Shown: positions 1 through 26,878, numbered from the stretch's first letter. The stretch is DNA of 26,878 nucleotides from an uncultured bacterium (GCA_964534375.1 CAZHPN010000071.1:1-26878), one strand, 5' to 3'. Notes: generated by a model from the sequence alone, not told the origin. A program made the numbers and translations.

Positions 1-353
1 CGCAGGCCGCGCAGGCAATATTTTTCACGATCCGGTTCCTCCGAACGCGGGGCGCGCCATTGGTCCAACCGCCCCGGCCGACTTTCCCTGAACTGCCGCC
101 GATTTCAATGCCGATGACCCTATCAAAGAAACTCGGAAGGTGCCAGGGAAACTCGCCGGTTTGTTTTGCAACGCGCCTCGACGCTGAATCGAATCGCCGG
201 ATTCCCTTCGCGTAATCAGAACAGTTGGGTGCAGCAATGCCGATCCGAAATTCTTGACGGCGCCGTTCACCCTGCCGGGAAATCGACGCGAACCGGGAGG
301 GCACGTTTCTCTCTGACTACTAAGGAAGCCACTTCTTAACCTTGCAGGCGGCT

Positions 354-382
354 TGACAGTCTACTGCGGGGCCAACATCTTT
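354..382 (+). promoter_or_regulatory. Possible sigma70 promoter for the methyltransferase
   Basis: TTGACA, 17 nt, then CATCTT: perfect -35, weak -10. Confidence 0.3.
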
Positions 383-488
383 GCCGGGGAGGCCGCGTCT
401 GGCCGGCCGACAAAGCAAACGGATTCGCCTGCCCGAGCCTCCCAAACCGCCGCAAAGGCTATTCGCTTTAAGGGAAAGGAGATCGACC

Positions 489-1133
489 ATGGACCAGCCC
501 GGTTCGACGCAACCCAAACGCCCGCTTCGGCGGCAGTTGCGGGAGCGAATCGAGGATTTGTTTTTTAACAACATCTATCGCGGCACGCCGCCGTGGGACA
601 TCGGCCGGCCGCAGCCGGAGTTCGTCGCCTTGGCCGAGGCCGGCGCGATCCAGGGCGAGATCCTCGACATGGGCTGCGGCACGGGCGAGAACGCCCTGTA
701 CCTGGCGGCGCGCGGGTTGCGGGTTTGGGGCCTCGATTTCGCCCCGCGCGCGATCAAGAAGGCCAAAGAGAAAGCGAAGCAGCGCGGCGTAGATGTCGAA
801 TTCGTCACCGACAACGCGCTCGAGGCCGGCAAACTGACGCGCGCGTTCGACACGGTGATCGACAGCGGGCTGTTTCACACCTTCAACCTCGATCTTCAGC
901 CCGACTATGTCGCGACGCTGGCGCGCCTGGTCCGGCCCGGCGGCCGCGTGTTCGTCATGTGCTTCAGCGAAAATCAGCCCGGCACATTTGGCCCGCGCCG
1001 CATCACGCAGGCCGAAATTCGCCACGCGTTCCGGGAAGGTTGGTCTGTCCGTGACATCCACGCCGCGCGTTTCGAAGGCAATACCGAAAACGGCGCGGCG
1101 CAGGCGTGGCTCGCGACGATCGAACGGCTGTAG
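489..1133 (+). CDS. Class I SAM-dependent methyltransferase (TPMT/TehB-like)
   Basis: PPWDIGRPQP N-terminal motif, motif I ILDMGCGTGEN, GLDFAPRAI and FDTVIDSGLFH. The ATG at 489 follows an AAGGAG RBS, so the ORF-track start at 381 is probably too long. Confidence 0.9.
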   Translation: MDQPGSTQPKRPLRRQLRERIEDLFFNNIYRGTPPWDIGRPQPEFVALAEAGAIQGEILDMGCGTGENALYLAARGLRVWGLDFAPRAIKKAKEKAKQRGVDVEFVTDNALEAGKLTRAFDTVIDSGLFHTFNLDLQPDYVATLARLVRPGGRVFVMCFSENQPGTFGPRRITQAEIRHAFREGWSVRDIHAARFEGNTENGAAQAWLATIERL

Positions 1134-1187
1134 GTGGATCGGCCGCGACAGGCGCCCTCAGACGAGGATGGGGATCCGGACCTCACA

Positions 1188-1215
1188 CCCCTCGACTGCG
1201 TTCGGGACAGGCTCC
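1188..1215 (+). repeat. Short REP-like repeat (CCCTTCGACT..GCTCGGG.CAGGCTCC family)
   Basis: Matches the reverse complement of 21531-21558 at 23/28 nt. Intergenic, between convergent genes. Confidence 0.6.
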
Positions 1216-1363
1216 GACGCCGCAGAGAGCCGGCCGTAAGGTCCGTCCTGAGCGTCGGGTCCGCCTCTCTTCTTCGGCTTCGCCCCGGCAGTCGGGTCCG
1301 CCTCGTCATTTCGACCGGAGCGACCGGGCGCAGCAGTTGCGGGTTGGTTCACGCTTATCTCCG

Positions 1364-2575
1364 TCATTTGCCCGTATAATGCAAAATTGTGCCATGAGCG
1401 CCGACCGCCCACACGTCGGATTCGGACGCGCCCCACATCGAAGTCAGTCTTTCTTTCGTGCCAGATTCCATTTTTGTCCATTTGGCGCCATCATAATAAC
1501 ATATCCTGCTGGATCCGCTCAGAAAAAAGGCCTTCCCGGGCGCCCCACTCCAAACCGCGCCGAGGCCGCAACACGGCGGACAATCGGGCTTCATCGTCGT
1601 CCATTTTTTCCCGTCGAAATGCATGACCCCGCCGTCGGTTACAAAAATATTGTCTCGCGATGTTCCGTTAATATGGACCTTTCCCCGCAGCTCCGGGCTT
1701 TCCATCACCGACCATTTTTTCCCATCGTAATGCACCATGTTGCCAGGCCCAGCCGTCGCGTAGACATCACTTTCACTTGATCCCCAAACCGCAACCAGAT
1801 TTGTCGGCCATCGCGAAGGCGTATGTTGTTCGCCGACGCTCGCGTACAACGCGTACGGAACAACAATGGCCATCAACCCCCTTTCCGGGGGCCAGCCGAT
1901 CATTTTCCGCCACGCCACGCCGTCGTAACGATAAATGATCCCATTGCCCCCAACCACGAATATCGCGTCCCCTGACGCGCCCCAAATCGCCGTTGGGCTG
2001 CCGCCTCCCATCATAGGCGGACCGGCAACGAACGACCAACCCGCGCCATCGAAATGAAGCAACTCGCGGCCACGAACTTCGTAAAAAGTCGGGCTTCCGG
2101 CGTCGTGTACAACAAAAACGTTGTACTCCGAGTCTCCCCATATATCGTAGAGGTTCACTCCCCACGGCGGCGATACATCATTCCAACGATTTCCGTCATA
2201 GTGAAGCGCCGTCCCTGAGCTTCCCACCGCCCAAACGTCGTTCGACGATCTACCCCAAATTCGATTCAGCGCCTTTTCCGTTCCGGAGGCCACGCGTTGC
2301 CATTGCCCGATCATTACGCCGTGGGTTTCCTTCGCGTTGGAACTGATCTCGTTGCTTTCGGCCGGCGCGGTCAACTCCGTTGCAACCCGGTGCGCTGTTT
2401 TGCTCTCCATGTAGTTATTCGTCGCCGGTAAGGGATTCCCCAGGCGGCAGGCAGGCGAGCATGTGACATAAAATATCCACCAAATCCCGCAGGCCACCCA
2501 TATCGACGCAGTTGTTTTCACGACAAGCCGCGATTCCCGGGGCCCCTCGTTTCTTGGCCGGCCGATTGGCAACAT
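1364..2575 (-). CDS. Secreted/membrane-anchored 7-repeat beta-propeller-like protein (W-G-x-S-x-x-D-V...HYDG..W repeats)
   Basis: Seven ~40-aa repeats such as LNRIWGRSSNDVWAVGSSGTALHYDGNRW, and a hydrophobic N-terminal segment. The start may be the GTG near 2521. Confidence 0.8.
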   Translation of the reverse strand: MLPIGRPRNEGPRESRLVVKTTASIWVACGIWWIFYVTCSPACRLGNPLPATNNYMESKTAHRVATELTAPAESNEISSNAKETHGVMIGQWQRVASGTEKALNRIWGRSSNDVWAVGSSGTALHYDGNRWNDVSPPWGVNLYDIWGDSEYNVFVVHDAGSPTFYEVRGRELLHFDGAGWSFVAGPPMMGGGSPTAIWGASGDAIFVVGGNGIIYRYDGVAWRKMIGWPPERGLMAIVVPYALYASVGEQHTPSRWPTNLVAVWGSSESDVYATAGPGNMVHYDGKKWSVMESPELRGKVHINGTSRDNIFVTDGGVMHFDGKKWTTMKPDCPPCCGLGAVWSGAPGKAFFLSGSSRICYYDGAKWTKMESGTKERLTSMWGASESDVWAVGAHGTILHYTGK

Positions 2576-2837
2576 AAACTACTGTCCCGCCGCCGTTTCG
2601 ACCGCTCGCGCCGCGAGCCGCGCCTGATATGGGGCCAATTCCGGGGACGCAATACTATTCTCCGGGCCTTCCTCGGCTTTGCGCAGATAGCGTAGCGAAA
2701 TTCGGAGCAGGAAGCAAGAAAGCGCCACTTCAGCCGGCGGGCCGGCCGCCGGTTTTGGGCATCGGAGAGCCGGCAATCGGGGTTCGGAATTCGGGTACTT
2801 CCGGGCGTCGAGGCGGGCGCCCTGCGCCCGCAGTTCC

Positions 2838-2863
2838 GGCACAGCCGAGGGCGGCTGCGCTAC
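2838..2863 (-). repeat. GTAG-class REP-like palindrome
   Basis: Minus strand reads GTAG-CGCAGCCG-CCCT-CGGCTGTG-CC: a GTAG tetranucleotide followed by an imperfect hairpin, in an intergenic region. Confidence 0.6.
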
Positions 2864-2930
2864 GCACCCGGCGCCGCGCCACGCGGCGCCCGCGTTTTTC
2901 CGGCGTGCCTTGTTGCTGACTGACCGCACA

Positions 2931-3000
2931 CCACTGGCCACTGGAGACTCGCTCTTGGCCCGTGACCACTGGCCACTGGCTCTCGGCCACTGGCCACTGT
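2931..3000. repeat. Heptamer (CCACTGG) repeat array
   Basis: CCACTGG pairs at 2931-2944, 2966-2979 and 2987-3000 (last unit CCACTGT), directly downstream of the FGE gene stop. Confidence 0.75.
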
Positions 3001-4081
3001 TTAGCGCATCGTCCGCACGAGGCGGAAGCCGAGGCCGAAAACGCGTGAGCCGGCGGGTTCCCAAGCGCGAGCCGCCGAGCGGCATTCATACGCGGGGGAG
3101 CCGAAGCTTCCGCCGCGAAACACGTTCCGCGTGCCGCTGGCCGCGCCCACGGGATCCGTCGCCTGCCGGGCCGGGTAGGGGCCGTAGGCATCCCAAACCC
3201 AGTCGAACACGTTGCCATTCATATCGTAAAGCTGCCACGCGTTCGGCGTTTTTCCCCCGACCGGCTGCGTATTTTTGCCGTCGATGCTGTCGTCGGCGCA
3301 GTACCATGAAATTCGTCAAGTGAAACGGGACGTCGCATTGCAAATGATTTGCGTCGCTTGCCTGCCCGTTATGGTAGGCGGCGGCGGTCCCGGCGCGCTC
3401 CGCGTACTCCCATTCCGCCTCGGTCGGCAGCCGGCATCCTTCGCATTCGTAGACCGTGGCCGCCCCGTTGAGCGCGATCGTCGCGGAAGCGATGCCTTTT
3501 TGCGTGGTGTTCAGGCAAGCTTGGTAATTTGCGCCGGCGTTGGCGCCGTCTACGCATTGAACGCCGCTGAACATGTAACACGCCTGATAACCGGCGGTTG
3601 CCGATTCTGCATTCGCGTAAGCCGCCGCTTCATACCAACTGACATTTTCGACCGGGCAGTTGTCGCCGCACACGCCGCCTGCGCCGTTTGGGCCGAAAAA
3701 ACTCGGGTTCCAGCCGATCGCTGTCATAAATTGCTGCTGCGTCGTCGCGTTCACGCTCAATTCGAAATCGTGCGTCAGCGTCGTCGTGTACTGCGTTTCA
3801 TCGGTGTTGCGCCCCGGCTCGGAAACGGGGCTGCCCATCACGAACGTGCCGTGCTGGATCAAGACGAAGCCCGGCGCAACCGCGTCGTCGTTATCATTGT
3901 CGTCATCGTTGTCGTCGTCGTCCGGCGAGGCGTCGTTGTCGTCGTCCGGCGGCGCGGCATCGTCGTCATCGGCGCCGCCTAGCCGGGCGAACGAACCGCC
4001 GCCGGAACCGCCGCACGCAAAGGCGGAGGCTAAAATTACGGCGATTAGCAAAAGGATGAATAACCACTGCCAGCGCGTCAT
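3001..4081 (-). pseudogene. FGE-sulfatase (formylglycine-generating enzyme family, CLec fold) putative lipoprotein with an Asp-rich linker; frameshifted near 3310-3314
   Basis: ATG at 4081 with a GGAGG RBS, signal peptide ending LASAFAC, DDDDNDDD linker, GTFVMGSP, PVENVSWYEA and RLPTEAEWEYA. After HLT the conserved tail WYC...PVGGKTPNAWQLYDMNGNVFDW...RGGSF...GFRLVR continues in another frame to TAA at 3001. Confidence 0.85.
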
Positions 4082-4104
4082 GACTTGATCCCTCCGTTTC
4101 ACCG

Positions 4105-6204
4105 CTATTTGACGATCGGCGGCTTGCCGCCGAAATGCAAAACTGCGCCGCCCTCGCCGACGGCGTATACGTCGCCCGCCGAGGTTCCCGTCACGGCAAG
4201 CAACGAACGCGCCGTGCCGCTTTCCATCTCGAACCAGTGCACGCCATTGTAATGAAGAATAAGACCGTTGTCGCCAACGGCCCAGGCATCCGACGCGGAT
4301 GAGCCCCAAATTCCCCGGGGCGTGGCCCGAATGCCCTCCTCGACCGGCAGCCACTCCTTGCCGTCCCAACGAAGGATCACGCCAACGTCCGGCGGCGTGC
4401 GGCCGTCACTGCCGATCGCGAAGATATTATTGCGCGAAGCGCCCCAGACGCCGGTCAGCGTGTAGCCGTCGAGCGGCTGTCTCAGACCAGGTTTCTCGTC
4501 GAACGACGTGCGCGCGCGGTCGTTCATCGTCGTCCAAGACCAGCCGTTGAAGCGCACAATCAGGCCGCCGCGCGCATCCCCGCCGACGGCGAAAACGTTT
4601 CTCCGCGAAAGACCCCATATGGCGGCAAGGTTCATGCCGCCGCCGTTCTTCGTCGGCGTCCACCCCGCGCCATCGAATCGCAGGATCTCGCCTTGTTCGT
4701 GCGGCAGCGGCTTCCCGGCGGCAAAAACGGATGATCGCGACGAACCCCAAATGGCGTTTATGACATATTTCAAACCCGTCGCCGACGCCTGCCACGTCGA
4801 GCCGTCGTACCGCAGAACGATGCCGCCTCGCTCCGACTCATCCGCCGTCGTACCGCCGCCGACAAACACCTCTTTAGCCGAAGTTCCCCAGACTGACCGC
4901 CAAACGCCCGCGATCGCCGGCTTGAGCCGCGCCCAGGTTGAGCCGTCATAGTGCAATACTCCGCCCGCGTCCGCCGCCGCATAGATGTTCGACGGGGACT
5001 CGCTCCATACGCCGCGCAACGTCGCGGTTGTCGCGCGCCGCGACATTTCGGTCCATTTGGCGCCATCGTAGTGCAGAATCACGCCGCCGTCGCCGACGGC
5101 GAAGACGTCCGTCCCCGAACTGCCCCACACACCCGACAGCCCGTCGACCACGCCGGATTCCATCGCCGCCCAATCCGTTCCGTCGAAATGTAAAATGGTC
5201 CCATGATCGCCGACCACAAACGCGTCCGACCCGGAACTTCCCCAAACGTCGTTGAGTTGCTCCTCCGTTGGCGTCGACATTTTCGTCCAGGCCATGCCGT
5301 CGTAATGGAGAACCGTACCCTCCGACCCCACTGCAAGAACGTCGGAGGACGAGGGGCCCCAGATGCCGCGCATTTCTTTCGTCGCTCCGGTCTCGGCGAC
5401 AGACCAGCCCCCGTCGCCCAAGTGAATAATTACGTCTTTTGGCGGCATCTTGGGTCGAAGTCGGACGTCGCCGACCGAAAAAACATCCGTGCGCGAAATC
5501 CCCCACACGCTGTTTAGCCTAACGACTGCGTGATCTCCAACGTCGCCGTAGCTCATCCACTTTTTCTCCGTCACAGGCGGAAACTCAAACCGTTTGCGAT
5601 GCCGAATCTTGCGCCACGACGAAGGATCGACGTGAAAGACGCTGCCTTCCGATCCTGCGACAAACAAGTCGTGTTCGTCGACGCCCCAGAGGCCCTCCAA
5701 ATCTCCCCATATACGTAAATCCAGCGAAATCAGGTACGGAATTCGTTCCCAAACCGATCCATTGTAGTGAAGGATCGTACACATTTTCGCGGCGTTATTC
5801 ATCGATGGCGCCCCGCCCACGGCATAAATATCCGACATCGACGTCCCCCACGCGCGGTGAAGGTCCACACGCGTGCCGCTCCTCATCGGCAACCAAACCG
5901 AGCCGTCAAAACGAAGAATCGTCCCGTAATCGCCGACCGCAATCACGTCCGTCGATGACGATCCCCATACGCCCTTCAGCCCGTTCCCTTGGGGCAGCGG
6001 ATTTTGCCAATACCAGCCGTCGTCGCCGCATGTTCGGCCAGCCTCACAATCCATTCGTCGTTCGTTATTCTTCGGGCTGCTCGCGTTCGTTTCCCGATCC
6101 GCAGGGTTTTTCCCGCAGGCGTCCGCGCAGCCCGCGGCCCCGCTGAACACCAGCAGCAAATGAAGGCAAACAATAAGCCCGCGCCCGGTGCGTTTTTTGT
6201 TCAT
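4105..6204 (-). CDS. Putative lipoprotein with 14 beta-propeller-like repeats (probable double 7-bladed propeller)
   Basis: Likely start MNKKRTGRGLIVCLHLLLVFSGAAGC (ATG at 6204, just after the upstream stop). WYWQNPLPQGNGL is followed by 14 repeats of L-x-x-V-W-G-S-S-x-x-D-V-x-A-V-G...ILHYDG-x-x-W. Confidence 0.85.
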   Translation of the reverse strand: MNKKRTGRGLIVCLHLLLVFSGAAGCADACGKNPADRETNASSPKNNERRMDCEAGRTCGDDGWYWQNPLPQGNGLKGVWGSSSTDVIAVGDYGTILRFDGSVWLPMRSGTRVDLHRAWGTSMSDIYAVGGAPSMNNAAKMCTILHYNGSVWERIPYLISLDLRIWGDLEGLWGVDEHDLFVAGSEGSVFHVDPSSWRKIRHRKRFEFPPVTEKKWMSYGDVGDHAVVRLNSVWGISRTDVFSVGDVRLRPKMPPKDVIIHLGDGGWSVAETGATKEMRGIWGPSSSDVLAVGSEGTVLHYDGMAWTKMSTPTEEQLNDVWGSSGSDAFVVGDHGTILHFDGTDWAAMESGVVDGLSGVWGSSGTDVFAVGDGGVILHYDGAKWTEMSRRATTATLRGVWSESPSNIYAAADAGGVLHYDGSTWARLKPAIAGVWRSVWGTSAKEVFVGGGTTADESERGGIVLRYDGSTWQASATGLKYVINAIWGSSRSSVFAAGKPLPHEQGEILRFDGAGWTPTKNGGGMNLAAIWGLSRRNVFAVGGDARGGLIVRFNGWSWTTMNDRARTSFDEKPGLRQPLDGYTLTGVWGASRNNIFAIGSDGRTPPDVGVILRWDGKEWLPVEEGIRATPRGIWGSSASDAWAVGDNGLILHYNGVHWFEMESGTARSLLAVTGTSAGDVYAVGEGGAVLHFGGKPPIVK

Positions 6205-6211
6205 GTCGCAC

Positions 6212-7084
6212 TTACTTTGCGCGATCGCGCACACAACGGAAGCCCACTGAAACACTGCCCAATTTGGGAGGCGCACCCACCCCCCGGCTTGACAGTCGCG
6301 CCGACCGGCGGCTATCCGTCCACGACGCGCCGCGTTGAATCCGGCGTTCACCTGCGGAAGGCCCTCTTGGATTGCGATCCGGAGACTCGGCGTAATAATT
6401 GTCTCCGTACCAGTCGGCGCACCATTCTTCTACGTTGCCGCTGATGTCGCATAGTCCGAAACGATTCGGCGCAAATTCACATACCGGCGACGTTGCCGCA
6501 AACCTATCGTCGTAGCCTTCGAACACTTCCTCAGGATTCCCCGATGGAAAGCGTTTCTTGTAACTTTCGTCCGCGTAGTTGCCCGCCCCCGCCGGCGGGA
6601 TCTCCGCAGCACCCCAGGGATAAATATCCCCCGTTCGACCTCCGCGAAGCGCGTACTCGTATTCCGCCTCAGTCGGGAGGCGCTTATTCTTCCAACGACA
6701 ATACGTCGCCGCGTCCTGCCAATTTATTTCCGTTACCGGGTGATTCCGACGGCTTATTTTTCGCCAATTCCTGACAGAGGCTGCAACGGGCCCGCCCAAC
6801 AATGCCGGCTCGGGTTTGCCGCAGGAACCTTCGCGTACACATTCCGCATACTCGGCAACTGTCACCGGATGGATGTCCATCCAAAAAGGGCTGAGCACCA
6901 CCCGGTGCGCCGGTTTTTCCCAGTCCAGACATTCTGTGTCCGCGTCCACGCAGCCCATGACAAACGCGCCCCCCGGAAGGCGAACCATGCCGGCTCGCGA
7001 CGGACCCCGTAGCGCCCACGCAATTCCCAGTGCGGCGAGCACGCAAGCCGCCAAGCATAAGATCAACCACCGGAACCGACGCAT
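6212..7084 (-). CDS. FGE-sulfatase (SUMF1/EgtB/PvdO family) domain protein with an N-terminal signal/anchor
   Basis: MRRFRWLILCLAACVLAALGIAWAL, then MVRLPGGAFVMG, RLPTEAEYEYA, PNRFGLCDISGNVEEWCADWY, RGASW and GFRCVRD. Confidence 0.9.
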   Translation of the reverse strand: MRRFRWLILCLAACVLAALGIAWALRGPSRAGMVRLPGGAFVMGCVDADTECLDWEKPAHRVVLSPFWMDIHPVTVAEYAECVREGSCGKPEPALLGGPVAASVRNWRKISRRNHPVTEINWQDAATYCRWKNKRLPTEAEYEYALRGGRTGDIYPWGAAEIPPAGAGNYADESYKKRFPSGNPEEVFEGYDDRFAATSPVCEFAPNRFGLCDISGNVEEWCADWYGDNYYAESPDRNPRGPSAGERRIQRGASWTDSRRSARLSSRGVGAPPKLGSVSVGFRCVRDRAK

Positions 7085-7518
7085 TCTTACCAAGGAAAAG
7101 CCCCTTGGAGTCTCGGAAATGCAAGTTTTGACTGACGCCGTTTCCCAGTCTCGAGCAAATTCCAACATCGGCGCGGCACGCCGACCGAGCATGCGGACGT
7201 CGAATCAGCGCGGCGGTTCATCCAGACCTCCGACTTCGCAACGCGGAACTATTGCGCACGTTGCGGAAACCGACCAAATTGCCGTTCCAGTGACGGAAAG
7301 CGTAGCGAAACCGGCGGAAAGAATCAAGAAAGGTCGGCCGTTGCTCATGGTCGCCGGAGTGCGGCCGTTGGCGGTCAGCAATACAGTCTCGATCAACCGC
7401 AAATTATGCCGGACGTTGTCCTATTCGCGTGCATTCGCGGTTAAAGAAAACAGAAAATGAAAGTACCCCCGCTTTCGCGGTTTCATGGCGACAAAAAGCG
7501 ATAAATCGTAGATTACGC

Positions 7519-7534
7519 TGTTTCACGTGAAACA
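7519..7534. promoter_or_regulatory. parS: parS centromere-like site (ParB/Spo0J binding)
   Basis: Perfect 16-bp palindrome TGTTTCACGTGAAACA, matching the canonical chromosomal parS consensus, in an AT-rich intergenic region. Confidence 0.85.
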
Positions 7535-7616
7535 ATTTGGCCGGAATTTCCGGGCGGCCGGACGGCGAATTGTAAAAATTACGAAACAAAGCCAATTTCG
7601 GTTGGCGGACAGGCGC

Positions 7617-7642
7617 AAAAAAAGAGGGCTGAGCGCCCTCTT
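7617..7642 (-). terminator. Intrinsic terminator downstream of 7669..7962
   Basis: Stem AAGAGGGC / GCCCTCTT with a 5-nt loop, followed by a T-run on the minus strand. Confidence 0.75.
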
Positions 7643-7668
7643 CGTTGCGTCGCTGGAAAAAAGAAGCG

Positions 7669-7962
7669 TTAGCCGCGGGTGGCGCGTTTGTGCGCGTGGA
7701 TGCGGCGCTGTAGGATCTTGAGTTGTTTCTTGTCGGCGGTCTTGCGGATTTCTTCGCGTTTGGCCCGCAATTCGCGCATCGTCTTCTTGACCACGGCGTT
7801 GTTCTTGCGCGGCTTGACGTCGCGCGGGATGCCGAAGTGATCGAACAGCACGTCGAGCAGGTGCTGCTTGTTCATGCCGTGGGCGCCGACGAGGCCCTCG
7901 ATCTTCAGCGCCTCTTCGCGCAGCTTGATGACCGTCATTTTCAGCAGGGTTTGCTTGTCCAT
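7669..7962 (-). CDS. Small basic protein with a Rho N-terminal-like domain
   Basis: LLKMTVIKLREEA...GAHGMNKQHLL resembles the Rho_N helical domain. AAGGAG RBS and a basic coiled C-terminus. Confidence 0.7.
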   Translation of the reverse strand: MDKQTLLKMTVIKLREEALKIEGLVGAHGMNKQHLLDVLFDHFGIPRDVKPRKNNAVVKKTMRELRAKREEIRKTADKKQLKILQRRIHAHKRATRG

Positions 7963-8079
7963 TTTCGCTCCTTACGCAAAGTCTCCCGAAAGAGCGGCGG
8001 ATAGTAGGACCGCCGGCCAGCCTTGTCAAGACGCGCCGGCGGCGCCATGTTTAGGGCAAATTCGCGTGGGAGAATCATC

Positions 8080-8853
8080 GTGCCGCGCCCCCTGCTTTCG
8101 TCGCTCGTCCTGGCCTGCCTGGCCTGGTTCCCGCTCGCGGCCGGCGCCGCCGGGCCGCCGAAAATCCACATCGTCGACTACGCCGCGCTGACAGCGCTGC
8201 TCGACGCGCCGGACGAGAAGCTGCTGATCGACACCCGCGCCGAGGAGTCGTACGCGCGCGGCCACCTGCCCGGCGCCGTGAACCTGCCCGGGCCGCTGTT
8301 CGACAAAGACCAGATCCCCGGGCTGCCCGAGAACCGCAGCTTGATGCTGATCCCCTATTGCAGCGGCGGCCATTGCGGCATCGCCGAGTACGTGGGCGAA
8401 CGGCTGTTGGACCTGGGCTACCAAAACGTCTACGTCTACGACGAGGGCGCGCAAGGCTGGCTGGAACGCGGCCAGAATCTCGTGACCAAAAAGCAGGAAG
8501 ACTCCCCGGCGCTCGCGATGGCCGATTTCGGGGCGCTGCTGGCGACCGGGGCGGCGCTGCAGCTTGTCGACGCCCGCTCGGCCGTCGATTTCGCCAAACA
8601 GACCTCGCCGGGCGGCCGGAATCTGCCGCCCGACCAATGCCGCCCGGGCGCCAAAAACCTGCCGGCGGCCCAGGACCAACCGGTGGTGGTCTTCGGCCAG
8701 AGCCATTGGGACGCGCGCCCGTACGCCGTCGCCGATTGCCTGCGCAGCCTCGGCTACCGCAACGTGCGCATCTACGCGCTCGGCCTGAACCGCTGGCCGC
8801 ACGCCGGCCAGGCCCCGCCGCCCGTGCCGCCGGCCGGCAAGGCCGCGCCGTGA
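8080..8853 (+). CDS. Exported tandem rhodanese-domain protein
   Basis: Signal peptide; LIDTR...YARGHLPGAVNLP; YCSGGHC active-site loop; second domain LVDAR...LRSLGYRNVRIY lacks the Cys. GTG at 8080 after GGGAGA. Confidence 0.85.
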   Translation: MPRPLLSSLVLACLAWFPLAAGAAGPPKIHIVDYAALTALLDAPDEKLLIDTRAEESYARGHLPGAVNLPGPLFDKDQIPGLPENRSLMLIPYCSGGHCGIAEYVGERLLDLGYQNVYVYDEGAQGWLERGQNLVTKKQEDSPALAMADFGALLATGAALQLVDARSAVDFAKQTSPGGRNLPPDQCRPGAKNLPAAQDQPVVVFGQSHWDARPYAVADCLRSLGYRNVRIYALGLNRWPHAGQAPPPVPPAGKAAP

Positions 8854-9734
8854 CGCCCGAGCGCGCCCGCCGGCGGGGCGACGCCCAGGCGCTACGCACC
8901 ACGGCGATGGACATGCACGTCCATACGAACTTCTCCGACGCCAAGATCGCCGTCGCCGAGCTGATCGCGGAGGTGCAGCGCCGCCGCTTCGGCGTGTCGG
9001 TCTGCGACCACAACGAGATTCGCGGCTCGATCGCGCTGTGGGACAGCGGACGAGTCGTGACGCTGCCGGGCATCGAAATCGGCAGTCAGGAGCGGATGGA
9101 GTTTTTGCTGTACTTCCCGACGCCCGAGGCGCTGGAAGGCTACTACGTGCGGAACGTCGAGCCCTTCAAGAAAAGCCGGTTCTTCGCGATGCTGGACCGC
9201 TCGTTCGTGGCGCTGGCGCCGGCCGCCAAGGAGGAAGGCGCGGTCGTCTGCCTGCCGCACCCGTTCGCGCCGGGCTGGAAGAACTTCAACTTCAACGCCT
9301 CGCGTAAACGCAAGTTCCTCGATCCCGACTTCCTGGCGAACGTCGACCTGATCGAGGTGATCAACAGCCACGTGACTGACGGCCGCAATTTCAAGGCGTT
9401 CATGCTTAGCGAAATCCTCGACAAATCGGTCAGCGCCGGCTCCGACGCGCACCGCCTCGACGAGGTCGGCTCGGCCTACCTAAGTTTCGACGGCAACCTG
9501 ACGGCGAGCGAGATCTTTGCGATCCTGCGCAGCCGCATCAAGGTCGGCTCGGAGCAGCGTTTCCGCTATGCGCGCACCGTCAACACCTCGCGCGGCGTCA
9601 TCTTCAACCACCTCAAACTGTTTTTCGGCAAGAAGAAACAGGCCCGCTGGATGCTGCCCTACGACGACAACCGGCCGTACGACCCGGACGTCATGCACGA
9701 ACGCCGCCGCGGGGGCGACCGCCGGCGCGGCTGA
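8850..9734 (+). CDS. PHP-domain (polymerase/histidinol phosphatase-like) phosphoesterase
   Basis: Motifs DMHVHT, CDHN, GIEI, PHPF and GSDAH. GTGA start/stop overlap with the rhodanese gene; alternative ATG at 8907. Confidence 0.88.
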   Translation: MTPERARRRGDAQALRTTAMDMHVHTNFSDAKIAVAELIAEVQRRRFGVSVCDHNEIRGSIALWDSGRVVTLPGIEIGSQERMEFLLYFPTPEALEGYYVRNVEPFKKSRFFAMLDRSFVALAPAAKEEGAVVCLPHPFAPGWKNFNFNASRKRKFLDPDFLANVDLIEVINSHVTDGRNFKAFMLSEILDKSVSAGSDAHRLDEVGSAYLSFDGNLTASEIFAILRSRIKVGSEQRFRYARTVNTSRGVIFNHLKLFFGKKKQARWMLPYDDNRPYDPDVMHERRRGGDRRRG

Positions 9735-9862
9735 CAAAGCGCGGCGGTCTTTGCGCAAAGCTCGCCGCATTCTCCGGCCGCGGCCGCGCAACGATATGGA
9801 TGCGATCGATCGCGTTGACCGCGCCTGACAAAACCGGCCTGCTCATTTGTTCCCGCCCTTTC

Positions 9863-9890
9863 TTCCTTTTTCCTTTTTCCTTTTTCCTTT
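9863..9890. repeat. Simple sequence repeat (TTCCTTT)x4
   Basis: Four perfect heptamers ending 11 nt before the ATG at 9902. Confidence 0.85.
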
Positions 9891-9901
9891 ATGCTCCCTC
9901 C

Positions 9902-11575
9902 ATGCTTCGCCCCTTGTTCCGCTGGGTTCTCTGGCTCTGCCTGGCCGCTTGGTTTGCGTCCGGCGTGGGCGGCCTGGCGACCCCCGCCGAACGGCTGACG
10001 TACGCGCAGGTGCGGGCGCTGGCGCGGCTGACGCCGGACCTCGCGCCCGATCGGCGCCTGCTCGGCGAGAACGGCGCCGGCCCGTTGCCATTGCGCGAAA
10101 GGCCGGGCGCCGCGCTCGCCGCGCTGCCGTTTTATGCGCTCGGGCGCTGGATCGGCGGCATCGTGCACGACGACGCGGCCGACCCGCTGGGCGTCGCCGC
10201 GCAGACGACCGGCCTGGCGGCCGCGGCCGCGGCCGCGACGGCGTTGACGCTGCTTGGCCTGATCGCGGTGCGGCTCGGCGTTCATCCGGCGGCGGCGTTG
10301 ACGACCGTCATCCTGTTGGCGGTCGGCTCGCCGTTGACGGCCTACGGCTCGCGGCTGGCCCCGCCGATCTTCGGGGTGTTGGCCGTCGCGCTGGCGGTCT
10401 ATTCGCTGCTGCAATTGCGCGAAAAAGACGAGCGGCTGCTGCCGCGGCTGCTGCTCGGCGCCGGCCTGGGCCTGATGTTCCTGCTCGACGATGCGATGCT
10501 CTTGCTGCTGCCGGCGATGCTGCTGTGGGCCGCCAGCCGCGCGCGGCAGCTTGTCGGCCGCCCGAGTTGGGCGATCGCGTTCCTGCCGCCGTTCCTGGCG
10601 GGGGCGCTGCTGTTCTTTGCGGTGAACGCGACGGCCTGGGGCAGCCCGTTCGCCGCGCCGGACAGCTTGTCGCTCGGCGTCCATTTCTGGCGCGAATACG
10701 GCGCCCATGCGACCTCGCTCGAAAACTTCGTTTTCCATCGCCTCGCGCCCGGCGCCGGTTTCTGGCTGTTCCAGCAGGGCACGGTTTCCGAGAGCCTCGC
10801 GTTCACGCGCCAGTTGCCGGCCGAGTTGCGGGGCCGGGTCTTTCTGGGTCTGTTCGCGTGGTTTCCGCTGCTCGCGGCGGGCTGGCTCGGCGCGTTTGCG
10901 ATGCGCGGGAACGACGCGCTGCGTCTGCCGCTGCGTTTGCTCGGCATCGGCTTCTGGCTGGCCGTGGGTCTGCGCGCCGCGGCCGCGCACTTTGCGGACC
11001 CGGCCCACTTCGACGCGGCGGCGCTGCTGCCATTCTGCTGTTCGATGTACGTCGGCCTCAGCTTTTTCCTCGACTACCACCTCGTCGTCATGCCTGGACT
11101 CATCTGGAAAAACCTACTGCGGCTGGCCTTCCTCGGCGCCTTGACGGTGTCGCTGGCCAATGGCTGGTGGGACGCCGCGGCGGCCGCCGGCGGGGCGCCG
11201 CCGCACGCGCTGACGGCGCTGATCCGCGCGCCGGGCGCGCCGCCGCTCGCGATCGGGGCGCCGTACGGACCGCTGCCCGCGTCGATTCACGACGCTTTCT
11301 TCCTGAATCTCGACCGGGCGGCCCGCTGGATTCGGCGAGATCCGGTCGGCTTTTTCGCGGCGCTTCGGCCCGGGCTCAACAACGCCGTGTTGTTCGTGCC
11401 GTTGCTCTGGGCGCTCGCGGTCTTGCCGGCATTGGCGGCGACGTTGGCGCGCCGCGTTCTGCGGCGGCGGGCGGCCGACAGCGAGGGTCCGCCGGCGGCG
11501 CCCGGCGAGAGCCCCGCGGCGGCCGGGCCGAACGACGACGGCGAGAAGGACCGCCCCGCCGAGAAGGGCGAGTAA
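9902..11575 (+). CDS. Multi-pass membrane protein, possibly GT-C (ArnT/PMT-like) glycosyltransferase fold
   Basis: Many hydrophobic helices, a PG...A.P.Y segment and an N...WGSP loop. High GC3 in this frame. Confidence 0.6.
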   Translation: MLRPLFRWVLWLCLAAWFASGVGGLATPAERLTYAQVRALARLTPDLAPDRRLLGENGAGPLPLRERPGAALAALPFYALGRWIGGIVHDDAADPLGVAAQTTGLAAAAAAATALTLLGLIAVRLGVHPAAALTTVILLAVGSPLTAYGSRLAPPIFGVLAVALAVYSLLQLREKDERLLPRLLLGAGLGLMFLLDDAMLLLLPAMLLWAASRARQLVGRPSWAIAFLPPFLAGALLFFAVNATAWGSPFAAPDSLSLGVHFWREYGAHATSLENFVFHRLAPGAGFWLFQQGTVSESLAFTRQLPAELRGRVFLGLFAWFPLLAAGWLGAFAMRGNDALRLPLRLLGIGFWLAVGLRAAAAHFADPAHFDAAALLPFCCSMYVGLSFFLDYHLVVMPGLIWKNLLRLAFLGALTVSLANGWWDAAAAAGGAPPHALTALIRAPGAPPLAIGAPYGPLPASIHDAFFLNLDRAARWIRRDPVGFFAALRPGLNNAVLFVPLLWALAVLPALAATLARRVLRRRAADSEGPPAAPGESPAAAGPNDDGEKDRPAEKGE

Positions 11576-11587
11576 GACGGGCCGCGG

Positions 11588-12889
11588 TCAGCGCGGGCGG
11601 GGGCCGACGCCGGTCTCTTTCGGATTCTCCGGCGCTTGCAGGAATAAGTCCAGATCCCACATGCGCTGCGGCGCCTGCACGCTGATTTCGAGCGGCGTGG
11701 GGTCCGCCAAGCGATCCGGCAGAATTGCGGCGAAGCGCACGATGACGCGGTCGCCGGCGGCCAGTTCGCGCCGGACGAGGCCGAGCGGCTCGCCAGCGAG
11801 TTTCGCCTGCGCCTCGACGTCCGCCGGATTGCCGCATTCGACTTCGAGCCACAGCATCTTGGCGACCGCCCGTGCGCTCACCGGCCCGGAGATGTCCGCC
11901 GCGACGGGTTGGGCGAGCTGAATCCGCCGCCGCGTCGCCGTCCAATCGCCGGCGTCGACGTCTTCGAGCTTGCCGCGCCACTCGTTGTACCGGATGCCGT
12001 CCGGGCAAGGCAGCGCGGCCCAGCCGGCCTCCGTCGACCGCAGCAGCCAACCCACGCGCGTCAAATACCGCGGCGGCCGCCAACCGCCGTGCGGCGCCGG
12101 CCGCATGCGGGTGACGTCGGGCCGCGCCGCGCCGATGCGGCCGACGAACCGCGCGGCGGCGCCATGCCCGGCGAGGCCGCACGCCTCATTGTCGTACAGC
12201 AGACCGCCGCGCGTCAGCCAGCGCATCGCCGGCGCGAACGGGAACGCGTGATGCAGCCGGCGAAGATCGGTCAACTCTTTGTCGAAACCGTGCGGCAGGC
12301 CGCAGTCCGCGTACGGAAACCGGCCGTTGTGCGCGCCGCGCAAGCCGACCCGCAAATGCTCGGCAGTCGAGAAGAAGGCGAAAACGAGCAGGCCGGCCCA
12401 CAGGGCTTTCAGCGCGCGGTCCTCGCTACGGCGAGTCAGCCATTCCCGCACCGGCGCCAACGGCCCGGCCAGCGCCAAACTCAAGAGCCACGCGGCCAGC
12501 GCCGCCGGCGTCAGCCACAAACGAAACACGCCGGGCAGCGCGGCATCCCAGCCCGGGTAGCCGGCGATGGTCGTCAGGCCGACCGCCGCCAGGGCGACGA
12601 AGGCGCCGAACAACCGGCGCGCCGCGAGATACGCCAAGAGAAAGCCGAGCAGCGTCCAGCCCACGGTGACGACGAACGGCGCCGCCGCGTCGCGCCACGG
12701 CGAGAGCAGCGCCGCCCACAGGCGCCCCGCATCACACCAACCCCGCCCCGATTGCGCCGCGGCGATCCAGGCCAGCGGCTCCGGGCGGACGATCCCGCCC
12801 GCGAGCACGGCCGCGTGCGAGCCGCCCGCGAAAAAGCAGAACAGCAACTTTTCCGTCAACGGCGAGGGTGAAATCGTTGGCTCCGGCAT
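11588..12889 (-). CDS. Hypothetical membrane protein (N-terminal TM helices, C-terminal soluble domain)
   Basis: Long ORF with a hydrophobic N-terminal half. No motif recognised. Confidence 0.55.
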   Translation of the reverse strand: MPEPTISPSPLTEKLLFCFFAGGSHAAVLAGGIVRPEPLAWIAAAQSGRGWCDAGRLWAALLSPWRDAAAPFVVTVGWTLLGFLLAYLAARRLFGAFVALAAVGLTTIAGYPGWDAALPGVFRLWLTPAALAAWLLSLALAGPLAPVREWLTRRSEDRALKALWAGLLVFAFFSTAEHLRVGLRGAHNGRFPYADCGLPHGFDKELTDLRRLHHAFPFAPAMRWLTRGGLLYDNEACGLAGHGAAARFVGRIGAARPDVTRMRPAPHGGWRPPRYLTRVGWLLRSTEAGWAALPCPDGIRYNEWRGKLEDVDAGDWTATRRRIQLAQPVAADISGPVSARAVAKMLWLEVECGNPADVEAQAKLAGEPLGLVRRELAAGDRVIVRFAAILPDRLADPTPLEISVQAPQRMWDLDLFLQAPENPKETGVGPRPR

Positions 12890-12969
12890 CGCGGCAAGAT
12901 AAGAAGAACGCAGGGATCGCGCAAGCGCGTGGACGGCTTTGGCGGCGCCGGATTAGCTTTTCGCCTTCC

Positions 12970-16395
<3,426 letters not shown>

Positions 16396-16399
16396 CGGT

Positions 16400-16999
16400 T
16401 CAATAGTCCCTGTTTTGTTTTCGCTGCCGATAAAGCCGCTCGGTGAACCCGCCCTCGGCCAGAAACGCCCGCTCCAACGCCTCTAATTGGCGCGCGAGCA
16501 GGTAACTCGCCTGGTTAATCAGGCAAATAATCGTGTTGGCCGCCGTCTCCGCGGCGGCGCCGCGAATGTTGTAAGGGTCTGACGAGTCCGACCGGTCTGA
16601 CTTGTCTGACCCGTCTGACCCGGCCGGCCTTTCTGACCCGCCCGGCAGATATTTGCGTCTCACGGCGAGCGCCTCGGGCGAATTTTTGGCCCACAGCCGC
16701 AGGCCTTTTTGGCGCAGAAAATCTTCGTAATCGAGCAGCAGCTCTTCAAGACTGGCGCGCGCCACGCCGGTCAGCTTCAACTCGGTCTTCTTCGAGGTCG
16801 CCGACGCCATGCTGCCCTCGGCGATGTTCTGCACGCCGCTCCGCGCGGCCTGAACCATTTGGTCGTGCGTGCGCGACCGCGGGTTCACAAACCGGTCGCA
16901 GAAGACGACCGTGGCGTCGTAAGCCGCCTGCGCCGTTTGGAAACTGCGCAATTTGCGATAGCCGCCATGCGGCGGAATCAACCGGCTGTCATCAGGCAT
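16400..16999 (-). CDS. Four-helix-bundle protein (23S rRNA IVP / Avd-like fold) with 'four helix bundle suffix' C-terminus
   Basis: [54 protein letters not shown] and [15 protein letters not shown]...EGGFTERLY. Internal SD-x repeats. Confidence 0.9.
16577..16639. repeat. Nonamer array (GTCTGACnn) inside the four-helix-bundle gene
   Basis: gtctgacga gtccgaccg gtctgactt gtctgaccc gtctgaccc ggccggcct ttctgaccc; encodes [21 protein letters not shown]. Confidence 0.9.
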
Positions 17000-17047
17000 C
17001 GCCGCCCCCCCCGGTTAATGTTTCACGCGGCCCTGTCTTGGCGTCGA

Positions 17048-17101
17048 GTCGGACGAGTCTGACCGGTCTGACTTGTCTGACCCGTCCGACCCGGCCGACC
17101 C
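17048..17101. repeat. Nonamer array (GTCTGACnn), upstream copy
   Basis: gtcggacga gtctgaccg gtctgactt gtctgaccc gtccgaccc ggccgaccc. Confidence 0.9.
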
Positions 17102-17218
17102 GCCCGGATCGGCCGCGTTCGTTCTTCGCGCCAATCGACGCCGTCTCGGCGCCGAGTCACATTGGCGCGACTCAGCCGCCATTTTTCGTCGCCTCGACCC
17201 GCGCGGCCCCTGCGGCGA

Positions 17219-17263
17219 GTCTGACTTGTCTGACCCGTCTGACTTGTCTGACCGATCCGACTC
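17219..17263. repeat. Nonamer array (GTCTGACnn), third copy
   Basis: gtctgactt gtctgaccc gtctgactt gtctgaccg atccgactc. Confidence 0.88.
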
Positions 17264-17309
17264 GGCCGCATGCTTTCTGTCCGCCGAAAGGCGCGCCGAG
17301 GCGCCATGA

Positions 17310-17523
17310 TGTCGGCGGCCTTCAGGTGAAACGTGTCTTCCGGCACCCGGAACGTCAGGGAGAAGTAATCACAGCCCCCGCTCCAGTCATCGTGATACTG
17401 ATGCTCGACTCTATATTTCGAATTGACCACAGCCGCTATGAGAGGCTGTTCGTCCATTTTCTTGTAATACGACGCAAGTGCGGCAAGAAGGGGCTCCGCG
17501 TGTTCTTCAAGGTAATATGCCAT
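17310..17523 (-). pseudogene. Truncated N-terminal fragment of an accessory protein (resembles N-termini of R-M-associated TIR-domain proteins)
   Basis: The ATG at 17523 overlaps the hsdS end. MAYYLEEHAEPLLAALASYYKKMDEQPLIAAVVNSKYRVEHQYHDDWSGGCDYFSLTFRVPEDTF then degenerates into repeat-derived sequence. The family call is from recall of the DNWNGG-type motif. Confidence 0.5.
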
Positions 17524-18748
17524 TCGACACCCCCGACAGCAGCTTCGGCAACAGCGCGTCGCGTACGACAGAAAGCGTGCGCATCTGTCGTTCGTTCTGT
17601 ACCTTTCGATCAAGCAGAGCGCCAACGATACGATCAAATGCAAGCGAAATGGCCGCGGGCGGCACGACGATCCGCAGGTTCCTAAGGGAAGTCAAAGGAC
17701 GAGCAATCGCCGGAACGCCCGTGGTTGATGTGTTTGCGAGAAGATCACGCATTCCAGACGAAACAGCGAAATGAAGATAGACGTAGGTACGACTGATCCT
17801 CTTCTCGTCCACTTCAAGCAGCATTTGGCTTTGAGACACGACGTATCGGTCAAACCGTGCCATTGTCGGAATCATCCCAACTTGGCCAAGCGTCCCCCGA
17901 TGTGTAAAGACGATTGCACCGGGCGAAGCGTTGGAGCCTTTTAGTTCGTCGGCCTTCTGTGCCGTCAAATAGACGAAGTTGTCATCAACGAAACCGTTGT
18001 TCATATTTCTGCCGCGAACCACCGGAACACCGGCGGGAACGAAGTTGTCGGTTTTGATATTCGATCCAAACGGCCCCATCGCCAGACGCAGTGCGATCGT
18101 TTCGATCGTCGCAACGGCCCACTCCTTCGGAATCTTCCCCAACTCGGAATCGACAAACGAGGAGGGAAACAACGCGGCGGTGGCGTCGTACATGCCATCG
18201 GGGCGGCGGCCGGCGGCCTTGGCACGGACGGGATCAAAGTCCACGAACCACGACTTGAACAGTGCCCGCGCCATCGCCTCCAGCGTCTCGTTCATGCGCC
18301 GGTTCAACTCGATCTTGTCGTCTAGCGTGCTCAGGACGTGCGCGATACGCTTTTGCTCGACGAGGGGCGGAACGCGGATGCGAATTGGATGAATATAATT
18401 CCGATTCAGCGACGGTTGCGCGCTGCCGGAGTTGAAGCGAGAGAAGTCAATAGACTTTAGCAGATAGTAAGCAAAACGTTCATCGTTTTCATGGAAGTCG
18501 ATGACATAGAGCGCGGTGTTCAATGGCCAGTAATCGGACGCGCAGTAGTTGACGACGCCGAATGACGCGCCACTCCGACCTACCATGACACCAGGGCCTT
18601 TCGCTTTCGCCTCGTCATGCCATCCGGTCAAACCGAAAGAACCCATTACTGGTATTTTACCAGGACGGCGCACTTGATCCGGCAGATCATGCCCCCTCTG
18701 AAGGGTAACGAAGTCGCCAAGGCCTATGTCGCTCCAACTACTCGCCAA
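17507..18748 (-). CDS. hsdS: Type I restriction-modification specificity subunit S
   Basis: Two TRDs with the conserved spacer PPLVEQKRIAHVLSTLDDKIELNRRMNETLEAMARALFKSWFVDFDPV and the C-terminus RDALLPKLLSG. TTG start. Confidence 0.95.
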   Translation of the reverse strand: MASSWSDIGLGDFVTLQRGHDLPDQVRRPGKIPVMGSFGLTGWHDEAKAKGPGVMVGRSGASFGVVNYCASDYWPLNTALYVIDFHENDERFAYYLLKSIDFSRFNSGSAQPSLNRNYIHPIRIRVPPLVEQKRIAHVLSTLDDKIELNRRMNETLEAMARALFKSWFVDFDPVRAKAAGRRPDGMYDATAALFPSSFVDSELGKIPKEWAVATIETIALRLAMGPFGSNIKTDNFVPAGVPVVRGRNMNNGFVDDNFVYLTAQKADELKGSNASPGAIVFTHRGTLGQVGMIPTMARFDRYVVSQSQMLLEVDEKRISRTYVYLHFAVSSGMRDLLANTSTTGVPAIARPLTSLRNLRIVVPPAAISLAFDRIVGALLDRKVQNERQMRTLSVVRDALLPKLLSGVSNGILP

Positions 18749-18917
18749 ACCCCAACCCCTTCATATTCTTCCGAATATCCTTCTCCAGCTTGGCCGACTC
18801 CGCGACTTGCGCCTCCAGGTCGGCCACGAGGCGCTTCATCTTGTCGGCGAACGGCTCGTCGTATTCCTCGTTCTCTGTCGCGCCGAAGCAACGGCAAGCC
18901 ACAAACTCCGCTTCCAC
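18738..18917 (-). other. Duplicated hsdM 3' end (59-aa mini-ORF ...[40 protein letters not shown]) overlapping the hsdS start
   Basis: 18751-18862 matches 19692-19803 at 103/112 nt by manual alignment. The frame is open from GTG at 18917 to TAG at 18738. Confidence 0.8.
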
Positions 18918-18929
18918 TCGCCTACCTGC

Positions 18930-19229
18930 TCATGTACCTTGGATCACCTCATATTTCTTTTCAATCACCTTACGGAAGCTTTTGGTTGTGGCCGCCCAGT
19001 CGATCACATCGACGCGAAAGGGCAGGTCCGACTCCTCGAAGGCTTCGCGCAGCAGGCGCAAGGTATCCGAGTCGAGTTTGCGCCGCCCGACGACGGCCAG
19101 ATCGAGGTCCGAATATTTCTTGGTCGTTCCGGCGACGCGGGAGCCGAAGGCGCGAACTTCGCATTCCGGCACGTGCGCCGCCAGGATGCACCGGATCGTT
19201 TGCAAATGGTTGGGGTTGACGTCAATCAT
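18930..19229 (-). CDS. Minimal nucleotidyltransferase (MNT) antitoxin
   Basis: FGSRVAGTTKKYSDLDL (GS-x10-DxD) and LREAFEESDLPFRVDVIDW. Confidence 0.92.
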   Translation of the reverse strand: MIDVNPNHLQTIRCILAAHVPECEVRAFGSRVAGTTKKYSDLDLAVVGRRKLDSDTLRLLREAFEESDLPFRVDVIDWAATTKSFRKVIEKKYEVIQGT

Positions 19230-19644
19230 TTCGCGCTTGCAGGGCCTTTAGCAGCTTCTGGGCGTCGCGGGCGAACTCGTGCGCCGCCTTATAGACGCTC
19301 TGGGCAATGTGGGGGTCGTACGAGTGCGAGGTCTGATTCCTCGCGGCGTTGTGCCGCATCCATTGCTCCACGTCGTCGATCAACCGGCTCTCCGCGGCCA
19401 GCCGAAAGAGTTCGCGCCGCGTCACGCCGTCCGCGGCGTCGGGGCTGACGTTCGTTTCCAGCCAGCGCTTCATGAACTTCCAGGACAATTCGTAGGTGAA
19501 CTCGAAGTGCTGGATGACGCCGGACTTGATCGCGTTCCGGGCCATTTTATCCAGTCCGCGCATAAATTCCACGTTGTTGCTTGTCGCCAACACGCCATTC
19601 AACGCGGCAACGGCTTTCTTCAGGCTGCGAAGGTCAAGCGGCAT
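19222..19644 (-). CDS. HEPN toxin, HI0074-family nucleotidyltransferase substrate-binding protein
   Basis: GVIQHFEFTYELSWKFMKRWL and the R-x4-H motif RNQTSH. Overlaps the MNT start. Confidence 0.92.
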   Translation of the reverse strand: MPLDLRSLKKAVAALNGVLATSNNVEFMRGLDKMARNAIKSGVIQHFEFTYELSWKFMKRWLETNVSPDAADGVTRRELFRLAAESRLIDDVEQWMRHNAARNQTSHSYDPHIAQSVYKAAHEFARDAQKLLKALQARND

Positions 19645-19684
19645 GCTTCATCTCCCGCATTTCTTAGAATTGCAGTTTTCGATC

Positions 19685-21292
19685 TCAAAATCCCAGCCCC
19701 TTCAAATTCTTCCGAATCTCCTTCTCCAGCTTCGCCGACTCCGCAAACTGCCTCTCCAGGTCGGCCACGAGGCGCTTCATCTTGTCGGCGAACGGCTCGT
19801 CGTCTTCTTCGACTTCTTCCGCGCCGACGTACCGTCCGGGCGTGAGGACGTGGCCGTGGCCGACGATCTCGGCGGTCTTGGCCGCCTTGCAGAACCCGGC
19901 GATGTCCGCGTACTTGCCTGCCTGCGCCGCGTGCGCCGCGGCAGGCAGGTCGCCGCGCCAGGCGTGATACGTGCCGGCGATGCGGAGAATATCTTCCTCG
20001 GTTAACTCGCGGTGAACGCGGTCAATCAGCGCCCCCATCTTGCGGGCGTCGATAAACAGCGCCTCGCCGCGGCGGTCGCGGAACTGCCTGCCTGCCGCGC
20101 CGGCGGCGCAGGCATGGCCGTTGCCCTTGTTGCGGGCCAGGAACCACAGGCAGACGGGGATTTGCGTCGAGTAGAACAACTGCCCCGGCAGCGCAACCAT
20201 GCAGTCAACGAGGTCGGCTTCGATGATCTTGCGCCGGATCTCACCCTCGCCGGATTGGTTCGACGACATGCTGCCGTTGGCCAGCACGAAGCCGGCGATG
20301 CCGGTCGGCGCGAGGTGATGGATGAAATGCTGCACCCAGGCGAAGTTGGCGTTGCCGGCCGGCGGCGCGCCGAATTTCCACCGCACGTCTTTGACCAGGC
20401 GGTCGCCGCCCCAATCGCTGTCGTTGAACGGGGGATTGGCCAGGATGAAGTCGGCCTTGAGGTCGGGGTGCAGATCGCGGTGGAAGCTGTTGGCGTGTTC
20501 CGGGCCGAGGTTGTTGTCGATGCCCCGGATGGCGAGGTTCATCTTGGCCAGCTTCCAGGTGGTCGGGTTCGACTCCTGGCCGTAAATGCTGATGTCGCCG
20601 GCGCGCCCGCCATGTGCCTCGACGAACTTCTCCGACGAGACGAACATCCCGCCGGAGCCGCAGCAGGGGTCGTACACCCGGCCCTTGTAGGGCGCCAGCA
20701 TCTCGACCAGCAGGCGCACGACGCACCGGGGCGTGTAGAACTGCCCGCCGCGCTTGCCCTCGGCGCTGGCGAACATCGACAGGAAATACTCGTACACGCG
20801 GCCGAGGATGTCTTTCGAGCGATTCTCTTTGTCGCCCAGGCCGATCGTGCCGATCAGGTCGATCAGCTCGCCGAGGCGCTGTTTGTCGAGCGCCGGGCGG
20901 GCGTAATCCTTCGGCAACACGCCTTTGAGCGTCGGGTTGTCGCGCTCGATGGCCTCCATCGCCTGGTCGAGCAACTTGCCGATCTCCGGCTGCTTGGCCT
21001 TGGCTTGCAGAAACGGCCAGCGGGCTTCTTTGGGCACCCAGAAGACGTTTTCGGCGCGGTATTCGTCGGGGTCTTCGGCGTCGGCGTATTTTTCCGCCTT
21101 CAGCGCGTCGTGCCGCTCTTGGAAGGCGTCCGAGATGTATTTGAGAAAGATCAGCCCCAGCACGACGTGCTTGTACTCGGCGGCGTCCATGTTGTTGCGC
21201 ATCTTGTCGGCTGCGGCCCACAGCGTGGCCTCGAAGCCGAGATTCGCTCCGCCGTTTTTTTTGTCGCCGTTGGTTTTCTTCGCCCGCGCCAT
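19685..21292 (-). CDS. hsdM: Type I restriction-modification methyltransferase subunit M
   Basis: [52 protein letters not shown] (N6-MTase motif IV) and LTPGRYVG. Confidence 0.97.
19917..19949 (+). mobile_element. 33-bp non-autonomous copy of the CCTGCCTGC element, in frame in hsdM
   Basis: CCTGCCTGCGCCGCG-TGCGC-CGCGGCAGGCAGG: the 15-bp left end and 13-bp right end are identical to those of the GIY-YIG element. Encodes (D)[10 protein letters not shown](G). Confidence 0.8.
20087..20116 (-). mobile_element. 30-bp non-autonomous copy of the CCTGCCTGC element, in frame in hsdM
   Basis: Minus strand CATGCCTGCGCCGCC-GG-CGCGGCAGGCAGG. Encodes [10 protein letters not shown]; removing it gives [13 protein letters not shown]. 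Confidence 0.8.
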
Positions 21293-21471
21293 GAAATTCA
21301 CGCCCCTGTCCGCGACGATTCATCGCGTACTTTCGCCGATCACTGTGACAGCCGAGGTCACATCCCCGATGAACAATCGCCGTTGCAATGCGCTTTACAT
21401 AGAACGATCAAGCCGGGAAGGCAAGACGGGAGAGGGAAAAGCGGCCGGCCGACCGAATGATTGATTTCATT

Positions 21472-21570
21472 ACCGCAAAGACGCAAAGAGCGCCAAGAAG
21501 AAAACCAGAGCATCTGCCTTCTTTGCGGACGGAGCCTGCCCCGAGCAAAGTCGAAGGGGGTCTTTGCGGT
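21472..21570. repeat. Inverted repeat (ACCGCAAAGAC / GTCTTTGCGGT) with a nested REP-like unit at 21531-21558
   Basis: Perfect 11-bp IR at 21472-21482 and 21560-21570, with additional CGCAAAG / CTTTGCG subunits. The nested GGAGCCTGCCCCGAGCAAAGTCGAAGGG is related to 1188-1215. Confidence 0.75.
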
Positions 21571-21584
21571 GAAAAAACCGTCGC

Positions 21585-21659
21585 AAAATGGAGAATGGAG
21601 AATGAAGAATTGGCGGCGCCGCCCGAATTTCTCCATTCGCCATTCAACATTCTACATTC
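21585..21659. repeat. Inverted heptamer arrays (AGAATGG)n ... (CCATTCn)n around a GGCGGCGCCGCC palindrome
   Basis: aaaatgg agaatgg agaatga agaatt, then ggcggcgccgcc, then aatttct ccattcg ccattca acattct acattc. Confidence 0.8.
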
Positions 21660-21852
21660 CGGTTTTCGCGCGGGGACCCGCCCTGCAGCGCCGGCGGGCG
21701 CGGCACGGCGCGGCGCCCCGGGGCGGGCGCATTTCGGCCTTTCCGCGGCTCCGTTTCTTCTCGGTTTGAGCGAATTGAATTGGCGGGCAAAAGAAATTAA
21801 CATACTGCGCCCTGAAAACGAACCGCTTCGTTCGGGCGAGGAGTGTTTTTCG

Positions 21853-22503
21853 ATGGAACAAAACTTGGTCAGCGTTTCGATGGTCGGCGCCCGGGCGCTT
21901 TTGTATGTGTTGTTTTTGTTGTCGATCCTGAGCGTCACGGTGGCGATCGAAAAGTACGTGCAGTACCGGCGCGACAATCCGCTCGGCCCGGCGTTCCGCG
22001 GCGAGTTGGTTAAATTGTTGGAAAAGAGCGACGTGGCCGGCGCGTTGAAGGCCGTCGAGGGCGTGCGCGGGGCGAACGCGGCCGTGTTGCGCGAGGGTCT
22101 GAGCAATTTCAAGGAGGGGCCGGCCGCCATCGAGGAGATCATCAACGGGCGGACGGTGCTGGAACGCGGGCGGCTCGAACGGCGGCTGATCATCCTGGGC
22201 ACGATCGGCAACAACGCCCCGTTTGTGGGTCTTCTGGGCACCGTCATGGGCATCATCAAGGCGTTCCACGACCTGTCGGTGACGACGACGCAAGGCCCCG
22301 CGGCGGTCATGGCCGGCATCTCGGAGGCGCTGGTGGCGACGGCGGTGGGCCTGTTCGTCGCGATCCCGGCCGTCGTGCTGTTCAACTGGCTGAAGAGCCG
22401 GGCGCGCGCGCTGCTCGACGAGGCCGAGGCCAACGCGCGAATTTTGCTCGCGTACGCGAAGCGCACGCAGGGAGAAGGCAATGGCGGGAACCGGCAGCAA
22501 TAA
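21853..22503 (+). CDS. MotA/TolQ/ExbB proton channel family protein
   Basis: LGTIGNNAPFVGLLGTVMGIIKAF and AGISEALVATAVGLFVAIPA. ATG at 21853 after GAGGAG. Confidence 0.93.
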   Translation: MEQNLVSVSMVGARALLYVLFLLSILSVTVAIEKYVQYRRDNPLGPAFRGELVKLLEKSDVAGALKAVEGVRGANAAVLREGLSNFKEGPAAIEEIINGRTVLERGRLERRLIILGTIGNNAPFVGLLGTVMGIIKAFHDLSVTTTQGPAAVMAGISEALVATAVGLFVAIPAVVLFNWLKSRARALLDEAEANARILLAYAKRTQGEGNGGNRQQ

Positions 22504-22900
22504 CGACGACGAGATCACCGCGATCAACGTCACGCCGCTGGTCGACATCACCCTGGTGCTGTTGATCATCTTCATGGTCACGGCGACCTACATCGTCTCG
22601 CCGCAAATCAAGGTCGAGTTGCCGAAGGCGGCGACGGCCGAGAACTCCGATTTGCAGACGTTCGCGATCGTCATCACCAAAGACAACCTGCTGTACCTCA
22701 ACGGCCAGCCGACCGACGAGGACAAGATCGCCGCGAACATCGACGAACGCATCAAGAACACGCCGGACCTGCAGGCGGTCATCAGCGCCGACAAAATGGT
22801 CTACCACGGGCAGGTGATTCACCTCGTCGACCTGGTGCGCCGCCACGGCGTCAAAAAATTCGCGATCAACGTCGAAGCGGATCGCGAGCCGGGCAAGTAA
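22481..22900 (+). CDS. ExbD/TolR biopolymer transport protein
   Basis: INVTPLVDITLVLLIIFMVT and ISADKMVYHGQVIHLVDLVR. Confidence 0.93.
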   Translation: MAGTGSNNDDEITAINVTPLVDITLVLLIIFMVTATYIVSPQIKVELPKAATAENSDLQTFAIVITKDNLLYLNGQPTDEDKIAANIDERIKNTPDLQAVISADKMVYHGQVIHLVDLVRRHGVKKFAINVEADREPGK

Positions 22901-23613
22901 TGTACATCGAACCGGCGCCGCCGAAGAAATCGCGCGTCCTGCGCATCGCGCTGATCGCATCGGCGGCGTTTCACGTCATCCTCATCGCCGGCTTTCTCGC
23001 CATCGCCACCGGGGCCGTGCCGAAATCGTACACGGTCGACATGGTCTTCAACGCGCCGAAGCCCGAACCGACCCCGCCGCCGAAGGTCGAGCCGACGCCC
23101 CCGCCGCCCCCGCCGCCGAAACAGAAGGCGTTGCCGCCGCCGAATCAAAACGTCAAGACGCCGCCGTCCGCCGAACCGCCGAAGCCCATCTTCGGCGTGA
23201 CCAAAGACTCCGTGGTCGACGGCGACTCCGCCGTGGCGATGCGCGTCGGCAACACGCTGATGAAAGAGCCGGAAAAGAACTTCACCGACCCGAGCAAGGT
23301 CAAACCCTACGGGGCATCCGACGTCGTCTCGCAAAGCGAACTCGACCACCCGCCGAAGGTGAAGCATATGGTTCAGCCGGAATACCCGGCGCTGGCCAAG
23401 CGCACCAATCGCGAGGGCGTGGTGCGCGTGCGCTTTCTCGTCAACAAGGACGGCCACGTGTCGAACGTCAAAGTGCTGTCCGCGCCGACCGGCCTCGGCT
23501 TCGAAGACGCCGCCGTCGCCGCCGTCCAAGCGTGGCTGTTCGAAACCCCAACCGTGCAGAACCGGCCTGTTTCCGCCTGGATCGTGCAGTCGATTCGGTT
23601 TCAAATGGAATAG
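22900..23613 (+). CDS. Energy transducer TonB
   Basis: N-terminal TM with S-x3-H, Pro-rich linker, and C-terminal PEYPALAK...EGVVRVRFLV...GFEDAAVAAVQAWLF. Confidence 0.9.
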   Translation: MYIEPAPPKKSRVLRIALIASAAFHVILIAGFLAIATGAVPKSYTVDMVFNAPKPEPTPPPKVEPTPPPPPPPKQKALPPPNQNVKTPPSAEPPKPIFGVTKDSVVDGDSAVAMRVGNTLMKEPEKNFTDPSKVKPYGASDVVSQSELDHPPKVKHMVQPEYPALAKRTNREGVVRVRFLVNKDGHVSNVKVLSAPTGLGFEDAAVAAVQAWLFETPTVQNRPVSAWIVQSIRFQME

Positions 23614-23619
23614 ACGGGC

Positions 23620-25485
23620 CTACGGCGCGTCTTGGCGCACCCACAGATCCATGAAATCCGGCGGCGCGCCGGTGATGAACAGAATCTTGACCGCGCCGGC
23701 GGGCTGATAGCGCGCCGGCAGCAATTCGAGCGCGACGCGGTCGATCAGGCGCTCGACGCCCCAATTCGCATGCCAATGCCCGCCGAACGCTCGCCAACCG
23801 TTGCGCGGCCCGATCACAATGACCTTCGGCGGCCGCGCGGCGAGCCGGCGGAAATCTTCATCCACAAAACGGTCCCAATATTGATCGGCGAAAACGATCG
23901 CGCTGGTCAAGGGCGGGCGCGGCCGTTCGAACCACGCCGCGACGTTCGGGTCGTCGGGCAGCAAGAGCGCCTCGTCATCCGGATTCAGGGCCGCTACGCG
24001 CACCGCCGCCGTCAACACGCGCAGGCCCTCGGCCTCCGGACGTTGCCGGGCGCCGGCAAGATGCGCGATCTCCGGCCACGCTTCCGTGCAGCGCGCCGCC
24101 AGCTTCCAGGTGTCGTCCAGATGAAACCAACAGGCGGTCTGGGCGAGGAGAATCAGCGCCGCCGCGACGGCCGCGCCCAGACGCCGCGTCCGCGGCCCGC
24201 CGGCCGCCGACAGGCCCAGGGGCAAGAAACCGGCCAGCAGCGCCACGGCGATGAACGGGTTGTCATCGAGATCCCAGTGGAAGTAGGCCACCGAAAGGTT
24301 GTGCAGCAGGGCCGCCGGCAGCGTCAGGACGCACGCCAACCCCACGAACGCCAACGCCGGCCGCCGCCGCGCCTCGGGATGCCACAGCAGCGCCGCCGCG
24401 GCGGTCGCGACCGCGAAGGCGGCGTAGGTGAACAGCCAATTCGCGGTGGCCAGCACGTGGCGCGCCGCGGCCGGCGGCTCCTGGCCGACGCGCTGCCAGA
24501 CCAGAAACGCCAGCGGCCCCGCCGCGCCCGCCGCAAAGAAGAGCCAGCGACGCGGCGAATCGTCGGCCGGCGCACCGTCGGCCGACGGCGGCTCGGGGCC
24601 GGCGGCGCGGCGCGTGCCGAGCGCCAACGCCATGCCGAGCGCGACGGGCGTCAGACACTTCGCCGTCTCCCACAGAAAACCGCCGAGCCGGCACATCAAC
24701 AGCGCGGGCCCGCCTTTCGGCTCGGAGCCGTGCCACACGACATCGCGGAAAAACCCCGCGACGGAAATGAACGGGGAGAAAGCCAGCAGCAACGCGGCGA
24801 ACGCGCCGGCGGCCGTCGCCGCGAAGATCGCCGTCCTTTGTAGGCGCGTCGCGAACGGTTCCGCAAACGGCCAGAGCAAAAAGAACGCGGCGACGCCCAG
24901 CGCGGCGCCGGCGCCGGTGTTCTGTTTCGCGGCGAACGCGGCCGCGACCAACGCCGCCGGCAACAGCGGCGCCCGAGTCGGCCAGCGCGGCGCGGGCGGC
25001 CCGATCTCGGGGGTCGGCGGTGAAAACCGCCACAGGCATGCGGCGCAGGCCGCGGCGGCGAAAAACTGCGCGGCGGCGTCGCAGAGGACCATTTTCGCCG
25101 GCGCGTACAGGTACGGAATCGTGGCGGCGGCGGCGAGAAACGGCCACGGTCGCGGCAGCGCCCGCGCGAACGCCAGGTACAAGACCAACAGCTCGGCGGC
25201 GCGAAACAAGAGGAAGAGCAGATTCTCGTCGCGCCAGACGGCCCGGCCGTGAAACAGCACGCGCATCAGCACGTGCGCCAACGGCGGCAACGGCAGATGC
25301 GCGCCGTCCGCGTACAGGAGTTGGCCACGCGCCAAACGGTTGGCGAGCGGCCCGACCCAGCCCGCGAAATCGGGGTCCATCCAAATCGAGGTCCAGTTGG
25401 CGGGAAGAAAATAGAACGTCAGCAGCGCGGTCAAAAAAACGAGCGCGGCGAGTTCGCTGACGGCCAAGCGCCGGTCGTCGGTCAT
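23620..25485 (-). CDS. Multi-pass membrane protein (possible GT-C glycosyltransferase-like)
   Basis: WMDPDF...LYAD...LPP loop after TM1, AAKQNTG motif, many TM helices and a soluble C-terminal domain. Confidence 0.6.
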   Translation of the reverse strand: MTDDRRLAVSELAALVFLTALLTFYFLPANWTSIWMDPDFAGWVGPLANRLARGQLLYADGAHLPLPPLAHVLMRVLFHGRAVWRDENLLFLLFRAAELLVLYLAFARALPRPWPFLAAAATIPYLYAPAKMVLCDAAAQFFAAAACAACLWRFSPPTPEIGPPAPRWPTRAPLLPAALVAAAFAAKQNTGAGAALGVAAFFLLWPFAEPFATRLQRTAIFAATAAGAFAALLLAFSPFISVAGFFRDVVWHGSEPKGGPALLMCRLGGFLWETAKCLTPVALGMALALGTRRAAGPEPPSADGAPADDSPRRWLFFAAGAAGPLAFLVWQRVGQEPPAAARHVLATANWLFTYAAFAVATAAAALLWHPEARRRPALAFVGLACVLTLPAALLHNLSVAYFHWDLDDNPFIAVALLAGFLPLGLSAAGGPRTRRLGAAVAAALILLAQTACWFHLDDTWKLAARCTEAWPEIAHLAGARQRPEAEGLRVLTAAVRVAALNPDDEALLLPDDPNVAAWFERPRPPLTSAIVFADQYWDRFVDEDFRRLAARPPKVIVIGPRNGWRAFGGHWHANWGVERLIDRVALELLPARYQPAGAVKILFITGAPPDFMDLWVRQDAP

Positions 25486-26864
25486 CGCCGCGCCAGCGCC
25501 TTTTGCAGCGGCCGGATCATGCCCGGTTTGATTTCCTCGCGGAAGAACCGCTTGCGGAACGACGGAATCCAGAACAGGGGCGCCAGCAGCAGGTTGTACA
25601 CCCGCTGGCGGACGTTCTTTTGCGGAAAATCATAACCGCCGTGCTCTTTGAAATAACGGTGATCGGCCGGAAAAACCAGGCGCATGCGGCCGTACACGCT
25701 GTCGCGGAAAATCTTCTTGCCGCCGACCGAGAGAAACGTCCCGGTCGGCACGAAATCCTCGTCGGCCCGGCGCACGAGTTGCGCGGCGAGCGCATCCAAC
25801 TGCCGGTCGAGTTCGGCGGAATCGGCGGCCTCGTCGGTCACGATGCCGACCAGATCGGCGCTTTGCACTTCGCCGATGGCCTGCACGATCTCCCGCAGAA
25901 ACGCGTTTTGCGCGAGCGGGCCGGACACGAGGAAGGCGATATGTTTGCGATCCAGCCACGGGATGTGATTGTGGAAAAAGGCGCGGTCGAAGAACATCTT
26001 CCAGCGCGACGAGAGGTAGCGGTCGACGATCGACCCGGCGAACACGACGATGTCGGCGGGCGCGATCTTGGCCTGGTGGAAATCGCGCACGTCATCCTTG
26101 CCGGCGTAGGCGCAAACGCCTTCGTACCCGCATTGCAGGCAGCCCAGACAGCCGCCTTTGATGTCGATATCGTGGATATTCCCTACTTCCGCGGCGCCGC
26201 CGAACGCGCCCTGCAGCCGCTCGACCATGCGCCGCAGATTGCTTTGGCCGTCGGCGGCGTCGTGCAGGAGGAGAATCTTCTTGCCGCGCGTTTCGACCGG
26301 AGGCCCCGCCGCGCCCGGCTCATAACGAAGCGCCGGCGCGGTGGCCGGGAAATAGCGGCGAACGGTCGGCTGGCGCTCGGCGATCGCCTGGAAAAAATGC
26401 GTCGCGAAGAGCTTCGTCAACCGCCGGCCCTCGCGATGCATCAGATCGTACATGGCCGGCGAGTGGCCGCCGACGTAGCACATGCCCAGGTCGTCGGAAA
26501 TCGCCCGCAGGTATTCGTGGGCCGTGTGATCGAAAAAGTGGATCGAGGTCGTCAGCGCGGCGGCGTATTTGCCACGGAAGGCGTCTTGCGCGCCGCGTTT
26601 CGCCACCAGTTCGATGAAGCGTTTGTACTGCGACGGCACGAGGTAGACGTACAGCGGAACCGCCCAGAGCACGCCGTCGGCGGCGCGCACCTCCTCGATG
26701 ATTTCGGCGAACGCCTGCGGGTCGTTCTCGATCTTCTGAATCCGCTGCGAAACCTGGATGACTTTGCACTCGTGCTCGGGGAATTCGAGGCGAAGGAACT
26801 CGACGTACTGCATCGTCACGCTGACTTCGCCTTTGGGGCTGCCGGCCAGGACGACGATTTTCAT
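25482..26864 (-). CDS. NAD(P)H-dependent oxidoreductase: tandem flavodoxin-like (iron-sulfur flavoprotein-like) domains
   Basis: MKIVVLAGSPKG...ADGVLWAVPLY, and a second domain with GCLGCLQC-x5-C. Confidence 0.85.
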   Translation of the reverse strand: MKIVVLAGSPKGEVSVTMQYVEFLRLEFPEHECKVIQVSQRIQKIENDPQAFAEIIEEVRAADGVLWAVPLYVYLVPSQYKRFIELVAKRGAQDAFRGKYAAALTTSIHFFDHTAHEYLRAISDDLGMCYVGGHSPAMYDLMHREGRRLTKLFATHFFQAIAERQPTVRRYFPATAPALRYEPGAAGPPVETRGKKILLLHDAADGQSNLRRMVERLQGAFGGAAEVGNIHDIDIKGGCLGCLQCGYEGVCAYAGKDDVRDFHQAKIAPADIVVFAGSIVDRYLSSRWKMFFDRAFFHNHIPWLDRKHIAFLVSGPLAQNAFLREIVQAIGEVQSADLVGIVTDEAADSAELDRQLDALAAQLVRRADEDFVPTGTFLSVGGKKIFRDSVYGRMRLVFPADHRYFKEHGGYDFPQKNVRQRVYNLLLAPLFWIPSFRKRFFREEIKPGMIRPLQKALARR

Positions 26865-26878
26865 GCTAGGCGCCCGGC

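Follow-up and report, generated by a model that had tools for sequence, protein, structure and literature searches.

Background

Rickettsia palindromic elements (RPEs) are palindromic repeats that lie in frame in unrelated genes, are translated, and are apparently tolerated in protein loops, as described in the accessible text of a 2024 review of MITEs (PMC10969869). They are approximately 100-150 bp long and occur in Rickettsia and its relatives. We know of no enzyme or mechanism that has been attached to RPEs, though they have been known for 25 years. REP and REPIN sequences are imperfect GC-rich palindromes of 20-40 bp that number in the tens to hundreds in a genome, are in part intragenic, and are defined by a GTAG or CGTC tag (accessible text of PMC3733652). 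MITEs are short forms built from the terminal inverted repeats of longer elements that encode an enzyme, and they are the more numerous of the two. In I-TevI-type homing genes and inteins, a selfish nuclease gene is carried in a host gene. In 2006, Dunin-Horkawicz et al. (PMC1564403) reported a 'unique' insertion of a Slx1-family GIY-YIG domain at about position 800 of the restriction subunit HsdR, and remarked that the GIY-YIG domain may invade new loci. That case was a single one, and the accessible text of the paper makes no mention of conserved ends, a hairpin, miniature copies or other hosts. Beyond this note on HsdR, the accessible text of the literature holds no description of the element ends, the miniature copies or the host range; in that of the MITE review, neither GIY-YIG nor endonucleases nor restriction come up, and a search for YhbQ together with GIY-YIG returned 0 papers.

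The window analyzed here is a stretch of 26,878 nucleotides from an uncultured bacterium (GCA_964534375.1, CAZHPN010000071.1:1-26878). It contains a type I restriction-modification (R-M) operon with one insert in hsdR and two much shorter inserts, called minis below, in hsdM. The minis are members of a widespread family that appears to be undescribed. The explanation that we favor as a whole, with moderate confidence, is that the hsdM inserts are non-autonomous miniatures within a pan-bacterial family of in-frame elements bounded by palindromes. The ends of the family, CCTGCCTGCGCC...GCGGCAGGCAGG, form an imperfect inverted repeat of 13-15 nt, which folds into a hairpin with a 2-nt bulge. One size class, of about 282 bp, encloses a start-less and stop-less nuclease of the Slx1/UPF0213 type of GIY-YIG proteins, translated solely as part of the host protein, and the other, of 24-39 bp with a mode of 33 bp, contains little beyond the two ends.

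A sequence-only reading of the window had compared the inserts to RPEs, and the comparison holds for their behavior, that is, for inserts that are in frame, stop-free and tolerated in loops. In other respects the minis differ from RPEs and, going by the description of the latter, are set apart from them: they are 24-39 bp long, are spread over more than 15 phyla, have no stop in any of the six frames, and have ends in common with a nuclease-coding form.

Results and discussion

The R-M operon and its inserts

The operon is encoded on the minus strand in the order hsdM (19685..21301), a HEPN-like/MNT nucleotidyltransferase pair (19644-18930), hsdS (17507..18748), a gene resembling the 23S-rRNA intervening-sequence protein (16999-16400) and hsdR (12970..16395). 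The hsdM product was recognized by the Pfam families N6_Mtase (E 1.2e-103) and HsdM_N, and hsdR was likewise identified with Pfam. The full-size element is located in hsdR (15734..16015, minus strand); its 282 bp are in frame and encode a 94-residue, Slx1/UPF0213-like GIY-YIG domain (Pfam E 1.8e-15), which splits the N-terminal HSDR_N nuclease domain. There is no insert in hsdS, and hsdM is the host of both minis.

The 33-bp mini (19917..19949, plus strand; CCTGCCTGCGCCGCGTGCGCCGCGGCAGGCAGG) is forward on the plus strand, hence reverse relative to hsdM, and is read in phase 2 as 11 residues. The 30-bp mini (20087..20116, minus strand; CATGCCTGCGCCGCCGGCGCGGCAGGCAGG when read on that strand) is forward on the gene strand and is read in phase 0 as 10 residues, so that the two phases in use elsewhere, 2 and 0, are represented once each in this gene. 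The left-end 15-mer occurs exactly in two places in the window, 16001-16015 (minus) and 19917-19931 (plus), and the right-end 13-mer in three, 15734-15746 (minus), 19937-19949 (plus) and 20087-20099 (minus). These exact matches agree with the earlier description of 33- and 30-bp pieces sharing their ends with the GIY-YIG element, and the translation of hsdM, which runs without a stop across the 10- and 11-residue peptides, bears out the description of both as in-frame, stop-free inserts.

The 33-mer is predicted to fold into a bulged hairpin (-15.3 kcal/mol, z = -3.0), in which a 2-nt bulge separates stem segments of 7 and 6 bp and a small loop closes the latter. The predicted fold of the 30-mer showed no gain over shuffled sequences (z = -1.4). 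A variant of the 30-mer, matching at 28 of 30 bases, was found in at least five other genomes.

The minis as insertions

Alignment of hsdM with 22 homologs at 78-91% identity showed that both mini peptides are missing from all 22, and the nearest solved HsdM structure, 3khk, has a 9-residue gap at each mini position. The minis are therefore insertions and not ancestral sequence, as the sequence-only reading had proposed. It had also noted that removal of the 30-mer leaves a typical HsdM segment, and in the alignment its removal does restore NK(K/G)NG-xFRDRRGE. At this site 19 of the 22 homologs have nothing, relative to which the 30-mer is a clean gain of 10 residues in a loop, and the other three have an unrelated 6-residue insert, LGxxGK. 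The empty site that the alignment had been expected to define was thus clean for the 30-mer but not for the 33-mer, where the net gain over the common homolog form, D-KGA-GKY, is +7 residues (+21 nt) and not +11. The 33-mer lies in the loop following YHAWRGD, which can be as short as 3 or longer than 30 residues in HsdM relatives. A wetland contig with a related hsdM matches the window up to exactly 19950, the first base beyond the 33-mer, and then has the empty form ...KGAGEF. Contigs of four wetland runs, in which rare variants are dropped, contained the filled form only, with no junction spanning either mini or the module.

Chance likeness of GC-rich, Ala/Gly-rich coding sequence deserves mention in a genome of 64% G+C, where the bare 9-mer core has 70 matches against approximately 140 estimated from base composition. 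It is refuted by the homologs that do not have the peptides; in addition, exact 13- to 15-mers are shared three ways within the window, and hundreds of mini copies exist elsewhere while control patterns gave 0, leaving this reading practically no probability. The hsdM inserts are almost certainly real insertions of a repeated mobile family.

The full-size GIY-YIG module

The module has neither a start nor a stop of its own and is bounded by mini-type ends. A protein search against 1.84 billion representatives gave 472 matches at E values up to 1e-10, and nearly all of the best 150 of these covered the full query and were located inside proteins of 116-1101 residues. HsdS was the host for 42 of the best 60 matches, though the clustering of the database at 50% inflates the share of this variable subunit; the other hosts included HsdR, HsdM, trigger factor, QueC, ArgRS, TfoX and TatD. 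The boundaries were always LPAP... and ...RQAG among the matches examined. Eight modules from different phyla, all of them identified by protein similarity, were identical (8 of 8) over 12 nucleotides at the left end and 10 at the right, whereas the interiors had approximately 55% protein identity. Invariance of the ends at the nucleotide level, set against such diverged interiors, points to selection on the ends as DNA or RNA.

Metagenomes were also scanned for the two ends at a spacing of 255-285 nt, using no protein information, and at least 110 distinct elements were found. Among the 110 elements listed, 105 had lengths that were multiples of 3, 103 were open in the LPAP frame and 101 contained Y[IV]G. 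Over 103 modules the median identity was 60%, with conservation of 0.99-1.0 in the catalytic core (Y12 0.99, Y22 0.99, R32 0.99, E57 and E69 1.0). The module in the window has His at the second motif tyrosine, Y22, which is Tyr in 102 of the 103, and it may be inactive. Cargo of other sizes was rare between these ends: five pairs had a spacing of 46-269 nt, and no pair was found in the range of 313-3000 nt, in sets that were size-selected and are for that reason a weak guide.

In sequence the module resembles the minimal stand-alone GIY-YIG proteins of the Slx1/UPF0213 (YhbQ-like) family, among them 1ywl (E 5e-17) and 1zg2 (E 6.5e-16). Stand-alone relatives in the same genomes, at 33-46% identity, do not have the LPAP and RQAG ends. 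As in homing genes, the catalytic motifs of GIY-YIG are intact in the module family, the His at Y22 in the window's copy aside. The module differs from homing genes and inteins in having no intron or intein: Pfam finds GIY-YIG only, and no intein or Hint domain was found with Pfam in the window's hsdR or in the hosts of the best 60 matches. It also differs in having no DNA-binding extension, being 94 residues in all, and in belonging to the Slx1/UPF0213 branch and not to that of I-TevI (TIGR01453 was far below its cut-off).

The mini family across genomes

When each species was represented by one genome and 11 nt were fixed at either end of the pattern, at least 122 mini loci were identified in many phyla; since the search patterns fixed 11-12 nt per end, the invariance of the ends within these sets is partly by construction. 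A control pattern had 0 matches in nearly all genomes. One of the listed minis is from an unpublished genome (G065), and no result rests on it. Among the 122 minis listed, 67 were 33 bp long, 13 were 30 bp, 14 were 39 bp, 10 were 36 bp, 3 were 27 bp and 1 was 24 bp. Multiples of 3 made up 108 of the 122 and, when the 33-bp class was set aside, 41 of the remaining 55. The same periodicity was seen in 24 of the 29 listed minis that are probably intergenic, which indicates that it belongs to the family itself and does not result merely from filtering after insertion. A stop codon in any of the six frames was present in 4 of the 122, whereas 1000 shuffles of the loops gave 16.7 on average and never fewer than 8.

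The flanking C and G had been left free in the pattern and were present in 106 and 108 of 117 minis among the matches listed, and the next 3' base was a pyrimidine in 98 of the 117. At most 3 of these 117 minis had a 3-nt target duplication. The minis are like MITEs in being non-coding short elements with an imperfect inverted repeat of 13-15 nt in multiple dispersed copies, which are made of the inverted-repeat ends of a longer form that encodes an enzyme, and outnumber that form. They differ from MITEs in having no target-site duplication, in being far smaller than is usual, and in having as their partner a start-less, stop-less GIY-YIG nuclease instead of a transposase. The 3-periodicity and the GIY-YIG partner form are without counterpart among REPs.

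Covariation was examined on the pairs of the inner stem, the outer arms being set by the search pattern. In 42 different 33-mers, 20 rows of which had been picked by eye, 96.3% of the inner-stem cells were paired compared to 92.1% in shuffles, a value that 0 of 500 shuffles reached. Pair 12-24 was CG in 30 of these sequences, AU in 10 and GU in 2, where the AU variant may represent a single inherited event. The inner stem has been maintained through compensatory substitutions.

Copy numbers reached 88-116 in some genomes, with part of the copies located within longer repeats. In one genome the common 33-mer formed part of a repeat that is 220 bp or more in length, in three others intergenic minis had genome-specific flanking repeats, and elsewhere intergenic minis were found in heptamer arrays or with short genome-specific flanks. 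The copy numbers thus reflect hitch-hiking in part. Of 40 relatives of the source genome, a single distant one contained minis.

Hosts, phase and orientation of the minis

Each mini was assigned to the longest open frame across it, and the 85 frames of at least 150 residues were scanned against Pfam, which found a family for 38. Type I R-M subunits accounted for 8 of these 38 identifiable hosts among the matches listed: six HsdR (L058, L065, L066, L069, L080 and L085), one HsdM-like methylase (L068) and one HsdS (L089). Five more of the 38 were other DNA methylases or helicase-nuclease proteins, and the remainder included DnaE, TsaD, ParB, a glycosyltransferase, a phosphoketolase and a penicillin-binding protein. 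On sequence comparison, the minis favor variable loops of type I R-M subunits. This bias suggests that the elements either occupy a niche in which horizontal transfer is favored or interact in some way with restriction.

The strong preference for genes of R-M and other defense systems, together with the compensatory changes in the stem, might also be expected if the hairpins were retained for a function in the host operon, either as sites of recombination and phase variation or as mRNA structures that tune R-M expression. We consider this highly improbable, because the range of hosts extends to DnaE, TsaD, ParB, ArgRS, trigger factor, QueC and MsrB, the presence of the elements is sporadic among close orthologs, and the insertion positions vary.

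Phase and orientation were determined for 27 in-protein minis, a set curated by hand according to judgement of Pfam support. Twenty-three were in phase 2, which reads as LPAP..RQAG when forward or LPAA..AQAG when reverse, and four were in phase 0, which reads as PACA..AGR; none were in phase 1. Twelve of the 27 were forward and 15 reverse.

Insertion sites of minis and modules

Insertion sites were mapped onto the HsdR, HsdM and HsdS proteins of the window. Modules were located in HsdR at residues 126 (3 loci, this organism counted), 221 and 839 (9 loci) and in HsdM at residue 500 (14 loci). Minis were located in HsdR at 99, 253, 257, 439, 506 (3 loci) and 696 (2 loci), and in HsdM at 331, 448, 450 and 462. 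This reoccupation of conserved host sites in many diverged loci, HsdM 500 and HsdR 839 above all, is a further likeness to homing genes, and the modules look site-specific and homing-like, while the minis look more dispersed. The HsdR insertion reported in 2006 (PMC1564403) probably corresponds to the residue-839 site.

The mapping bears on a possible origin of the minis as footprints, left where modules lost their interior through recombination between the inverted ends. A mini does amount to two module ends and a few bases (LPAPR-xx-RQAG), and in HsdS the positions of one mini (178) and two modules (179) differ by no more than a residue, in hosts that are 38-40% identical. In HsdR and HsdM, however, no site was common to the 27 mapped modules, at 4 sites, and the 15 mapped minis, at about 10, which makes decay of modules in place unlikely as a general source of minis. 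The footprint origin is also at odds with the occurrence of minis in both orientations, with their use of phase 0, which a module could not use, and with the many that are intergenic, and we consider it improbable.

Pairs of empty and filled HsdR orthologs at 67-80% identity were available for sites 126, 506, 696 and 839. Insertion at these sites was precise, without target duplication beyond a 1-nt ambiguity, and in all four cases followed a GAY or CAY codon. At the site of the window's hsdR module, the orthologs L069 and L080 are empty. The modules were flanked by GA|...|YG in approximately 87 of the 110 listed, a count in which the sites are not independent.

The site of the window's 33-mer is a recurrent hotspot, with independent minis in other HsdM genes. 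Two loci (L222 and L229) have a clean 30-nt forward copy there when compared to the empty L252, one (L284) has a 33-mer, and two (L239 and L227) have shortened or decayed copies. The suggestion in the sequence-only reading that there is a target preference is supported by these copies.

Co-occurrence of minis and modules

The same reading had pointed to three copies in one R-M operon, and local clustering of minis with modules was also found beyond the window. The 624 kb flanking the 110 modules listed contained 29 minis, and 22 of the 110 loci had a mini on the same contig, one of the 22 being the window's own organism (L185, 99.98% identical over 10 kb, and therefore no independent information). 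The density beside modules was approximately 0.046 per kb. Genomes richest in minis do not exceed 0.02 per kb, and a typical genome with minis has approximately 0.001 per kb, about 50-fold less than beside modules. Two HsdR open reading frames, at L058 and L085, contain both size forms.

At the level of whole genomes the association is weak. The expectation that minis would be tied to genomes with this clade of GIY-YIG was not borne out: no module of the clade was found in 45 of 50 mini-bearing genomes, which are in part incomplete metagenome-assembled genomes (MAGs). Within one phylum sampled at 151 genomes, minis were found in 23 and the module in 2. Both genomes with the module rank high in the number of minis, at 88 and 114 copies; the other 21 of the 23 include genomes with 116, 108 and 63 copies, in a sample in which kin are not independent and, MAGs being incomplete, a missing module does not amount to absence. 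Of the proposal that the minis are MITE-like partners of the module, kinship and behavior (common ends, one reading phase and shared host genes, type I R-M subunits above all) stood up well, and co-occurrence among genomes did not. The minis and the GIY-YIG element very probably have a common origin.

The genome counts speak for a reading in which the hairpin is primary, a REP-like repeat spread by other machinery, such as a host enzyme or some further enzyme, or by replication slippage at hairpins, and the GIY-YIG domain is a passenger that became lodged in the loop of one hairpin and has traveled with it since. The hsdM copies would then owe nothing to the nuclease. The module is present in just 5 of the 50 mini-bearing genomes and 2 of the 23 in the phylum sample, genomes in which it was not found have 48-116 mini copies (48 in an isolate-derived genome), intergenic minis occur in genome-specific composite repeats and heptamer arrays, and intragenic REPs are already known (accessible text of PMC3733652). 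The minis do not, however, have the arrangement of REPs and RAYTs: in five mini-rich genomes, none of 19 Y1_Tnp loci had a canonical mini and 1 had a degenerate one within approximately 1.5 kb on each side, so that no REP-RAYT link was found there. The mini ends are CCTG...CAGG and not the GTAG or CGTC tag of the REP definition (PMC3733652, accessible text). Purifying selection on the nuclease core is strong at a median identity of 60%, which a passenger would not need, and ends at a spacing of 255-285 nt enclose GIY-YIG cargo in 101 of the 110 elements listed. The 50-fold higher density of minis beside modules also speaks against a mere passenger, and we regard the hairpin-primary reading, including independence of the hsdM copies from the nuclease, as unlikely, though worth serious attention.

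Proposed mobilization by the GIY-YIG nuclease

Under the explanation we favor, in which minis and module form one family, the ends would act as a cis-acting site recognized as a hairpin or cruciform, and the structure-specific GIY-YIG nuclease would supply the DNA break by which both forms are moved or copied. If so, the minis would be the MITE-like partners of the nuclease. That the GIY-YIG nuclease is the mobilizing enzyme is a tentative assignment, possible on the sequence comparisons and a little short of an even case. To our knowledge, GIY-YIG enzymes are hydrolytic nucleases with no strand-transfer activity, and a transposase-like role would accordingly be new for them. All three copies in the window are probably fossils by now, because the nuclease has the Tyr-to-His change in its YIG motif.

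In its broadest form, the proposal is of an unrecognized class of mobile element, in which an in-frame GIY-YIG gene without start or stop, bounded by a bulged-hairpin inverted repeat, moves itself and minis open in all frames by structure-specific cleavage and inserts without target duplication, with type I R-M genes as main niche and as vehicle between phyla; we put this forward tentatively, as a conjecture that could go either way and leans slightly toward the negative. If true, this would be the first RPE-like family of in-frame palindromes for which the enzyme is identified, and the invariant ends common to the minis and the nuclease-coding form make the question of the enzyme directly testable. 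The family illustrates how proteins can gain loop insertions, and even entire domains, without introns or inteins. It is also a source, systematic but not annotated to date, of unusual peptides (LPAP..RQAG and PACA..AGR) and of 'GIY-YIG fusion' annotations in R-M subunits and housekeeping enzymes.

Minis elsewhere in the source genome

No second module was found in the rest of the source genome, which contains three further minis (C14:45282, C16:14461 and C46:11580), for a total of five copies. Two of these three are intergenic and lie within arrays of the heptamer CCCGAAT.

Module sites in HsdM and HsdR

The two commonest sites of the in-frame GIY-YIG module in this restriction-modification family were HsdM residue 500 (window 19802) and HsdR residue 839 (window 13876). 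Both were empty in the window, where the hsdR module (15734-16015, minus strand) occupied the rarer site 126 instead. At module residue 22 this copy reads VHIG, while the second motif tyrosine was present at this position in 102 of the 103 other modules; judged from this substitution, the window copy may be catalytically dead. The HsdM loop that follows YHAWRGD (window gene 21301-19685) is a general indel hotspot: homologs at three loci (L139, L140, and L186) had longer, unrelated insertions there, of 17-35 residues and without hairpin ends.

Two further genes or gene pairs were encoded in the same operon. A HEPN-like (NTase_sub_bind) gene paired with an MNT nucleotidyltransferase gene was located between hsdM and hsdS (18930-19644), and a gene resembling those for 23S-rRNA intervening-sequence proteins was found between hsdS and hsdR (16400-16999).

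Intergenic mini elements and larger repeats

Intergenic copies of the mini element were embedded in repeat arrays, built from tandem heptamers or from short direct repeats, in the window's own genome (G000) and in two others, G078 (L332-L337) and G042 (L327-L331). The repeat unit of these arrays varied by genome, being CCCGAAT in G000, where the minis were at positions 14461-14490 of contig C16 and 11580-11609 of contig C46, CTCGGCT and CGAAATC in G078, and ACCGCAAAG in G042. At one of the G078 loci (L332), the register of the array was unbroken from one side of the hairpin to the other. In a further genome, G044, the commonest 33-mer (L045, L047, L048, and L095) belonged to a longer repeat, 220 bp or more in length, which also included a second hairpin, CACCTTTTCTTGGGCGGCAAGAAAAGGTG.

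Pattern matches in viral contigs, intermediate lengths, and multiple insertions

Twenty-four matches to the mini pattern were found in viral contigs (L296-L319), three of them on one contig. Five end-to-end pairs had intermediate lengths of 60, 66, 71, 96, and 99 nt (L084, L209, L251, L057, and L268), and these could be either double minis or modules with a partial deletion. A single HsdS protein (P0123) contained two modules, and a trigger factor (P0134) contained a module as well as the stretch LPAEDSAQAG, which is mini-like in appearance. MsrB also served as a module host (L138), and the module in this protein had an additional LP...-like stretch close to its end.

Metagenome contigs across the window

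Among the wetland metagenome contigs matched to the window, one contig from run X1 lacked 193 nt at window 17097-17291. Within hsdS, the summed contig depth of the bin at 18237-18397 was approximately ten-fold higher, with a T>C difference at 18263, as if this stretch were common to many organisms.
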